A stretch of 64,000 bases of DNA from Candidatus Bathyarchaeota archaeon (lineage in GTDB: Archaea > Thermoproteota > Bathyarchaeia > Bathyarchaeales > DTEX01). The position numbers were made by a program, and so were the translations under genes. The notes below the pieces were generated by a model that searched no databases, was not told where the DNA came from, and saw only the letters and a list, made by a program, of their open reading frames with translations. The DNA lies in NCBI GenBank assembly GCA_018396435.1, contig JAGTRG010000001.1, forward strand, positions 9,659-73,658, written 5' to 3'. This document shows positions 1 to 64,000 of the stretch, one piece after another (position 1 is the stretch's first letter; each line of letters begins with the position of its first letter).

Positions 1-924
1 AGCGGCGTAGATTTGTTGATCCACCAAATACTTGTTAATAGCTTACTGCCGAGGGAGAAGTCTGGTTTAGGTGGCAAAAGTATCTACATATACTGTGGAA
101 ATTATAGGCGGGAAAGAACAATGCTGGACACCCGCGCTCTAACGTACCTAGTGAAGGCTGAGAATATGGACCCGACTAAGGCGCTGGACAAAATTTATGT
201 GATATGCAACTTCTCCGAAGACCAGCAGGAACAAGTCTTCAAAGACTTGCTGGATCTCCTAAGGAGGGATTCCGAGATTAAGCTCGTTGCGGTTCACAAT
301 ATTGCCAAACTCTTCACCTCGAATAATGGGGCGAGAAACGTGAATGCTGGAGAGAGGATAATGCGCCTGCAAAGGGTTATCCACCAAATATGGCGTGTCT
401 GCGCCGAGAATAGCGTAGCCTTGGTGGCCTCCTGTAGGCCGTCTAAGAGTGGTAGCAACCGAATCCCAAAGCCCGAAGGGGGGAAATATCTCAAACATAA
501 GGCCTCAGTCATAGTTTACTTCAAGAGGAAGAGGAAAAATTTGGCTTCAGCCTTTCTCGTTAAGCACCCCAATCAAGCACCCAGAATGATTAATATTGAG
601 CTGATGGAAGGAGGTGATTTATTGGGCAGAATAACCCGTCCATTCAGAACCCTACTTCAAGAGGAGATGGATAACCTGAAGAGGACTTATAGGGAAGCGC
701 TTATGGATGCGAAGCGTAGAGAAGCATTCGACAGCCTCCTGCATACGTGGAGCAGCGAGCAGGGCGCTATGAGTTACGCTAGGGTTCCAACAGTTCTTGA
801 AGTAATGCTGCTCACCGCGATTGTAGACAACCGGAAACTCATCGAGGAAGCGCTTAAGCAAGTGAAAATGATGCGAGCCAAGCTTGAGGAGGTTGAGGCG
901 GGACTTCGGAAACTCTTAGAGTAG
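1..924 (+). CDS. RadA/RecA-superfamily paralog, 5' end cut by the window edge, with degenerate ATPase motifs and a ~100-aa helical C-terminal extension
   Basis: Frame 1 is open from nt 1 (SGVDLLIHQILVN...). The protein is colinear with the bona fide RadA in this window: SGKTQICMMLSITAQLP vs SGVDLLIHQILVNSLLP, IKLVVVDS vs IKLVAVHN, GGNIMAH vs GGKYLKH. Confidence 0.7.
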   Translation, partial: SGVDLLIHQILVNSLLPREKSGLGGKSIYIYCGNYRRERTMLDTRALTYLVKAENMDPTKALDKIYVICNFSEDQQEQVFKDLLDLLRRDSEIKLVAVHNIAKLFTSNNGARNVNAGERIMRLQRVIHQIWRVCAENSVALVASCRPSKSGSNRIPKPEGGKYLKHKASVIVYFKRKRKNLASAFLVKHPNQAPRMINIELMEGGDLLGRITRPFRTLLQEEMDNLKRTYREALMDAKRREAFDSLLHTWSSEQGAMSYARVPTVLEVMLLTAIVDNRKLIEEALKQVKMMRAKLEEVEAGLRKLLE

Positions 925-940
925 GGGGAGCATAGGGTTT

Positions 941-3130
941 ATGAAGCAAACACGAGGATGGCTTCTAGACGTAAATGTTGCGGGGAGCGAAGCGGTCTTA
1001 TGGCTGAAGGCTGAGGACGGAGACGTCATTCGTTTAACCGATAAGTATAGGCCCAGCTTCTACATCAAGCCTAAAGACGCCTCCGAGATTGAACGTTTAG
1101 CAGCGATGTTAATCAACCATCCAAATGTGGTGGGCGTTAAATGCGAGAGTAAATACGCATCCCTAAGCTCGAAGAAAACCAGGGTCTTACACGTCCATGT
1201 TGATTCCACAAAGAAATACAGGAGGGTTCTGAGAGACATGGCGGAGGACAGCGGCGTAGAAGCCCTCTACAACGTTGATCTCCTTCATGTTCAATGGTAT
1301 CTCTTCCGCAAGGATCTCCCGCCGACAAGCAAGATACATGTTTCCTACAATGAAAGGAATGAACTGGCGCATTTAGAAGTTATTGATGACGGCCTAGAAG
1401 TTCAGCCGCCCCCATTCACAAGCATAATATTTGACATTGAAATATCAAGCGGGAAACTCACTCCAGACGTGAACATGGATCCCATCTCGAAGATAGGCAT
1501 CTTCGATGAGCATCTGAACCCAATTAAATCATTTGGGGGCGACGAGAAAAACCTGCTCCATGAATTTTCGGAGTACATTAGAAGTTTAAACCCAGACTTT
1601 TTAATTTCTGAGGGCGTTGATGAGAAGATAACCTATGTTTTAGAGAGAGCTAGGATTATGGAATTAAATTTAGAGGTTAGCAGAGAAAATGTTGATTTCT
1701 TAAAACTAAAGAAACTTTTACCGTACGCGCATAGAGGCAGAGTCCTCCTCGATCTTGAAACATTTCTATCGATCGGTATAGCCGGGGTTACTGAGCTTTC
1801 GAGGTTCTCTTTGGTCCCTCCGGGTTTAGCGGCTAAGTGGCCCGCAGGTAGAATGATAGATGGTAGGCAGTGCTATGAAGCGATCAAGAGGGATGTGATT
1901 ATACCTCAATCCCGCGCCTTCTTCCGATTCGTGAAGACGGCTAAAGAAGTCATCTTCGGCGACAGAGGCGGCCTAATCCTATCCCCCAAAACAGGATTAC
2001 ATGAGAACGTTGGAGTGTTAGATTTTGAATCAATGTTCCCGCACATAATCGTAAAATATAATGTGAGTTACGAAACGGCTTCTCCTAACCGCGTCAGAAC
2101 TGACAAGGAAGGGTTCTTACCGCAATTGACTAGAAATCACTTGGAAAGGCGACTATACTTCAAACATTTGAAGAAGAAGTTCCCGGAGAACAGTCAAGAG
2201 TGGCTTTGGTGCGATCAGAGGCAGAAAGCGTTAAAGGGCATTTTAGTATGCATTTACGGTTATAGCGGCTGCTTCGCAAACCGATTTAACAATGTTGCCT
2301 GCTATGAAGAGATTAATCGAATTGCAAGGGAAATCCTCGTAGAAGCCATGAACATAGCCATGCGAGAAGGCTTTGAAGTGATATATGCGGACAGCGACAG
2401 CCTCTTCGTCAAGAAGGAAGGCGCATGCAGGGAAGACTTCGAGGATCTGGCTGGAAAAATCAGTGAGAAGACGGGTCTCCCAATAGCGCTGGATAAACAT
2501 TTCAAGTTTCTGGTTCTGCTGAAGCAGGAGTCCGATCCGAGCTTAGATGCCGCAAGGCGATACTTCGGGAAGCTAACTAACGGAGAGCTCTTCTATAGGG
2601 GCATTGAGCTCCGCCGACACGACTGCCCAACATTCATCAAGAGGTTCGAGACGAGGCTCATGGAAATCCTATTCGACGCCGAGAAAGCCGAGGAAATTTG
2701 GAAAACGCAATGTAAAAAGGCCTTTAACTACGTTGTTGAAACCTGCGATTTAATTCGCATGGGTAAAATCCCCTTAAACGAGCTAGTTATCAGTAAGAGT
2801 TTAAGGCGTCCGGTCAATAATTACCGCAGTCTCTTCCCCCACGTCGTTGCCGCCAAACAGCTAATTCAGATGGGTAAACAGCTTAAAAGCGGCGATACAA
2901 TAGACTTCATCTACGTGAATGCGGAACACAGGAACCCGTTTAGGCGAGTCACACCCGCCGAGGTTTTATGTGACCGCAACCAACGCTACGACCGAGACAA
3001 ATATGTTGAGATAATATTAGACGCGGCTGAAACAATCCTAGGAAACTTCGGCTTCAACAGGAGGAGCCTAGGATTTGGGATGAAACCGAGAAACTTTATC
3101 GAGGAGCTAAAACTCGAGATAGGCAGCTAA
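941..3130 (+). CDS. polB: Family B DNA polymerase, short (729 aa), PolB2-like minor type
   Basis: Exo I is IIFDIEIS. Pol motif A is LDFESMFPHII (DxxSLYPS-like). Motif B is KGILVCIYGYSG (KxxxNSxYG-like, N/S lost). Motif C is YADSDSLFV (YxDTDS-like). The ORF starts 16 nt after the preceding ORF. Confidence 0.85.
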   Translation: MKQTRGWLLDVNVAGSEAVLWLKAEDGDVIRLTDKYRPSFYIKPKDASEIERLAAMLINHPNVVGVKCESKYASLSSKKTRVLHVHVDSTKKYRRVLRDMAEDSGVEALYNVDLLHVQWYLFRKDLPPTSKIHVSYNERNELAHLEVIDDGLEVQPPPFTSIIFDIEISSGKLTPDVNMDPISKIGIFDEHLNPIKSFGGDEKNLLHEFSEYIRSLNPDFLISEGVDEKITYVLERARIMELNLEVSRENVDFLKLKKLLPYAHRGRVLLDLETFLSIGIAGVTELSRFSLVPPGLAAKWPAGRMIDGRQCYEAIKRDVIIPQSRAFFRFVKTAKEVIFGDRGGLILSPKTGLHENVGVLDFESMFPHIIVKYNVSYETASPNRVRTDKEGFLPQLTRNHLERRLYFKHLKKKFPENSQEWLWCDQRQKALKGILVCIYGYSGCFANRFNNVACYEEINRIAREILVEAMNIAMREGFEVIYADSDSLFVKKEGACREDFEDLAGKISEKTGLPIALDKHFKFLVLLKQESDPSLDAARRYFGKLTNGELFYRGIELRRHDCPTFIKRFETRLMEILFDAEKAEEIWKTQCKKAFNYVVETCDLIRMGKIPLNELVISKSLRRPVNNYRSLFPHVVAAKQLIQMGKQLKSGDTIDFIYVNAEHRNPFRRVTPAEVLCDRNQRYDRDKYVEIILDAAETILGNFGFNRRSLGFGMKPRNFIEELKLEIGS

Positions 3131-3136
3131 ATCCTC

Positions 3137-3151
3137 TCCGAACTTAAGAAT
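3137..3151. repeat. Direct repeat copy 1 (TCCGAACTTAAGAAT)
   Basis: Matches 3610-3624 at 14/15 positions. It lies 7 nt after the polB stop. Confidence 0.6.
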
Positions 3152-3255
3152 TTAACGCATCCAAATACATAAGCAATAAAACCTAGAGGCCTGAACAATT
3201 AAAATTGTTTTCGAAGAAATAGAGTTGTCTCTGTAAAAATACTTGAAGATTTTCG

Positions 3256-3465
3256 TCATTTATTTATGATTGCTGCTATTTCCTTAACTATTACTTTAGC
3301 TATGTTTTTTGCATTCATTATTTCTATCCCTGCCTCCCCCCTTAAGATTATACTCTACTCTAACATCCTCATCTAGCTCTTTGCTGTCAGCTATTGGTCC
3401 CTCTCTAATGATTATATTAGGATATCTTCCTCGGCATCGTAATTTATCCTCAATTTTCCTCCCAC
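3256..3465 (-). pseudogene. DUF2283-like small protein (antitoxin-like) interrupted by two compensating frameshifts
   Basis: Three frame segments read GGKLRINYDAEEDILI* / NIIIREGPIADSKELDEDVRVEYNLKGG / EAGIEIMNAKNIAKVIVKE...*. Together they match my recollection of the DUF2283 pattern (xIxYDxEaDxLyIxLxeGkiaeSeEl...DYdxxGxxvGIEIlnAs). The second shift is at a G6 run (3336-3341). Confidence 0.5.
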
Positions 3466-3498
3466 CCGTATCTGAATCCACCTTCCAGATTTAACCTT

Positions 3499-3625
3499 TC
3501 ACCTCACTTCCTCCTCAACCTCTCCAACCGGATAAACCGTGACAATATGCAGATAATCATCCCTTCTCCTGAAGATGACTACAAGGAAAATTTTGAGGTT
3601 ATATAAGGTTCCGAACCTAAGAATG
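3499..3625 (-). pseudogene. C-terminal fragment of a small toxin-like ORF (possibly DUF4258-like), no start codon
   Basis: The open frame ...LKIFLVVIFRRRDDYLHIVTVYPVGEVEEEVR* runs straight out of the tRNA 3' flank. It lies 33 nt upstream of the DUF2283-like gene. The family assignment is tentative. Confidence 0.3.
3610..3624. repeat. Direct repeat copy 2 (TCCGAACCTAAGAAT)
   Basis: Matches 3137-3151 at 14/15 positions. It ends 1 nt from the tRNA CCA end. Confidence 0.6.
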
Positions 3626-3767
3626 TGGCGGGCCCGCTGGGATTTGAACCCAGGATCTCCGGCTTTCATCGGTGTGCTTTCACCTTAGAGGGCCGACGCG
3701 CTATCCGTGCTACGCTTCCCGAATGAGCCTAATGGCGCCTTCTAGGCTAGGCCCATTTCACGGGCCC
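3626..3767 (-). tRNA. tRNA with two introns and encoded CCA. The predicted anticodon is UCU (Arg).
   Basis: Acceptor stem GGGCCCG/CGGGCCC. T arm CTGGG-TTCAAAT-CCCAG. D arm GCGT-AGCACGGATA-GCGC. Anticodon stem TCGGC/GCCGG. Intron 1 is 3716-3758 and intron 2 is 3665-3685; both are flanked by bulge-helix-bulge geometry. The spliced length is 78 nt. Confidence 0.8.
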
Positions 3768-4138
3768 AGTCAATATGCGTTCCCCAGCGGCCCATCTTAT
3801 TTCTTGATAGTTGTGTAATTTAAATTTGATGCTGAAGATAACCCCAAATTTCCGGAGGAACTAACTATAGGCATACGCCATGGCCATGTTGGGAGATATA
3901 ACGAGAATCCCGTTGGTAAGTCTTCCCGGCAAAAAGAAGTAATGGCAGATTTATCCTAGAAAACAAAGCGAAACCAGAATGATGCTTTACCCTCAAAATC
4001 TGGGGTTCTGCCAGCGGAAATATCTGACAACAGCTCTGGCTGAGATTGCTGTTAGCTATTAACTTAGTAGATTTGGGCGTGTTACGTAATCTTTTTTAGG
4101 GATCTTCTCAGTTTTTTGTTCTGAAAGCGTGATGTGGA

Positions 4139-4666
4139 ATGTGTGTGCTTGGTAAAGATAGGCTTCTTGAGCTCATAGAGAAGCATAGGTGCATATACCC
4201 GTTCGACCTAAACCTCCTGGATGGGGACAGCTACGTGCTTACTGTTAAGGAGGAGGTTACGCTTCAGTATCTGGAACATAGAAACCTGGTCTCCAACGAG
4301 ATTGTCTTCACGCTGCCGAACATTGTTGCTCATCTAACGGCTAAAAGCAGGTATGGACGCATGGGATTATCCTTCCTTAACGCCGCTAAGGTCCATAGCG
4401 GCTTCATTGGGAGGCTGGCCCTGGAAGTTGTAAACTTGAACAATGATAGGACGCCGATAACGATCAAGAGGGGCGACCCGTTCATGCACATAGAATTCAT
4501 AACAAGAATAGGTGAGGAGTCGCCTTACACGGGCGAATACCAATTCCAGTACATGACCAATGAAGAGATCAAAATGTACATACCGATACTGAGAAACGTA
4601 TTTAAAAACTACGAGGAGCTCTCCAAAATATGGTTCAAAGGCAAGGGCGAAGGCCGTCAAGCCTAA
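4139..4666 (+). CDS. dcd: dCTP deaminase/dUTPase-family protein
   Basis: AKSRYGRMGL...HSGFIGRLALEVVNLN...ITIKRGDPFMHIEF matches the dCTP deaminase core pattern. Confidence 0.65.
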   Translation: MCVLGKDRLLELIEKHRCIYPFDLNLLDGDSYVLTVKEEVTLQYLEHRNLVSNEIVFTLPNIVAHLTAKSRYGRMGLSFLNAAKVHSGFIGRLALEVVNLNNDRTPITIKRGDPFMHIEFITRIGEESPYTGEYQFQYMTNEEIKMYIPILRNVFKNYEELSKIWFKGKGEGRQA

Positions 4667-4793
4667 CCTAGTCTCGACCTAGTAATCTTCCATGCTCCCC
4701 ATCATTCCAAGACGTTTGATTGCGCCAATGCGCCGGAGCCGTCTAAGTTAAAATTTAAATACTTCTGATGATGGTATCATAAGGGGAAAACCG

Positions 4794-5321
4794 ATGAAGG
4801 CGCGTAACTACCGTGAAGTTAAGGGAATGCCCTACACTAGACATGAGTATGTACATGGCCCCCCGCAGCCGAAAATAACCAAGTTCACGGCTGGAAAACC
4901 CTCTGAAAGCCAGACACATCAGGTTTCGCTTGTAGCTGATAAGAGGATTCAGATAAGGCATAACGCTCTTGAAGCAGCCCGAATTGCGGCGAACAGATAC
5001 CTTCAGGAGAAGCTGGGCGATAGATTTTTCATGAGGGTCACGGTTCTCCCCCACATGATTTTAAGGGAGAATAAAATGATCTTCGGAGCACACGCTGACA
5101 GGCTTCAGGAGGGGATGCGTAGGGCATTCGGAAAGCCCATCGGCAGGGCGGCCCGTGTTGAACCCAACCAGCCGATAATAATTGTTAATGTTGAGGAAAA
5201 CGGTTTGGAGGCCGCTAAAGAAGCCCTCAGGAGGGCTGAGGCGAAGCTTCCCACCACATGCAGAATAATTATTGAGAAGCTGCCTGAGCAGCAGGTTCAA
5301 GTCACCCAAAATGTAACATGA
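4794..5321 (+). CDS. rpl10e: 50S ribosomal protein L10e (uL16)
   Basis: ARNYREVKGMPYTRHEYVHGPPQPKITKF N-terminus. The length is about 175 aa. Confidence 0.9.
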   Translation: MKARNYREVKGMPYTRHEYVHGPPQPKITKFTAGKPSESQTHQVSLVADKRIQIRHNALEAARIAANRYLQEKLGDRFFMRVTVLPHMILRENKMIFGAHADRLQEGMRRAFGKPIGRAARVEPNQPIIIVNVEENGLEAAKEALRRAEAKLPTTCRIIIEKLPEQQVQVTQNVT

Positions 5322-5337
5322 TCATATCTGGAGGTAA

Positions 5338-7743
5338 ATGCAAATGTCAAGCAAGAAGGGAAAGTTCGTATTATGGTTTGAGGAGATAGGCATCGAAGAT
5401 GTGCCAGTCGTCGGGGGAAAAAGCGCAAGCCTAGGTGAAATGATTAGGAAAGTAGGCGTTCCAGTGCCATACGGCTTCGCAACAACAGCTGAAGCATACA
5501 GATACTACATAAGGGCAAATAAGCTAGATGAGAAAATAGCGGAGATCCTCAAGGAGCTGAAGGACCCGAACGACACGCAAACCCTGCAGAAGGTAGGCGC
5601 AAGGATCAGGGAACTAATAGCCTCCGCCGATATGCCTAAAGACCTGGAGGAGGAGATCGTTAAAGCATATGAGGATCTGGCTGAAAGAATAGGCGATGAG
5701 AACCCGTTTGTTGCAGTGCGCAGCTCAGCAACAGCCGAGGATCTGCCGGATGCAAGCTTCGCCGGCCAGCAGGAAACATACCTCAATGTTCACACGGCTG
5801 AGGAGGTTGTTGAAAAAATAAAGCACTGTTACGCGAGCCTCTTCACAGATAGGGCTATATTCTACAGGGTCCAGAAGGGATTCGACCATATGGCTGTGGC
5901 CCTAAGCAGCGTAGTCCAGCTAATGGTTTACAGCAAAGCCAGCGGTGTCATATTCACCCTAGACGTTGCAACAGGGGACAGAAGCGTTGTTCTGATAGAG
6001 GCGGGCTACGGGCTGGGCGAATTCATAGTTCAGGGAACAATAACACCGGATGAATACTACGTCAGGAAATCCGACCTGGAAATAGTGAAGAAGAACATTT
6101 CCAGGAAGACGGTTCAGCTGGTCAGGCTTCCAACAGGCGGAACAGAACGCAGGGATGTCCCACCGGTCCTTCAGGAAAAGCAGGTGCTTACAGACGAGCA
6201 GATTAAGGAGCTGGCCAAATACGCCATAATGATTGAGCAGCATTACGGAAAGCCCATGGACATAGAGTGGGCACTAGATGAAAGAACAAACAAACTGTTC
6301 ATACTTCAAGCCAGGCCGGAAACAGTCTGGGCTATCAAGAAAGCCGAGGTTGTTGAGGAGAAGCCAGCTGTAACAAAGGAGCGGAAGGTTCTCATCCAGG
6401 GTCTGCCAGCATCACCAGGCGTGGCTGTTGGAAAAGTGCACATTATACCGACCGTTGATAGAATCAACGAGTTCCAGAAGGGCGAAATACTCGTCACAGA
6501 GATGACGGCGCCAGACTGGGTTCCAGCAATGCGTAAGGCAGCGGCCATCATAACAAACTCGGGTGGAATGACATGCCACGCAGCCATAGTCTCCAGGGAG
6601 CTGGGGATCCCATGCATTGTTGGAACAGCCTCTAGGGGTGCGCCGGCAACAGAAGCCCTCGAAGACGGCACTATGGTGACTGTGGACGCTAAGCTAGGCG
6701 TTGTCTACGAGGGAATACTTGAAGAATTCGCTGAGAAAGCCGAGAAGGCTGAAGCTGCGCCAGCAGCCGTCACGTTCGCTGAACCATACATAATAACCGG
6801 GACAAAAATATATGTTAATCTGGGCGAACCTGAGATCGCCGATAAGGTTTCAGCCCTGCCAGCCGACGGCGTCGGACTGCTAAGGCAGGAGTTCGTCTGG
6901 TCAAGCGAGATAGGTGAGCACCCGCTATACATGATTGAAGTCGGGAGAGCCGAGGAATTCGTCAATAAGCTAGCTGAGGCGTTCAGAAAGATCTGCGCAG
7001 CGTTCTATCCCAGACCGGTTGTCATGCGCTTCAGCGACTTCAAATCTTCAGAGTACAGGGAGCTAAAGGGCGGGGAGAAATATGAGCCCGTTGAACCGTC
7101 GGCCCTAATGGGCTGGAGGGGAGCGTCAAGATACTACGACCCGAAGTATATTGAGGCCTTCAGGCTTGAGGTTAAAGCCGTTAAGAAGGTTCGTGAAGAA
7201 TACGGGTTGAAGAACCTTTGGGTTATGATACCCTTCTGCAGACGAGTCGATGAGATGGAGAGGATCGTTGAAATCTTGGAGGAGGAGGGCTTAAAGAGGG
7301 GTCCGGACTTCAAGGTTTGGCTTATGGCTGAGATACCGAGCAACTGCCTCCTAGCCGACAAATTCAACAAGTATGTTGACGGATACAGCATTGGAAGCAA
7401 CGACCTAACGATGACGATCTTGGGATGCGACCGGGACAATGAGACAGTGGCGCACCTGTTCGATGAGAGAGACCTAGCGGTTAAACGTGCAATCAGATTG
7501 CTCATCAAGCTGGCCCATAGAGACGGCAAAACGGTCAGCATATGCGGCCAGGCTCCAAGCGTCTACCCAGAGTTCACAGAGTTCCTTGTTAGAAGCGGAA
7601 TAGACAGCGTCTCAGTGAACCCGGATGTGGTTGCTCAGACGAGAAAACTCGTAGCTTCAATTGAGCAGCGCATAATGCTTGAAAAACTAACAGGCATGGG
7701 ATTGCGTGAAGATCCAGATCTGGAGATCCCGCTTGACAAGTAG
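5338..7743 (+). CDS. ppsA: Phosphoenolpyruvate synthase
   Basis: 801 aa. VPVVGGKSASLGEM, the swivel-His segment GGMTCHAAIVSRELGIPCIVG, and a C-terminal PEP-utilizing barrel. Confidence 0.92.
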   Translation: MQMSSKKGKFVLWFEEIGIEDVPVVGGKSASLGEMIRKVGVPVPYGFATTAEAYRYYIRANKLDEKIAEILKELKDPNDTQTLQKVGARIRELIASADMPKDLEEEIVKAYEDLAERIGDENPFVAVRSSATAEDLPDASFAGQQETYLNVHTAEEVVEKIKHCYASLFTDRAIFYRVQKGFDHMAVALSSVVQLMVYSKASGVIFTLDVATGDRSVVLIEAGYGLGEFIVQGTITPDEYYVRKSDLEIVKKNISRKTVQLVRLPTGGTERRDVPPVLQEKQVLTDEQIKELAKYAIMIEQHYGKPMDIEWALDERTNKLFILQARPETVWAIKKAEVVEEKPAVTKERKVLIQGLPASPGVAVGKVHIIPTVDRINEFQKGEILVTEMTAPDWVPAMRKAAAIITNSGGMTCHAAIVSRELGIPCIVGTASRGAPATEALEDGTMVTVDAKLGVVYEGILEEFAEKAEKAEAAPAAVTFAEPYIITGTKIYVNLGEPEIADKVSALPADGVGLLRQEFVWSSEIGEHPLYMIEVGRAEEFVNKLAEAFRKICAAFYPRPVVMRFSDFKSSEYRELKGGEKYEPVEPSALMGWRGASRYYDPKYIEAFRLEVKAVKKVREEYGLKNLWVMIPFCRRVDEMERIVEILEEEGLKRGPDFKVWLMAEIPSNCLLADKFNKYVDGYSIGSNDLTMTILGCDRDNETVAHLFDERDLAVKRAIRLLIKLAHRDGKTVSICGQAPSVYPEFTEFLVRSGIDSVSVNPDVVAQTRKLVASIEQRIMLEKLTGMGLREDPDLEIPLDK

Positions 7744-7905
7744 ACGAACCGGCTGAGCCGCATAATCAAACAAAAAAATCTTTCCACCTATTTTTCCCTA
7801 AAAAACCATAAACGTGATGATTACTTATTTTTTCTTTAAGCGGAAAACTATATTTTAAGATAGGCTAATATCCCTCAGGATCCTTTTATTCTTAATGATT
7901 GAGAG

Positions 7906-8922
7906 TTGCCAGTGATATTTGATTTAGAGGAAGATAAGTTACGCAGCGAAATTATTAGGCGTGGGGCGCGCGTAGTCCTAGTGCAGCTGCCCGAGGGGCT
8001 GAAGCCTGAGGCGCCGCATATAGCATCCATCATAGAGGAATCCGGTGCATTACCGATAATCTCAGCTGACCCATGCTACGGAGCATGCGACCTAGCCCTC
8101 TACGAAGCTGAGTTCATCTCAGCCGATATTATAGTGCATTATGGACATGCGGAAACAGCGTTTTTCACATGTAAACCGGGTTTACCCGAAATCCCAATAA
8201 TATACATTGAGGCTAGGGCGAATGTCCCCATCAGAGAAGCGGTTGAGGATGCTCTGAGACAGCTCGAGCCCTGGAGGAGAATAGGGCTGACAACAACTGT
8301 CCAGCATATCCACAAAATAAAGGAGGCTGAAGAAATCCTTAGGAAAGCCGGAAAAGAAGTATATATCGGGCGCTCTCTGGGCTTAAAATATCCAGGTCAG
8401 GTTTTAGGCTGCAACTACGGGAACGCCAAATCGATCCTAAGCCATGTGGATGCATTCCTACTCCTAGGCGGAGGCAGATTTCACGCGCTTGGGCTTTTCT
8501 TCGCCACAATGAAGCCAACCGTTACTGCAGACCCCTTCGAGGGCAGAGCCCATAGGGTTGATGAAGAAGCTGAAAAAATAATTCATAGGCGCTGGATGGA
8601 TATATCTGAAGCCTCAAAAGCGAAAATTTGGGGCATAATCCTCGGGGTTAAAACAGGGCAGCTCAATATGGAAGCAGCTCTGAAAATTAAGAATGAAATA
8701 GAGCAGCTGGGCAATAAGGCTGTTCTGCTGGCCATGAGGGAAGTCACGCCTGAAGCCCTCCTTGAGTTTCCTAAAATAGAAGCCTATGTAAACACGGCTT
8801 GCCCAAGAATATCGCTTTACGATTCGCGAAAATTCCCCAAACCTGTGTTAACGGTTAAGGAAACAAATGTTGCCATAGGAAAAACATCCTGGAATGAGAT
8901 CCTTGAATCCGGCCTACTATAA
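7906..8922 (+). CDS. dph2: Diphthamide synthase subunit Dph2 (2-(3-amino-3-carboxypropyl)histidine synthase)
   Basis: VVLVQLPEGLK...ISADPCYGACDL...HYGHA pattern. TTG start. Confidence 0.8.
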   Translation: MPVIFDLEEDKLRSEIIRRGARVVLVQLPEGLKPEAPHIASIIEESGALPIISADPCYGACDLALYEAEFISADIIVHYGHAETAFFTCKPGLPEIPIIYIEARANVPIREAVEDALRQLEPWRRIGLTTTVQHIHKIKEAEEILRKAGKEVYIGRSLGLKYPGQVLGCNYGNAKSILSHVDAFLLLGGGRFHALGLFFATMKPTVTADPFEGRAHRVDEEAEKIIHRRWMDISEASKAKIWGIILGVKTGQLNMEAALKIKNEIEQLGNKAVLLAMREVTPEALLEFPKIEAYVNTACPRISLYDSRKFPKPVLTVKETNVAIGKTSWNEILESGLL

Positions 8923-8963
8923 TTAACTAGGCGAAATTAGGAGTAAAAAGGCGGAAAAGGCTG

Positions 8964-9584
8964 GTGGATTCATTGAAGCTGAGAAAGAAGCAGCTTACAC
9001 TTCTCCTATCAAGGGTGGAGCCTAACCCCCGACCGAAGCTCAGATGGGAAAGCTACATGCTGGACGCTGAGAGCGCAGCCAGCATGATTCATGCCGCCTG
9101 GGTTAACAGTGACATAGACGGGAGGAAAATTGTCGACCTAGGCTGCGGATCCGGGATCTTGGCAATAGCGTCCTCACTGATTGGCGCAGCATGGTCCGTT
9201 GGGGTTGACATAGACAGGGATGCCATAGGGGCTGCCGTTAAGAATGCCGCTAGGCTTGGCGCTGAAGTTGACTTCATAATTGGCGATATAGACTGCATTA
9301 TCGGACGCTTCGATACAGCATTGATGAACCCCCCATTTGGAAGCTGGCATAAGGGAGCGGACATAAAATTTCTGAAGAAGGCTCTGGAAATATCCAACGT
9401 GGTCTACTCGCTGCATAAGTGCAGCCCCCCTGTTAGAAGTTTCCTCAGTAAGCAGATTCCTAAAATAGGCGGCGTATTAGACAAAGTCTATGAAATGGAC
9501 ATAGTTATAAGCCGAACATACGAATTCCATAGGAAAAGGCTCTATCCGGTTAAAGCCGACCTGTACCGAATACTGAAAGGCTAA
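8964..9584 (+). CDS. SAM-dependent N6-adenine RNA methyltransferase (METTL5-like)
   Basis: Motif I VDLGCGSGILA and motif IV NPPFG. Confidence 0.7.
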   Translation: MDSLKLRKKQLTLLLSRVEPNPRPKLRWESYMLDAESAASMIHAAWVNSDIDGRKIVDLGCGSGILAIASSLIGAAWSVGVDIDRDAIGAAVKNAARLGAEVDFIIGDIDCIIGRFDTALMNPPFGSWHKGADIKFLKKALEISNVVYSLHKCSPPVRSFLSKQIPKIGGVLDKVYEMDIVISRTYEFHRKRLYPVKADLYRILKG

Positions 9585-9672
9585 AGGCTAGATACAGGTC
9601 AATAGCAAAGCTAATATCGCAGTTCACGGGTATTTTTAAACTCAGTCAACTAGGGGATGGAATGCCTAAAAC

Positions 9673-10251
9673 ATGTCTAATACAAGAAGCGGAAAGTTCA
9701 TTGTTCCCGGAGAGAAAATAGGCGTAATAGAAGAGTTCATACCGAACTTTGGAACATACGTTGAGGAAGGAGTTATATACTCGAGAAACGTCGGATACGT
9801 ATCTATTGATTCAGCCAATAGGAAGGTTTCAGTCTACCCGGTGGCGAGAGATTTAAGCTTCCCAAAGATTGGAAGCATAGTTGTTGGGCACATCGTCAAT
9901 ATTCAGGGCTTAACGGCTTTCATGCGCATAGTGAAGATTGGGAAAAAACATCTTTCAGGGTTCCTAACAGGTGCTCTGCATGTTTCAGACATTGACACAA
10001 AATACACTAAGGAGGTTCTTAACGCGGTTAAAGTAGGAGACCTAGTCCGCGCTAAGGTGATAAGCGACGCTAACAGAATCCTCCACCTGACCACTAAGGG
10101 AGAAAACCTAGGTGTAATATTGGCTCTATGCTCAAAATGCGGCGGAACGCTTCTGCTGAAGAACAAGAAAAGCAAAAAGTTATATTGTGGCGAATGCGGA
10201 AATTTTGAGACGAGGAAAATAGCGTCAGACTACGGAGCCGGAAACATGTAG
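9673..10251 (+). CDS. csl4: Exosome complex RNA-binding protein Csl4
   Basis: S1-like barrel plus a C-terminal zinc ribbon (CSKCG...CGECG). It is adjacent to rpoL, as in the archaeal exosome superoperon. Confidence 0.8.
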   Translation: MSNTRSGKFIVPGEKIGVIEEFIPNFGTYVEEGVIYSRNVGYVSIDSANRKVSVYPVARDLSFPKIGSIVVGHIVNIQGLTAFMRIVKIGKKHLSGFLTGALHVSDIDTKYTKEVLNAVKVGDLVRAKVISDANRILHLTTKGENLGVILALCSKCGGTLLLKNKKSKKLYCGECGNFETRKIASDYGAGNM

Positions 10252-10267
10252 CAGTGAGTTGATCAAT

Positions 10268-10552
10268 ATGCAGCTAAAAATATTGGATAAAAAGCCAAAT
10301 GAGCTCACACTTGAGGTTGAGGGTGAAGGGCATACGCTGTGCAGTCTCCTAGAGTCAGTCCTTCTGGAAGACGATGATGTGGAGTTCGCCAGCTACAGCA
10401 TATCGCATCCTCTCGTAGCAAACCCCGTGATAACAGTGCGCACTAAAGGGAATAAAAACCCTGAGGAAGCGCTTAAAGAAGCGGCTGAAAAAATCCTTAA
10501 AAGGGGCAGGGAGCTCGGGGAGGAATTTGAGAGAGCGCTTAAAGGCATATAA
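10268..10552 (+). CDS. rpoL: DNA-directed RNA polymerase subunit L (Rpo11)
   Basis: LTLEVEGEGHTLCSLLES...ASYSISHPL signature. The ATG at 10268 is preferred to the TTG at 10259. Confidence 0.85.
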   Translation: MQLKILDKKPNELTLEVEGEGHTLCSLLESVLLEDDDVEFASYSISHPLVANPVITVRTKGNKNPEEALKEAAEKILKRGRELGEEFERALKGI

Positions 10553-10557
10553 AATCC

Positions 10558-10968
10558 TCAAATATTCTGTTTAAGGCAAATCCTCCCCAGAATTAACCTC
10601 AAGAGTTCACTTAGGTTCTCCGCAACTTCTCCTTCACGCGCCAGAATCTCAACCGCCTCCCAGATTGACACAGCCCCCGACAGCCAGCCGTAAACTATTA
10701 AGGCTTCAGCAGCATCCGCCTGCCTATGCCTATCCACCCTCCTAGGCAGAAACCTCCGCATATCGGATTTTCTTAGGGCTGATGAAAGCGTTAAACTATC
10801 AAGTTTTCGTCCAACAGGCTTACCGGCAATTTTAGATAGGGCGAGAGAGTAAATGAGGTTGACGTATGCATCCCCCAGGGAGGCTAAGTTGTGGTCCGCC
10901 AAAACCTCAACTAGGCTGGAGTATTCATGCATGAAAGAGATGAACCCACTTTTTTCCGCTTCACCCAA
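10558..10968 (-). CDS. Small RNase III-like (Mini-III-like) domain protein
   Basis: LASLGDAYVNLIYSLA resembles the RNase III signature xLEFLGDAxL. ADAAEALIVYGW resembles ADxFEAxIGAxY. Confidence 0.4.
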   Translation of the reverse strand: MGEAEKSGFISFMHEYSSLVEVLADHNLASLGDAYVNLIYSLALSKIAGKPVGRKLDSLTLSSALRKSDMRRFLPRRVDRHRQADAAEALIVYGWLSGAVSIWEAVEILAREGEVAENLSELLRLILGRICLKQNI

Positions 10969-11048
10969 TCTGGCCCACCTAGTTCCCTAAAAAGGGTTTT
11001 CACAAAGAATAAATCTCCTTCCTTCACTATTTTTAGCTGACGCATTAT

Positions 11049-12110
11049 ATGAGGAAGACGCTTATACTTAAGGTTGACTGCGAAAATCCCGATGGGGAAA
11101 AGATAGATTTGGCAGCGGAGGCTATACGCCGAGGTGGGCTTGTGGCTTTCCCAACAGAGACGGTTTACGGTTTAGGAGCCGACGCCCTAAACCCGAAGGC
11201 TGTCAGAGAAATCTACGCTGTTAAAATGAGACCCCCCGACAACCCGATAATAGTGCATATCGCCGTCAAAGATGATGTTTATAGGCTTGCCGAATCAGTT
11301 CCCAGATACGCTGAGAGGCTGATGGATCTCTTCTGGCCTGGACCATTAACATTGGTTCTTAAGGCGTCAGGAATCGTGCCGAAGGTCACAACTGGCGGAT
11401 TGGACACAGTGGCCATAAGGATGCCGAAACATAAGGTTGCCTTGGCCCTAATAAAAGCCTCGGAAACCCCGATTGCTGCTCCAAGCGCCAACCTAGCCGG
11501 TAGGCCAAGCCCGACAGTGGCCGAACATGTCATACAGGACCTTTATGGGCGGATAGACGTCATAATCGACGCTGGACCGACAAGCATAGGCGTTGAATCC
11601 ACAGTTCTGGATCTGACAAGCGATCCGCCTCAAATCCTAAGGCCAGGCGGAGCAACATACGAGGATCTGAGAAAAGCGCTGGGCAAAGTTGACATCCACC
11701 CATCTGCGCTGGCGAAAAGCGAGCTTCCCATTGAACGCGCCCGTTCGCCTGGGATGAAACATAAGCATTATGCGCCTAAAGCCGAGATGATTCTGGTTGA
11801 GGGCGACTTCAGCCTCATCGTTGGGAAGATCATGGAGCTGGCTGAGCACTACGCTAAAGCGGGGAGAAAGGTGGGCGTTCTTGCCACAGATGAGAGCGCG
11901 CCGAACTACAAGGTCGGCGTCATAAAATCCCTAGGTAACCGAAGAGACCTCTCATTAGCCGCCAAAAATCTCTTTAAAACCCTAAGGGAGTTCGATGAGG
12001 AGGGGGTTGACCTAATAATCGCCGAGGGCCTTCCGCAAGAGGGCTTAGGGCTTGCCATAATGAATAGGCTCAGAAGGGCCGCGGGCTACAACATAATCAC
12101 CTTAGGCTAA
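11049..12110 (+). CDS. sua5: L-threonylcarbamoyladenylate synthase Sua5/TsaC
   Basis: FPTETVYGLGADA motif. 353 aa with a Sua5 C-terminal domain. Confidence 0.88.
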   Translation: MRKTLILKVDCENPDGEKIDLAAEAIRRGGLVAFPTETVYGLGADALNPKAVREIYAVKMRPPDNPIIVHIAVKDDVYRLAESVPRYAERLMDLFWPGPLTLVLKASGIVPKVTTGGLDTVAIRMPKHKVALALIKASETPIAAPSANLAGRPSPTVAEHVIQDLYGRIDVIIDAGPTSIGVESTVLDLTSDPPQILRPGGATYEDLRKALGKVDIHPSALAKSELPIERARSPGMKHKHYAPKAEMILVEGDFSLIVGKIMELAEHYAKAGRKVGVLATDESAPNYKVGVIKSLGNRRDLSLAAKNLFKTLREFDEEGVDLIIAEGLPQEGLGLAIMNRLRRAAGYNIITLG

Positions 12111-12133
12111 AGAAAATTTTGAAGGCTGCCAGC

Positions 12134-13084
12134 TTACTTATCTACCTCAGCGTCAACTATGCCCTTCTCATTTATCATGAAGTAGGCTTCCCTCTCAGGC
12201 AGGTATGGGCTGTCGATTATCCTCGCAACCCTCACGCCCTTTGAGCCCTTCCGGAGATAAACCCTATGTGTGCATGCATGAGCCATTATGTTTCCGCCAG
12301 CGGGCCTATTTGGGTCCCCTCCAAAGAATGAAGCCGGGTTGGATTGAACCTGATTCGTTACGACAACAGCGAGATTGTATGCTTCCGAAAGCCTAATCAG
12401 CTTATGCAGATACTGATTTAGCTTCTGCTGCCTATCTGAAAGGTTCTCCCGCCCAATATACTCGCCTCTGAAGTGGCTTATCATGCTGTCCACAACAACG
12501 AGTTTTATATTATTCTCCGGGCAGAGCATGAACAATCTGTCGATTAGTAGGCATTGATGGCTACTATTGTATGCCCTCGCAACAAATATGTTTCCGGCGG
12601 CATCCTTCGGATCAAGCCCCATGCTGGAGGCTATTTGATATACGCGTTCAGGCATGAATGTTCCCTCAGTGTCTATGAATGCAACCCTGCCCTCTAAGCC
12701 GCCCTTATCATATGGTAGCTGCGCAGTGATGGAGAGCATCATGCATATCTGAGTCTTACCGGAACCATACTCACCTATCAGCTCCGTTAAAGCCTGAGTT
12801 TCTATCCCGCCGCCAAGTATCTCATCAAGCTTTTTGCATCCCGTTGTACAGCGCCTCATGCTCTTCCTTCTTTCATAATACTCCTGAGCGGTTTTAAAGT
12901 CGGCAGAAATCATCTTACGGGCGGATTCCTGAATCTTAAGCACAGTGTTGAAGCCTAGATTCGTCTTCTCCATGATCTCAAGCGGCGGGGTGACTGCAAC
13001 AGCCTCTATAGTTGTGTAGCCCGCTGTCCTAAGCTTAGTTGCTATTGCCGATCCAACGCCATCCAGGGATTCCAGGTCTTCCAT
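12134..13084 (-). CDS. radA: DNA repair and recombination protein RadA
   Basis: HhH LDGVGSAIATKLRTAGY, Walker A GEYGSGKTQ, Walker B KLVVVDS. The ORF extends to 13102, but the MEDLESLDGVG start at 13084 lies 2 nt after the upstream ORF stop. Confidence 0.93.
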   Translation of the reverse strand: MEDLESLDGVGSAIATKLRTAGYTTIEAVAVTPPLEIMEKTNLGFNTVLKIQESARKMISADFKTAQEYYERRKSMRRCTTGCKKLDEILGGGIETQALTELIGEYGSGKTQICMMLSITAQLPYDKGGLEGRVAFIDTEGTFMPERVYQIASSMGLDPKDAAGNIFVARAYNSSHQCLLIDRLFMLCPENNIKLVVVDSMISHFRGEYIGRENLSDRQQKLNQYLHKLIRLSEAYNLAVVVTNQVQSNPASFFGGDPNRPAGGNIMAHACTHRVYLRKGSKGVRVARIIDSPYLPEREAYFMINEKGIVDAEVDK

Positions 13085-13086
13085 TA

Positions 13087-13296
13087 TCAGTAAGTCTCCC
13101 AATCAAAATTTTTTCTGGAAATTGTCTTCCAGCAGTCCCAGCATAGGGGGATGCGTTCACCCCTATACATTATATACAAGGCTATATCCGTGCTTTTGCA
13201 GTCGCCATTCCACGGGTTTGAGCACTTCTCCAATCCGAGGCTTACGCTGATGGATGTGATCCCTTCGGATTTAGGCTTATTCTTAAGTTTAACCAT
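13087..13296 (-). CDS. Small Cys-rich (zinc-finger-like) hypothetical protein
   Basis: 69 aa with CSNPWNGDC...CWDCW. Its stop is 2 nt from the radA ATG. No family was recognised. Confidence 0.35.
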   Translation of the reverse strand: MVKLKNKPKSEGITSISVSLGLEKCSNPWNGDCKSTDIALYIMYRGERIPLCWDCWKTISRKNFDWETY

Positions 13297-13384
13297 CCCC
13301 CTACGCCAATACCTAATTCATCCAGGAGATATTTAAGGAGTATGTGAAAGATTATGTGGGGGGAGGGGGTGGTTCCCCTATTCG

Positions 13385-13690
13385 TCAGAAGGAAATTCTT
13401 GCCCTACGCATTTTATTGAGGAACCCCATCAGCTCTCTAACAATTTCATTTTCAAGGTTTATCTCATAGGTTTTAGGCTTAAACTTGTTTTCCTTAACCC
13501 AGCCTAGATCAACTAATGTTTTAAGCCTTCTATCCACAGATGGGGTTCTAAGCCCTGTTAACTTAGCCAAAGAGTACTTCGTGAAGGCCTTATTAGGGTT
13601 TAAAATTAAATGTAGTAGAACCCTAAATCCCTTGCCGCATCCTAAACCCAGCTCCAGCTCATCCCACACGGTTCTCTCTTTCGCCCTCAT
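13385..13690 (-). CDS. Small winged-helix (ArsR/MarR-like) DNA-binding protein
   Basis: FRVLLHLILNPNKAFTKYSLAKLTGLRTPSVDRRLKTLVDLGWV, an HTH plus wing. It starts 4 nt after the cdc6 stop. Confidence 0.6.
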   Translation of the reverse strand: MRAKERTVWDELELGLGCGKGFRVLLHLILNPNKAFTKYSLAKLTGLRTPSVDRRLKTLVDLGWVKENKFKPKTYEINLENEIVRELMGFLNKMRRARISF

Positions 13691-13694
13691 ATCA

Positions 13695-14879
13695 TTATCC
13701 GCTCAATGGCTCAAGCTGCTTCAACAAATTGTTTAAAAATTTCTCCAGGTCTATTAGGGCTGCGCCCGATATCCCAATCTCCATAAGAGATTTCATATCA
13801 ACTATTCCGCGATATATAAGGTCCTGGATAAGCCTCTCGAAATCCTCAGCAGGCTTAGCGTTATATTCATCGCATACGACGCTGTAGAGCTTCCGCAGTT
13901 CCCTTAGGCTTATATAGGCAGATCCGCTAGCCTTCAACCCTCTTACAAGGGCGAGAAGAGCAAGTCTGCCATCCCTATCTAGGCTTATTACATCCTCAGA
14001 TGTTATCGTAGGGTTTATCTCGCTGTAAACCCTCCTCACATGCTCTGGGAGAACCCTGCTTGAACCAGTATTCTCAGCTAAAACGCCGGAGTAGTAGAGG
14101 AGCTCCAGCCCAACCCTGATGTCCCCATTAATCGGGGGGTTAGCGGTTATATCGCTTATAAGGTCAAGCGTGTCATCAGCAACCGCTCGCGGCTGAAAGG
14201 CTCCGTCGACCCTATCTTCGAGTATATCCCTAATCTGCCCGCTCGTGTATTTGGGGAACTCTATAATGCCAATGCCGAGGGTTGATTTTTCACCGGGCTC
14301 AAGGAGCTCATGCCACTTAAGGGAACGAGCAATAAATATCTCGCCGACTATAGGCGTCGGCTCACCGGGTCGAATTTCAGGTATGCGGGTCAAATCATAT
14401 ATTACGTGCTCCCTAGGGTTCATTTGAACAAAATAATCTATCTCGTCAAAAGTGACGATTAGGAAAATATCCTCAAACCTCAAGTACTCAACGAGCTGCC
14501 TGATCATCTCCTCAGGGCTTAAGCTCCTAGTTAATATCTTTGAGGCAGCCTTCCTGACGAGATTCCCGTAAAGAACGTAGCGTGTAACACCGTCAACCTT
14601 GCAATTCATATAGACGTGTTGCAGTTTAACACCTTCCCTCTTAGCCCTCTCAGCGATTAATTCACCGAACCTTATGGTTGTGCATGTTTTACCAGTTCCA
14701 GTGGCACCAACAATCTGGGTGAACCTTGGATAGGCATTCCATATGTTCTTAAGCATGTCGCCGTAGATTGAAAGCAGAAGGCTTATTTGCTGATCCCTAT
14801 GCGGCAGGCGCTTAGGAATATAATACGGCGAAAGCCTATTTTTATCCTTGAATATTAACGACCTGGACAAATTTTGCAC
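13695..14879 (-). CDS. cdc6: Orc1/Cdc6 replication initiator
   Basis: N-terminal LSPYYIPKRLPHRDQQI, Walker A GATGTGKT, AAA+ core, C-terminal winged helix. Confidence 0.92.
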   Translation of the reverse strand: MQNLSRSLIFKDKNRLSPYYIPKRLPHRDQQISLLLSIYGDMLKNIWNAYPRFTQIVGATGTGKTCTTIRFGELIAERAKREGVKLQHVYMNCKVDGVTRYVLYGNLVRKAASKILTRSLSPEEMIRQLVEYLRFEDIFLIVTFDEIDYFVQMNPREHVIYDLTRIPEIRPGEPTPIVGEIFIARSLKWHELLEPGEKSTLGIGIIEFPKYTSGQIRDILEDRVDGAFQPRAVADDTLDLISDITANPPINGDIRVGLELLYYSGVLAENTGSSRVLPEHVRRVYSEINPTITSEDVISLDRDGRLALLALVRGLKASGSAYISLRELRKLYSVVCDEYNAKPAEDFERLIQDLIYRGIVDMKSLMEIGISGAALIDLEKFLNNLLKQLEPLSG

Positions 14880-14983
14880 CTAAAAAATTATGTAAGAACA
14901 AGCCTATAAAAATATAGATAAGATGGGATTGGAAAAAGCACACGTTAAGGTTTTAAGGGCTTAAGGCTTCCTCAAAACCGTCG

Positions 14984-15709
14984 CTAAAGCGGTTCGATGG
15001 GCTTCACATTACCCACAACAGGCTTAGGCCTCTTAACCGGCGCACACCATCTGGCGGCGTTGCTGATGACCCTTAAAACGTTCCGGTCATAATATGTTGG
15101 GTAGGTTTCATGTCCAGGCCTAAAGTAGAAGATTTTGCCCAGCCCTCTATAAAAGCAGCATCCGCTTCTAAAGACCTCACCGCCCTTAAACCAGCTTATG
15201 AACACCAGCTCATCTGGCATGGGTATGCCGAAGGGTTCACCGTACATCTCTTCATGTTCAATCTCAAAATAGTCGCCTAGCCCCTCCGCAATCGGATGCC
15301 CGCCGGCTACAACCCATATCCTCTCCTTCTCCCCAGCCTCCCTCCACCTGAGATCGCATATTGTTCCCATTAGGCGCTTAAATATTTTCGAGAAGTGCCC
15401 TGAGTGGAGAACTATCAGCCCCATGCCGTCGAAGATAACTCTCCTATATACTCGATCGACAACGGCGTCGCTGACCCTCTCATGCGCAGCGTGCCCCCAC
15501 CATATTAGCACATCTGTGCCGTTGAGAACATCCTCGCTTAAGCCATGCTCCGGCTCATCCAACGTGGCTGTTCTAACATTGAATCCCTGATCGCGCAGAT
15601 ACCTAGCTATGGCGGCGTGTATACCCTGAGGATATATCTCAGCGACTCTTCGATCTTCCTTCTCATGGATGAACTCGTTCCAAACAGTCACATTTATCCT
15701 TTCAGCCAT
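14984..15709 (-). CDS. ThuA-like (trehalose utilization) class-I amidotransferase-fold protein
   Basis: [13 protein letters not shown]...[11 protein letters not shown]...[13 protein letters not shown]...[11 protein letters not shown] pattern. Confidence 0.7.
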
Positions 15710-15788
15710 ATGGCATCACGCACTAAACTAAACCGAACCTGTAAATAACATTTTTCTAAATATATGACCCGCCTAGCTGGAAAAGGGC

Positions 15789-16007
15789 TTATTCCAATTT
15801 AGCCACAATCATCATTATGCCTAAAAAAACAAGTACTGCTCCAGCCACGATGGAGAATGTTCCAACAGCCCCCAAATCCTTAATGTAAATGCTTGAATTA
15901 TAGGCTAATATTGCGCCGACGATCAGTAGAATCAGCCCGGAAATCTTCTCAATGAACACTAGGCTTAAAGCCGTTGAACTTCTCCCTTTACTCAACTCCT
16001 CCACCAA
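15789..16007 (-). CDS. Small two-TM membrane protein, hypothetical
   Basis: Two hydrophobic helices (LILLIVGAILAY, IVAGAVLVFLGIMMIV). Confidence 0.35.
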   Translation of the reverse strand: MVEELSKGRSSTALSLVFIEKISGLILLIVGAILAYNSSIYIKDLGAVGTFSIVAGAVLVFLGIMMIVAKLE

Positions 16008-16062
16008 CCTAGGCCGGTTAAAAATTCACATGGTAGGTAAATAAATTTTTATTTTATCCTCC

Positions 16063-17154
16063 CTAATCACCCACTTCTTTAAGCCTCTGAGGCAGATATG
16101 CGTCCACTATATGGGTTAAACCATACCTTGAAAAGGCCTCAAGCTCACATTTCCTCTGGTTTTTCATGAACAAGTTTATCTCCCTCTGCCATATTTCACC
16201 CTTATACCTTGGGTCGCGCATCAACTCATGTAAGCGCTTTATATCCACATCCTCAAGCTTATCGTTCGGCAGCTTATAGTTCACTATGTCTGAAGCCCAT
16301 ACTCCAGCCCACTTCGCATCTGGTGTGGTAAGCTCCTTAACATGCGCCGCATTCGCTGATCCTGAGATGATCACCATGGCGATATGCATGCCCCATGGAT
16401 CAGCATCGGTGAATATGTAGACTGGTAACCCTAGCTCCTGATTTAATCTCCGAATGAAATATCTTGTTGAACGTGGAGCCTGCCCCCTCAAAAATACAAG
16501 TATGGCGTTAAATTTCTCATGAACCCTCTCCTCAATAAATCTTGTGAACAAACCGCCCTTCTCAATGGCTATAACCTTATCGGCGCTGGTCTCTACGAAA
16601 TCCGCCGACGTTAAGGCCGGACCTATCATGACACCGTCGGGGTGGGATGTTAGGTTCAGACGTTTACCCTCATAGTTTGGAACAGTGTATTCTATTGTCA
16701 AGTCGCCGAAGACCGCTGAGCTCTCCTCTGGAAAAACATTAAAGTCCTCCCTCGTGTAGCCTAAAACAGTCTCTAAATCCGTTATTATGCTGTCAGATTC
16801 ATCCTGATCCTGAAATGAGATGTCGTATGCCTGGGCTGAGTAGAATACATCCCTTAAGGTTGATGTCTTCTGATTCGTGGTGAGCTCATGCGTGAAGTAA
16901 GCCATCCAAACGAGATGCGTGAAGGGTCTTAAATGCCTAATGTTTCCCGCGCTTCTCTTAACGGTTTTATTGCCAAGCACATACTGCCTAAGATCCGGAT
17001 TATAAAATATGTTCTCTATGGATCTACTGGGCATTGTTATATGCGGGAAAGACCCCTTCTCAATCTGCTCGCATAGTTCATGTCCAAACTTCTCAAGTTT
17101 TAAGAGAACATCCTTCCTTTTCTCTCTAGATTTCATGACGCTACTCCCCTTCAA
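16063..17154 (-). CDS. top6A: DNA topoisomerase VI subunit A (Spo11-like)
   Basis: Toprim segment IFTDADPWGMHIA and 5Y-CAP region. It overlaps the top6B stop. Confidence 0.92.
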   Translation of the reverse strand: MKGSSVMKSREKRKDVLLKLEKFGHELCEQIEKGSFPHITMPSRSIENIFYNPDLRQYVLGNKTVKRSAGNIRHLRPFTHLVWMAYFTHELTTNQKTSTLRDVFYSAQAYDISFQDQDESDSIITDLETVLGYTREDFNVFPEESSAVFGDLTIEYTVPNYEGKRLNLTSHPDGVMIGPALTSADFVETSADKVIAIEKGGLFTRFIEERVHEKFNAILVFLRGQAPRSTRYFIRRLNQELGLPVYIFTDADPWGMHIAMVIISGSANAAHVKELTTPDAKWAGVWASDIVNYKLPNDKLEDVDIKRLHELMRDPRYKGEIWQREINLFMKNQRKCELEAFSRYGLTHIVDAYLPQRLKEVGD

Positions 17155-18675
17155 GCCTCCTCAACCTCCTTAAAAGCTCATCCACATTGGGCGTATCTCT
17201 ACTAGCAAGCTTCGCTGAGAACTCAGCTATTTTCGGCAGATACTTTGCGAATATGGATAGGCGGGCCTTTTCACGTTTAGCCTTCTCCTTCTTAGAGAGG
17301 TAAATGTCAAGTTGGCGGGCAACCTCCCTTATCCCGTTAAGTATCTCCCTGCTAACCTCAGGTCTATCAGCGATCATCTCCTTACCAACGGTTTTCCACG
17401 GAATTTTAGTGCTGCATATGTGGACTAGAACCGCGAAGGGCATGCCCGAAGTCAACCCGTAATTCCTCCAATTAATCGACTTAACAATTTTCCAGCTCAC
17501 ATCGCCTGATTCATCATAGACCAGCGGTATTTTGTTAGCAAATCTGTAAAGCAGTATGTCCTCGCTCGTAGGGATTTTCCCCCCATAGGCTATTCCAACC
17601 TCAATTATGAACGGGTGGCCGGAGTAGGCTGAAGGCTTACGCTGGGAAACCGCCACAAACTCAGGTTCCAGCTCCTTCAGGACGCCAGCTTTAAGAAGGT
17701 TCTCACCTAAAGGCGAGAGGCATCCTGCATCTGGAGGGAGAAACTCCTCGAAACTTTTCATAGCATGCACAAGGTTCACAATCTCCTCGGGTTTAAGCTT
17801 CTTCGGATCAGCATCCTCTGGAAAACCAGCGAATCTGAGAAAGTTTTTAGCTATGCGCTTACCAACCCTGTGGAAGTGCTTCTGCATAAAGTCAAGCAGC
17901 GTTTTACAGCTTGTCACACGTATTATCCTATACATTGTTTCAACATCTATACCGTGCGGATGCGGTAAAGTTTCCCTCGGCTGCGGTGGAAGAACCGAAA
18001 CCGTCCTCTCAAACTTATACAGTCTCCCTCTGGGGTCAACAAACGTTATGCTCGCATAAGGGTTAACGATCGCTGTTTGCCTCAAATACTCTAAGATTTT
18101 AGGCATGGCCTTATAGTAGTCCCCTTCAACATACACCTCAACGATTGTTCCACGCCATTTATTCTCATTCTCACGCACTCTCCTATCCAGGATAACCGGA
18201 CGGTTCCGCTCTATATCTATCATTAAAGTGTACTCGTAAATTTTAGATGTCCCAGTGCTCGATATTACCTTAACAGGCTTATTCGTCGTTATCTGCCCAT
18301 AGAGAATCGTCATTGTTCCGCCAAGACCGAATGTTCCACGGGACTGCTTCAGCTTATACTTTGAGCTGAAGAGAAATTGGCAGAAGGCTAAAGGAACGAA
18401 ATCAGCCGGTATGCCGGAACCATTATCCTCAATCCTTAAAACATAAAGGTTTTCACTCTTCTCATTCACGAAGGATAGGCGTATGTAAATATCCGGCAGG
18501 ATCCCTAAGGGTTCAGAGGCGTCAAGCGAGTTTTCAACAAGCTCTCTTATTGCTGAAAATATCGCCCTAACTGGGTTCGCGAAGCCCGCTATCTCCCTAT
18601 TCCTATAAAAGAAGTCTGCAGGACTTATCTCTTGGAATATTTGGCTTATTTTCCCACGCCCCTCTTAAAAGGCAT
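17141..18675 (-). CDS. top6B: DNA topoisomerase VI subunit B. The 5' end needs a -1 frame change or a non-canonical start.
   Basis: Bergerat-fold N-box SAIRELVENSLDA and ISPADFFYRNREIAGF lie upstream of the first in-frame GTG (18469). The frame is open to 18664 with no ATG/GTG/TTG. The ATG at 18675 is in the +1-offset frame. IEDNGSGIP G1 box. Confidence 0.85.
18649..18655 (-). other. G_GGA_AAA slippery-heptamer-like site followed by a 0-frame TAA
   Basis: Reading from ATG 18675 gives ATG CCT TTT AAG AGG GGC GTG GGA AAA TAA. A -1 shift on G GGA AAA joins ATA AGC CAA..., the top6B frame. Confidence 0.4.
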
Positions 18676-18700
18676 TTTTCACCTATCCACATAATAAGAT

Positions 18701-18712
18701 TAAAATAAATAT
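18701..18712 (-). promoter_or_regulatory. TATA-like box upstream of top6B ATG 18675
   Basis: ATATTTATTTTA sits about 30 nt upstream of the ATG, which is consistent with a near-leaderless transcript. Confidence 0.35.
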
Positions 18713-18725
18713 GTTCCTATCATGC

Positions 18726-19310
18726 TCATTCATGCCCGGGTAATAGCGATCTGTCCTCCCAGAGCTCAAGGCGCCTCCTCTTAAGCTCCTGCCTCTTCCT
18801 CTGGAGAAACTTGTAAACGGTTGAGTGCGTGCTCCCACCTATTAGGAGGTTCACTGCCTCTCGGGCAACGCTGACCTGTTCAGCGTCTCCTATTATTGCA
18901 ACAGTATGCCCATAAACGGAGACAATGGTCTCGCTCATCTCCTCAATTATCTCCCTAGTTCTCCCATTCCTCCCAATTATCCTGCCCTTAACCCGCCTAA
19001 GCTCAGCCTCCGATTTACCAAATATATCCCTTAAATCGATTATTTCAAGCATGTAATCTTCATTTTCAAGGAGCTTAAACGCCCGCTCCGGAGAGAAACC
19101 CCTGCCGATAGCCATAACTGTATCTTTAGCCCTGAATATCAGCGTTGGGTCCTCAGCCTTCTCCTTTAAAGTTATGGTTACATCCCCGGTTTCACTGTCA
19201 ATGTCAAGCTTCACACCTAGTTTCTCCTCTATATGGTTCTTCACGCTTCCATTTACGCCTATTAGAACGCCTATTCTCTCCTTTGGTATCTTAACGAATA
19301 GCTGCGCCAC
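18726..19310 (-). CDS. KH-domain RNA-binding protein (Dim2/Pno1-like)
   Basis: Two KH modules (IPKERIGVLIGVNGSVKNHIEEK; GRIIGRNGRTREIIEE). It is adjacent to rio1. Confidence 0.8.
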   Translation of the reverse strand: MAQLFVKIPKERIGVLIGVNGSVKNHIEEKLGVKLDIDSETGDVTITLKEKAEDPTLIFRAKDTVMAIGRGFSPERAFKLLENEDYMLEIIDLRDIFGKSEAELRRVKGRIIGRNGRTREIIEEMSETIVSVYGHTVAIIGDAEQVSVAREAVNLLIGGSTHSTVYKFLQRKRQELKRRRLELWEDRSLLPGHE

Positions 19311-20193
19311 CGGTTATCACCCTATATGCCTCTTCAACCCCAATAACATTTACACCGAGCTTCTCAAAATAACGATTTATATTTTCAACATCCCTCATCA
19401 GAAATTGGCCTGCATTAGGATGCTTAATTGAAACCGCCTGGGAAAAATCAAATAGGACGGGTCGGCCCCTAAAAACCATAACGTTATATTCGCTTAGGTC
19501 CCCGTGCACGAGCTCAGCGCCCCTATACAGCCTCTTAACATGCAGGAGAATAGTCCGATAAGTCCTCTCCGGACTCTTAAGTTCAACCTCCCTAAGCAGG
19601 GGGGCGCTGACGCCGTTTTTACCTATAAACTCCATTAGGAGCACATTGTTCTTTACGGTTATCGGCCTGGGAACCCTAACCTTCACCTCATAAGCCGACT
19701 TCAAATTTTTAAATTCCTTCTGAGCCCACAAATAAACTAGGCTTCTCAAATTCTTTCTAACATTCTCAAATCTCGGGTCGCCGAGAATATATGGCAGCCT
19801 GCCCCTCCTAAACTCAGCTGAAACGGTTAAAAATATTTTTATGGCGATCTCCTCACCCGCTGAGTTTATGCCCCAATATATGCGCGACTCCTTCCCTGAG
19901 TCCACAACGCCGTAAATCTCCTTTATTTCACCCCCATTCATGAAATCATATATCGTCATGAGGGTTGACTTATCAAAAACCTCCTCAAGAACCGCCATCT
20001 CAGATGAGCGGTCCTTAATCAGCATTCTATCCCTCTTCTCCATCTTCTTAATCTTCTCCGCTACCTTAGCCCTGAGCTCTTCCTCGGCTTTCATGCTCCT
20101 CTTTCTGCCCAGATCGCTTTTCTCCTCTTTTATTTTAGCGCTGCTCATATTAGCAGATTTAATGTATATCACCCTATTTAATGTTCCCTTCAA
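19291..20193 (-). CDS. rio1: RIO-type serine/threonine kinase Rio1
   Basis: GKESRIYWG...IAIKIF...LVHGDLSEYNVMV. The true start may be the internal MSSAK at 20148. Confidence 0.85.
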   Translation of the reverse strand: MKGTLNRVIYIKSANMSSAKIKEEKSDLGRKRSMKAEEELRAKVAEKIKKMEKRDRMLIKDRSSEMAVLEEVFDKSTLMTIYDFMNGGEIKEIYGVVDSGKESRIYWGINSAGEEIAIKIFLTVSAEFRRGRLPYILGDPRFENVRKNLRSLVYLWAQKEFKNLKSAYEVKVRVPRPITVKNNVLLMEFIGKNGVSAPLLREVELKSPERTYRTILLHVKRLYRGAELVHGDLSEYNVMVFRGRPVLFDFSQAVSIKHPNAGQFLMRDVENINRYFEKLGVNVIGVEEAYRVITGGAAIR

Positions 20194-20461
20194 CAGGATT
20201 GCCGAAAAATAGAAGAAGGATAAAGCATGCCTTATTAAAGACGCTTACAGCTGAGAAGAATTCTTCAACGTAGTGTTTAAAGGACTCATTGTTAGGAAGC
20301 AAAAATAGATTTCTAAAGGGAAAATTTATGAAACTCGCATAAGTTAAAATTGCGCGAAGTTAAACCAGTAGTTAGTGTATCTGAAAAAGAATGCCCGCTT
20401 ATTTTCTTTTTGAGGGCAAATTTTAAATAAATGTGGGAATATTATCGCATTAGTGGGAAAT

Positions 20462-20686
20462 ATGAGCATTGTGAGGCTAGGTTCAAAAGGAAGGCTAACA
20501 CTGCCAGCCGAAGTAAGATCTAAAGTTAAGGCTACAAAATTTCTCGTTGTTCTAGAAGGGGACTCTATAAGGTTAATTCCACTTCCAGATCCATTAAAAA
20601 TTAAGGGTTTAATCAGAATTCCTTGGGGTGTTGAGGAACTTGAAGAGGCGGGTGAACAATTTGTTCTCAAAAGAGATGAAGGGTAA
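20462..20686 (+). CDS. vapB: AbrB/SpoVT-fold antitoxin (VapB-like)
   Basis: VRLGSKGRLTLPAEVRSKV looped-hinge-helix motif. It overlaps the downstream PIN gene by 11 nt. Confidence 0.7.
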   Translation: MSIVRLGSKGRLTLPAEVRSKVKATKFLVVLEGDSIRLIPLPDPLKIKGLIRIPWGVEELEEAGEQFVLKRDEG

Positions 20687-21107
20687 ATTCCTTCTAGATA
20701 CAGATGCCTTTATATCATACATAAGTGGCGACGAACTTGTAGAGCAAGCGGAAAAAATTGTAGAGCTCATAACAGACGGAGCAGTAGAAGCATTTGTATC
20801 GTCAATGCTTTATGATGATGTGATCTCCGCATTACGCTCTAAGGGAATGGAAATCGACGACGTAATTCAAGTTTTAGTAGCAATAGCATCCATACCCCAC
20901 GTATCTCTCCCGATAACTACGCAAATAGCAATAAGCGCATTAACACTTTACATGCGGCATGGAGGACCAAGAAAACTCCATTATTTCGATGCCTTTCACG
21001 TGGCCACAGCCAGATATCATGAATTGCCAATGATAACAAGCGACAATTACATAAACGAGCATCAAAAGAGCCTGGGAATAACAGCATATAACCTAAGAAA
21101 AATATAA
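20676..21107 (+). CDS. vapC: PIN-domain toxin (VapC-like)
   Basis: FLLDTDAFISY, FDAFHVATA and MITSD acidic residues. The start MKGKF is preferred over the longer ORF from 20628. Confidence 0.75.
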   Translation: MKGKFLLDTDAFISYISGDELVEQAEKIVELITDGAVEAFVSSMLYDDVISALRSKGMEIDDVIQVLVAIASIPHVSLPITTQIAISALTLYMRHGGPRKLHYFDAFHVATARYHELPMITSDNYINEHQKSLGITAYNLRKI

Positions 21108-21359
21108 AATGATAAGAAAGCGGGTCTATTCAGCCAAACTTCGCCCTCTAATGCAATCATTTGAATGGTGAATACTGAATCGTCTCTTCTCTCTTTCCTA
21201 TCATATTTATTTCTCTTAATTTTTCCAGAATCCCGCATTTACTTTCAAGTTCCAAGTTCAAGGTGTCAAAATTATTTCTAATGATTGTGCGATGAGGCTG
21301 GAAAATGCTATTAAGCTATTAAATTAGAACTATCAGTATGAATGGAAATGCATGTCATC

Positions 21360-21956
21360 CTAAATTGTTCTTCTTGCGCCGCAATTTGGGCAGACAGTTT
21401 CGGTTTGAGGCATTAGGGTTCCGCAATATTTGCATGGGATCATCACCACTTCCCGGATTACCTCCCTCTCCTTAATGACCGGTGCGGCTGACGGTTGGGC
21501 TACCTGCACCTCCAATGCTTGGCTTGCAGCATCCGGTCTGCCCTTAACGGCGATCACGCCCTTAATTGACCATGTAACCCTCCTGTCGATGCTTTTAAGC
21601 GTCGGCTTCATCGTAACCGGAATCTCTATGCTGAACGGGAATTTTCCTGTGAAACCCTTCGGTATATGTGTTGGTCCGCTAAGGCTTGGCTTTGCAGAAT
21701 ACAGCGTCGCTGACTCCCAGGTCTCCTTAGTGACTTCGCGCTTCAGCGTTGCATCGTAAACAGGCTTAAAGACCTTCGCTGACTCAACGCATTGGAGTTC
21801 GCATCTTATATCGTCAGCGTCGAAGTCTTCAGAGGAGGATACTGCCAGCTCACCCTCAACTTTCTCGCCTAAAAAATATGTGCTCTTGTTAAGGTTTAAA
21901 ACTAGGTTAACCTTAGGCGGCGTGACCTTCTCAACCATCTTTCTTAGGAATGCCAA
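21360..21956 (-). CDS. Arrestin/Spo0M-like beta-sandwich protein with a C-terminal zinc ribbon
   Basis: VNLVLNLNKSTYFLGEKVEGELAVSS...IRCELQCVE matches the arrestin-N/Spo0M pattern. The C-terminus is CKYCG...CPNCG. The ATG at 21938 is an alternative start. Confidence 0.4.
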   Translation of the reverse strand: MAFLRKMVEKVTPPKVNLVLNLNKSTYFLGEKVEGELAVSSSEDFDADDIRCELQCVESAKVFKPVYDATLKREVTKETWESATLYSAKPSLSGPTHIPKGFTGKFPFSIEIPVTMKPTLKSIDRRVTWSIKGVIAVKGRPDAASQALEVQVAQPSAAPVIKEREVIREVVMIPCKYCGTLMPQTETVCPNCGARRTI

Positions 21957-22102
21957 ATGGGCGTCTCCCTAATGGTCAATCTGATTCTTAATACTTATTT
22001 CTTGAGGAATCTCCAGAAATAATTTATGGTTTCCACCAAAATACATTTATAAAAATCTTTAAGAATCTATGACGTATTGCGTATTGAATTGGGCGGGTCT
22101 CA

Positions 22103-22939
22103 ATGAAGCTCTCTTTCACAACTTTGGGGTGCCCCAGCTGGGATCTGAACAGGATAGTTGAGAACGCTGCCAATATGGGTTTCGACGCTGTTGACTTTCG
22201 AGGTTTACTTGAAGACATAGATATAACTGGGCGGCCTGAGTTCACAACCAATCTCAACAAAACAAAGAAGCTATTTGCCGATTACGGCGTCGCAGTTTCC
22301 GGAATATCCATCTCCGCCCGGTTTGCCGTTTTAGATCCCCGGGAAAGGATGGAGCAGTTTGATGAGACGCGGCGCAACATGGCTCTTGCCGCTGAGCTAA
22401 ATGCGCCTGTGGTCCGCATATACGGAGGCACGATACCAAAAGGCTACACTGCTGAAACAATCATGCCGTTGATCGTGCAGAATCTGCGGGAAATTGGAGA
22501 TGAAGCCGAAGATTACGGTGTCACGCTGGCTTTAGAGACCCATGATGACTGGATTGACTCATCTCTTTGCGCTAGGCTAATGAGGGAGGTAAATCATAAG
22601 CGCATCCGCATACTATGGGATCTGCATCATCCATATCGCATGAAGGGCGAACCTCCGGAGTTAACCTACAGTAATCTGGCGCCCTACATTGTTAATATTC
22701 ACGTGAAGGATTCAATAGTGGACGATGAGGGAAGAGTGAGGTACGTCTTGCTTGGGGAGGGAACAGTACCAATAAGAAAGATGCTCAGCATGCTGATAGA
22801 AGGGGGCTATGGAGGATATGCCACATTAGAGTGGGAAAAAAGGTGGCATCCGTACCTATCTGATCCCGAAATAGTATTTCCACAATATGTGCAAAAAATG
22901 CATGAGTGGCTGGGCGAACATATAAGAAGAGGCTGCTGA
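22103..22939 (+). CDS. Sugar phosphate isomerase/epimerase (xylose-isomerase-like TIM barrel)
   Basis: VDFRG...LALETHDDW...WDLHHP...HVKD pattern. Confidence 0.7.
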   Translation: MKLSFTTLGCPSWDLNRIVENAANMGFDAVDFRGLLEDIDITGRPEFTTNLNKTKKLFADYGVAVSGISISARFAVLDPRERMEQFDETRRNMALAAELNAPVVRIYGGTIPKGYTAETIMPLIVQNLREIGDEAEDYGVTLALETHDDWIDSSLCARLMREVNHKRIRILWDLHHPYRMKGEPPELTYSNLAPYIVNIHVKDSIVDDEGRVRYVLLGEGTVPIRKMLSMLIEGGYGGYATLEWEKRWHPYLSDPEIVFPQYVQKMHEWLGEHIRRGC

Positions 22940-23483
22940 AATAAGCGCTATAAACCACTCTTAAAACTCCCAACTATATCCTCTTGGTGGATAGGCTTAG
23001 AGCAGGGCTGGTTAAATATGGAAATAAGTCATCATTATTATTTTGTTGTTATCATTTTGATGTTATATGATTCAGCTGAGGTTTCGCCTTCATAAGTCTA
23101 TTAAGAAACAATGCTCCCACTATATCCTTGGGATTGACCGGGGAAATTTTAGAAGATCCCTTCGAGAGAAACCTTTTCGTTGAAAAACCCGGAAAAGAAT
23201 TCGAGAAATTTTTAAATAATTTCTTGAAGACGCTAAAAGAAATTGCCAGCGAATGCTAAATTCTTTAAACCCAAATGCCAGAGTTTACACCTAATCAAGA
23301 ATTAAACCAAAAAAGGTTTAATATTCAATTTTTCGCTTGATTTTCATCGAATAGTTGATACCCTCTCCTAGATTTTTACACAAGCCCAGAAATGCTAGCT
23401 GTGCTTCTTCCAGAATTAAGAAACTCTTAACCTAGCGCTGAAACCATTTTGGGTTTAAAATTATAGAAGAATTCTTGGCATAA

Positions 23484-23792
23484 TTATTGAATTGTTAGAA
23501 GGCCCATTTTGCGCAGGTGTTCCGCCTGGCCCTTCGTGTAGCGCCAGATTATATCCCCGCGCGTGTCGTACTGGAAGTCCCATGGGGATACTAAGACAAT
23601 GTCGCCGATCCTTATCCAGAACCTCCGCTTAAGCTTACCCCTTATCCGGCATATGCGTTCATGCCCATCTTGGCACTTAACCAGTACGCGGTCGTAGCCA
23701 AGCAGCTTCATAGCTATACCTAGCACATCATTCCCAGATGGGAGCACCAGCTCACTCATGTCTTCCTCGCTGATAACCTTCTTTTTACCCAA
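23484..23792 (-). CDS. eif1a: Translation initiation factor aIF-1A
   Basis: LGYDRVLVKCQDGHERICRIRGKLKRRFWIRIGDIVLVSPWDFQ OB fold. Confidence 0.92.
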   Translation of the reverse strand: MGKKKVISEEDMSELVLPSGNDVLGIAMKLLGYDRVLVKCQDGHERICRIRGKLKRRFWIRIGDIVLVSPWDFQYDTRGDIIWRYTKGQAEHLRKMGLLTIQ

Positions 23793-23888
23793 ACTTTTGC
23801 CTCTTGAAGGATACTGTCTTCGACTTATCTGTTAAAAGGGGGAACCTTGCTTAAATACTTTTAATTATCGCTCTGGAGAAATGCTGGA

Positions 23889-24767
23889 TTATAAGCCGGA
23901 TAAACTCCAAACCCTGCTAACCGCTTCACCGATTTTTCTCACGGCCTCCCGAATCGGTAGGCTTATCAATCTCTCATCGAAGGGTTCGGGGGTCACTGGG
24001 CCATCGTACCCGACATCCCACAGCGCCCTTAGGAAACCAACGATGTCTATGACGCCTGTCTCGCCCGGAAGCCTTCTGATATTATCCCTCTGCTCATCAA
24101 CTGGTATGCCTTGGGGCGCATCGTTAATGTGGACGTAAACTATCTGCCTGCTTCTTAAACCCCTTACCTGCTCCACAGTTCCATGCGATGTATACCAATG
24201 CCAGCTGTCAAGCAGTAATCCAACATTTTCAGTTCCAATCGCATCGCAGAGCTTAAGCATGCCGTCCATTGTGCATATGAACTCATACTTATGTCCAACC
24301 CTAAGGGTCTTAGGCGCTACAAACTCCAACCCTAGGAGGCAACCGTAATCTTCCAAAATTTCGGCTATGGGCCTAAGCCTTCTAACGTGTAATTCAAAAT
24401 TCTCATTAAATGGTAAAATATCGGAGAAGGGAATTATCCACGTAAAAACCCTGTAACAGCCTATTTCATCCGCTATCTTGGCTAATATGGGTAAATTCTT
24501 AAGATCCCCCTCATATTTCCCCTCACCGCCTCTGAAATCCACCGGTAGAGCCCAGCCGCCGAGCCTTAGATCCCCCAAGAGGCCTTTAATATCCATGACG
24601 CTGCTCTTTTTAAGGAGGCTCCAGATTTCCAGGATATTTATGTCTATCCCCTCGAAGCCGCCTAGATTGGCCAAATCTACTGCTTCATGGAATGATGCTT
24701 GGAAGCCCAGCGCGTTGGGATTAAGGTTTTTAAACATATGAGCACCGCCGAATTTGGAGGGGTTCAT
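23889..24767 (-). CDS. Sugar phosphate isomerase/epimerase (xylose-isomerase-like TIM barrel)
   Basis: LGLEFVAPK...LLLDSWHW...VHINDA pattern. The internal MFKNL start at 24737 is possible. Confidence 0.65.
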   Translation of the reverse strand: MNPSKFGGAHMFKNLNPNALGFQASFHEAVDLANLGGFEGIDINILEIWSLLKKSSVMDIKGLLGDLRLGGWALPVDFRGGEGKYEGDLKNLPILAKIADEIGCYRVFTWIIPFSDILPFNENFELHVRRLRPIAEILEDYGCLLGLEFVAPKTLRVGHKYEFICTMDGMLKLCDAIGTENVGLLLDSWHWYTSHGTVEQVRGLRSRQIVYVHINDAPQGIPVDEQRDNIRRLPGETGVIDIVGFLRALWDVGYDGPVTPEPFDERLISLPIREAVRKIGEAVSRVWSLSGL

Positions 24768-25981
24768 TCAAAGAGCGTAACGGTTACCTCCTCACCCTCA
24801 TCTATGACGTCAAGGTTAACTGGTAAGATCACGTAGCCATCAGCCTCCGAAAGGCTTGTTATGTCACCTGACTTCTTAAACGCCGGGTAAGCTTTTCCGT
24901 CAACTATCTTCACGGTGAGGAATTGCTCCCGTCCGGAGGCGGAAACAATACGTTTTGCCATCTTAGCCTTAACAGTTGTCGGCCTTTTAGGCGGCATCCT
25001 CGCCATCTTACGTATAATCGGGATCAGAAATACGTATGCATTGCTAAGGCATGATGCTGGGTAACCCGGCATCCCCAAAACCGGTTTTTCCCTCACAACG
25101 CCGAATAATGTTGGTTTACCGGGCTTTATCTGGACACCGTGAAATAGGAGCTTACCGTCTTCCTCTATGATATCCGCCAGCATATCCCGTTCCCCCACTG
25201 AGCTTCCCCCTGAAAAAACTATTAAATCATGATCTATGTATCGATATAGGGCTGCCCTCAAATTTTCATATGAATCTGGAATTATTGGGGCTCTCGTGAC
25301 TGATGCACCGTTCTCAAGAAGTAAAGAGGCCAGAGTATATGAGTTTACATCATAGACCTGTCCCTCCTTAAGTTCAAGCCCTAGATCCTGAACTTCCACA
25401 CCAGTTGGAATTAACGCCACTCGAGGTTTCCGGTAAACCAGAGCTTTTCTTAAGCCCAACGCCGCGAAAACACCTATTTTAGCGGGCGTTAAAACCTCAC
25501 CCTCCCTAATTATTGCCTCACCCTTCTTCACGTCCTCCCCCCTAGGCGATATATTTTCAAGCGGATGCACAGCCCTATAGATCGACACGTCGTCCCCCTT
25601 CTCCTCAGTGTACTCGGCCATAACTACAGCGTCGGCGCCGGGCGGTATGGGGCAGCCTGTTGCTATGCGGATACATTCTCCATTCCTTATCTCCCTGCTC
25701 GTTGATTCACCAGCGCGTAAAACCCCAACCAGCCTTAGGGTTTTAGGGTTGAATTCCGACGCGCCGTAGGTGTCCTCAGCCCTCACAGCGTAACCATCCA
25801 TAGCGGCCCTATCGAAAGGCGGAATATCCATCCCAGCTACAAGATCCTTGGCTAAAACCCTATTCGCAGACCTCTCGATTGGAACCAGCTCCGCTGCCTC
25901 CACTGGCTTGACGTGCTCCATAATTATCTCCAGGGCCCTTTCACGAGACATTAAAAGTTTAAAGGGCGTAATCTCGCTCAT
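24764..25981 (-). CDS. moeA: Molybdopterin molybdenumtransferase MoeA
   Basis: PPFDRAAMDGYAV...SGGSSVGERD...PGKP pattern, 405 aa. Confidence 0.88.
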   Translation of the reverse strand: MSEITPFKLLMSRERALEIIMEHVKPVEAAELVPIERSANRVLAKDLVAGMDIPPFDRAAMDGYAVRAEDTYGASEFNPKTLRLVGVLRAGESTSREIRNGECIRIATGCPIPPGADAVVMAEYTEEKGDDVSIYRAVHPLENISPRGEDVKKGEAIIREGEVLTPAKIGVFAALGLRKALVYRKPRVALIPTGVEVQDLGLELKEGQVYDVNSYTLASLLLENGASVTRAPIIPDSYENLRAALYRYIDHDLIVFSGGSSVGERDMLADIIEEDGKLLFHGVQIKPGKPTLFGVVREKPVLGMPGYPASCLSNAYVFLIPIIRKMARMPPKRPTTVKAKMAKRIVSASGREQFLTVKIVDGKAYPAFKKSGDITSLSEADGYVILPVNLDVIDEGEEVTVTLFE

Positions 25982-26126
25982 GCTAACCCAATTCTCCTTT
26001 CCTTAATAAGAGACATGATGAGTGAAACATAAAAGGCTTTCAATTTTACGGCTTAGAAAACATTGCGGAAAACGATTTTCTGGGAAAATTTATAAGACAT
26101 GATTCTTTCAAAAATAGTGTGGGATC

Positions 26127-29100
26127 ATGCTTAAGGCCATTCCCTTTAAAAGAGCATCGTTTTTCTTAGCTCTCTCACTATTTTTAATATTCTTTTTACC
26201 GGTTAGCTCTCACATCGTTCATGCTGAGAGATACGCTGAAATCGCGGAGAGAGCATCCTACTCAATATCGGTATATGTGAAGGCGGTGGACGCCGTAACA
26301 GGGCAGCCAATTCACGATGCAACGCTGATACTTTGGGATCTCAGCACATTTGATAAGCCTCAGCCAGGCGCAGGCATATACTCCACCGATGAAAATGGCG
26401 GATGCGTCATTTTCGGGGATTACTTAAGGATTAAGCATTTCTATTGGCTATATGTTTACAAAGGCAAATTTGAAGAAAAAACCGTTGACTATGTGCCTGT
26501 TAAAAGGGAAATATATCTTGAGAGGCCGGAAAACGTAAGCCTGACGCTGCAGATGGTTCCCGGAGCAATGATCGAGGTTGAGGGGATCCCCTATCTCATT
26601 CAATCCCCAAGCCCGGAAGAGCGCTATATGATCATAACAATTAAGGAGAGATCCGGAACCCTAAATTATTCATTCATTAGGGAATATGGCAACTCACCTG
26701 ACGTCTACATGCTGGGCTTAAATAGAAAAATCATCATTGTTCCGGCAAACACACCCATTGATCTTGAAGTTAAGGTCTGGTTTTTCCTAAGGGAGACAGG
26801 TCGCATAACGGTGAGCAGCGAAATATTTTACATAAATAACAATTCCTTGCCATTAATACTTCCCCAAGGGGGACTTTTATCATCTTTAAAGATTCCAGCA
26901 TACAGCCTTAGGAAGGGGCTTTCGCACATCGAATCGGTATTTGCTGATGTTTCCTCAAAGCTGGATGAAGCCCAAAGAATCGGGTTCACGGTCTTCGATG
27001 AAAGGCGCATACTCACCCGGGTAAGCCAGAGGAAGATTGAAGCCGAATCCTTATTGCAGAGCGCACAAACCGATAAGGATTTCGAGAACATATGGCTGGC
27101 GCTTAGAGAAGCCCTGGGTGAGATGAACTATGTTTATGCGGTGCTGCAAAACAAATACCTAGTCAGCAAGACTAATGCCGTCTATCTCTCGGCGGTGATC
27201 TCAGTTTTCAGCATCGTATTGTCCTCCTTCCTCTTTGAGAGTGAGAAGAAAAAGATACATGTAGGCGTAATATTCTACATCGTCTCAATAGTGATCCTTT
27301 ACTTTATACATCCTGGATCGCATGTGATAATCGACGAAAACTTCATATTATTTCTGCAGTCAGCCTCCATATCCTTCATTGCGGTTTTAGCCATTGTTTT
27401 CGGCATACCGCATGTTTGGAAGGAAAGAACCGTTGAAGGCGAGGTTTCATGGAGAAGCGCCATATCGGTGATCTTCTCCATGGGTAAGCGCCAGATAAGG
27501 CGGAAAAAGATACGCGGTTTCTTCACGATCCTATCAATATGCATCCTCATTTTAGCATTCACTTCGCTCACATCCTTCGGCACAGCCTTCGGCGTTGTCT
27601 CCAGCAAATTAAACGCCGTTCCCCCATCTGAAGGCGTCCTCATAAGGCGGATGATAAACGGTTCATCACTAATTTTTTCACCCCTAGGATACGGCGACAT
27701 AATATCAATTTCGAGAGTCGCATCAATATCTAATGTCGCGCAGAGACTGAAAAACTACCCAAAAAACGAACCCGTGGTTCGCCTTGTAAATCCCAATACT
27801 GGAGCCTTCCACTTTATTTACGGTGTTCTCGCAATATCACCCGCCAATGAATCCATCTACACAAATCTGGATGAGGTTGCTGAGGGGGGATATCTAAGCG
27901 AAGGGGTTGAGAATGAGGTTCTTATAAGCGTAAATGTGGCGAATAAGCTGGGCATTAAAGTAAATGGCAATGTAACCCTAGAAGTTTCCGGCACAACGTT
28001 AAGGAAAAACATGATGGTTAAGGGGCTGATTAACGATGAAGGTTATGAGAGTTTAATAGACGTTGACGGTAACCCTATAGGGCCCTCACGCCTCCTAGAA
28101 GACGGCTCAGCGAGAAGATGCAATAGCACAGAGATAATAGTGACTAATCTGAAGACCGCTGAAAGAATACAGATGGACCTTGATGCCATTTACGGGAGGA
28201 ACGCGCCGCAGTTTGTTTTACCATCAGAAATCCTTTTTCAGTTCAATCCGGAAGTGAACATTGAATCAGCCGTTAAAGAACTAATTTTCCTATTTGGATA
28301 CGACATCTTCGTCTCCCGCAACAATGAGGTCACCTACTACTACATTGGCTCCTACATTGAATTTAAGGGGGTCGCCGAACTTCTCATCCCGATGGTTATG
28401 GTGGTTCTAAACGTCAGCATGGTTATGGTTAACAGCGCATATGAGCGGGGAAAAGAGATCAGGGTGCTCTCAATGCTTGGTTTAAACCCAACGCATATAG
28501 GGCTGACATTTGTGGCTGAGGCAATAGTTATGGGGATGGTCGGCGGCAGCCTAGGCTATTTAGCCGGGCTTGGCTTCTACAGGATCATGATCCTATTCGG
28601 ACATGACCTAATGGTTAGGGAAAAGCTCGAATGGTGGTGGAGCGCCCTAGGCTTCCTCCTAGCCATACTCATCTCAGTGCTCTCAGCTATGAGACCGGCT
28701 GCCATGGCCGTCAGCGCCTACACCCCGTCAAGAGTGAGGAAGGTTAAAAGATCTGAGGAGGAAAAGAAGAAACGTAAGGAGGAAATATTCAAGGTTTATC
28801 ATGCCAGAGAACTCACCATGCCTGTGAAGGTGCTTACAAGCGAGAAGGATTTCTTCCTAAGCTTCTTCTTCGATCGCCTAGATGAGCTGAGGACAGGCTA
28901 CACTGAGAGGGTGGAAAACATGGAGGATATCCCCGAGATTGAAAATGTTAAGGGTGAGGTTGTAAAAACAATAAAGTTCATTTACTATTTCGGCCCGCCG
29001 GAGCGTAGGAGAGGGACGAAGAACAGCCTTGTTTTGATAAAGAGCCCATACGAAGATTACTACAGGGTTAAATTAATTTCTGAGCCGGCCGCCCCAGGGA

Positions 29101-29195
29101 TCCCAGAGAGCGCGGTGGACAGAACCGTTGACTTTGTCCACGATATAATGATGTTTTGGGCTAAAGATAAAAAGAGGATTATGGGCATCCCATAG
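26127..29195 (+). CDS. Large membrane protein: secreted Ig-like/CarboxypepD_reg-like domain, multi-TM region, MacB/FtsX-like permease module and an unknown cytoplasmic C-terminal domain
   Basis: Signal/TM N-terminus. SVYVKAVDAVTGQPIHDATLILWD beta-sandwich motif. FtsX-like TM bundle LSMLGLNPTHIGLTFVAEAIVMGMVGGSLGYLAGLG. A KRSEEEKKKRKEE linker precedes a ~170-aa tail. Confidence 0.5.
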   Translation: MLKAIPFKRASFFLALSLFLIFFLPVSSHIVHAERYAEIAERASYSISVYVKAVDAVTGQPIHDATLILWDLSTFDKPQPGAGIYSTDENGGCVIFGDYLRIKHFYWLYVYKGKFEEKTVDYVPVKREIYLERPENVSLTLQMVPGAMIEVEGIPYLIQSPSPEERYMIITIKERSGTLNYSFIREYGNSPDVYMLGLNRKIIIVPANTPIDLEVKVWFFLRETGRITVSSEIFYINNNSLPLILPQGGLLSSLKIPAYSLRKGLSHIESVFADVSSKLDEAQRIGFTVFDERRILTRVSQRKIEAESLLQSAQTDKDFENIWLALREALGEMNYVYAVLQNKYLVSKTNAVYLSAVISVFSIVLSSFLFESEKKKIHVGVIFYIVSIVILYFIHPGSHVIIDENFILFLQSASISFIAVLAIVFGIPHVWKERTVEGEVSWRSAISVIFSMGKRQIRRKKIRGFFTILSICILILAFTSLTSFGTAFGVVSSKLNAVPPSEGVLIRRMINGSSLIFSPLGYGDIISISRVASISNVAQRLKNYPKNEPVVRLVNPNTGAFHFIYGVLAISPANESIYTNLDEVAEGGYLSEGVENEVLISVNVANKLGIKVNGNVTLEVSGTTLRKNMMVKGLINDEGYESLIDVDGNPIGPSRLLEDGSARRCNSTEIIVTNLKTAERIQMDLDAIYGRNAPQFVLPSEILFQFNPEVNIESAVKELIFLFGYDIFVSRNNEVTYYYIGSYIEFKGVAELLIPMVMVVLNVSMVMVNSAYERGKEIRVLSMLGLNPTHIGLTFVAEAIVMGMVGGSLGYLAGLGFYRIMILFGHDLMVREKLEWWWSALGFLLAILISVLSAMRPAAMAVSAYTPSRVRKVKRSEEEKKKRKEEIFKVYHARELTMPVKVLTSEKDFFLSFFFDRLDELRTGYTERVENMEDIPEIENVKGEVVKTIKFIYYFGPPERRRGTKNSLVLIKSPYEDYYRVKLISEPAAPGIPESAVDRTVDFVHDIMMFWAKDKKRIMGIP

Positions 29196-29286
29196 TCTTC
29201 TACGCCTAGAAGCGAGGGCGAAAAGAAAAAGTTTATCTTATTAAAAGCGCTTAAAGACATGATCACCCTATGGGAGATGCCTCTAG

Positions 29287-29766
29287 TTGACTTCGAAAAA
29301 CGATGTTGAAGCCTTTATTAGAAGGCAGATTGAGATCGAGAGGGAAATTGTTGCATCGCTAAATGAAGGGTTAGCCGACATAGACAACCCCGCAGTTAGG
29401 GAAGTTTTAAAAGGAATCTCACTGGACTCCACGAAGCATGCGGGAATGTACTCAGCCGCCCTGGACCTTATGACTAAAACGCCTAAAGCATTAACTCAGG
29501 AGCAGCTGGATAGGCAGGTGGCGCTTGTGGAGAGGCATATACGCATGGAGGCTGAGCTGATAAAGAGAATAAGCGAAACGCTCCCATCAATAGAAGAAGA
29601 GAAGATTAGATTTCTTCTGAGCGCAATATTAGAGGATGAGAAAAGGCATCATGAACTCCTAAAAAGGGTTCTTGAAATCATAGTTAAAGGCGAAACAATA
29701 ATGGATAAAGACCTATGGGACATAATCTGGCGGAATGTTCCAATGCATGGTTCGCCTGGCGGATGA
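29287..29766 (+). CDS. Ferritin-like/rubrerythrin-like four-helix-bundle protein
   Basis: Two-fold helical repeat with LDSTKH and EDEKRHHELL (ExxH-like). TTG start. Confidence 0.4.
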   Translation: MTSKNDVEAFIRRQIEIEREIVASLNEGLADIDNPAVREVLKGISLDSTKHAGMYSAALDLMTKTPKALTQEQLDRQVALVERHIRMEAELIKRISETLPSIEEEKIRFLLSAILEDEKRHHELLKRVLEIIVKGETIMDKDLWDIIWRNVPMHGSPGG

Positions 29767-29927
29767 AAAATATAAGGGCGAATACCGCTTATACCATGCG
29801 ATGCAATAAATTCAATATCTAGGCTAGTAAGGCTAAGGATATAGAAGGCTCCTGTCAGCATTCTGCTAGATGCGCAGCTGATCGTGGAAAGCGGCTAGAA
29901 ATACAATCCTTAATTAATGCGAAAACC

Positions 29928-31112
29928 CTAAGTTAATCCGTGCTTTCTATGCCTTTCTGAGATCGCACTTGCAAGCCTGTCTAAGGCTCTGAAAGCATCC
30001 TCCCTTGGATAGCCCTTGACGAGAACCGGCTCAAGAAACTCAACCTTTAGAGGCGAGAGTATTTGGGCTATTTGCTGCGTCACTGTTGTACCCCAACCGT
30101 AAGAGCCTATAACTGATGCAAACATGGCTTTAGGTCTCAATGCACTTAGGAGATGAGCGGCATAAAGGATGTTTGGATGAGGCCCGCCTAGAACCGTTGG
30201 TGCGCCTATGACAACTGTGGCTGCATCAACAAGCGCCATAGCCAGCTTCCCAATATCCGTCCTGGAAAGGTTAAATTGCTGAACCTTCACGCCTCTCTCC
30301 ACAAGCGCTGAAACAAAATAGTCAACAATCGCTTTGGTGCTTCCATGCATTGATACATATGGCAGGACGACTAGGTTCCTCGGTGGGCTGAAAACCCAGT
30401 CTCTGTAGGCTTCAAGTATGAAGCCGGGCTTATGATACGCTGGACCATGGCTCGGTGCAATCACATCGATCCTCAATCCCTTCAATTTTTCCAGGTTCCT
30501 CTGAATTATGTTTCTGAAGGGCATCATTATTTCAGCGTAGTATCTTTTAGCAGCCTCATATACCGCCGCCTCATCGACAGCATATAGGTCTGAGGTTGCA
30601 AGGTGGGAGCCGAAGAGGTCGCATGGGAAAAGCACAGCGTCCTCCCGCAGGTAAGTCAGCATAGTTTCAGGCCAATGGACCCATGGGAAATGGATGAACT
30701 CAAGCGTCTTATCGCCCAAAGAGATTTTTTCACCATCTCCGACGGGTTGCACTTTATCCCCGGGGATCATAAGTAAATCCGCAAGCATATCTCTGCATCT
30801 AAGCGTAGCGATAACTTTGGCATCCGGATATAAATCTAATATCGCTGGGAGGCTTCCTGAATGATCCTGCTCGGCGTGATTGGCAATAATATAGTCTATG
30901 CGCTTAACACCTAAATCCCTCAGATTTTTAACCAGAACATCAGTCATCGTCGGATCAACGGTGTCTATTAGCGCCGTCTTCTCGCCTCCCATAACCAGAT
31001 AGGCATTATAGCTTGTTCCATCTGGAAGAGGGATCAACTCGTCGAAGAGCCTTCTATCCCAATCAACCGCACCAACCCAGTAGATCCCATCCTTCAAAGC
31101 GCGGGGCTTCAT
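29928..31112 (-). CDS. fprA: Flavodiiron protein (FprA-type O2/NO reductase)
   Basis: Metallo-beta-lactamase-like diiron site ANHAEQDHSGSLP plus a C-terminal flavodoxin domain. Confidence 0.88.
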   Translation of the reverse strand: MKPRALKDGIYWVGAVDWDRRLFDELIPLPDGTSYNAYLVMGGEKTALIDTVDPTMTDVLVKNLRDLGVKRIDYIIANHAEQDHSGSLPAILDLYPDAKVIATLRCRDMLADLLMIPGDKVQPVGDGEKISLGDKTLEFIHFPWVHWPETMLTYLREDAVLFPCDLFGSHLATSDLYAVDEAAVYEAAKRYYAEIMMPFRNIIQRNLEKLKGLRIDVIAPSHGPAYHKPGFILEAYRDWVFSPPRNLVVLPYVSMHGSTKAIVDYFVSALVERGVKVQQFNLSRTDIGKLAMALVDAATVVIGAPTVLGGPHPNILYAAHLLSALRPKAMFASVIGSYGWGTTVTQQIAQILSPLKVEFLEPVLVKGYPREDAFRALDRLASAISERHRKHGLT

Positions 31113-31113
31113 T

Positions 31114-31278
31114 CTATTTGACCACCACCCTGAACATGTTTTTCGGGGCTCCGCAAACGGGACAAACCCAATCGTCTGGTAAATCCCCGAAGTCTATTCC
31201 AGGAGGAATCTTACGGGTTTCATCGCCAAACTCAGGGTCATATATGTATCCGCAAACTTTACAAACCCATTTACCCAT
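31114..31278 (-). CDS. rd: Rubredoxin
   Basis: [16 protein letters not shown]...[12 protein letters not shown]. Its stop is 1 nt from the fprA ATG. Confidence 0.9.
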
Positions 31279-31342
31279 TAATTTCCCCTTGAAGAATAAT
31301 TTCAAGGGCAAGTTTATCTTAAATGTTTTGTGGCTGAAGATC

Positions 31343-32110
31343 ATGCGGAAAATAGAAATAACAACCATGAGCGATCTGCCTGAGAAGATTGAAAGCATAA
31401 GGGTTAGCCTAGAGAGGATTTACGGCGCGAAGTTAAACGTTGAATTCAGCGCTCTACCGGTCAGATCGCTTTGTCCAACAGAGGAATTTTTAGAGAAGGA
31501 TAAGCTTGCCCTAATCCTAATGAAGATTTTAAATGAAGGATACAAGGTTCCAATAATAACCGTGAGAAAGGGCGGAAGCTACTACATTCTAGATGGGCAT
31601 CATAGGTCATATGTACTGCTGAAGATGATGGAAGAGAAAACCGAATCATATGTAGTGCGTTTCCCAGATGAGGTGAGCTATAGGGCTCCGCAAAAACGCC
31701 CACTGGAGGATCTGCCGATACTTGATGTTGCGCCAATCGAGGATTCAATCCTCAAGGCTTGGAGTCAAATAATCACGTTGCTAAAGTATTACGAGGCAAT
31801 TTATGGGGCGCCGTTTTATTTGAAGATTGAGGATGCGCCCATAAGTGATGTTGTTCCAACGCAGCCTCAAGTGGGCGGCAAACAGGTTTCGTCCATAAAC
31901 AAGATACTTGTTCCAATAGTATGCCTTAAACGTCATGGGAAATATTACATTCTGGATGGGCATGCAAGGGCCTTGAAAGCTAAGCAAATGGGCTTAAGCT
32001 GCATCAGATCCGTTGTTTTAACCTCCATTGTGGATGTTGATTATGGCATAATTAGAACAGTTAATGCAGTCGGGCTTAGAAGCCTTGACGATATAAGCAT
32101 CGTGGAATGA
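31343..32110 (+). CDS. Tandem ParB/sulfiredoxin-fold domain protein (possibly SerK-like)
   Basis: Two copies of the ParB-N core: [22 protein letters not shown] and [22 protein letters not shown]. The start at MRKIEI is chosen because the upstream 110 codons are antisense to fprA/rubredoxin. Confidence 0.6.
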
Positions 32111-32183
32111 AAATCTTAATGTTTATTTACATCAATATTTTTATTTTTAATGTAATCGACTCTTTTAGAGAGCTGGTTTTAAT

Positions 32184-33215
32184 ATGGGTGTTGACCTAGG
32201 CGATCTGGTTCCTAAAACGCCTACAGACCTAAGTAACCTCAGCGGTAAAATCGTAGCCATAGACGCCTACAATGCGCTTTATCAGTTTCTTGCAATAATC
32301 AGGCAGCCCGACGGAACCCCGCTTATGGATCACGCTGGAAGAATCACAAGCCACTTAAGCGGCCTATTCTATAGGACGTGCAACCTGCTTGAGATGGGAA
32401 TAAAACCCGTATATGTTTTTGACGGAACCCCGCCTGCCCTTAAGGAGGCAGAAATAAAACGTAGGATGAAAGTTAAGGAGGAAGCCGTAAAAAAGTATGA
32501 GATGGCCCTTAAGGAGGGAAAAATTGAGGAGGCAAGGATGTACGCGCAGATGACATCGCATTTAAAGGATTACATGGCTGATGACTCAAAGCGCCTATTA
32601 GCATTCATGGGCGTACCATGGGTTCAAGCCCCCTCGGAGGGTGAGGCTCAGGCGGCGCATCTGGCGAAAAAGGGTGATGCAAACTTCTGCGCCAGCCAGG
32701 ACTACGATAGCTTACTTTTCGGAGCGCCCCATCTGCTTAGGAATCTAACAATATCTGGAAGGAGAAAGCTCCCGAGAAAAGATGTTTACGTTGAGGTTGT
32801 CCCGGAGATAGTCGAGCTCAAACGTATTATTAAGGAGCTTGACATAACGCATGAGCAGCTCATAGACATAGGCATACTCATCGGGACAGACTTCAATCCG
32901 GATGGAGTTAAGGGTATAGGTCCTAAGAGCGCCCTGAAAATCATTAAAACATATGGCAGCCTAGAAGCCGCCTTACCCGTGCTGAAAAACGCGGAGTTCC
33001 CGGTTGATCCGGTTAAGATCAAGGAGATTTTCCTCCATCCAAACGTTACGGACTCCTATAAGCTTGTTTGGAAGGAGCCGGATGTTAAAGGCGTTATAAA
33101 TTTCCTTTGCGGTGAAAAAGATTTCTCTGAGGATCGTGTGCGCAAAGCCCTTGAGAAAGCAATTGAGGGCATGAGGAGGGCTAGAGCCAAAAGGACCCTT
33201 GAGGCATGGTTCTAA
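32184..33215 (+). CDS. fen1: Flap endonuclease 1
   Basis: MGVDLGDL...IAIDAYNALYQFL...VFDG...SEGEAQAA...SQDYDSLLFG...GIGPKSA. Confidence 0.93.
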   Translation: MGVDLGDLVPKTPTDLSNLSGKIVAIDAYNALYQFLAIIRQPDGTPLMDHAGRITSHLSGLFYRTCNLLEMGIKPVYVFDGTPPALKEAEIKRRMKVKEEAVKKYEMALKEGKIEEARMYAQMTSHLKDYMADDSKRLLAFMGVPWVQAPSEGEAQAAHLAKKGDANFCASQDYDSLLFGAPHLLRNLTISGRRKLPRKDVYVEVVPEIVELKRIIKELDITHEQLIDIGILIGTDFNPDGVKGIGPKSALKIIKTYGSLEAALPVLKNAEFPVDPVKIKEIFLHPNVTDSYKLVWKEPDVKGVINFLCGEKDFSEDRVRKALEKAIEGMRRARAKRTLEAWF

Positions 33216-33315
33216 AAAAATGGAATGAGCGGCACAGTTAAGTACTAGTTTGAAAAATTAATCAATCCAGCGCTTAAAATGTGGCCGGGGTTTTAAGGGA
33301 AGAGGATGGAGGCGC

Positions 33316-34824
33316 ATGGATCTACGTGAAAATGAAAGAAAAGTTCTGCTTGCATTAAAGAAGGCTAATGGAAGGGCAAGCATAGATGAAATCACTGATT
33401 CAAGCGGCTTAGCGCATGTGGCAGTCATGCGGGCAGCCCTATCCTTGGAAGCCAAGAAGATGGTGAAGATTCACGAAAGGAGCATCACAAGGATTTCTCT
33501 AAATGAGGAGGGGAAGAAATATGCTGAAGATAAGTTGCCCGAGAGACGTTTAGTCGAAATCTTAATGAGCATGGGCGGTGAGGCGCCGATTAAATCCCTC
33601 CTAGAAGCGGCATCCATCGATGGCGAGATGAGCGCCATAGCGCTAGGATGGCTTGCACGCAAGGGATGGGCGAGGATAGACTCTAAGGAGCAGAAGGTTA
33701 GGCTCCTAAGGGAACCGGAGACAGGGGCGGATGAGAAGATTCTTACAATGCTTAATATGGCTGGAACATTAATCCTCGAGGATTTAAGCGGCGAACTGAG
33801 GGAAGCCTTCAAGATGCTTAAAGGGAGAAAGATAGTTGAGGCGCATGAGGAAACCATCAGGGATCTGGAGCTGAACGATGAAGGCTGGAGGCTGCTGGAG
33901 AAGGGCGTAGAGGTTATTGAGGAGGTAACGCAGCTAACGCCTGAGCTGATTATAACTGGAAAATGGCGTGAGAAGAAGATCCTAAAATATGATATTAAGG
34001 CTCCGGCGCCCAGAACATGGCCCGGTAAGAAGCACCCCTACCTGAGATTTCTGGATGAGATGGGGGAAAAGCTGATCGCCTTAGGCTTCAAAGAGATGAG
34101 GGGCCCAATAGTTGAGGTGAGCTTCTTCAACTGCGATGGGCTCTATATGCCTCAGGATCACCCGGCTAGGGAGATACACGACATGTATCTGATTAAGGAG
34201 CCTGAATACGGCGACCTAACGCCCTATAGAAGATTTCTTGATCAGGTGAAGGAAACCCATGAGTGCGGGTGGAAATCCGGCTCGAAAGGTTGGGGATACA
34301 AGTTTTCGCTCCTTATGGCTGCCAGACTGATGCTGCGCAGCCACACAACAGCAGTCAGCGTGAGAACTCTTATAAGTGACGATCTGGAGATACCTGGAAA
34401 ATACTTCGCCATAGCCAGATGCTACCGCCCCGAGTTCGTTGACAGAACCCATCTAAGCGAGTTTAACCAGGTTGAGGGCATAGTTGTCGGCGAGGATCTG
34501 ACTTTACAGGATCTCCTCGGAATACTTGAGCGTTTCGCCATAGATATGGCTGGCGCAGACAAGGTTAAGTTCAGGCCCGATTACTTCCCATTCACCGAAC
34601 CCAGCGTTGAATTATCCGCTTACAAAAAGGGCTACGGCTGGATGGAGTTTGGGGGCTCCGGAATATTCCGCCCTGAAGTAACACTGCCCCTTGGAATCAA
34701 CGTTCCAGTTTTAGCCTGGGGTTTAGGTGTAGACCGCCTATTCATGATGAGGGCTGGGATCAGCGATATACGCTACTTATTCACTCAGGATTTAGATTGG
34801 CTTAGGCGTAAGGGGATGGTATAA
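33316..34824 (+). CDS. pheS: Phenylalanine--tRNA ligase alpha subunit
   Basis: HPAREIHDMY, class II motifs FRPDYFPFTEPS and GSGIFRPEV. Confidence 0.92.
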   Translation: MDLRENERKVLLALKKANGRASIDEITDSSGLAHVAVMRAALSLEAKKMVKIHERSITRISLNEEGKKYAEDKLPERRLVEILMSMGGEAPIKSLLEAASIDGEMSAIALGWLARKGWARIDSKEQKVRLLREPETGADEKILTMLNMAGTLILEDLSGELREAFKMLKGRKIVEAHEETIRDLELNDEGWRLLEKGVEVIEEVTQLTPELIITGKWREKKILKYDIKAPAPRTWPGKKHPYLRFLDEMGEKLIALGFKEMRGPIVEVSFFNCDGLYMPQDHPAREIHDMYLIKEPEYGDLTPYRRFLDQVKETHECGWKSGSKGWGYKFSLLMAARLMLRSHTTAVSVRTLISDDLEIPGKYFAIARCYRPEFVDRTHLSEFNQVEGIVVGEDLTLQDLLGILERFAIDMAGADKVKFRPDYFPFTEPSVELSAYKKGYGWMEFGGSGIFRPEVTLPLGINVPVLAWGLGVDRLFMMRAGISDIRYLFTQDLDWLRRKGMV

Positions 34825-34825
34825 T

Positions 34826-36523
34826 ATGCCGACAATTGAAGTTGAACGTGAAGACTTGGAGATGCTCTTAGGCTTACATCTTCCAATAGATATGGAAGAA
34901 CTAAACGAGGTCTTCTCCTTCATAAAGGGAGAGGTGAAATACGCCGGTGAAAAGGAGATTCACATAGATATTAAAGACAGCAACCGCGCCGACATATGGG
35001 GTGTTGAGGGCATAGCGCGAGCCCTACGGGGAATACTTGGCATAGAAAGGGGACTTAAACAATACGGGCTGTCAGGAGAGCTGGGCATTAATGTGTTGGT
35101 TGATCAGCGCCTGAGGAATATACGCCCCTACATTGCATGCGCGGTTGTTAAGGGCGTTAGGCTAAGCGACGCAGCCATACGTCACATAATGCGTTTCCAG
35201 GACAAAATGGATCAGACATATGGGCGTGGCAGACGAAGAACATCAATTGGACTTTACGACTTCGATTTAATAACGCCTCCATTACGCTACACGGTTTCTA
35301 AACCCGATGAAACTAGGTTTATTCCATTAGGCTTTGACGAGGAGTTGACGTTAAGGGAGATTCTTAAGGTGCACCCTAAGGGCATAATGTATGGGCATAT
35401 AGTTGAACCCTACGATGTTTGGCCGATCCTCATAGAATCAAAAGATAAGGTCCTTTCCTTTCCGCCAATAATTAATTCAAACGATCTGGGGAGATTAACA
35501 GTTGAAACAAGAAATGTTCTTGTTGAAGTAACTGGAACGGTCTATAGCACAGTGCTATACACATTAACAAATATGATCTTGGCGTTAGCCGACCGGGGTG
35601 GAGAAATATACCCCGTTGAAATCCATTACCCATATGCTGATCTGGGGTGCGTCAGAACCCCAAACCTTGAGAACGAGAAGATGGAGCTTAACATTCAATA
35701 TGTTCGGAAAATCATAGGTATACAGTTAAGCCTTCAAGAAGTCATCGATCTCCTGGAAAGATCAAGATACGGTGTTTCCAAAATCTTGAATGAAGACACT
35801 CTTATTGTTGAGATACCGTGCTACCGTCCAGATATTATGCATCCAATTGATATAGTGGAGGATATAGCCATAGCCTACGATTTAAACAAGATGCAGCCAA
35901 GATGGCCGCGAATATCCACAGTCGGCGGGCTGAATCGAGAATCTTCGCTCCGCAACTTAGTTAGGGAAATCATGGTTGGCTTAGGCTATCAGGAAGTTTT
36001 AACTTTCACATTAAGCAACCCGGAAGCCCTCTTTGAAAAGATGAATATTCCATCGGAGAAGGTTGTTGAGCTAGCGAACCCGAAGGTTTCATCAATGACT
36101 TGTCTCAGAAATTGGCTTCTTCCAAACCTGATGGAATTTCTAAGCCATAACACGCATGTTGAATATCCTCAGAGGATTTTTGAGGTTGGCTACTGCGTTG
36201 TGCATGATGAGGAGCAAATAAATAAGGCGAGAGATTTGGAAAAGCTGGCATGCGTAACAATACATTCAAGCGCATGCTTCTCAGAGGCTAAATCCGTTCT
36301 CGACGCATTATTCACCAATCTGGAGCTGGAATACAGCCTGGAGGAGACAAGCCACGGAAGCTTCATTGATGGAAGAGCTGGAAAAATAATTGTCGAGGGG
36401 GAGAAAGCGGGATTAATAGGCGAGATACATCCGCAAGTTCTTCAAAACTGGAATCTGGAAAATCCAGCGGCAGCATTCGAGATAGAACTCGACAAAATTT
36501 GGCAGCGCCTTAAGAGTGGATGA
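34826..36523 (+). CDS. pheT: Phenylalanine--tRNA ligase beta subunit
   Basis: MPTIEVEREDLEMLLG B3/4-type N-terminus. It directly follows pheS. 565 aa. Confidence 0.9.
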   Translation: MPTIEVEREDLEMLLGLHLPIDMEELNEVFSFIKGEVKYAGEKEIHIDIKDSNRADIWGVEGIARALRGILGIERGLKQYGLSGELGINVLVDQRLRNIRPYIACAVVKGVRLSDAAIRHIMRFQDKMDQTYGRGRRRTSIGLYDFDLITPPLRYTVSKPDETRFIPLGFDEELTLREILKVHPKGIMYGHIVEPYDVWPILIESKDKVLSFPPIINSNDLGRLTVETRNVLVEVTGTVYSTVLYTLTNMILALADRGGEIYPVEIHYPYADLGCVRTPNLENEKMELNIQYVRKIIGIQLSLQEVIDLLERSRYGVSKILNEDTLIVEIPCYRPDIMHPIDIVEDIAIAYDLNKMQPRWPRISTVGGLNRESSLRNLVREIMVGLGYQEVLTFTLSNPEALFEKMNIPSEKVVELANPKVSSMTCLRNWLLPNLMEFLSHNTHVEYPQRIFEVGYCVVHDEEQINKARDLEKLACVTIHSSACFSEAKSVLDALFTNLELEYSLEETSHGSFIDGRAGKIIVEGEKAGLIGEIHPQVLQNWNLENPAAAFEIELDKIWQRLKSG

Positions 36524-36578
36524 ACCGTCCGCAACAATATTTATATTTTATCTTAGGTCATTTCAAGCATGATTAAGC

Positions 36579-37133
36579 ATGCATGAAGATATGGGGGAAT
36601 TGCCAAAGCGTATCTCAAGCATTCTTAGAAGCGATGAGCGGGTTCTATTGTGGAGGAAGCCTGTTTTTGAATCGTTTATACTGCACCTTGAGCATATGTG
36701 GGGCTTCGTCCTTGTAGGTCTCTTTATTTTTGTGGGCGCTATGGTCAGCATATCCATTGTTCATATACCTATACCCTACGGCTTTCTTGCAATATTCGCA
36801 CTCCAGATCTTTTTCGGACTTTTAATGCTCTTTGGTCCAGTCGCTCGGAATGCCATAGCATACAATAACACATTCTACGTAATAACTGACAGAAGAATTC
36901 TAATTCAAACCGGGGCGATAGGCATTGACACAAGAATAATCGACTTTGACAAAATGCAGGAGATCTACGTGACAGTGGACCTAGTTGACAGGATCTTTGG
37001 AACCGGAAGCATAAAAATATCAACAGCCGCCGGCTGGCCCGAGCATGCCTATATGCCAACGCTTGTTGCGTTACGTAACCCCTATCAAGTTCATGAGGTT
37101 CTCCAAAACGCCATGGAGAAGACTAGGCATTAG
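36579..37133 (+). CDS. Membrane protein with bacterial-type PH domain (YdbS/DUF304-like)
   Basis: Two TM helices followed by FYVITDRRILIQTGAIGIDTRIIDFDKMQEIYV. Confidence 0.6.
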   Translation: MHEDMGELPKRISSILRSDERVLLWRKPVFESFILHLEHMWGFVLVGLFIFVGAMVSISIVHIPIPYGFLAIFALQIFFGLLMLFGPVARNAIAYNNTFYVITDRRILIQTGAIGIDTRIIDFDKMQEIYVTVDLVDRIFGTGSIKISTAAGWPEHAYMPTLVALRNPYQVHEVLQNAMEKTRH

Positions 37134-37199
37134 AGCAAAGCTACATTTTGGGAGTAAAGTTTATCTTAGATTTCCATCATCTGTTATTTCTGGCGATGA

Positions 37200-37440
37200 T
37201 CCGAGGAGCCTTAATCCCGCCGGAACCCTCTAGCCTGTCAGGCTGGGCCCGCAGAGACGGACTCAACCAATATGGATGATAAATCATCCGTATATGAGGG
37301 AGAGTTTACCCAGTTGCGGGACACGGCGGGCGTGGGCGCAAAACTCCACGTATGAGAGAGCCCGTCGGAGGGGAGCGAAGCCCGCTCGTCTGTGAGGTTG
37401 GGTGTTAGTTACGTGGAACACAAGGCGCCCACGATATAAA
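37200..37440 (+). ncRNA. Unassigned structured RNA candidate with two helical domains
   Basis: No credible ORF, and visibly more GC-rich than the flanks. Nested helices: 37216-22/37324-30, 37232-36/37240-44, 37270-79/37284-93 (one U-G pair, possible only on the + strand), 37331-39/37425-33, 37345-52/37410-17. A TATA-like AAGTTTATCT lies at 37157-66 and T-runs follow 37440. Confidence 0.55.
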
Positions 37441-37493
37441 TCTTTAAAAAATTTTGGAAACCAAAAATTTTATCTAGCTTGCCTTAACATTTA

Positions 37494-37856
37494 GTGGATG
37501 CATGCTATAGGGGTGGATATTTGAAGCCCATAATTAGATATGAAAGAGAGATAGAGTCAGGCGGAAGCATGTCCTTTCCAGTGAAGATTCTTCTGTCTAA
37601 AAGCGATACATCGACAGCCAGCGTCAGGCTCAGCATGCTTGATGAAAAAATGAAGATCGATTTGCATGCGCATGATGAATGCGACCAGATGGAGTACTGC
37701 ATTAGGGGCAAAGCCGTAATGTTCATTGAGGGCTTAGGTGAAAAAGAAATACATGAAGGAACATTCACCTATGTTCCTAAAGGCGTAAAACACAGCATAG
37801 TGAAAGTCGTCGAACCATTCGCTGTCCTAACGGTTTTTGTGCCACCGCTCTTCTAA
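37494..37856 (+). CDS. Cupin-domain protein
   Basis: HAHDECDQMEYCIRGKA...YVPKGVKHSI. The ATG at 37569 is an alternative start. Confidence 0.65.
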   Translation: MDACYRGGYLKPIIRYEREIESGGSMSFPVKILLSKSDTSTASVRLSMLDEKMKIDLHAHDECDQMEYCIRGKAVMFIEGLGEKEIHEGTFTYVPKGVKHSIVKVVEPFAVLTVFVPPLF

Positions 37857-37895
37857 AACAGAAAATTGTTAGATAAAGGCTTAGATGTGAGGCAG

Positions 37896-38117
37896 CTAAG
37901 TTCTGGATGCTGAGGCCCTTTCCCTTCCGGCTCTTTCTTCTTGCCCATAAAACGCAGTCCACTTAAGTTTCCGAGGATCACGCCCCAAAACTAGAAAGTT
38001 TTTTCTACACTTACTTGAGCAGAACCACAATATTGTCCCATCATTATTCACATACATTATTCCAGTTCCCTGGTTAAACTCGTGACCGCAAAAGGAGCAG
38101 CGGCGAGGTTTAGGCAT
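37896..38117 (-). CDS. rpl24e: 50S ribosomal protein L24e
   Basis: [37 protein letters not shown]. Confidence 0.92.
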
Positions 38118-38173
38118 TTCTCCTCAAATCCCCCGAGGTTCTTTGATTACATGTCAGCGGACATTTCTTCCTT

Positions 38174-38422
38174 CTACTTTATTTTTCTAGCTTCTCTCTC
38201 CGTCTCCCTCAGCATCAATATGTCGCCTAGCCTAATGGGTCCCTTAACGTTCCTGGTTATTATTCGACCCTTATCCGGCCCCTCAAGAACTCGAACCCTA
38301 ACCTGCTCTATTTCGCCGGTTACCCCAGTTCGCCCTATCACCTGAATCACCTCAGCCGGTGTTGGCGCACCCTCCTCAGAAGCCCTCTCTTCCCTAGTTT
38401 CTTTAGTTTCCCTTCTGCTCAA
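38174..38422 (-). CDS. rps28e: 30S ribosomal protein S28e
   Basis: [24 protein letters not shown]...[22 protein letters not shown]. Confidence 0.92.
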
Positions 38423-38427
38423 ATTGC

Positions 38428-38811
38428 TTAGCCTCCCTTAATCTTTTGAATCCTAGTTATGATTTCCCTAATGAGGTCGGCAGCCTCGCCGGCCTCAATT
38501 ATGCATACCGACGCTGCTGGAACCTCTATTCCGACAGCTGAACCCAGCTTAGTTTTGCTTGGCACATACGCATAAGGTATTTTACGTTCATCGCAGAGCA
38601 ATGGGAGATGCGCAACAACCTCAGGTGGGTCAACATCCTCAGCTATTACAACCAGTTTAGCTATTCCTCTCTCCACAGCCTTCGTTGTCTCATTTGTTCC
38701 TTTACGTATTTTGCCGGTTCTAGTAGCTATCTGCACAGCTTCGTAAGTGGCGTTCACAACCTCACTCGGTACCTCAAATTTAACATAGAACGGTTTCGGC
38801 ATATTCATCAC
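38428..38811 (-). CDS. rpl7ae: 50S ribosomal protein L7Ae (K-turn binding)
   Basis: [40 protein letters not shown]. Confidence 0.93.
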
Positions 38812-39023
38812 TCAACCTCATCAACACATGTCTCGGTTTCATATGTTTATCCCTAAGCTATAAACAATTTCCCTATATACATTACGGTTAAACCTTATAT
38901 AAAAGTTAATTAAATCCAAGCTTTCTTAAGTAATATCGGTGAGCTGCTCAGCCCAGTAATAAGCACATAAAACAGTAGCTTCAAAAATGAATTTGCATGT
39001 TGAACCTGGAAATAAGAGTTCCC

Positions 39024-40301
39024 CTAATTTTCAACCGCCGGTATTACGTAGGGGCCTTCTGGCACAACGGCGATTCTGGAGTTTCTGCCGGCAAGGCGAT
39101 ATGCCTCTTCAAGGGCTTCTTCAGAGTTTGAGGCAGGGATCATATGCATCTCCTCGATTAAACTATGTTTTATATTTTTTGTTACGAGAATAACATTCGT
39201 TTTCTTCAGTATCTGCGCTAATATTTGAGCCTCCCATTGATCCTTAATCGGTTCTTCCCGCCTTATTCTTTCCAATGTTTCTTCAGGGTTTTTTGTTTCA
39301 GCTATAAGCTGATAAAAGTTTTCATGCCCTCTGCCTATTCCATCTATGCATTCGGCGAAAATCACTATTACGCCTCCCCTTCTTACGATTAACTCACCTG
39401 TTGCCATGCCCTTAACTGCCTGATACAGATCTCTATCCAACGGATAGCCGCCGTTACTCGTTATCACTATGTCAGCCCTAGATGGAGACTTAACCTTCAC
39501 ATGCGCGTCTAGGAATTTAACGCCCTCTAGATGGGCCTTAAAAATGTCTCCGGCGAATACCCCGGTAATCTTATGATTTCTATCAATCACAACATTTACT
39601 AAGTATGTTTGCTTAATCATCTTCGCAGCTTCAACCATATCCTCATGTACTGGGTTTCCGCTGAGAACACCGTAGCGTGAAAGCGGATGCATAATCATTT
39701 TGAAGCTATGATTATGGAATATGGATTCTTTCCCAGCAACACCCGGCAGAATCGCTTTTCTCCCACCGCTGTATCCGGCGAAGAAATGCGGCTCAATAAG
39801 CCCTGTAAGCACAACAAGATCCGATTCAACTATAAGCCTATTCACGTAAACTGGTGTTCTAAAGGATGTTTCACCAAGGTAAATGATGCTCTTTTCATCT
39901 TCAGCATCATGATTTATAACCTCAACCTCCTCAAGGGTTTCTCCGCCTAGAAATTCTTTAAGCTCATCTTCTGAGGCTGATTTATGAAGCCCGTAAGCCA
40001 CCAAAATTTTCAATTCATCTGCTCTCCGACCGGCTTTTTTAATAGCATCAATTACTGGCGGTAACAAAATCTTATTCGGCGTCGCCCGCGTGTAGTCGCT
40101 TACAACAACAGTTATCCTGCTTTTTCTAGAGGCAGCCAAGGAGAGCGGATCATCACCTATAGGCGTATTCAACGAGTTTCTAATGGCCTCAGCTTCATTG
40201 ATCACCGGCTTAAAATCAGCAGACCTTAAAATGGCTATTACATTTCCATCCGGCAAATCTACATTGATTGCGCCCTTACCATATTGTACGCTGATGATCA
40301 T
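39024..40301 (-). CDS. larA: LarA-family nickel-pincer-cofactor-dependent racemase/epimerase
   Basis: Colinear with the L. plantarum LarA pattern as I recall it: PIG.D, VVVSDYTRATP, IEPHFFAGYSGGRKAILPG, NGGYPLDRDLYQAVKGM. Confidence 0.75.
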   Translation of the reverse strand: MIISVQYGKGAINVDLPDGNVIAILRSADFKPVINEAEAIRNSLNTPIGDDPLSLAASRKSRITVVVSDYTRATPNKILLPPVIDAIKKAGRRADELKILVAYGLHKSASEDELKEFLGGETLEEVEVINHDAEDEKSIIYLGETSFRTPVYVNRLIVESDLVVLTGLIEPHFFAGYSGGRKAILPGVAGKESIFHNHSFKMIMHPLSRYGVLSGNPVHEDMVEAAKMIKQTYLVNVVIDRNHKITGVFAGDIFKAHLEGVKFLDAHVKVKSPSRADIVITSNGGYPLDRDLYQAVKGMATGELIVRRGGVIVIFAECIDGIGRGHENFYQLIAETKNPEETLERIRREEPIKDQWEAQILAQILKKTNVILVTKNIKHSLIEEMHMIPASNSEEALEEAYRLAGRNSRIAVVPEGPYVIPAVEN

Positions 40302-40366
40302 TTGGTGCTCACGCGCTAAACAAATTGATTCCCCGATTTCGCTGCTCTTTTGGAAAAGGAAAGATA

Positions 40367-40894
40367 TTAGCGTTGTTGAATAGATGAGAACCCTTTGATG
40401 ACGTCGGCAATTATGTCCGCGATTTTTGCAAAAGTCTTCAAGTTAGTTCTTATTGTGAAATCGAAATCTGTTGGATCCACATAATCCTTTCTGAAGAACC
40501 TTTGAACTATGCTATTTCGATCCCTATCGCTTCTTTCAACATCATCTTTTGCCTCATCGATCGGTATGCCCCTTCTGCTGGCAACATGCCTAACTCTCTC
40601 CTCAAACGATGCGTTCAAAAATATCTTTATCAAGTCTTTTCTATCGAGCAAGAAGAAGGCCGATCTGCCCTCAACTATTATGTTGTCTCTCTGCAGAATC
40701 TCCTCAAGCTTATTTTTTATGATCATGTCTAAATCGACTTCGCCGGATCTGCTTAGAACATCAAAATCCCTTATAGCCGTAAGGATTCCGCTCGTATTCA
40801 CTATTTCCAAATTGAATTTTCCGGAGAGTATTTCGGCAACCTCGGTGCATCCCGAGCCCAAATAGCCGCATAAAGCAATCTTCATTTTCTTCAC
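40367..40894 (-). CDS. Cytidylate-kinase-like NMP-kinase-fold protein
   Basis: KIALCGYLGSGCTEVAEIL P-loop-like N-terminus and IIVEGRSAFF. The family assignment is approximate. Confidence 0.45.
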   Translation of the reverse strand: MKKMKIALCGYLGSGCTEVAEILSGKFNLEIVNTSGILTAIRDFDVLSRSGEVDLDMIIKNKLEEILQRDNIIVEGRSAFFLLDRKDLIKIFLNASFEERVRHVASRRGIPIDEAKDDVERSDRDRNSIVQRFFRKDYVDPTDFDFTIRTNLKTFAKIADIIADVIKGFSSIQQR

Positions 40895-40958
40895 AACCCA
40901 TTTAATGCTTCAAATTATAATGTTTTTGACGTTTATATAATAATTTTGCATTAAAAAT

Positions 40959-42737
40959 CTACCTGTGCGTGAAGACCGCCACAATTTTTCCATAAACCCT
41001 TTCAATTCTGGCAAAGCCGAAACGTTCAAACTGCACAATTTTATTTGGAAAAACGCCTCTGAAGTTATCTTCAACTAAACCGTTTACTACAGAGTTATCC
41101 GGCATAATGATCTCGCATGGTAATCCCGTATTCTCCGGAATCCAGTGGATAAGCTGCGCGCCGATTTTTCTCGCTTCACTATACGTTTCGCTGTGGAAAC
41201 TTGAGACCGCATGCTCTTCGCTGATATTTTCAATCTCAATGTTAAATAGCTCCATGAGGCGCACTACAACTTTTGGCTTAAGCATCTTAGCATCTTGACC
41301 AGATATTAGAAAATGCGCTTCACCGTTTACTGGCTTAATCTGGAAGATGCGTTTCCCCCAATTAGGATAGTCTGGGTGTAAAGGTATCTGCGCAATGTAT
41401 TCTTTACTAATATTCTTGACTGTGAGTTCCACCGGGTCCCATATAAAGAAGTATCTTTCGGCTTCACGGTCAATAATTTTCCTATTATATGCGTAGAGGT
41501 TGTCCCAGCTCAACGTTATATCAGCCGGCCTCGGGCCGATCTCAAGTATAAGCCTCCTTATGGCCTCCGGCTTTATGCCCCTGCGCCTCAGGGCTAGGAA
41601 AGTTGCCAGCCTAGGATCATCCCAACCAGCGTATAATCCTTCTCGGACTCCGCGTAGAATCTTGGATTTGCTAAGCGAGGCGCCTTCAATTTTAAGCCTT
41701 CCGTAATGTATCGCTTCAGGATATTCCCATCCTAGGTGGCGGTATAAATATTTCTGTCTTTCCTGGTTGGTCAGATGCTCCTTTCCGCGTATAATATGCG
41801 TTATGCCGATCAGGTGGTCATCCACGCCGCATGCGAAGTTATAGAGCGGCCAAACCCTATATTTTGAGCCAACCCTTGGATGCGGATGCCTCTTGGCATC
41901 TATAATTCTAAAGGCCGGCCAGTCTCTAACAGCCGGATTGGGGTGATCTAAATCGGTTTTTATCCGCATCACAGCCTCCCCCTCAGCGTAGGTTCCATTC
42001 AGCATTGCTTCCCATCGACGTATGTTCTCCTCGGGTTTAAGGCTTCGACAAGGGCAAGGCTCGCCGGCTCTAATCCTTTTACGGGTTTCATCAGTTGGGC
42101 ATGTGCAAATGTATGCATAGCCATCATTGAGCATTTTCTCAGCATAATCATAATATATTTCAATTCGATCGCTCTGAACATACTCCTCGTCTGGATGGCA
42201 GCCCAGCCAATCAAGATCATCCCTAATTAGGTCCATGAATTGTAATGAGGACTTCTTCAGCCTTGGATCTGTATCCTCAAATCTCAGTATGAACCGCCCG
42301 CGATACATTCTTGCATATTCATGGCTTAGAATTATCGCCCGCGCTGAGCCTAAATGTAATACGCAGTCGGGGTTGGGTGCGAAGCGTGTTGTAACGCGCT
42401 CATATTTCTCAATGTTTGGTAACGGTGGAAGAACCTTTTCTTCAGCCTTTCCCCTCACTCTTTCCCTCGCAAGCGCCCCCGGCCATGAATCCCCAACTAT
42501 CCTTATCTGCTCCTCAATAGGGATTTCATTAACTTCCTCAACTATCTCATCCACTAATCTGATAACTTCTTTAATTATGCTTTTGAGCTCAGGCTTTTCA
42601 CCTAGAAGCTTACCTAAAACAGGTTTACTTTGCGCCTTCCCATCATGGGATAAGGCGTTTAATAGGGCTAATCTCCGTATTTCTTCTTTAACGGAATCTA
42701 GGTTACTTGTTGGAACGCTCAAGCGGCGGCGCCTCAC
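40959..42737 (-). CDS. gltX: Glutamate--tRNA ligase (archaeal type)
   Basis: RFAPNPDCVLHLGSARA (HIGH-like), ILRFEDTDP, LSKSK (KMSKS-like). GTG start. Confidence 0.9.
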   Translation of the reverse strand: MRRRRLSVPTSNLDSVKEEIRRLALLNALSHDGKAQSKPVLGKLLGEKPELKSIIKEVIRLVDEIVEEVNEIPIEEQIRIVGDSWPGALARERVRGKAEEKVLPPLPNIEKYERVTTRFAPNPDCVLHLGSARAIILSHEYARMYRGRFILRFEDTDPRLKKSSLQFMDLIRDDLDWLGCHPDEEYVQSDRIEIYYDYAEKMLNDGYAYICTCPTDETRKRIRAGEPCPCRSLKPEENIRRWEAMLNGTYAEGEAVMRIKTDLDHPNPAVRDWPAFRIIDAKRHPHPRVGSKYRVWPLYNFACGVDDHLIGITHIIRGKEHLTNQERQKYLYRHLGWEYPEAIHYGRLKIEGASLSKSKILRGVREGLYAGWDDPRLATFLALRRRGIKPEAIRRLILEIGPRPADITLSWDNLYAYNRKIIDREAERYFFIWDPVELTVKNISKEYIAQIPLHPDYPNWGKRIFQIKPVNGEAHFLISGQDAKMLKPKVVVRLMELFNIEIENISEEHAVSSFHSETYSEARKIGAQLIHWIPENTGLPCEIIMPDNSVVNGLVEDNFRGVFPNKIVQFERFGFARIERVYGKIVAVFTHR

Positions 42738-42760
42738 AGAAGATTAAAGATTTAGAAGCA

Positions 42761-43840
42761 TTAAATCTTCCTCTGGATTAAATATTCGGCAAGCATCTTA
42801 ATTTTCTCCTTCGCCTCGGAGGGAGGGAGGATCTTCTCAATTTCCCTCCAGCTTTCCTCAACAATCCTCGCCGCTGTTGTCTTAGCATATTCGATGGCGC
42901 CATATTTCCTCATTATTTCCACGGCTTTTCTCTTAAGATTCTCATCCCTCGTGTGCATGCCAAGTATTTTTAGCAGTTCCTTCCTATCATCCTGCGCGGC
43001 GTTCTGGAGGGTATATATGACCATTAGGGTTAGTTTGCCCTCAGTTATATCCATTCCAAGCCCGCCTTTACCTTTGGCAAACTCTTCACCAGCAATGTCC
43101 AGTATGTCATCTTGTATTTGGAAGGCAACACCGATTGATTCAGCAAATCTACCTATCTTCTCAACCGTATCATTGCTGGCGCCAGCTAATGCTGCAGCCA
43201 TCTTAGCAGCCATCCTCGCAAGCGTCCCTGTTTTATAGGCACACATCTGAAGGTAATTTTCCTCAACGATTTCATCTGCTGGAACTAGCCCTTTATGCCA
43301 CGCTATGTCTATTGCCTGCCCGAGGCTTAAGTTTATCATCTCCTGAACATATACTTCATATATCTGCCTAGTCCTATCCTGGGGGATAGCATCCCCTTTT
43401 TCGCTGAGAACTATCATGGGCAGAAAATACATGGCTTGAGAGAGATTTATGGCTACATCAACACCGAATATTTTATATGTGCATGGTTTACCCCTTCTCA
43501 TTTCAGACGAGTCCTCAATATCATCGGCTATCAGGGTTCCATTATGAATAACTTCAGGTATTATGGCGAAGTCTAGTGCCTCCGAGGGTTCTCCGCCTAA
43601 AGCCTCATATATGAGTAGGAAGAGCGCAGGCCTCCATCTTTTGCCGCCTCTACCCAGAAATTCCCATAAAGGCCCACTTATAGATCTGTTTACGGCCTCT
43701 AGGTCTAATCGATATTTCGGTGGTACAATTCTGAAAAGTAGCGATTTATCCGTAAATCTTCTTGGTATATACTTCTCAATGCGCTCATCTACCAATTTAG
43801 CATAACTCTCAAGGATCTCCTCGACATTCTTTCCGCTCAT
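42761..43840 (-). CDS. idsA: Geranylgeranyl diphosphate synthase (trans-prenyltransferase)
   Basis: First Asp-rich motif LIADDIEDSS, second FQIQDDILD. It overlaps the idi2 stop by 4 nt. Confidence 0.85.
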   Translation of the reverse strand: MSGKNVEEILESYAKLVDERIEKYIPRRFTDKSLLFRIVPPKYRLDLEAVNRSISGPLWEFLGRGGKRWRPALFLLIYEALGGEPSEALDFAIIPEVIHNGTLIADDIEDSSEMRRGKPCTYKIFGVDVAINLSQAMYFLPMIVLSEKGDAIPQDRTRQIYEVYVQEMINLSLGQAIDIAWHKGLVPADEIVEENYLQMCAYKTGTLARMAAKMAAALAGASNDTVEKIGRFAESIGVAFQIQDDILDIAGEEFAKGKGGLGMDITEGKLTLMVIYTLQNAAQDDRKELLKILGMHTRDENLKRKAVEIMRKYGAIEYAKTTAARIVEESWREIEKILPPSEAKEKIKMLAEYLIQRKI

Positions 43841-44940
43841 CTTTTAGGTTTCCTCCTAGCGTAAATTTCCGGATTAAAGCCTCTGGCTTTAAGCCACTCA
43901 GCGGTTCTGCCCAATATAACTAACGGAGCTTCCCTTAACTCCCCTATCGACGCAGCCCCGGCGAGAAACATGATGTTCTTCAAATGTTCTATGAGTGAGC
44001 GCAGGGTCTTTGTGACATCTTCATAACCTCTAGACGCAGATATCAGTATTGGGCGGGCTAACCCGGCCATTGATGCCCCTAGGGCTATAGCCTTCGCCAC
44101 ATCTAATCCGGATCTCAAGCCGCCTGACGCTATTACTGGTAAATCAACTGATTGGGCAACCTCAACTAGGCTTATGGCGGTTGGTATCCCCCAATCCCAA
44201 AGCAGTAAACCTAGATCCCGCCCGAAAGCGTCTCCCCGCTCCACGGCCCTATAATATTCAACGGCAGCCCAGCTTGTTCCGCCCGCCCCAGCAACATCTA
44301 TGCATGCAACCCCCGCCTCCTTAAGACTTCTTGCAGCCTCAGCTGATATCCCCGAGCCGGTCTCCTTAACAATTACCGGAACATCCAACTTTTCCACCAG
44401 CCTCCTTATATTATCTATGACCCCAGAATACACCTTTTCTCCCTCAGGCTGAATTGCCTCCTGAAGCGGGTTCAAATGTATTGCCAGGGCATCGGCATTA
44501 ATCATTTCAACCACCCTACTTATCTTATTAATATCGCATTCCCCCGCGATTTGGGGGCCGCCAATATTTGATATTATAAACGCCTTCGGAGCCTTCTCCC
44601 TAACGGCTGCGAATGTTTTTTCCATCTCTGGGTTTTCTAGGGCTGCACGTTGACTTCCAACACCCATCCCTAAACCCAGCTCCTCAACGGCCTGGGCTAT
44701 CGCAGAGTTTATCTCAAGAGCCTTTGATGTTCCACCGGTCATGCCCTCAACTATTATTGGAGCCGAGAATCTGTGGTTAAGGAATATTGTTTCAGTTTTC
44801 ACATCGCTTAGATTCAACTCTGGCAACGCCTGATGTATCAGGAAGACTTCTTCAAAGCCCGTTGTTATCCTTCTTGCCTCAACATTCTTTTCTAGGCAGA
44901 TTCTTAAATGATCCTCTTTTCTACTTCTTGTTATGTCGAT
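43837..44940 (-). CDS. fni: Isopentenyl-diphosphate delta-isomerase type 2 (FMN-dependent), start codon unresolved
   Basis: MTGG, VGSQR and the TIM-barrel pattern. The conserved N-terminal SRKEDHLRICLEKNVE...FEEVFLIHQALPE lies upstream of the first in-frame TTG (44826). The frame is open to 44940 with no ATG/GTG/TTG. Confidence 0.85.
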   Translation of the reverse strand: MDITRSRKEDHLRICLEKNVEARRITTGFEEVFLIHQALPELNLSDVKTETIFLNHRFSAPIIVEGMTGGTSKALEINSAIAQAVEELGLGMGVGSQRAALENPEMEKTFAAVREKAPKAFIISNIGGPQIAGECDINKISRVVEMINADALAIHLNPLQEAIQPEGEKVYSGVIDNIRRLVEKLDVPVIVKETGSGISAEAARSLKEAGVACIDVAGAGGTSWAAVEYYRAVERGDAFGRDLGLLLWDWGIPTAISLVEVAQSVDLPVIASGGLRSGLDVAKAIALGASMAGLARPILISASRGYEDVTKTLRSLIEHLKNIMFLAGAASIGELREAPLVILGRTAEWLKARGFNPEIYARRKPKR

Positions 44941-44946
44941 TCATCT

Positions 44947-45744
44947 TCACCCCTTAACGATCCTAGTTCCCATAACATTTTTCCCGGATAATGCCCTGCA
45001 AATGTTGCCGGGTTTCAGCGCGTTCACAATCAATACTTCAATACCTTTCATAACTGGTAAAGTTAACTCAAAAATTTTCCCCCTCATCCCACCGGTTACA
45101 TCAATAGCCCTGGAGCCGCTGACCCCTCCGACTAGTTTTTCAAGATCCTCAAGAGTAGCATGCTCAACAAGCTGAGCTGAGGGACTGGTTTTTGGGTCGG
45201 AAGTGTAGAGTCCGTCCACATCCACGCCCACGATCACTTTTTCAGCGCCTAATTTAACAGCCAAAACAGAGATTAACTGGTCTCCGGAGAGTATTGCAAA
45301 GCCTCTATCATGATCAAGCACTGAGTCGCCGTATGAAACCGGTATGAAGCCCATGCTAATGGCATGCGTCATTATGTCTAGGGGGAGATCATGTATTCTT
45401 CCATTCTTGGTTATGATAAATGAGGAGGGCGGTATGCTGAGGGCTGGAAGCCCCTTACCTATTAATGACTCGACAATAAGCTTGTTCAATGAAACCATGG
45501 CATTGTGGGTTTCGGAAAAGCCTATTAGCTGATGTTTGCCTTTAAAGCCCTCGGCAATCTTATACTTAGCGGCTATTGAATGCCCATAACTTCCACCGCC
45601 GTGAACGATCACTAGATGAGAGACTTTGGAGTCCGCTATCTCCCCAGCCAGCCTATCAATCGCCTCGGTATTCGGCGTTAAAACCTTATCCTTCACAGTT
45701 ATTACTGAGCCGCCCAGCTTAAGCATTACGGGTTTACTCTTCAA
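44947..45744 (-). CDS. ipk: Isopentenyl phosphate kinase
   Basis: Amino-acid-kinase fold: MLKLGGSVIT...VIVHGGGSYGH. Confidence 0.85.
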   Translation of the reverse strand: MKSKPVMLKLGGSVITVKDKVLTPNTEAIDRLAGEIADSKVSHLVIVHGGGSYGHSIAAKYKIAEGFKGKHQLIGFSETHNAMVSLNKLIVESLIGKGLPALSIPPSSFIITKNGRIHDLPLDIMTHAISMGFIPVSYGDSVLDHDRGFAILSGDQLISVLAVKLGAEKVIVGVDVDGLYTSDPKTSPSAQLVEHATLEDLEKLVGGVSGSRAIDVTGGMRGKIFELTLPVMKGIEVLIVNALKPGNICRALSGKNVMGTRIVKG

Positions 45745-46735
45745 CCTTCACGCCCTCCAAAGTCATCTCGGTGATGAATGCTTCCCCACCAGCATGCCTA
45801 ATGGCTTCTGCAACCCTATTAAGATCCATGCGTCTAGATAAGGCAATAATGCAGCCCCCTCCTCCCGCGCCAGTCAGCTTGGCACCTAAAGCTCCAGCTT
45901 TCCTCGCTGCATACACGAGCCTCTCGATTTCATCGCTGGAAACACCGACAGCATATAGAAGCGCATGATTGATATTCATCAGATCCCCTAAAGTTTCTAG
46001 GTCCCCGCTTTCTAGCGCCTTAACCCCTAAGGCAGCTAGGTCGCCGCCCATGTCCATGATCTTGTTAACTATAAGCGGGTTTCGCTCTCTGAGCTTACTT
46101 ACCCGAGAAACCATTTCACCAGTCACTCGTTCAATTTTAGTATCGCCAACAACAAGCGGCAGATCCACGTCTATGGTCAACCGCTCCATTCCTATGCTTC
46201 TACGATACATTAGGATGCCACCGTAGGTTGATATTGCCGGATCCACGCCGGAAGGATTCCCATGAATAAGCCTTTCAGCTTCGAAAGCTACCCTGAAAAT
46301 CTCCTCTTTGCTGAGGTTGATCTCCAAGAGTTTTCCTAAAGCTGCGGCTGATGCAACAGCCACAGCGGCTGATGAGCCTAATCCGGAGGCAACTGGGATC
46401 CTTGAATCCACATGCAACTCAAACCCCACATTCTCACCTGATATGGATAGGAGTCTCCTTGCAACGGTGTATATTGGCTTAAGCTTGCGCTCCGCTTCCG
46501 TTCCTCCCTCAATAGGCTGATACCTGTCGTCAGATGAGAATATTCCTGAAACCCCCATGTTTTCAGATTTAACGAGGATCTCCCCATTCGCTCTAGGTCT
46601 GGCGGTTACGTAAGCCCTTTTATTAATGGCTATAACTATCGCTGGCTTATCGTAAACAACGAAATGCTCACCGAACAGTATGATTTTAGCGGGCGCTGAA
46701 GCCCTAGATTGCAACATCAACCGGTAATTCCCCAC
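45734..46735 (-). CDS. mvk: Mevalonate kinase
   Basis: APAKIILFGEHFVVY and the GHMP motif PVASGLGSSAA. Confidence 0.9.
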   Translation of the reverse strand: MGNYRLMLQSRASAPAKIILFGEHFVVYDKPAIVIAINKRAYVTARPRANGEILVKSENMGVSGIFSSDDRYQPIEGGTEAERKLKPIYTVARRLLSISGENVGFELHVDSRIPVASGLGSSAAVAVASAAALGKLLEINLSKEEIFRVAFEAERLIHGNPSGVDPAISTYGGILMYRRSIGMERLTIDVDLPLVVGDTKIERVTGEMVSRVSKLRERNPLIVNKIMDMGGDLAALGVKALESGDLETLGDLMNINHALLYAVGVSSDEIERLVYAARKAGALGAKLTGAGGGGCIIALSRRMDLNRVAEAIRHAGGEAFITEMTLEGVKVEE

Positions 46736-46767
46736 TTAAAATTTTTAAGCGGGTTTTAACCAAACCG

Positions 46768-47643
46768 TCACTTGGTTATCGCTAAGGCAGCATAGCCGAC
46801 GACAGCCGACATGTCGCCGGTTATATCTCCGCTTGTCTTATAGCTCAGGAGTTCAGCATTTTTGAAACCTAGCTTCTTCGATGCAACTATGAGCGACGCT
46901 ATAGGACCATAGCCGCAGGCAGTTACATTACGTGATTCCAAAGTTGAATAAAAGAGTTCTTCGTCAAATTGTAATATTGCATTTATAGCCGCTCTATCCT
47001 TCTCGCTTGCCCTTTTATGAGGCTCATAATGGGTCATGTCGGATGAGGCTATTATGACAACATTTTTATCCTTAAGAGCTTCAGCCAGCGCCTGACCGAC
47101 CTCTCGGGCAGTTTCAAGATCTTGCATCAAAAAACATATTGGAACAAACTTAAACGATCCGTAAATGTACTGGAGAAAGGGAAGTTGAACCTCTATTGAA
47201 TGCTCATAGGCATGGGCGGTTTCATCGGCATCAATTATGCCGGAGCGGCGGAGAATTTCCCTAGCAGCATCACCATCCACCTCGCTGTCGCCTAGAGGCG
47301 TACGCCAAATACCTCGATCCATAATTGCAACGCCACTTCCAATACCCTGATGGTTCGGACCTAGAATCACGAATAAATCGACGCGTCCATCATTAGCCAA
47401 CTGATAGTAAGCGTTAGCAGCAACAGGTCCGGAATACATGTATCCGGCATGGGGGCAGATAAGCCCGATGATTCTCCGCGGTCCATTCTCCTGAAGCTCT
47501 GGAAGCCTGCCTGGGCCGAACTTGTGGGTGAAGCATCCCTCTATTTGCCTTCTTAAAGATTCTTTTGAGCCAGCGTAGAAGCTCCCAGCATACCTCGGAT
47601 ACCTAACTCTGCTTGACAGCATTATTATCCTCCCATAAATCAA
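46768..47643 (-). CDS. MEMO1-family protein (AmmeMemoRadiSam system protein B)
   Basis: RYPRYAGSFY...ICPHAGYMYSGPVAA...SSDMTHYE. Confidence 0.75.
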   Translation of the reverse strand: MIYGRIIMLSSRVRYPRYAGSFYAGSKESLRRQIEGCFTHKFGPGRLPELQENGPRRIIGLICPHAGYMYSGPVAANAYYQLANDGRVDLFVILGPNHQGIGSGVAIMDRGIWRTPLGDSEVDGDAAREILRRSGIIDADETAHAYEHSIEVQLPFLQYIYGSFKFVPICFLMQDLETAREVGQALAEALKDKNVVIIASSDMTHYEPHKRASEKDRAAINAILQFDEELFYSTLESRNVTACGYGPIASLIVASKKLGFKNAELLSYKTSGDITGDMSAVVGYAALAITK

Positions 47644-47741
47644 CTAAGTAAAGTATTCTTAAAGGAAAATATAAAATATTAGCCTAAGCATGCGCTGTAA
47701 CGGAAACAGAGGTAGTGAATATTTAGCAAGCTTTCACTGCT

Positions 47742-48410
47742 TTACTCTTCTTGCTGCTGCGTTTTCTCAACGAGCTTAACCTCAAAATCATCCATAGAAA
47801 CTGTGAGGTCGCCATCCGGCGGGATTTCATTTCTTTCGCGGAGTATCTGCCTGGCTAAAAGCCAATATATTACAGCAAGCGCTCTCCTACCCTTATTATT
47901 TGTTGGTATAACCAAGTCCACGTTTGTGAAATCGTTGTCCGTGCTGCATAAGGCTACAACCGGTATACCTACGCTCGTCGCCTCTTTAACGGCTTGAGCG
48001 TCAGCCCTAGGATCTGAGACCAATATAACGTCCGGTTCAATTCTCTCTGGATAAAGCGGATTTAAAAGTAAACCTGGAATGAAGCGCCCTATGACTGGTG
48101 TCGCCCTTGTTACCTCACAGAACTTTGCAACGGGCTCCCTAGCGTACAACCTCACAGCTGTGGCAGTGACCTTAGGAGGGTCGAATCTGCTAAGGAACTT
48201 GGCTGCAATCCTTATCCGCTCATCAATCTTCTTTATGTCTAGGACGAAGAGCCCGTCGCTTCTAACTTTATAGATGAATGGCTCCATATCTCTCGTCTTG
48301 ATTTTCGCTCCAATATGCACACCAGCTGAGAGCAGTATGTCATGTGATAAAAGCAGTAGCGTCTCAGTTGTTATGCCAGCTTCACTATCAGTCTTCTCCT
48401 TAAAAGACAT
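47742..48410 (-). CDS. rps2: 30S ribosomal protein S2 (uS2)
   Basis: LLSAGVHIGAKIKTRDMEPFIYKVRSDGLFVLDIKK. Confidence 0.92.
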   Translation of the reverse strand: MSFKEKTDSEAGITTETLLLLSHDILLSAGVHIGAKIKTRDMEPFIYKVRSDGLFVLDIKKIDERIRIAAKFLSRFDPPKVTATAVRLYAREPVAKFCEVTRATPVIGRFIPGLLLNPLYPERIEPDVILVSDPRADAQAVKEATSVGIPVVALCSTDNDFTNVDLVIPTNNKGRRALAVIYWLLARQILRERNEIPPDGDLTVSMDDFEVKLVEKTQQQEE

Positions 48411-48422
48411 TTTTCACTTCCC

Positions 48423-49673
48423 CTAAATTTTTATTCTAGCCATTCTCGCCCTATCGCCTAGAATCTCCTCGATGTATACGAGTTCATTAATCTTCGCTAT
48501 GCGCTCTCCCCCAGCTACACCGGTCTTTATTATTGGGCAGCCGAACCCTACGGCCAAGTGCGCTATATGGAATGATGTTGTTTCTCCGGATCTGTGAGAT
48601 ACCACCGGCACATATCCGCTTTCCTTAGCCAATCTAGCTGTTTTCCAAGTATCCGTTAATGTTCCAACCTGATTCATTTTAATAATTATTGCGTTTCCAG
48701 CTCCTTCAGATATACCTGCGTTTAAGCGTTCCTCGTTCGTAACGAAAAGGTCATCGCCGCATATTAGGCAACCCTTAACCTTGGATGTTAGCTCGCTGAA
48801 GCTCCTAAAATCATCCTCATGGAATGGATCCTCAACGTAAATGAGATTATATTTTTTAATTAAACCTAAAATGTACTCAAGCTGCTCGCCGGAATCCCTC
48901 TTAACGCCCTCATTTGCATATACGTAGCACTGTCTGTTTAGATCCCAAAGCGATGAGGAAGCAACGTCTAAGCCTACCCTACATTTAAAGCCAACCTCAT
49001 TAGAGACTTCTTCGCAAGCTTTTGAGACAACTTCAAGCGCTTCCTCATTAGATATGTTTGGAGCCCAAGCCCCCTCATCCCCTCTCCCACCAGTGAAGTA
49101 TGGATCAACCCTGATCAGCAGATCCTTGATCCTCCTATGAATCCTAATGTTCGCTTCAGCAGCAGTAATAAAGTTAGGTGCGCCGATGGGTAAAACTAGA
49201 AATTCCTGTATGTCCGGAACCTTGCCAAGAGCATGTTTACCGCCGCCAAGAACATTGCCAAGCGGATAAGGCATGTTGCACGCTAAATATCCGCCTAAAT
49301 ACTGGAAGAGCGGCATACCGTACGAGTTTGCTGCTGCATCAGCAGCGGCTAAAGATACAGCGTAAGCCGTGTTTCCACCGATCTTCATGAAATTTTTGGT
49401 TCCGTCGAGCTCGTGGAGAATGTTGTCTATATCCTCCTGCTCATCGGCATTTAACCCTATAAGTTCAGGCGCTATTAGCTCCTCAACCTTCCTTACCGCC
49501 TCCTCCACGCCGCCAGGCGGGTAAGCAATCGCTTCAGCTTTCCCCTTGCTTGCTCCGCTGGGCGCGGAAGCCACTCCAAAGCCATCAATTGTTGTTATTT
49601 CAACCTCTATTGTTGCTTCTCCCCTGCTGTTAAAGATCTTTCTCGCTCTTACATCCTCAATTACGGTTGACAT
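48423..49673 (-). CDS. eno: Enolase
   Basis: VRARKIFNSRGEATIEVEI...SHRSGETT. The MSTVIEDV start is preferred over the ORF start at 49712. Confidence 0.92.
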   Translation of the reverse strand: MSTVIEDVRARKIFNSRGEATIEVEITTIDGFGVASAPSGASKGKAEAIAYPPGGVEEAVRKVEELIAPELIGLNADEQEDIDNILHELDGTKNFMKIGGNTAYAVSLAAADAAANSYGMPLFQYLGGYLACNMPYPLGNVLGGGKHALGKVPDIQEFLVLPIGAPNFITAAEANIRIHRRIKDLLIRVDPYFTGGRGDEGAWAPNISNEEALEVVSKACEEVSNEVGFKCRVGLDVASSSLWDLNRQCYVYANEGVKRDSGEQLEYILGLIKKYNLIYVEDPFHEDDFRSFSELTSKVKGCLICGDDLFVTNEERLNAGISEGAGNAIIIKMNQVGTLTDTWKTARLAKESGYVPVVSHRSGETTSFHIAHLAVGFGCPIIKTGVAGGERIAKINELVYIEEILGDRARMARIKI

Positions 49674-49680
49674 TACTTCT

Positions 49681-49899
49681 CTATTCCTCCTCAGCTTCCT
49701 TCCTTCTTTCATAAAATTTTATGAGATCATCTATTACTTCAACATGCGATAGAAACATCCGCCGGCAGCAATAGCGTATTAGACCTAAACTGTCAAGAAT
49801 CTTTTCCGGGCTCTCGCCATTTTTCACTCTTCTAGCGAATTCCTCCCATTTATCACCTATAAGTTTACCGCACGTGAAGCATCTCACAGGAATTATCAT
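49681..49899 (-). CDS. rpoN: DNA-directed RNA polymerase subunit N (Rpo10)
   Basis: [21 protein letters not shown]...RYCCRRM. Confidence 0.9.
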
Positions 49900-49931
49900 C
49901 TTCTCAAACCTTCCCAAAAGTAATGTGATCT

Positions 49932-50351
49932 TCACCTATAACTCTTCTGGTCTCTAGCCCTAGCGCCCGGCCCACCAAACTTTTTAGGCTCTTTCCTTCT
50001 AGGGTCTCCGGATATTAAAGTTCTGTCAAGCTTCAGGAACGCTGATTTTATATGTGTACTTTTCGTCCATTTAACCAGTGCCCTAGCAATTGCCATTCTA
50101 GCCGCTTCAGCTTGACCCATAAATCCGCCGCCCTCCACCTTAACATTTATATCTAGGTTCTTCCAAGCTTCCTTTCCAGCATTAATTAGGGGCTCAAGGA
50201 TTTTTAGGCGTGCAACCTCAGGTTCATATATCTCAATCGGCACATTATTTACGCGTATCCTTCCCATTCCAGGCTTCACGGTTGCCTTTGCAATTGCAGT
50301 TTTCCGTTTTCCACTTACAACCAAAACTTTCTTCGCTGTTGAACTTGACAT
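49932..50351 (-). CDS. rps9: 30S ribosomal protein S9 (uS9)
   Basis: [15 protein letters not shown]...[19 protein letters not shown]...KSYR end. Confidence 0.93.
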
Positions 50352-50361
50352 TACTATTCAC

Positions 50362-50796
50362 CTATCCTTTAATGGCTTGAGCCAGTTCGGAAACAGTTAT
50401 GTAGCGGCCCCTTAACCTGCTTACATCAGCCTCAGAAATAGTTTCCATGTTTTTACCCTTAAATTCTTCAGGAATACCCACATACACCCTCAACCTTTTA
50501 AACGCTTCCCTTCCACGCGGGGTTTTATATGGTAGCATACCGCGTATAACTTTTTTAACAATATTGTCTGGTCTTCGGGGGTGAATAGGCCCCTTTTTGG
50601 GATGCCCAACTTGAAGAAACTCACGTTTTTCCCGGATTATACTGAGCCTTTTACCCGATATTACTGCGTTTTCAGCGTTCACTATGATGATTTTCTCGCC
50701 GCTGAGAAGTCTTTTAGCAACTATGCTGGCCATTCTCCCAAGGATTAAACCCTCGGCGTCAATTATAGTTGTACTACTATTGATAACCGCGCGCAT
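50362..50796 (-). CDS. rpl13: 50S ribosomal protein L13 (uL13)
   Basis: IIDAEGLILGRMASIVAKRLL...GMLPYKTPRGREAFKRLRVY. Confidence 0.93.
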   Translation of the reverse strand: MRAVINSSTTIIDAEGLILGRMASIVAKRLLSGEKIIIVNAENAVISGKRLSIIREKREFLQVGHPKKGPIHPRRPDNIVKKVIRGMLPYKTPRGREAFKRLRVYVGIPEEFKGKNMETISEADVSRLRGRYITVSELAQAIKG

Positions 50797-50803
50797 CTGT
50801 AAA

Positions 50804-51187
50804 TCACCTAATTATTTTAACGTTAGAACCTTTAGGGTTCGCTTTTATTAGTTCAGGTATAGGTAAACATTTCCCCTTTGCCTTAATTATTTTCTGGCGT
50901 GCCCGATCCGAGAAGTCGAGGGCTGCAACCTTAACTGGGTGGGTTATTAATCCGGCGCCTAAAACCTTGCCGGGAACAACAACTTCATCACCATCTTTTG
51001 TGTAGCGGTTTATGCGGCTTACATTAACGGCTATGCGTTTTCTTCTAGGCTTCGCTAGGTTTTCAGCCACGGTTTTCCATATGCTGGCTTCATTCTCCTT
51101 AGCGGCCTCTCTTAAAAAGCGTATCAGCCTTATAAGCTCCGGATTAGTGATTTTAAGATTTTTCAATCTCATCTGATAAACCCTCAA
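50804..51187 (-). CDS. rpl18e: 50S ribosomal protein L18e
   Basis: TNPELIRLIRFL...RIAVNVSRINRY...VVVPGKVLGAG. Confidence 0.9.
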   Translation of the reverse strand: MRVYQMRLKNLKITNPELIRLIRFLREAAKENEASIWKTVAENLAKPRRKRIAVNVSRINRYTKDGDEVVVPGKVLGAGLITHPVKVAALDFSDRARQKIIKAKGKCLPIPELIKANPKGSNVKIIR

Positions 51188-51983
51188 TCTGGCTTATAAA
51201 TTCAGAATATTTATCTTCATAAATCTTTAGCGCCTCAAATATTATTCGTTCAACAGGTAAGGCGCCTGTTGACTCAACATAAAATATGAATTTATCCTCA
51301 TCCCAGCTCACTTGAATTGGCGTAGGCTTCTTCTCGCAAGCCCTCACGCAGTCATTGCATAATATGCATTCCATTTCCTTCACAATCTTTATGCCGCCGC
51401 CTTCTTTAGCGAGAACCCCCTTCGGGCAGATTTCAACGCATTTCCCGCAGGCATCGCATGTTAAATTGTCTATCTTAAGCATTGGCACATATCTGTAAAT
51501 GCAGGATGAGACGGGCTGCCACTTAGCATGTTCCCTCCCCCTGCCAAGCTTCGCGTATGCTTCAAGCCTTATCTTTTGCCCAGTTGCCAACTTGACTATT
51601 GGGATTTTATCGCTCACAGGTACCACCCTGGGGTCCTCTGGAATTAAGTCGCCGGAATATACTATGCGAATGCCGTTCTCCGCCTCAACATTGAGGGTTA
51701 AGATCGCCCTGCAGCGGCTGCATCCAAGATCGCTTTTACAGACGCATTTCTCCGGAAGATTATATGAATCTAGATCTGTTTTAAGGGGGATTAACCCTAA
51801 TCTTAAAGCGAGGATTTCATCATGAAGAACAGATGAATTCTCATATATTATTATATCATCCATGGCCATTGTGGGAACTTCTGAGAGAATTATTCTCCTA
51901 AGCGTATTCGCTAATGGAGCATTTATTCCCTCCACTATGAAATGCATAGAAAAATCATTCTTCTCAAGCAGATTTACACGCAT
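51153..51983 (-). CDS. rpoD: DNA-directed RNA polymerase subunit D (Rpo3) with a ferredoxin-like Cys cluster
   Basis: NAPLANTLRRIILSEVPTMA...CDACGKCVEICP...CILCNDCVRAC. Confidence 0.92.
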   Translation of the reverse strand: MRVNLLEKNDFSMHFIVEGINAPLANTLRRIILSEVPTMAMDDIIIYENSSVLHDEILALRLGLIPLKTDLDSYNLPEKCVCKSDLGCSRCRAILTLNVEAENGIRIVYSGDLIPEDPRVVPVSDKIPIVKLATGQKIRLEAYAKLGRGREHAKWQPVSSCIYRYVPMLKIDNLTCDACGKCVEICPKGVLAKEGGGIKIVKEMECILCNDCVRACEKKPTPIQVSWDEDKFIFYVESTGALPVERIIFEALKIYEDKYSEFISQIEGLSDEIEKS

Positions 51984-52072
51984 GACTTAATCCTCTGTGG
52001 AGCGATGAACGTTTTCTCATAGAGAGCAAAGAGGGATATTTCAATCTTTCCTTTCTACATGCTTCTATAGGG

Positions 52073-52486
52073 CTAAACTCTTCTACCCCTACGCCCGCCC
52101 TTACGCCTAGTGCCATCGTGGGGTATGGGAGTGGTCTCTTCTATACGCCCAATCATCCTGAAACCTGCCCTGGCTAAAGCCCTTATGGCCGCCTGAGCTC
52201 CTGGACCGGGCGTCCTTGGTCCTGAGCCGCCTGGTGCACGAACCTTTATGTGTACAGCGGTTATCCCTTTATCCTTCGCTACGCTGGCTGCGTATGCTGC
52301 TGCCCTCATAGCCGCATATGGTGATGACTCCTGTCTATCAGCCTTAACGAACATTCCTCCAGATGCCCTTGCTATTGTTTCCGCCCCTGAAAGATCAGTT
52401 ATGTGAACTATTGTATTATTATAGGAGCTGTATATGTGAGCTACCCCCCATTTCTCCTCTTTCCTACTGCTCACCTTATCCTTCAC
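52073..52486 (-). CDS. rps11: 30S ribosomal protein S11 (uS11)
   Basis: [22 protein letters not shown]...[10 protein letters not shown]. Confidence 0.93.
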
Positions 52487-53033
52487 CTCCGCTGGATTTA
52501 GATGATGCCTCTATAACTAGCCTCAATGGATGCTCTGGATTGCTGAAGGGGCTTGTAGACGAGTACATTATGCTCTTCTCTTCCTCTTTACTTACGATGT
52601 AGCTTGGGGAATAGACCACCCTGCCATTTACGGTTATGTGTCCATGCGTTATAAGCTGGCGGGCCTGATTGGGAGTTTTAGCTAATCCCTTTTTAAAAAC
52701 TATTGTCTGCAATCTTCTCTCAAGAACATCTTCAACAGTCATGTCTAGAACATCGTCTAATACGGCGTTTTCAGATAAAAATCCTAAGCGCTTAAGTTTC
52801 CCTAAAAGCTCCGCCTCAAGTTTAGATCTTCTCTCAGCTGGCATGCTCATTAAAGACCTCGCTACGCCTCTAAACTTTGAAAGCATCGTTTTATGACGCC
52901 AAAGTTCACGTTTATTCCTTAAACCATACTGCCCAAGTAACACAAGTTCGCTTTGAAGTACGTCGCTTCTCCATGGGAATCGAGGGGTCTCATATTTTTT
53001 CTTAGGCTTCTTAGGGTCTCCCACAGCCGTCAC
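52476..53033 (-). CDS. rps4: 30S ribosomal protein S4 (uS4)
   Basis: [10 protein letters not shown]...[11 protein letters not shown]...S4 domain ITVNGRVV. Confidence 0.93.
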
Positions 53034-53485
53034 CTCCTGACTTTAGATTTCGAAACGCCCACAGTTTTACCAGCTCTACCAGTGGTTTTAGTTCTTTGTC
53101 CTCGAACCTTAAGTCCGTAAGCATGGCGGTAACCACGCCAACACCAAACGCTCTTTAATCTTTCTACGTCAGCCTTAACCTGCAAATCAATATCTGAAGA
53201 AATTAGATGCAGATCCTTTCCGGACTCTATATCCCGTCGGCGATTAAAAAGCCAGCTTGGGATGCCGTGATCGGGAAGGTTTCTAATAATTTCTTCAATT
53301 TCATCAATTTTCTCATCAGTTAGATAACCCGCCCTCGTTTCAGGTGAAATTCCGGCTTTCTCAGCAATTATGTATGCAAGCCTTATGCCCACGCCTTTAA
53401 TATCGCTTAGAGCGTCCACTACATTTTTCATCCCATCAACATCTTTATCCACTATGCGGACGATATGTCTGAATCCAGTTGACAT
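53030..53485 (-). CDS. rps13: 30S ribosomal protein S13 (uS13)
   Basis: [12 protein letters not shown]...IKGVGIRLA...[22 protein letters not shown]. Confidence 0.93.
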
Positions 53486-53609
53486 CTTCAGCTAAGCCCT
53501 CTGTGAAGGTTTCCGCAAATAACAAGGAAAGAACACTTTTTTATTTAAATATATCGCCTCAATCAGCGCCTTAGCCAAAATATATTTATTAGATTCGCCA
53601 TAAAATATT

Positions 53610-53852
53610 ATGGGGATGACCTTGGTTTCAGCGTGCGTCTTAATTAGAACTGAACACGGCAAATTTGAGGATGTGGTTAAAGCGTTAAACCAGATAAAAA
53701 GGGTTAAAAAGGCTTTTCCAGTTCTAGGAAGATACGATGTTGTAGCTGAAGTTGAGGCCGCGGATATGAAAGAGCTAGGTTCAACGGTTCTTAGGATGAG
53801 CAGACTGAGCGGCGTGGTTTTCACTGAGACCCTTATAGAAGTGGAATATTAG
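53610..53852 (+). CDS. Stand-alone Lrp/AsnC-type RAM (ligand-binding) domain protein
   Basis: ACVLIRTEHGKFEDVVKALNQIKRVKKAFPVLGRYDVVAEVE, a beta-alpha-beta-beta-alpha-beta pattern without an HTH. Confidence 0.6.
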   Translation: MGMTLVSACVLIRTEHGKFEDVVKALNQIKRVKKAFPVLGRYDVVAEVEAADMKELGSTVLRMSRLSGVVFTETLIEVEY

Positions 53853-53871
53853 GGCTTGAGGAGGTAATGTA

Positions 53872-54096
53872 ATGTTAAATGCATGCATCCTCTTAAAAGT
53901 TATTCCAACAAAAGCTGAATCTATTCTTAACTCTATAAGGAAAATCGAAGGCGTTAGAAAAGCATATTTGACCTATGGTAGATTCGATATGGTTGTTCTC
54001 TTAGAGGTAAAGGATTATGCGGAGCTTAGAAGCGCAACTACGGCGATAAATAGCATAAACGGTGTGAGAAGCACGGAAACGCTCGCAGAGGCTTAA
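53872..54096 (+). CDS. Stand-alone Lrp/AsnC-type RAM domain protein (paralog of the preceding gene)
   Basis: ACILLKVIPTKAESILNSIRKIEGVRKAYLTYGRFDMVVLLE. Confidence 0.6.
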   Translation: MLNACILLKVIPTKAESILNSIRKIEGVRKAYLTYGRFDMVVLLEVKDYAELRSATTAINSINGVRSTETLAEA

Positions 54097-54152
54097 GCCT
54101 AACCTGACTGAAGCACAGCACGATGCCTTCTCCATTATACTGGTGTTCCTCA

Positions 54153-54971
54153 ATGATATTTTTTGTAGCCTCAAAAGCTGACCTGGCCGGATTAAACATA
54201 GCTAAAAGCCTCCTAAAACTACTCAATTTCAGGGAGACCAATGAAAAATTCTGCGGGAACACTGTTTACTCGGCGATTACTCAAAATTCTGAAGAGGCTA
54301 AGCTAGTGTTTACTGATGATGAGCCAGTGAACACTCAAAACTTGCCATATCCGAAGAATTTGAGAATGGTCATTTTTATATCAAGACATAGTAGTAGAAG
54401 CGGAACCCCAACGCTTTCTGTTCATACCCCAGGAAACATCGGTGAGGCGGCTCTCGGGGGGCTTCCGAGAAAGGTATCCATATCGCCGGCAAGCGCTATG
54501 AAGGCGGCTCTTGTTGAAATGAAAAAGGCTCGGGATGAAATGGGCCTTTCTTATGAAGTCTCATATGAATGCACGCATCACGGTCCATCTCTTGATATTC
54601 CAGCGATGTTTGCTGAGCTTGGTAGTTCTCCGGAGCAGTGGCGCGATGTTAAAGCGGCTGAAGCAGTTGCAAGGGGAGCTGTGGCAGCGGCTGTAAATAG
54701 TGAAATTTACCCGGCGATTTTAGGAATTGGCGGGCAACACTATAATGAGAAGTTTACTCGAATAGCCTTAACAAGTAATGTAGCTTTCGGGCATATGATT
54801 CCAAAATATGCTCTGCCAAATTTTGATGAGTATATGCTAAGACAATGCGTCATAAAAACTGTAGAGCGTATTGAAAAGGTCCTTTTTGATTGGAAGGGTA
54901 TAAGAGGCGCTGATAAGGAGCAGCTAATTAAAATTTTAAAAACCATGGGTTTAGAGATGGAGAAGGTGTAA
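54153..54971 (+). CDS. dtdA: D-aminoacyl-tRNA deacylase, archaeal type (DTD2)
   Basis: SRHSS, ECTHHGP, GIGGQHY, FGHMIPKYA, DWKG. These are colinear with the P. abyssi DTD2 pattern as I recall it. The ORF opens at 54123. Confidence 0.8.
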   Translation: MIFFVASKADLAGLNIAKSLLKLLNFRETNEKFCGNTVYSAITQNSEEAKLVFTDDEPVNTQNLPYPKNLRMVIFISRHSSRSGTPTLSVHTPGNIGEAALGGLPRKVSISPASAMKAALVEMKKARDEMGLSYEVSYECTHHGPSLDIPAMFAELGSSPEQWRDVKAAEAVARGAVAAAVNSEIYPAILGIGGQHYNEKFTRIALTSNVAFGHMIPKYALPNFDEYMLRQCVIKTVERIEKVLFDWKGIRGADKEQLIKILKTMGLEMEKV

Positions 54972-54995
54972 TTATCCATTTACCTTTTTCTTTAC

Positions 54996-55871
54996 TCAGC
55001 TGCTCGCCTGCCCTTTCTCCTGAACCTTCGCCTCTAAAGTTAAGGCTTCAATATGCGCTCTTCTTATCAGCTCAGGAAGGGTCTCTGGCAGGAAGGCGCC
55101 GGAATTTATAGCTAGGTTTCTTGCTTCAGAAACTGCTTTACATAGTAATATTGTGACTGTTTCATGGGTTGGGTAAGCTGCATTTACAGCTAGGTTCAGG
55201 GCTTGAGCATAGGCTTCTCCAATATTTTTCTTATACTCTTCGATATCTAATTTCAGATCGCTCTCCGTGATAACTGTTCCCTCATCATACGCGGCTTTAA
55301 GCGATAAACCAAGTTCTATCGGTTTGATTCCAAGCTTTGATAGGACGGATGCGAGGCTCTCATTTATCACCGTCCCCTTCTTTGCAACAACGGTTTCCCT
55401 ACTGACCCAGACGCTCCCGCTTTCTATACGCGTCGGTATCCCAACAGCATTCAGCTGGCTAATAATTGGACCTGGCGGAAGCCCCGTATTTCCCGCCTGA
55501 ACAACGATGTCTTCAGTCGCTATATCTCCCGCCTTCGCAGAAGCCTTCACTCTGCTTTTTTCCATTAGCAGCGCAAGTTTAAATGGGTTATAATTTGTGA
55601 ATATATATAAATTTGAGCCCTGCATAAACTCCTTAAGCTTCTCCGCACATTCATTTTCTCCAAGATCCCTGAGGGCTCTTTCAACCAACGTATTCTTATA
55701 AACTTTTAAGTAGGCAATTTCCTCCATTTTCCTCCTTATCTCCTGCAGCTGCGTTGCCCTAACCTTGTGTAGGTTGGCAACCCCCAATATGCGGTACTTT
55801 TTCATCAAAGCCTTTATCTCATCAATTTTCTCCGACTTCTCAAGTAATGTTGACCGCATCTGAACTAGCAT
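54996..55871 (-). CDS. rplP0: Ribosomal stalk protein P0 (uL10), short form lacking the acidic C-terminal tail
   Basis: KIDEIKALMKKYRILGVANLHKVRATQLQEIRRK N-terminus. 291 aa ending ...LEAKVQEKGQASS*. Confidence 0.88.
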   Translation of the reverse strand: MLVQMRSTLLEKSEKIDEIKALMKKYRILGVANLHKVRATQLQEIRRKMEEIAYLKVYKNTLVERALRDLGENECAEKLKEFMQGSNLYIFTNYNPFKLALLMEKSRVKASAKAGDIATEDIVVQAGNTGLPPGPIISQLNAVGIPTRIESGSVWVSRETVVAKKGTVINESLASVLSKLGIKPIELGLSLKAAYDEGTVITESDLKLDIEEYKKNIGEAYAQALNLAVNAAYPTHETVTILLCKAVSEARNLAINSGAFLPETLPELIRRAHIEALTLEAKVQEKGQASS

Positions 55872-55873
55872 TA

Positions 55874-56533
55874 TTAATCCTCCTTAATCTTGACTTTTAT
55901 CGGGGGTCCCATGGTCGCTTTAATATAAAGCGAGGAAACATTCTTTATTCCTCTCTTAAGTTTTCCCTCAATTCTCCTTAGAACCGCCTCAACATTATCA
56001 ATTATGTCGTCGTCGCTCATGTCTTCAGTTCCGACACGGCAGCTCAAAACCGGCTGCCCGCGGGCTCTAACACTTACCAGCTTCCTATGTCTCTCAATTT
56101 CACCCTCTATGTTTGCTGTTGGAGGTATGGGTGTTGGCATTTTACCCCGCGGTCCGAGGATTGCGCCAAACACTCTGCCAACTATTGGCATTAGGGGCGC
56201 TGTTGCGATAAATGAATCTGCTTTATTCGCTATCTGCCTCTGCTTTTTCTTATCGCCCATTAAACTCTCAATTTCCTCCCTTTCTAAAACCATGTCTGCT
56301 CCAGCTCTTCTCGCCCTGAGCGCAGCGTCTCCGGAGGCGAATACGCATACGCTTACTTTTTTACCTAATGGATGAGGCAGTTCAATAGTTTCCTGAATTC
56401 TGTTTTCAGGTTTTTTCAAATCTACATCTTGAAGGTTTATAATGAGCTCTATCGATTGATTAAAGTTCCTTTTAGGCGTTCTCTCCCTCAGCTCTTTAAG
56501 GGCCTCTTTCAAACGTTTTCTTTCTAAAGACAT
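55874..56533 (-). CDS. rpl1: 50S ribosomal protein L1 (uL1)
   Basis: RNFNQSIELIINLQDVD...ADSFIATAPLMPIVGR. Confidence 0.92.
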   Translation of the reverse strand: MSLERKRLKEALKELRERTPKRNFNQSIELIINLQDVDLKKPENRIQETIELPHPLGKKVSVCVFASGDAALRARRAGADMVLEREEIESLMGDKKKQRQIANKADSFIATAPLMPIVGRVFGAILGPRGKMPTPIPPTANIEGEIERHRKLVSVRARGQPVLSCRVGTEDMSDDDIIDNVEAVLRRIEGKLKRGIKNVSSLYIKATMGPPIKVKIKED

Positions 56534-56591
56534 TTCGATCTCAGCCTAGAGACTAGAGAAATATAAATCGTTAAAATAAAAATGTTATTGT

Positions 56592-57095
56592 TTACGCCGC
56601 CTTGTTGACGCTTTCAAATAGGCTATTATATTTTCCTTCATCTATTTCTTTAAGAACATCCTTCGGGTTCTTACCGTCAATTGTGACGCCCATGCTAACG
56701 CAGCTACCTATGATTTCTTTAACAGCGGACCTGAGGTTTTTTGCTAGGAGCTCTTTTCTCTTTATTTGCGCTATCTTTACGACCTGCTGCATAGAGAGGT
56801 TGCCAACCCTTTCAACATTAGGTTTACCTGAGCCCTTCTGTATCTCGGCCTCTTTAACAATCAGGGCTGAGGTTGTCGGTATTCCAACGGAAACCTCAAA
56901 GGTTTTAGTTTCCGGATCAACCGTCACCCTCACGGGAACCTTCATTCCAGCATATTCTTTTGTTAACTCATTTATTTTGTTCACTACTGCCATCACGTTT
57001 AAGCCTAATGGGCCTAAAGCTGGACCTATTGGTGGGCCAGCGGTCGCTTGCCCTCCACTGATCACCAGCTCAACAACTCTCTTTTCAGCCGACAT
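56592..57095 (-). CDS. rpl11: 50S ribosomal protein L11 (uL11)
   Basis: GGQATAGPPIGPALGPLGLNVMAVVNKINE. Confidence 0.93.
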   Translation of the reverse strand: MSAEKRVVELVISGGQATAGPPIGPALGPLGLNVMAVVNKINELTKEYAGMKVPVRVTVDPETKTFEVSVGIPTTSALIVKEAEIQKGSGKPNVERVGNLSMQQVVKIAQIKRKELLAKNLRSAVKEIIGSCVSMGVTIDGKNPKDVLKEIDEGKYNSLFESVNKAA

Positions 57096-57099
57096 AATA

Positions 57100-57579
57100 T
57101 TACTTCTCCTTCTTCCCTTTCTCTACTAGCTTAACGTAATCAGCATGGACCGTGACTGGCAATGTGAAAGTTGCCTCCAGTAACTCTATTGTTATCTCCT
57201 CCTTAGCCTTATCTATATCCGTTATCTTGGCTCTCATCCCTTTGAATGGCCCTCCAATAACCTCAACAATATCGTCTATATCTAGTTCCTCGATGGCTGG
57301 CTTCAATGAGATGTACTTTTCAACCTCGGAGAAGGGTAGAATGCCAGGTATCCTGGATTTAACATGTTTAATGCCTGTTACTGCCCGCTCAACAATATGC
57401 GGGTTATCAGCCTCAACAAATATGTAGCCCCTTAGGTTTTCAGGTATAAGTATAGCTTTTATCGGTATTGCATTTACCTCAACCCTTCCCATCACAATTT
57501 TAGCAACGTTTTTTTCCTGACCGACCGTTGTGCCAACTGTGTAGAATCTAGCTTCTTCCCCACTCAAGATTTCACGCAC
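57100..57579 (-). CDS. spt5: Transcription elongation factor Spt5 (NusG)
   Basis: NGN domain FYTVGTTVGQEKNVA...GYIFVEA and KOW VEVIGGPFKGMRAKI. Confidence 0.9.
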   Translation of the reverse strand: MREILSGEEARFYTVGTTVGQEKNVAKIVMGRVEVNAIPIKAILIPENLRGYIFVEADNPHIVERAVTGIKHVKSRIPGILPFSEVEKYISLKPAIEELDIDDIVEVIGGPFKGMRAKITDIDKAKEEITIELLEATFTLPVTVHADYVKLVEKGKKEK

Positions 57580-57760
57580 CGGGTAAGGGTATGCTGGCCC
57601 TGATGAAGCCTGCGAGCATGTATATTACGAAACCCAGTAGGCCAATTATGAGCACGCCTAGAAAACATATTTTTATAGATAGCCAAAGTTCATCTCTACT
57701 AGGCTTCTTCGCAAACTTAAGCAGCCTCATGCTCGCCTTAATGAATGAGACTAAACCCAA
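57572..57760 (-). CDS. secE: Protein translocase subunit SecE (Sec61 gamma)
   Basis: 62 aa with KKPSRDELW plus a single TM. It sits in the canonical position upstream of spt5. Confidence 0.85.
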   Translation of the reverse strand: MGLVSFIKASMRLLKFAKKPSRDELWLSIKICFLGVLIIGLLGFVIYMLAGFIRASIPLPGA

Positions 57761-57930
57761 CCTAATACACCATTCTAATTATTCAACAAAGATAAATGGA
57801 CGTATAAAAGCATAGCGCTCAACCTTCACTTACTAAACTTTTAACCGCGATAAGGTTAAGGGTTAAAGAGAAAACTTCGAAAAGCCACGAATGCGATGTT
57901 GCTGAATATACAGCGTGCGGATGCATCGCT

Positions 57931-59751
57931 TTACTCAAATATTCGAAGATGGCGATTTACAACTTCTCCAGCAAGGTATGCAATATCATTTTTGCTCATA
58001 AATCCTTCGCCGACGAGAAAATCATCATGCTTCTCAAGCAACTCGCGTATTGCCAACTCAATGTTCCGTCCCTCCTCCTTGTGATGCGTGATCTTCTCAT
58101 GGAATTCGCTATCCTTACATAGCGCGCAATATTGAATCCACAGCTTCATTCCCTTAACACGAGTGACCAGAATATCGTCGCATCCGGCTATAGGCATAAT
58201 ATCGCTGATTTTTCCCTCTAGAGTGTAAAGTTCATCAACAACCTTTCGCGTAGGCTTTTCAAACATTAGATGCTCAACTTTCTCCCTTAAATCCCGCATC
58301 AGATTTGCCGCTGTCCCATAGTAATGCTTAAAGAAGTCTGCCCGTGCAGCTTTTAGGTCTATATGCGGGTTCCATAGTAGCCTATGATAGAGCCATCGTG
58401 AGAGCGGGTCTGGAAACCACGCGTCGGCGGGCGGATTGCAGTCGAAGAATCCCTCAAAGCCCTGTTTATGATAAAACTGCATATCCATCTGCAATGTTTC
58501 ATGCTTAGGAATTAGAAACGTTCGACCTGTAGCTAAATTGCCGAGGAGCACTAGGTCGTAGTAATATTCAAACACTGTCTTTGTACCCTTATAGTTTTGA
58601 CTATTTAAATAACTGAGCCACCTCTGCAGATTATGGCGATATCTTAAATTAACCTGGTGATCGTTCACGAATGGCCCGTGCTGTCCTCCTCCCCTTGGGC
58701 GCGGTGCATAGAGGAAATCCATACTGCTTCCTTCATCAAGTAGGTTAACATATACGGGAGGTTCTTCACTACCGTGATATGCTATCCAGCCTAAAGTGCC
58801 TCGCCAATTGTGTTCATTTAACCTTTGTCGGATCTCATTCTGAATATGTAGATACCAGTCTGTGGCATGCTGATAGTCGCCTGTGGAGAATCTAGTGACG
58901 CATTTGCTACATTGGCATAACGCAATCTGCATTGTGTCTGCAGACCATATGTTTACATAATCTGCATCGTGACATTCGGTCATAATCCAGTTTACTGTAT
59001 TCTCAACAAACCAGTCGAAGGCTTGCGGATTTGAGAAGCAAAGCGATTGACCGCCCTCCCTAAAGTGCCAAGGCGGATTAAGACGTCTCACACCGTTTTC
59101 ATCAAGCGGCAACCAATCTTCACGCCCCTTATAATCCATCTTCTCCGGCTTACGTCCATCAGGGAAGAATCGCATGCCGATTAGAAGAGGCCAAAAATGC
59201 CCCCAAGTATATGTTTTCAACCCCAATTTTTTAACTCGCTGCCGGCCTTCGCATGTGGATATGTAGGGCGTGAAGTTGAATCCCCACTTAATCTGCTGCT
59301 CAGGTGTGCCGCTTGACGGTATGCGATTTATAAATGCAGGTTCACAAATAATGTTCAGCCTTTTCTGCAAGGTTAGCGTACCATATTTCGGCACAACTTC
59401 ACCTAGGGGTTCAGGTCCATAAAAGCGGCAGCCCAGCTGTTCTAATAGTGCATAGGCGCCATAGATGCATCCGCGCTCCTCAGAGGCCTCAATTATAACA
59501 TCATCGCCCCTCACATACACGACGTAACCGTCATGTTTCACTGAGCCCGTGCTTACATGAAAAACGATACATGATTCCTTTGAGTAAGTCTTCTTCTCAG
59601 CAATCGGCAGCTCAGCATTGCTCATCTGCCACACATAACGTTGCAGCTCGCTGGCCGCATAAGCTAAGGGGCCCTCATTTGGCGCTATTATGCTCGCCTC
59701 GGGCTCGCCATCTAAAACTAATACGATCTCATCTTTTACCAATTGAAACAC
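57931..59751 (-). CDS. Putative glycoside-hydrolase-like protein (DUF4838-like with a GH20b-like N-domain)
   Basis: N-terminal A-A-SELQRYV...DGYVVYVRGDDVIIEASEERGCIYGAYALLEQLGCRFYGP pattern. The family was recalled from memory only. Confidence 0.35.
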   Translation of the reverse strand: MFQLVKDEIVLVLDGEPEASIIAPNEGPLAYAASELQRYVWQMSNAELPIAEKKTYSKESCIVFHVSTGSVKHDGYVVYVRGDDVIIEASEERGCIYGAYALLEQLGCRFYGPEPLGEVVPKYGTLTLQKRLNIICEPAFINRIPSSGTPEQQIKWGFNFTPYISTCEGRQRVKKLGLKTYTWGHFWPLLIGMRFFPDGRKPEKMDYKGREDWLPLDENGVRRLNPPWHFREGGQSLCFSNPQAFDWFVENTVNWIMTECHDADYVNIWSADTMQIALCQCSKCVTRFSTGDYQHATDWYLHIQNEIRQRLNEHNWRGTLGWIAYHGSEEPPVYVNLLDEGSSMDFLYAPRPRGGGQHGPFVNDHQVNLRYRHNLQRWLSYLNSQNYKGTKTVFEYYYDLVLLGNLATGRTFLIPKHETLQMDMQFYHKQGFEGFFDCNPPADAWFPDPLSRWLYHRLLWNPHIDLKAARADFFKHYYGTAANLMRDLREKVEHLMFEKPTRKVVDELYTLEGKISDIMPIAGCDDILVTRVKGMKLWIQYCALCKDSEFHEKITHHKEEGRNIELAIRELLEKHDDFLVGEGFMSKNDIAYLAGEVVNRHLRIFE

Positions 59752-59887
59752 CTAAATAAGTTTTGAATAATCAGCCATTAAAAGCTTTTAAGCTTTTCAT
59801 TGGAAGGTGACTCAAAAGTTGTCACGCAATTTGTTTAAGCCTTAAATATTTTCTGAAAAATATTGTAGCTGGTGTTATCCTTTGAAG

Positions 59888-61207
59888 ATGGTTGTTATAG
59901 GAGCTGGTAGCGTAGCATTTACACCTGGATTGCTGGCTGAAATCGCCACCTCAGAGGTTTTCAGGGGTGCGGAGATAGGGCTTGTAGATATAGACGAGGA
60001 GAAGCTCGAGATTGTTAGGAAAGTGGCTTCGAGAGTTATAGGGGAAACTAGGGCGGAATTAAAAATTGAAACGAGCTTGGACAGGAGAGATCTGCTTAAA
60101 AACGCGGATTTTGTAATCATAACGATAGCCGTGGGCGGAGTTAAAGGCATTGAAACGGATGTAAAAATTGCTGAGAAATATGGTATATACCACACCATCG
60201 CGGATACTGTTGGTCCAGCCGGCTTCTCAAGGTCCCTTAGGCATATACCGCCAATGATAGAAATATGTAGGGATATTGAAACGCTATGCCCAAACGCCGT
60301 TGTTTTTAATGAGGCTAATCCACTAACCACGTTATGTAGGGCTGCTAGGAAAATGACTAGGGCTAATGTTATAGGTTTATGTACGGGAGTTAGGGGGCCA
60401 AGGCACTTTATACCGGGAGTAGTTGGGTGCAAACCGGAGGAGTTAGCGTTCATATCCGCAGGGGTTAATCATCTCACATGGATTTTAGAGGCACGCGCAA
60501 ATGGGAGGGATGTTTACTTAGTTTTTAAGCGCAGAATCAAAGAGTTGAGGGATGAAGCCCTAAAGCATAGTAAACCCTTCCACGCTTTTGTTTCCGTGGA
60601 GCTTATGGAGACCTTTGGGCTTTATCCTGTTCAAGGCGACCATCACGTCGCCGAATTCTTCCCATACTTTCTACGCCCTGAAACAGGTTATGGGGCAAAG
60701 TATGGGCTTAAACTCTTCCCAGGGGACACCATATACAGCGAGGAATGGAGACATAATGTATGGAAGATGGTTATGGATTGGGCTGAAGGCAGGAGGCCCA
60801 TCAAGGAGCTCATAGAGCAGCGTAAAGGTGTAACTGAGCACTCGTTCGCCTATGAACTTATGGAAATAATTATTAAAGGCGAGAGCAAATTCTTTGAGGG
60901 AGTTAACATGCCTAATGCCGGATGTATTGAGGGGCTCCCGAGAGAGGCTATTGTTGAGATTCCGGCGGTGATAGGTCCCCTCGGATTTAAGGGTTTACAC
61001 GTAGGGAGATTGCCAAGAAGCATTGAGGCAATACTGCTACATAGAATCATCCAGCAGGAGCTAACTGTTGAAGCCGCTCTAACTGGAGATAGGCAAATTG
61101 CCCTCCAAGCATTATCCCTAGACCCGATGGTTCCAACGATAAGTGTGGCTAAAAGCCTCCTAAACGACTACATTGAAGTAAATAAGCAGTTTTTACCACA
61201 GTTCTAG
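59888..61207 (+). CDS. Glycoside hydrolase family 4 (NAD/Mn-dependent glycosidase)
   Basis: Rossmann MVVIGAGSVAFTPGLL...LVDID...ANPLTT...VIGLC...NHLTWIL. Confidence 0.7.
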   Translation: MVVIGAGSVAFTPGLLAEIATSEVFRGAEIGLVDIDEEKLEIVRKVASRVIGETRAELKIETSLDRRDLLKNADFVIITIAVGGVKGIETDVKIAEKYGIYHTIADTVGPAGFSRSLRHIPPMIEICRDIETLCPNAVVFNEANPLTTLCRAARKMTRANVIGLCTGVRGPRHFIPGVVGCKPEELAFISAGVNHLTWILEARANGRDVYLVFKRRIKELRDEALKHSKPFHAFVSVELMETFGLYPVQGDHHVAEFFPYFLRPETGYGAKYGLKLFPGDTIYSEEWRHNVWKMVMDWAEGRRPIKELIEQRKGVTEHSFAYELMEIIIKGESKFFEGVNMPNAGCIEGLPREAIVEIPAVIGPLGFKGLHVGRLPRSIEAILLHRIIQQELTVEAALTGDRQIALQALSLDPMVPTISVAKSLLNDYIEVNKQFLPQF

Positions 61208-61243
61208 ATGCCGCTTGGCGCGCTCATCATTAGCAGAGAACAT

Positions 61244-61801
61244 CTATGCTTTATAGAATTTACATCCCCTATAGGGTCCTGATGGGTACCCCCGGCTCTC
61301 CCAATACCCTAACTTCTCATTCTCTGAAACCTCTACCCTATAAACCCATTTGGCCCACTTGTAACCGTATAATCCAGGAGCCACAAGTCTAACCGGATAT
61401 CCGTGCTCTAGGGGTAATGGTTCAGCGTTCATTTTTAAAGCAAGCATGACGCATGCGTTTTCCACATAGCTTAATCTATGATTCGTAGAATATCCGTCTA
61501 AAGAATGAAATAGTATTGAAGAAGATTTTTCCTTTACCCGCGCCAAGTCCAGAAGATTACTTACGGGTACACCTTCCCACTCGGCAACCCCCATTAATGG
61601 ACCCCCGGGGGAATTATCGTAGCACTCAAGTATTTCTGTAAGTTTAACCTGAGGCATAGCCGCTAAATCATCATATGTTAACACTAAAGTTTTCTCAACA
61701 TTCCCGTCGACAGTTAAACGCCAATCTTCAAGGTTTACCCTAGGGATTTTACCCTTCTGAATCTTGAAAAACTTCTCTATCGGCGTTAAAGACACGCTCA
61801 A
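61244..61801 (-). CDS. Molybdopterin-binding oxidoreductase domain protein (sulfite-oxidase/MsrP family)
   Basis: LTVDGNVEKTLVLTYDDL...ILECYDNS (Cys ligand context)...GYPVRLVAPGLYGYKWAKWV. Confidence 0.7.
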   Translation of the reverse strand: MSVSLTPIEKFFKIQKGKIPRVNLEDWRLTVDGNVEKTLVLTYDDLAAMPQVKLTEILECYDNSPGGPLMGVAEWEGVPVSNLLDLARVKEKSSSILFHSLDGYSTNHRLSYVENACVMLALKMNAEPLPLEHGYPVRLVAPGLYGYKWAKWVYRVEVSENEKLGYWESRGYPSGPYRGCKFYKA

Positions 61802-61887
61802 TGTTCAGACCAGCATGTGAACAGTTATTGATAAAAGTATTTCCTCTGCTATAACTTAAATATTTTTGCAATATACCTTCTTCATGT

Positions 61888-62775
61888 ATGTCTTCAGCTG
61901 ACACTGCTGTTAGGGTCTTTAGGCAACTTGAACCGGAGGACGTAAAGATACTGGCAACCATAGAAATTGATTTGAGCCGTCATAGGTTCGTCCCAGAGAA
62001 GGATATACTGAAGCTCAGCGGTTTATCTGAGAAGGAGACTAAGTATCGTCTTGAAAGACTTAACGCCTTAGGTTTAGTCTATCGCTGGACAGGCCCATAC
62101 ATGGGTTACGTGCTAAATATGGCTGGATATGATTGTCTGGCCATAAATGCTCTTGTGAAGGCCGGCATCCTGGAATCTTTTGGTAAATCGTTAGGTGTCG
62201 GTAAAGAATCAGATGTATACGACGCTTTAACCCAGAGCGGTGAAAGGGTTGCTGTCAAGTTTCACCGCTTAGGCAGAATAAGTTTCCGGCAGACAAGAAG
62301 GCTTAGAGGCTACCTGCTTAATAGAAGGCATGCATCATGGCTTTATCAGTCACGCTTAGCCGCTGAGAGGGAGATGGAAGCATTAAGACTTGTTTATCCA
62401 TGCGGGGTCTCCGTGCCTAAACCAGTGGGGCATAATAGGCATGTAGTGGTTATGGGAATGATCGACGGCGAATGCCTATTTCGAATAATGGAGCTGACCA
62501 ATCCAGAGGCAATATTGAATAAAATCCTGGAAAATGTTCGTAAAGCTTACATTGAGGCTGGGGTTATACATGGAGACCTAAGCGAATTTAATGTTGTTCT
62601 AACCCCCGACCAGAATGTTCTGATAATAGATTGGCCCCAATTTATTAGAATAGATCATCCTAATGCCAACATGCTCTTGAGGAGGGATCTCTGGAACATC
62701 TTAAAATACTTCAGAAGAAAGTTTGCGGTGACAAGGGATTTAAGCGAAACATTAAGTTATGTTAAAAAAGCGTAA
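61888..62775 (+). CDS. rio2: RIO-type serine/threonine kinase Rio2 (N-terminal wHTH)
   Basis: wHTH region, then GVGKESDVY...VAVKFHR...VIHGDLSEFNVVL. Confidence 0.85.
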   Translation: MSSADTAVRVFRQLEPEDVKILATIEIDLSRHRFVPEKDILKLSGLSEKETKYRLERLNALGLVYRWTGPYMGYVLNMAGYDCLAINALVKAGILESFGKSLGVGKESDVYDALTQSGERVAVKFHRLGRISFRQTRRLRGYLLNRRHASWLYQSRLAAEREMEALRLVYPCGVSVPKPVGHNRHVVVMGMIDGECLFRIMELTNPEAILNKILENVRKAYIEAGVIHGDLSEFNVVLTPDQNVLIIDWPQFIRIDHPNANMLLRRDLWNILKYFRRKFAVTRDLSETLSYVKKA

Positions 62776-62874
62776 GGAAATGAACCGCGCACTTATATTA
62801 ACAATAATCTTGACGATTAAATGGTGGTCTAAATAGGAGCATTAAAAAGACACTTCTACAATAAAACTAAGTGT

Positions 62875-64000
62875 ATGTCTAAGAAATCTGATATGAGAAA
62901 ATTAATAGTTGGCGTTGATCCGGGTTTAAACTGCGGTCTAGCGGTTTTAACATTTGACGGCGCGCCAGTGCTGATTGAAAGCCAAAGAGGCTGGTCCTTA
63001 GCAAAACTTATAGAGAGAATTGTGGACCTAGGTGAGCCGGCGATAATCTCCAGCGATGTTTCGCCAGCGCCGAGTTTTCTTGAGAGGCTTTCGAAGAAGC
63101 TTAACGCTGTACTCTTCGAGCCGGCTATTTCCATGAGCGTTGAAGAAAAACATCAGATGACTCGTGCGTATATGGAGCGCTATAATGTTAAAGTCAAAAA
63201 TATACATGAGATCGATGCCCTAGCTGCTGCCCTCAAAGCCTATCAGCATTACAAGAACAAGTTTGAGCAGATCGATGCTAAACTAAAAAATGTTGAGGGC
63301 GACCTCTCACCGGATAATGTGAAGGATTTGGTTGTTCGCGGATATAGCATAGCAAGGGCAGTAAAGTTTCTTCGAGGGTTAAGCGCATCTAAGACGTTGA
63401 CCACAGTAAGAAGCGGTTTTTCCCAAGAGGAGAAATTTAGAAATCTAGTTAAAGAGCTGGAAGAGAGGCTTATGCTTGAAAGAGAAAGAGTTAGGCTCCT
63501 AAAGGATATAAATAGGGAGCTGCACCTGAAAATTAAAGCGCTGAATGCGGAAATTGAAAAATTAAAAGAAACTTTGAAGAATGTTCGCAGTGAACAAACA
63601 GCTCAGATAAGGCGTGAAAGAGAATACCAGCGGCTTGTTGAAGAGATAACTTCCCTTAAAAGCAAAATTTCAGAGCAGGAATCCCAGATTGAAGCGTACA
63701 GACAGGCGCTTGCCCATTTTCAGCGTTTAAGCGATCTCGAGTTGAAAAATGGCTTAACCCTTCTGAAGCCAATAGAGTCCTTCACAAAGGATGGTCTGGA
63801 AAAATCATTTAAACTATACGATATTAAAGCCGGGGACAGCGTCTTCATTCTCGACTCAAGCGGAGGCGGACCTGCAACTGCGGAGTTACTTTTGAAGAGA
63901 GGTGTAAGAACCGTTATAGCGAGGGGAGCTATGTCATATCAGGCACTTGAGATATTTGAGAATTATCATGTACCGGTGATTCCAGCGGATAAAGTAAGCA
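62875..64000 (+). CDS. DUF460/COG2433-like protein: RNase H-fold (RuvC/YqgF-like) N-domain plus a long coiled coil, 3' end cut by the window edge
   Basis: The frame is open from ATG 62875 to the window end; it is not in the ORF track because no stop is present. LIVGVDPGLNCGLAVLTFDG...IISSDVSPAPSFLERLS, then ~130 aa of heptad-rich sequence. Confidence 0.6.
   Translation, partial: MSKKSDMRKLIVGVDPGLNCGLAVLTFDGAPVLIESQRGWSLAKLIERIVDLGEPAIISSDVSPAPSFLERLSKKLNAVLFEPAISMSVEEKHQMTRAYMERYNVKVKNIHEIDALAAALKAYQHYKNKFEQIDAKLKNVEGDLSPDNVKDLVVRGYSIARAVKFLRGLSASKTLTTVRSGFSQEEKFRNLVKELEERLMLERERVRLLKDINRELHLKIKALNAEIEKLKETLKNVRSEQTAQIRREREYQRLVEEITSLKSKISEQESQIEAYRQALAHFQRLSDLELKNGLTLLKPIESFTKDGLEKSFKLYDIKAGDSVFILDSSGGGPATAELLLKRGVRTVIARGAMSYQALEIFENYHVPVIPADKVS

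Follow-up and report, generated by a model that had tools for sequence, protein, structure and literature searches.

The closest described system is the PolB2 TLS "mutasome". Comparative genomics in 2013-2014 revealed a trio of genes for iRadA, PPB2 and PolB2 located near orc1/cdc6 (Makarova et al. 2014, PMC4104785). The trio was modeled in 2025 by Timinskas, Timinskas, and Venclovas, whose treatment included the fusions between its members and internal Shine-Dalgarno motifs (PMC11791011). According to that account, the Dpo2/PolB2 polymerase of S. islandicus is damage induced, is needed for targeted mutagenesis, and functions in extension from mispaired termini. An AlphaFold model in the same paper places PolB2, iRadA, and PPB2 in a 1:1:3 complex, with a PolB2 loop imitating the RadA oligomerization motif inside the iRadA pocket and one PPB2 arm extending to the DNA. 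PPB2 (arCOG07300) is described there as a small three-helix protein of about 90 aa with an "MGRT" arm, Arg3 and Arg9, and is predicted to form a coiled-coil trimer. The idea that an inactive member of the RecA family can scaffold a polymerase was already published in 2014 and 2025.

Three other systems share some of these properties. In E. coli Pol V (UmuD'2C-RecA-ATP), a TLS polymerase sits on one RecA-family protomer via a filament-like oligomerization motif, and a small oligomeric subunit puts its N-terminal arm near the active site (PMC11791011). However, Pol V has a Y-family polymerase and borrows an active, ATP-requiring RecA from the filament, whereas the operon described here encodes its own dedicated, ATPase-dead paralog. 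The bacterial ImuA-ImuB-DnaE2 cassette resembles this operon in that a RecA-like accessory protein is encoded together with an error-prone polymerase, but that polymerase belongs to the C family and the accessory subunits are unrelated. The NCBIfam ImuA model gave no match to the fusion protein. RadB and the Rad51 paralogs (Rad55-57, Shu, BCDX2/CX3) resemble iRadA in consisting of the RecA-fold core, with the N-terminal domain missing, and may likewise interact with filament ends. Unlike iRadA, RadB and most Rad51 paralogs retain their Walker motifs, and we are aware of no PPB2 fusion or polymerase linkage in either group. To our knowledge, the PolB2 mutasome is the only multi-subunit B-family TLS polymerase of prokaryotes.

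The DNA analyzed here, referred to as the window, is a 64-kb stretch from a member of the Bathyarchaeia. Its first ORF very probably encodes an iRadA-PPB2 fusion, that is, two of the three subunits of the PolB2 TLS mutasome, with PolB2 encoded by the next gene. The features of the window are as follows.

1 to 924, plus strand: iRadA-PPB2 fusion gene, last 307 codons and stop; translation 100% identical to protein P0001
1 to 606, plus strand: RadA/Rad51 core domain with inactivated ATPase, residues 49 to about 250; from Pfam Rad51, profile comparison, and AF2 with Foldseek
1 to 18, plus strand: Walker A remnant SGVDLL (SGKTQI in RadA; Lys to Val, Thr to Asp); from pairwise alignment and motif census
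82 to 105, plus strand: IYIYCGNY, replacing FIDTEGTF of RadA; from the MAFFT census
277 to 300, plus strand: degenerate Walker B IKLVAVHN (KLVVVDS in RadA; Asp to His, Ser to Asn); from alignment and census
610 to 617, plus strand: internal Shine-Dalgarno motif GGAGGTGA, in-frame codons E-G-G-D; read from the sequence
622 to 624, plus strand: TTG, possible internal start at PPB2 residue 1, 4 nt after GGAGGTGA
622 to 924, plus strand: PPB2 module, 100 aa; assigned from hhalign, profile search, AF2 secondary structure, and precomputed Pfam DUF8156
622 to 648, plus strand: N-terminal arm LGRITRPFR of the PPB2 module; matches the [M/L]GRxT...R9 pattern
925 to 940, plus strand: 16-nt spacer in which GGGGGAG precedes the polymerase ATG (941)
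941 to 3130, plus strand: PolB2-type family-B DNA polymerase, 729 aa; from Pfam DNA_pol_B and alignments to 5mdn, NIR87082.1, and orthologs
12134 to 13102, minus strand: canonical RadA, 430.8 bits against the NCBIfam RadA equivalog (cutoff, 259), with GSGKT and VVVDS intact

Frame 1 reads without interruption through 307 codons up to the TAG at 922-924, 16 nt before the polymerase ATG at 941, in agreement with the preliminary description, which had noted a frame intact for more than 300 codons with its stop 16 nt from the polB start. The window edge cuts the ORF, leaving its first 48 codons outside the window on the upstream side. These missing 48 residues, together with the DNA upstream of the gene, were recovered from the short contigs L001-L003 (gene start at L002 1551), so that the N-terminus is now complete and the full protein has 355 aa. 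P0001, a 355-aa protein from public assemblies of the same organism, represents the full-length iRadA-PPB2 and is identical to the window ORF. The spacer between the fusion gene and the polymerase gene, with its GGGGGAG, suggests operon coupling.

The greater part of the fusion protein is a RadA paralog, as had been proposed from the sequence. BLASTP aligned the ORF with the canonical RadA encoded in the same window over 206 aa at 24% identity (E 5e-12), and Pfam Rad51 matched both the window fragment (E 2e-11) and the full-length protein (E 1.3e-19). A profile built from 32 family members matched S. solfataricus RadA (2bke) with an E value of 7e-38. With Foldseek, the AF2 model of the full protein (mean pLDDT, 82) matched RadA 2zud over 252 columns (E 6.7e-20). 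The N-terminal HhH domain is absent from iRadA: profile residue 3 corresponds in the alignment to residue 71 of S. solfataricus RadA, and Pfam HHH_5, which does match the canonical RadA of the window, has no match in the fusion protein. The protein also falls below the equivalog cutoff of NCBIfam RadA NF003301 (71.5; cutoff, 259) and below the cutoff of the RadB model TIGR02237 (40.1; cutoff, 172.4). A KaiC-like aRadC identity was considered and rejected, since Pfam gave no KaiC match for the window protein and an E value of 0.025 for one relative.

The preliminary description had read the ATP-handling motifs of this ORF as SGVDLL for the P-loop, IYCGNY for the segment that follows, and VAVHN for Walker B. 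All three substitutions are as it gave them. The motifs were then counted in a MAFFT alignment of 93 full-length relatives with 31 to 100% identity, drawn from MAGs of Bathyarchaeia and other Thermoproteota and from metagenomes. At the position of the Walker A Lys, iRadA has Val in 60 sequences, Ile in 22, and Leu in 7, and Lys in none of the 93; the Thr position is occupied by Asp in 90 of the 93. The Walker B Asp is likewise retained in 0 of 93 and is replaced by His (67), Arg (20), Gln (5), or Lys (1). In the former FIDTEGTF segment, the residues N, C, G, N, and Y are conserved replacements. An offset alignment does not account for the missing motifs, since the 93 relatives, when properly aligned, also lack GxxGxGKT and hhhhD.

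The C-terminal part had been described as a helical, heptad-like extension of about 100 aa. Its helical nature is borne out by the AF2 model, in which residues 252-260 are disordered and are followed by helices at 263-279, 285-305, and 313-354, the last a coiled coil of 42 residues. It is more than a heptad tail, however, and forms a distinct domain. The C-terminal 100 or so residues are the most conserved part of the fusion protein and carry a precomputed Pfam DUF8156 (PF26485) annotation; a literature search found no paper mentioning DUF8156. Across the family, G2, R3, and F8 of the N-terminal arm never vary, and conservation is 90% or higher at T5 and R9. The spacing is MGRxT and not literally MGRT, and it is the same in stand-alone homologs.

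Stand-alone MGRT proteins are encoded next to PolB2 in L007-L016, and these served as the comparison set for hhalign. The tail aligned with them end to end, columns 1-84 against columns 1-82, with a probability of 88% and an E value of 3e-6. In one clade of the related loci, the MGRT genes encode 84 to 91 aa and lie just past the polymerase gene, each preceded by a second RadA-like gene. When the tail profile was searched against 1.84 billion representative proteins, 358 matches were obtained, many of which are stand-alone proteins of 80 to 130 aa that are matched from residue 1, start with MGR[ILV]T, and have Arg3 and Arg9. BLASTP gave no alignment between the tail and one stand-alone PPB2, and the homology rests on profile methods. 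Judged by these profiles, the tail of the fusion is a fused PPB2 (arCOG07300) module rather than a generic coiled coil. A search of the 64-kb window for a second PPB2 or iRadA gene found none.

According to PMC11791011, Shine-Dalgarno motifs are enriched ahead of the PPB2 part of iRadA-PPB2 fusions. In the window, the sequence before the first PPB2 codon reads AGGAGGTGAT, and the codon itself is TTG. This region was compared across 19 loci from different organisms. The codon for PPB2 residue 1 is ATG or else is TTG in all eight loci that encode Leu and GTG in both loci that encode Val; the single exception is L012, with ATC. For reference, TTG makes up 10 of the 116 Leu codons in the two window genes (fusion and polymerase). 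A GGAGG-type motif is found at the same position in L004-L006, L012, L015, and L017-L022, and every locus without a separate PPB2 gene has it, although the conserved Gly-Gly in the protein could partly account for the motif. In the clade with a separate PPB2 gene, the internal motif is weak (AGTGAT). The internal Shine-Dalgarno motif and start codon seen here match the published observation on fusions, and they do so on independent sequences. They lend independent sequence-level support to the published prediction that iRadA-PPB2 fusions contain an internal ribosome-binding site and start from which free PPB2 can be made on the same mRNA.

The polymerase encoded downstream has an intact motif A (LDFESMFP) and an intact DxD in motif C (YADSDS), whereas motif B is altered, with KxxxV instead of KxxxN. 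The exonuclease domain has decayed. Exo I (FDIE) is kept, but the Asp of exo II is lost, with EGVDE-KI in place of NxxxFD. For exo III, residues 249-341 of the polymerase hold no counterpart to residues 256-400 of 5mdn, and the segment of about 50 residues that carries exo III in PolB3 is absent. The polymerase half is closest to the PolB3-like 5mdn of P. calidifontis, with an overall E value of 6.8e-55. The N-terminal region scored 35.8 bits against 5mdn, and the N-terminal 367 aa aligned without large gaps to NIR87082.1, a Bathyarchaeota PolB2 from the published data set (30% identity, E 7e-44).

One trait of PolB2, replacement of the first Asp of the motif C DxD, is missing from the window polymerase. 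This loss is typical of PolB2 but not obligatory, since basal TACK PolB2 proteins retain DxD along with a less decayed exonuclease domain (PMC11791011) and since NVD replaces DxD in the L012 and L013 orthologs. In the L007-L014 clade, the polymerase has lost most of the exonuclease domain. Taking operon context, exonuclease decay, and the N-terminal alignment together, the window polymerase is likely a basal PolB2. By eye, no PCNA-binding motif was seen at the C-terminus of the fusion, which ends in the coiled coil. The PolB2 orthologs share a C-terminal LGF..RNF[IL][DE]E[LIV][RK], which does not fit the PCNA-binding pattern QxxLxxFF.

Related loci were collected by use of a 14-sequence family alignment. 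The polymerase gene lies directly 3' of the fusion gene in the loci of 19 of 20 organisms (the window, 12 of the 13 genome loci, and all 6 metagenome loci), which bears out the linkage to polB noted in the window. The two genes overlap by 4 nt or are separated by a spacer of 14 to 41 nt, with the 4-nt overlap and spacers of 14 to 20 nt being frequent. The sole exception is L016, which has no polymerase gene between iRadA-PPB2 and the next gene. PADLOC returned no defense-system match for iRadA.

The gene on the other side of the fusion is often canonical radA, which is found just upstream, or one gene further, in 17 of 17 informative relatives. In addition, an F-x-x-[A/G] motif at the N-terminus of iRadA aligns exactly with the RadA polymerization motif (F97-A100 in P. 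furiosus, F73-A76 in S. solfataricus); of the 93 relatives, 70 have the Phe and 80 have Gly or Ala at +3. Both observations would suit a recombination mediator of the RadB, Rad55-57, Shu, or BRC-like kind that caps or nucleates RadA filaments through F-x-x-[A/G] and for which the polymerase is a mere neighbor. We regard this explanation as quite improbable. The fusion partner, PPB2, is a subunit that has been described solely from PolB2 operons, and the linkage of the fusion gene to the polymerase, by overlap or short spacer, is as tight as that to radA. Furthermore, a nucleotide alignment of L002 with L004 showed that radA and the spacer are replaced by 234 nt in the window organism, in which radA is now 11 kb away on the other strand. 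This suggests that radA was relocated, and the iRadA-PPB2-PolB2 unit stayed intact. A mediator function is nonetheless compatible with the PolB2 mutasome and may be a function added to it.

Also upstream, orc1/cdc6 and a small wHTH gene are present in the window organism and in L004, L006, L012, L013, L015, L017, and L020. This neighborhood agrees with the reports on PolB2 operons (PMC4104785 and PMC11791011). It could also point to a module for replication initiation or origin regulation, in which the inactive RadA and the polymerase would act with Orc1/Cdc6 in an alternative, recombination-dependent initiation, an idea raised by Makarova et al. in 2014 (PMC4104785). Such a module is highly improbable: in Sulfolobales, Orc1/Cdc6 paralogs serve as the regulator of the DNA damage response and Dpo2 is a damage-induced TLS extender (PMC11791011), and the L007-L014 clade has no orc1 adjoining the operon.

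Purifying selection acts on the fusion gene. When the window organism was compared with L004, a relative at 80% identity, dN/dS came to 0.13 for the whole gene, 0.11 for the core, and 0.19 for the PPB2 tail, with 0.115 for the polymerase gene. Intact frames were found in 96 iRadA-PPB2 homologs, down to 31% identity. Split frames occur in L008, L009, and L014, all three of which are MAGs from a single project (isolate names MFD*); since the frame is unbroken in their close relatives L007, L010, and L011, which come from other assemblies, the splits are more likely to be assembly errors. The residues that replaced the ATP motifs have in turn been conserved, a sign of new constraint and not of decay. 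A decaying radA duplicate, on its way to becoming a pseudogene and with a frame that is open by chance, would explain the loss of every catalytic motif and the split frames but was rejected on dN/dS, far from the value near 1 expected of decay, and on conservation. The preliminary view of the protein as a RecA-fold pseudo-ATPase that is kept and not decaying is upheld by the family-wide loss of the motifs and by this selection; the scaffold or regulator role that it proposed would apply by analogy with the published system.

The locus is best read as a PolB2 mutasome operon. Its parts were identified here from the window and its relatives, and their physical interactions and TLS role would be those described in the published work, since both are transferred from Sulfolobus and from the published AlphaFold models. 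In such a complex, iRadA would be a nonenzymatic scaffold, and a beta-alpha loop of PolB2 would dock in its pocket in the way that one RadA protomer docks on another. PPB2 would form a trimeric coiled coil, one [M/L]GRxT arm of which would enter the cleft between PolB2 and iRadA beside the DNA. Initiation at the internal TTG at 622 would supply free PPB2 chains from the same mRNA, and one fused chain plus two free chains could complete the trimer. The assembled complex would extend mismatched or damaged primer ends after DNA damage.

Several features are shared with the PolB2 mutasome as described: an inactive RadA without HhH, a PPB2 with the MGR(x)T arm and Arg3/Arg9, the gene order iRadA-PPB2-PolB2 with tight coupling, an internal Shine-Dalgarno motif before PPB2, orc1/cdc6 nearby, and a family-B polymerase with a decayed exonuclease domain, in the DxD-retaining form found in basal TACK members. 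Other features differ. The Bathyarchaeial family keeps the RadA-type F-x-x-[A/G] at its N-terminus, normally has canonical radA just upstream, and has no evident PCNA-binding motif at the C-terminus of the fusion. In many relatives the operon also contains an RPA-plus-Argonaute-like gene, and in some there is a second iRadA, with a Zn ribbon, together with a free PPB2. The available excerpts of PMC4104785 and PMC11791011 contain no mention of these Bathyarchaeial differences in F-x-x-[A/G], radA, extra genes, and the PCNA motif.

These differences allow, but do not demonstrate, a link to the RadA filament through F-x-x-[A/G], radA adjacency, and the extra operon gene. In its strongest form, such a link would mean that the Bathyarchaeial PolB2 mutasome is physically coupled to homologous recombination. 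The complex could attach to a RadA filament end or to a D-loop as a PolB2-iRadA-RadA mock filament and would then carry out recombination-associated or guide-directed synthesis and not only lesion extension. We consider this coupling rather unlikely. It is suggested because the N-terminal F-x-x-[A/G] is kept while the pocket is expected to hold PolB2, because radA lies close upstream in all of the informative relatives, and because many operons encode a protein in which an RPA-like OB/Zn-ribbon part is joined to an Argonaute (MID-PIWI)-like module.

With these loci, the PolB2 mutasome gains a well-conserved Bathyarchaeial family, recognizable by the combination of Pfam DUF8156 and Rad51. Public records annotate its iRadA-PPB2 proteins as "hypothetical" or "RadA", and the pipeline name RadA is misleading.

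The additional operon gene was also characterized. In many relatives, radA and the fusion gene are separated by a gene for a protein of 570 to 576 aa without a Pfam domain. Archaeal RPA/SSB models match the N-terminal 200 residues of this protein (E 3.6e-19), and its AF2 model (pLDDT, 79) matches P. abyssi RPA with an E value of 2.7e-11. The same model also matches Argonaute/PIWI structures over 320 to 410 columns with E values of about 1e-9, and one member gave a weak match to a PADLOC PIWI model (E 1.3e-4). In the window organism, this RPA-plus-Argonaute-like gene is represented only by an internally deleted, 81-aa remnant immediately upstream of the fusion gene.

The inactive RadA core (iRadA) of the iRadA-PPB2 fusion gene has kept an F-x-x-[A/G] motif at its N-terminus (residues 3-7 of the full-length 355-aa protein P0001), which leads into a helix. 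Residues 3-7 are encoded at L002:1557-1571, upstream of the window, in a locus of the same organism. The motif aligns with the polymerization motif of RadA/RAD51 (P. furiosus RadA F97-A100; family alignment A1). Among 93 full-length relatives, 70 have the Phe and 80 have Gly/Ala. The motif could dock into RadA or another iRadA.

In related loci, a conserved protein of ~570 aa is encoded between radA and the iRadA-PPB2 gene. It is split in L008, L014, and L018, and the window organism retains only an 81-aa remnant with an internal deletion.

Genes for the ~570-aa protein:
L009:4280-5998
L007:1300-3009
L010:889-2607
L011:4283-5995
L017:2277-4004
L019:690-2420
L002:1304-1549, remnant directly upstream of window position 1
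L022:3761-4000, remnant

The protein is without a Pfam domain. At the N-terminus it resembles RPA (NCBIfam E 3.6e-19), showing OB folds and a Zn ribbon, and its C-terminal ~350 aa resemble Argonaute MID-PIWI in a Foldseek search of an AF2 model (E ~1e-9, 320 to 410 columns). This RPA/Argonaute-like protein is absent among the PolB2 neighbors given in the available portion of PMC11791011.

The canonical radA of the window organism has moved out of the conserved cluster orc1-wHTH-radA-iRadA-PolB2 and now lies at 12134-13102 (-) of the window, compared with L004:4689-5687. When L002 and L004 were aligned at the nucleotide level, the break coincided precisely with the segment made up of radA and its 313-nt spacer. 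At L008:2122-4270, an intein interrupts canonical radA; it shows a LAGLIDADG_3 match (E 1.4e-17) as well as an intein splicing domain. A gene for a conserved small winged-helix-like protein of 93 to 110 aa is always positioned between orc1/cdc6 and radA. Its Pfam matches are only weak, to DNA-binding N-terminal domains, and the protein may act as a regulator of the cluster.

Genes for the winged-helix-like protein:
L002:909-1199
L004:4320-4610
L006:4435-4716
L012:3995-4306
L013:1364-1690
L015:4388-4693
L017:592-924

In one clade, PolB2 is immediately followed by a second inactive Rad51-like gene (iRadA2), which is more divergent. It encodes ~330 aa with an N-terminal Zn ribbon (CxxC...CxxC).

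iRadA2 genes:
L007:6139-7382
L011:9125-10392
L014:9126-10375
L016:566-1821
L008:9125-10392
L009:8953-10146
L010:5767-6753

Wherever the sequence extends far enough, iRadA2 is followed by a stand-alone PPB2 (MGRT..., 84 to 91 aa), and the internal Shine-Dalgarno of the fusion gene is weak in this clade. At L016:75-1567, the sole locus without a polymerase directly after the fusion gene, the Zn-ribbon iRadA2 is the next gene, across a 237-nt gap.

The C-terminus of PolB2 carries a conserved LGF..(K/R)xRNF[IL][DE]E[LIV][RK] motif, at window positions 3089-3112 and in the orthologs of L007, L010, L011, L014, and L015. The motif does not fit the canonical PCNA-binding box QxxLxxFF.

ARAGORN found no tRNA in the whole 64 kb, and Rfam at its gathering threshold gave no match. 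At window 3625-3770 (-) lies a candidate that the Rfam tRNA model scores at 25.5 bits (3636-3718; cutoff 29). The candidate has a readable T-arm and acceptor end, GGGTTCAAATCCCAGCGGGCCCGCCA, and a 25-nt insertion within the anticodon loop; it is probably an intron-containing tRNA gene.

Follow-up and report, generated by a model that had tools for sequence, protein, structure and literature searches.

We found that the GC-rich spacer downstream of pheT in a 64,000-nt stretch of Bathyarchaeota DNA (the window) probably specifies a Bathyarchaeia guide sRNA of the double box H/ACA type, ~245 nt long and with its own promoter; we put the probability of this reading at about 0.8. The RNA was assigned to the archaeal box H/ACA class because of its two ACA boxes, its K-turns, their fixed distances and its predicted complementarity to rRNA. 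It is a fresh example, itself absent from Rfam, of a known kind of RNA, the H/ACA guide.

A conserved non-coding RNA downstream of pheT

The + strand of positions 37190-37440 is GC-rich, lacks an ORF and folds strongly into an RNA behind its own BRE/TATA promoter. The GC content was 59.5% at 37200-37399 and 39-48% in the flanks, the ORFs overlapping the RNA region were of 36-45 aa only, and the length differences among homologues were not multiples of three, in agreement with an earlier note on this DNA that had described a GC-rich spacer without a credible ORF. The + strand of the RNA region folded at -108.7 kcal/mol (z = -5.0), a value equalled by 0 of 200 shuffles, and the - strand gave z = -2.25. 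Both the G-U pairs and the fold z-score favored the + strand. The RNA most likely extends from ~37190 to 37440-37455. The limits of the transcript are marked by two elements:

37154..37167, + strand: BRE/TATA-type archaeal promoter (GUAAAGUUUAUCUU), conserved in all homologues
37434..37457, + strand: 3' tail (AUAUAAA) and T-runs, probable termination zone; 3' end approximate

The TATA-like element and the 3' T-runs had both been pointed out previously. We found that the former is conserved and that its TTAT core keeps a constant distance of 29-31 nt from the downstream first helix (measured to the initial G of the 5' hairpin) wherever both could be located; it probably drives transcription of the RNA. 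The T-runs follow the last helix, after which GAUA is kept in most homologues before T-rich sequence begins. Together, the fold z-score, the G-U pairs and the conserved promoter support the earlier proposal of a structured, + strand RNA that is likely to be transcribed independently.

Conservation in relatives with compensatory substitutions, which the earlier note had named among its tests, was observed. Sixteen other Bathyarchaeia lineages, with PheT identity down to 59%, carry a homologue immediately 3' of pheT. Motifs were counted in 17 sequences (the window and the 16 lineages), and covariation statistics were taken from 15. Across those 15, the curated structure had 95.6% of cells paired and compensatory change in 26 of 63 pairs; 0 of 500 shuffles reached its level, and slid controls were 40-46% paired. 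Judged by this comparison of sequences, the spacer is a real, conserved ~245-nt non-coding RNA of Bathyarchaeia. A second nhmmer match, upstream in the lineage L156, was rejected as weak, with an unconvincing fold (z = -0.8).

The complementary segments listed in the earlier note are all present in the DNA at the positions it gave, and six helices among them survived comparison with 14-16 homologues. CCCGCCG/CGGCGGG, CCCGCA/UGCGGG, CGUGGGCGC/GCGCCCACG, UCCACGUA/UACGUGGA and the hairpin at 37270-93 are real helices, and the AGCCU...AGGCU hairpin is real in that it lengthens a short CCC/GGG hairpin in a lineage-specific way. The pseudoknot that had been suggested was not supported: its crossing helix, CCCUC/GAGGG, was 79% paired without covariation, the two-helix set tested did no better than shuffles, and the CCC pairs locally with GGG at 37245-47 instead. 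The proposed innermost helix of the second domain, AGAGAGC/GCUC(G)UCU, showed no compensatory change; it can form in 91% of cells only through the conservation of its two strands. We also discarded a long-range ACCCAG/CUGGGU pairing between the domains, because the lineage L018 changes CUGGGU to CUGAGA along with its local partner.

A gene for a ribosomal protein lies near the RNA:

38428..38811, - strand: ribosomal protein L7Ae gene (Pfam PF01248, E = 1.8e-30); context, outside the RNA

In archaea, L7Ae binds the K-turns of H/ACA and C/D RNPs. The window showed no signature motif of Cbf5.

Two probable H/ACA units within closing helices

The RNA contains two 76-nt units:

37248..37323, + strand: H/ACA unit 1, 76 nt, fold z = -6.0
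37248-53/37315-20, + strand: unit-1 lower stem CCCGCA/UGCGGG, compensatory change in 4 of 6 pairs
37254-61, + strand: unit-1 pocket 5' strand GAGACGGA
37305-14, + strand: unit-1 pocket 3' strand UUUACCCAGU
37262-68/37298-304, + strand: unit-1 upper stem, 7 positions, two of them non-Watson-Crick
37269-70 and 37293-97, + strand: unit-1 K-turn, AA (37269-70) opposite bulge UAU (37293-95) and GA (37296-97)
37271-92, + strand: unit-1 capping hairpin, compensatory change in 8 of 9 pairs
37321-23, + strand: unit-1 ACA box, present in 17 of 17 sequences
37345..37420, + strand: H/ACA unit 2, 76 nt, fold z = -4.05
37345-52/37410-17, + strand: unit-2 lower stem UCCACGUA/UACGUGGA, 8 bp, 3 pairs with compensatory change
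37353-60, + strand: unit-2 pocket 5' strand UGAGAGAG
37403-09, + strand: unit-2 pocket 3' strand UGUUAGU
37361-67/37396-402, + strand: unit-2 upper stem, 7 positions, 3 pairs with compensatory change
37368-69 and 37391-95, + strand: unit-2 K-turn, GA (37368-69) opposite bulge UGU (37391-93) and GA (37394-95)
37370-90, + strand: unit-2 capping hairpin
37418-20, + strand: unit-2 ACA box, 17 of 17 sequences, shifted in L018 along with a longer stem

Both units share one layout: a lower stem, an internal loop, a 7-position upper stem, a K-turn made of an NNU bulge and tandem G:A, a capping hairpin and an ACA. All stems covary, and an ACA lies directly 3' of each lower stem. In all 17 sequences the upper-stem base and the ACA were 16 nt apart in unit 1 and 15 nt apart in unit 2. 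In unit 2 the K-turn was GA/GA throughout (17/17), and its 3-nt bulge varied (UGU, AAU, AGU, CGU) while always ending in U. In unit 1 the 5' strand of the K-turn was GA in 12 of the 17 and AA in the other 5, the window included, and the 3' strand was GA in 16, with GG in the lineage L031.

These dimensions were compared with published rules. Counted from the upper-stem base, the distal G:A is 9 positions away in either unit, in line with the rule of 9-10 positions (Li and Ye 2006, quoted in PMC7075261). The descriptor of Muller 2008 (PMC2377435) has a lower stem of at least 7 bp and pocket strands of 5-11 nt. The pocket strands (8/7 nt in unit 2, 8/10 nt in unit 1) fall within it, and the 6-bp lower stem of unit 1 is one pair short. 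According to the same source, the Pyrococcus H/ACA sRNAs (Pab21, Pab35, Pab40, Pab91, Pab105, Pab160 and Pf9) carry one to three motifs per RNA and share with the present RNA the lower stem, the 5-11-nt pocket strands, the upper stem, the K-turn or K-loop and the ANA 3' of the lower stem. The present RNA differs in the short lower stem and the non-canonical upper-stem pairs of unit 1, and it has no sequence similarity to any Rfam model, Pyrococcus-derived families included.

The two units are accompanied by further helices:

37192..37210, + strand: 5' K-turn-like hairpin, stem GGC/GCC, 3-nt bulge GAU, 6-nt loop
37216..37222, + strand: P1 closing helix, 5' strand CCCGCCG, pairs with 37324-37330
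37226..37247, + strand: P2 hairpin, CCC/GGG base, here extended by AGCCU-GUC-AGGCU
37324..37330, + strand: P1 closing helix, 3' strand CGGCGGG, directly 3' of the unit-1 ACA
37331..37339, + strand: outer closing helix of unit 2, 5' strand CGUGGGCGC, pairs with 37425-37433
37425..37433, + strand: outer closing helix of unit 2, 3' strand GCGCCCACG

P1 was paired in 99% of cells, with a single compensatory change (G-C to U-A) and a single G-U, and the outer helix of unit 2 in 98.5%, with compensatory change in 3 of 9 pairs. P2 is variable in length and has lineage-specific extensions, for example CCCAC/GUGGG in L029 and CCUCAU/AUGAGG in L031. Since unit 1 is clamped by P1 and unit 2 by its outer stem, each ACA is set in a junction or an internal loop; the segment ACACAAG, previously read as part of an A-rich internal loop, carries the ACA box of unit 2. 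ACA boxes inside closed junctions were not found in the H/ACA RNA descriptions compared, nor are closing helices round each unit noted for the Pyrococcus sRNAs in the parts of PMC2377435 consulted. This setting could interfere with Cbf5 binding.

In the 5' hairpin, GA at 37198-99 forms G:A/A:G with GA at 37206-07. The pattern stem-NNU-GA-N3-6-GA-stem was kept in 16 of the 17 sequences, and the stem covaries (GGC/GCC, AGC/GCU, GGU/GCC). The layout (stem, NNU bulge, tandem G:A, short distal element) is that of the U4 snRNA 5' stem-loop and of the terminal box C/D K-turn. Compared with those L7Ae/15.5K-binding K-turns, the non-canonical stem is here cut to a 3-6-nt loop and lacks a guide or D-box context. 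The hairpin may bind L7Ae. Pab21 likewise has a C/D-type K-turn motif (PMC2377435), to which the extra hairpin is comparable.

A search of the whole window against Rfam 15 gave 0 matches at gathering thresholds, and a search of 37050-37600 at E<=10 with permissive filters gave only an irrelevant 12.9-bit viral element outside the RNA. With nothing in these scans, SRP RNA, RNase P RNA and the known sRNA families are excluded; the RNA belongs to no Rfam family, archaeal SRP RNA, RNase P RNA A/M/T and Pyrococcus H/ACA included. The earlier statement that it fits no known family thus stands for Rfam families but not for the class, since its anatomy is that of an archaeal box H/ACA RNA. In the literature and Rfam 15 we found no description of an H/ACA guide RNA of Bathyarchaeia, an abundant uncultured archaeal group, and the locus provides a well-supported 17-lineage seed alignment for annotating the guide in MAGs.

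Predicted rRNA targets and comparison with Haloferax sR-h45

In an unbiased scan of a Bathyarchaeota locus with 16S and 23S (1-2400), the best site for the unit-2 pocket was UAAC-UCUGA-CUCUCUCA in helix 69, its UCUGA being U1915-A1919 by ungapped alignment to E. coli; 9 of 300 guide shuffles scored as well anywhere. The helix 69 sequence came from one other Bathyarchaeota contig (L148), not from the organism of the window. The match appeared only with the Bathyarchaeota (TACK/eukaryote-type) helix 69: E. coli rRNA alone was not decisive as a target set, and the E. coli-type helix 69 had no unit-2 match.

The unit-1 pocket is complementary to 23S CUGGGU (2579-84) and CCGUC (2590-94), and its best site was CUGGGU-UUAGA-CCGUC at U2585 (6 of 300 shuffles were as good). 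The 2579-2594 segment was taken from E. coli and one eukaryotic LSU rRNA, not from a Bathyarchaeota 23S, and we take it to fit archaeal 23S in general. Only 1 of 120 Bathyarchaeota 16S loci also carried a 23S, and that 23S lacks its 3' 500 nt, so the 2585 region is absent from the Bathyarchaeota comparison. A search of viral contigs for archaeal rRNA gave only two eukaryotic LSU fragments, and no printed archaeal 23S sequence of the 2585 region was found in the literature.

The predicted duplexes are of 4+8 bp at helix 69 and 6-7+5 bp at 2579-2594, with shuffle p values of ~0.02-0.03 each. Both leave 5 target nucleotides unpaired, as against the canonical UN (or the documented UNN and UNUN). 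The 3'-guide duplex of unit 2 has 4 bp only, and Muller et al. describe the 3' guide as the more important one (PMC2377435). The same source places the target U 14-15 nt from the ANA box; guide nucleotide 15 faces U1915 in unit 2 and U2586 in unit 1, and nucleotide 14 faces U2585. Guide positions with a predicted partner (ACCCAG, ACGG, GAGAGAG, GUUA) either do not vary or change to G-U, while pocket nucleotides predicted to be unpaired (UUU 37305-07 and nucleotide 37314) vary between lineages. Both best sites are known archaeal pseudouridine sites. We predict that unit 1 targets the peptidyl-transferase-centre UUU (U2586 and/or U2585) and that unit 2 targets the helix 69 loop (U1915, possibly U1917; E. 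coli numbering). If so, Bathyarchaeia would pseudouridylate helix 69 and the UUU by RNA guidance. A helix 71 site for unit 1, GGGUAAG-UU-CCG, offers a canonical UN but was rejected: the U would be 17 nt from the ACA, and the pairing needs the variable guide nucleotides 37305-07 and leaves the invariant AG unexplained.

The same two targets are known from Haloferax sR-h45, a ~210-nt RNA with two H/ACA hairpins, of which the 5' one guides modification of the third U of the conserved 23S UUU (psi2605) and the 3' one that of helix-69 psi1940/1942 (E. coli 1915/1917), with UNUN unpaired (PMC7075261). By prediction, the Bathyarchaeia RNA has both targets in the same 5'-to-3' order, with its 5' unit directed to UUU 2584-2586 and its 3' unit to U1915/U1917. 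This likeness is a functional one, drawn from the published description of sR-h45. In both RNAs the K-turn carries a 3-nt bulge, with U as its last base, on the 3' strand ahead of GA, and both have substantial extra structure. In sR-h45, however, that structure lies between hairpins parted by a 56-nt linker with an H box (AUAGCUA), whereas the Bathyarchaeia RNA has neither a long linker nor AUAGCUA; its units abut, each enclosed by its own closing helix, and it has the additional 5' K-turn hairpin. The SL1 guide of sR-h45 extends its pairing over the first two U's, and UN stays open, whereas here pairing ends at the first U, with 5 nt unpaired. The phyla also differ, sR-h45 being found in Halobacteria.

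The same target pair, in the same order on one two-hairpin RNA as in haloarchaea, bears on the age of composite guides; its presence in Halobacteria and Bathyarchaeia might go back to an ancient double guide already present before the major archaeal lineages parted. Within the TACK/Thermoproteota lineage, to which Bathyarchaeia also belong, Pyrobaculum and Sulfolobus islandicus have atypical H/ACA-like RNAs, among them sR148, which guides the helix-69 psi1917 equivalent (PMC11077068). They are K-turn-containing Cbf5 guides, as the candidate described here is predicted to be, but the Bathyarchaeia RNA has two classic lower stems, invariant ACA boxes and additional helices.

Proposed mode of action and alternative readings

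The RNA folds into three parts, the 5' K-turn hairpin and the two 76-nt units. By analogy with characterised archaeal H/ACA RNPs, L7Ae would bind the K-turns, and Cbf5-Nop10-Gar1 would bind each lower stem with its ACA. Both pocket strands would then pair with 23S rRNA, so that a U ~15 nt from the ACA enters the active site of Cbf5. Unusual in the RNA are its closing helices, its 5' K-turn hairpin and its five unpaired target nucleotides. Measured against the rules drawn from Pyrococcus and Haloferax, the closed-junction ACA boxes, the added K-turn and the open 5-nt target loops are differences that can be put to the test.

It is possible, but doubtful, that the closing helices and the third K-turn are functional rather than decorative and hold a clamped double H/ACA RNP together. 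Two Cbf5 modules would then be held in fixed geometry on substrates with a 5-nt open loop; such a particle could grip two regions of a single nascent 23S together, helix 69 and the peptidyl-transferase loop, and might modify at least two uridines per pocket or serve as an assembly chaperone. A rival reading is modelled on snR30/U17, where the pocket is used for rRNA processing and not for pseudouridylation: an H/ACA-type RNP with Cbf5 and L7Ae would tether or chaperone helix 69 and the peptidyl-transferase loop in 50S assembly. The open loops in both pockets are atypical for catalysis, the closing helices join the units rigidly in one RNA, and the pocket sequences are invariant over wide divergence, all of which would suit a tether. 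However, the sites ~15 nt from each ACA are uridines that the analogous Haloferax guide pseudouridylates, UNUN and UNN are catalytically competent in other archaea (PMC2377435 and PMC7075261), and nothing specifically requires a non-catalytic role, which we consider unlikely.

The double H/ACA guide reading was also weighed against readings outside the class. A structured RNA of a new, non-H/ACA kind, for example an L7Ae-binding regulatory or sponge RNA, in which the ACA boxes and rRNA complementarity are coincidental, would agree with the lack of an Rfam match, with complementarity statistics that are modest alone and with three K-turn-like motifs at a distance of ~1 kb from the window's L7Ae gene. 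In several lineages, however, the RNA is kept without an L7Ae gene close by, and coincidence would have to account both for two invariant ACA boxes at rule-conforming K-turn distances in two separate units and for best sites that are the sR-h45 targets in order; the chance of such an RNA seems small. A cis element is more improbable still, whether as the 3' UTR of pheT or of the gene for the PH-domain protein, or as a riboswitch or 5' leader belonging to the downstream cupin gene. The RNA is always just downstream of pheT in the lineages compared, but its promoter is conserved at a fixed distance, its anatomy is that of a trans-acting guide, the downstream gene differs by lineage (cupin, GH106, ATPase, S28e or hypothetical), and the PH-domain gene upstream is present in some lineages and absent from others. 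A divergent SRP RNA or RNase P RNA, which the earlier note had already thought a poor fit, would roughly match in size, and the string GUCGGAGGGGAGCGAAG had been noted as faintly resembling SRP helix 8. This reading is effectively refuted by the Rfam null result, which covers both RNAs at E<=10, and by the covariation-supported structure. The CR-I/CR-V strings are absent, and the helix-8-like string turned out to be the non-bulged strand of a K-turn together with its covarying capping stem.

A structured RNA between the PH-domain and cupin genes

The spacer in question is flanked by a bPH_2-domain gene (36579-37133) and a small cupin gene, with genes for L24e, S28e and L7Ae downstream on the opposite strand. 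The earlier note had described this spacer as GC-rich, without a credible ORF, and folded by complementary segments into a real but unannotated RNA. All the listed segments were found in place, and the reading as a real RNA without annotation was right. The G+C content was 59.5% at 37200-37399 versus 39-48% in both flanks, and the overlapping ORFs were of 36-45 codons only. The + strand folded with -108.7 kcal/mol (z = -5.0; none of 200 shuffles was equally good), whereas z was -2.25 for the - strand. The RNA is single-copy within the window.

We found no relevant Rfam 15 match at 37050-37600 even at E ≤ 10. Therefore, no curated family accounts for the RNA, including SRP RNA and RNase P RNA, neither of which had fitted cleanly in the earlier note, and the faint resemblance to SRP helix 8 suggested there was not borne out. 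At gathering thresholds, the whole 64-kb window gave zero matches, not even a tRNA. That no family could be assigned holds for curated Rfam families but not for the class: the RNA is, with a probability of about 0.8, a box H/ACA guide sRNA of the known class with some unusual architecture. No H/ACA RNA is described for Bathyarchaeia in Rfam or the searchable literature.

The PH-domain protein and PheT of the window are 99-100% identical to proteins of one Bathyarchaeia MAG. Homologous loci were retrieved via the PH protein (L001-L009), via PheT homologues of 59-72% identity (L018, L027, L028, L029, L031, L154 and L156) and by scanning a genome collection with a 20-base pattern, which returned 11 Bathyarchaeia contigs and 3 chance bacterial matches. 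The RNA was kept in every examined relative having an intergenic gap 3' of pheT. The PH gene between pheT and the RNA is present in some lineages and absent in others, and the downstream gene differs between lineages. In L153 (1849-2493), from a Bathyarchaeia MAG whose PheT is 62% identical to that of the window, pheT overlaps a PAC2-family gene, leaving no gap and no RNA copy at this position; the linkage to pheT is therefore not universal.

The TATA-like element noticed earlier proved to be a conserved BRE/TATA-like element (GUAAAGUUUAU and variants), with its TTAT core 29-31 nt upstream of the first helix in every homologue in which both could be located. Such a position is consistent with an archaeal promoter of the RNA's own and with transcription starting near 37190. 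In L003 (1487-2065), a partial copy, comprising the promoter and about 100 nt from the 5' end of the RNA, is followed by a run of N and then a complete copy; the arrangement points to an error of scaffolding or assembly more than to a duplication.

Two hairpin units and their fit to box H/ACA rules

The RNA is built of the following features.

37192-37210, + strand: 5' K-turn-like hairpin (stem GGC/GCC, bulge GAU, GA...GA, short closing loop)
37216-37222 with 37324-37330, + strand: closing helix P1
Between the 5' strand of P1 and unit 1, + strand: hairpin P2
37248-37323, + strand: unit 1, 76 nt including ACA; lower stem CCCGCA/UGCGGG; internal loop strands GAGACGGA and UUUACCCAGU
37331-37339 with 37425-37433, + strand: outer helix of 9 bp enclosing unit 2
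37345-37420, + strand: unit 2, 76 nt including ACA; lower stem UCCACGUA/UACGUGGA; internal loop strands UGAGAGAG and UGUUAGU
3' of the outer helix of unit 2, + strand: short tail and T-runs

The two units share a plan of lower stem, internal loop, 7-position upper stem, tandem G:A pairs, capping hairpin and ACA. In each K-turn, the tandem G:A pairs are accompanied by a 3-nt bulge on the 3' strand whose last base is U (UAU-GA in unit 1, UGU-GA in unit 2). ACA directly follows the lower stem of both units in all 17 sequences. The base of the upper stem is 15 nt (unit 2) or 16 nt (unit 1) from ACA, constant in the 17 sequences, and 9 positions from the distal G:A in both units. The GA/GA of unit 2 never changes, unlike its bulge (UGU, AAU, AGU, CGU). 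The layout of the 5' hairpin is kept in 16 of 17 sequences, and its stem covaries.

According to Muller et al. 2008 (PMC2377435), the loop between stems H1 (at least 7 bp) and H2 has strands measuring 5-11 nt, a K-turn or K-loop is present, ANA is directly 3' of H1, and the target U is 14-15 nt from ANA. Majumder et al. 2020 (PMC7075261) place the distal G:A 9-10 positions from the base of P2, and a three-base K-turn loop, ending in U, before the GA of the 3' strand. Unit 2 conforms to all the rules so stated. Unit 1 departs in three points: the lower stem is limited to 6 bp, two positions of the upper stem are non-Watson-Crick, and some lineages have an imperfect K-turn (the 5' strand reads AA in place of GA in 5 of 17 sequences, the window included, and L031 has GG).

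The comparative alignment proposed in the earlier note did reveal compensatory substitutions. RNAalifold on 11 sequences gave 17 pairs with such changes. In a curated structure derived from the alignment and counted on 15 distinct sequences, 95.6% of 932 cells were paired and both sides changed in 26 of 63 pairs. None of 500 column shuffles reached any of five measures of this structure, and sliding the 3' partners by 1-3 columns lowered pairing to 40-46%. Compensatory change occurred in all helices apart from P1, which is nearly invariant, and the unit-2 K-turn capping stem; in the hairpin at 37271-37292 it affected 8 of 9 pairs.

Two helices of the earlier note did not survive this analysis. 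The crossing CCCUC/GAGGG pairing, read as a possible pseudoknot, was 79% paired, and the tested two-helix set scored no better than shuffles. CCC 37226-37228 pairs locally with GGG 37245-37247 in a hairpin extended differently in other lineages (CCCAC/GUGGG, CCUCAU/AUGAGG). The inner domain-2 helix AGAGAGC/GCUC(G)UCU had zero compensatory change. Its AGAGAGC (37355-37361, the 5' guide strand of unit 2) can pair with GCUC-G-UCU (37384-37391, the 3' strand of the unit-2 capping stem) in 91% of alignment cells; this could be an alternative fold masking the guide before L7Ae binding, or no more than a consequence of conservation in two G/A-rich strings.

Both units measure exactly 76 nt, and GA-GGG(G)AG strings surround the K-turn of each, which makes tandem duplication a possible origin. 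In L156 (3226-3325), the interval from pheT to the RNA contains a weak second nhmmer match (E = 0.004) to the K-turn portion of unit 2, preceded by a AAAAAUUUAUC element and ending in ACAUACA. Since its folding z of -0.8 is no better than shuffles, an extra H/ACA gene is not convincing.

Predicted 23S rRNA targets

Scanning E. coli rRNA with the pockets was not decisive, although ACCCAG of the unit-1 pocket is perfectly complementary to 23S CUGGGU 2579-2584, adjoining U2585. In the two-hairpin H/ACA RNA sR-h45 of Haloferax, the 5' hairpin is the guide for psi2605, which is the last U of the UUU beside CUGGGU, and the 3' hairpin acts on helix 69 at psi1940/1942, corresponding to 1915/1917 of E. 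coli (PMC7075261). This pair of targets predicts helix 69 for unit 2. The E. coli-type helix 69 gave no match to the unit-2 pocket. Bathyarchaeota rRNA was then sought in metagenomes by a 16S primer sequence specific to the group, yielding 120 loci. One of these, L148, carries 23S positions ~1-2400 and was the sole Bathyarchaeota source for helix 69, from another organism than that of the window.

Helix 69 of L148, GGGAG-UAACUCUGA-CUCUC-UCAAGG, aligned without gaps to E. coli 1899-1970. An unbiased scan of the L148 16S and 23S placed the best unit-2 site at UAAC, then U1915 C U1917 G A, then CUCUCUCA. There the 5' guide forms 8 bp and the 3' guide just 4 bp; of 300 shuffled guides, only 9 reached this score anywhere. 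L026, a eukaryotic LSU 3' fragment, stood in for the 23S 3' end that L148 lacks; with it included, the best unit-1 site was (U)CUGGGU, then U2585 U2586 A G A, then CCGUC, with 6-7 plus 5 bp, equalled by 6 of 300 shuffles. With AACGUC, as in E. coli, the duplex loses one pair; CCGUC is the archaeal form of this 23S segment, presumably in Bathyarchaeia too.

These statistics are modest singly (p about 0.02-0.03 each), and the weight of the matches comes mainly from the coincidence with sR-h45, which has the same two predicted targets in the same order of hairpins. Counted from ACA, guide nucleotide 15 lies opposite U1915 and U2586, and nucleotide 14 opposite U2585; five target nucleotides are unpaired in each predicted duplex. 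The pocket strings (A/G)CCCAG, ACGG, GAGAGAG and GUUAGU are invariant or change to wobble pairs only, while nucleotides predicted unpaired (UUU 37305-37307 and 37314) vary. This pattern fits the predicted duplexes and disfavours an alternative helix-71 site for unit 1. We hold the individual target assignments with somewhat lower confidence than the H/ACA identity.

Proposed action and rRNA observations

The RNA is conserved and covarying, contains two units of H/ACA form, and has pockets whose best matches are two 23S sites. By analogy with characterised archaeal H/ACA RNPs, L7Ae, whose gene is in the window, would bind the K-turns, and Cbf5-Nop10-Gar1 would bind each lower stem and ACA. The unit-1 pocket would present U2586 and/or U2585 for isomerisation, and the unit-2 pocket would present U1915 and perhaps U1917 in addition, by analogy with the UNUN mode of sR-h45. 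This scheme does not explain hairpin P2, the K-turn hairpin at the 5' end, the five-nucleotide target gaps or the two closing helices, which place the ACA of unit 1 in a three-way junction and that of unit 2 in an internal loop.

In the reverse complement of L148 (~5705-5776), helix 69 has stem GGGAG/CUCUC and loop UAACUCUGA, compared with a stem of GGCCG/CGGUC and loop UAACUAUAA in E. coli; the L148 3' strand and the bases after it resemble the TACK/eukaryote type. Recognisable 23S occurred in only 1 of the 120 loci with Bathyarchaeota 16S (L033-L152), many of them 5-14 kb long, which suggests frequent separation of the 16S from the 23S gene in Bathyarchaeota, or poor assembly of their operons.
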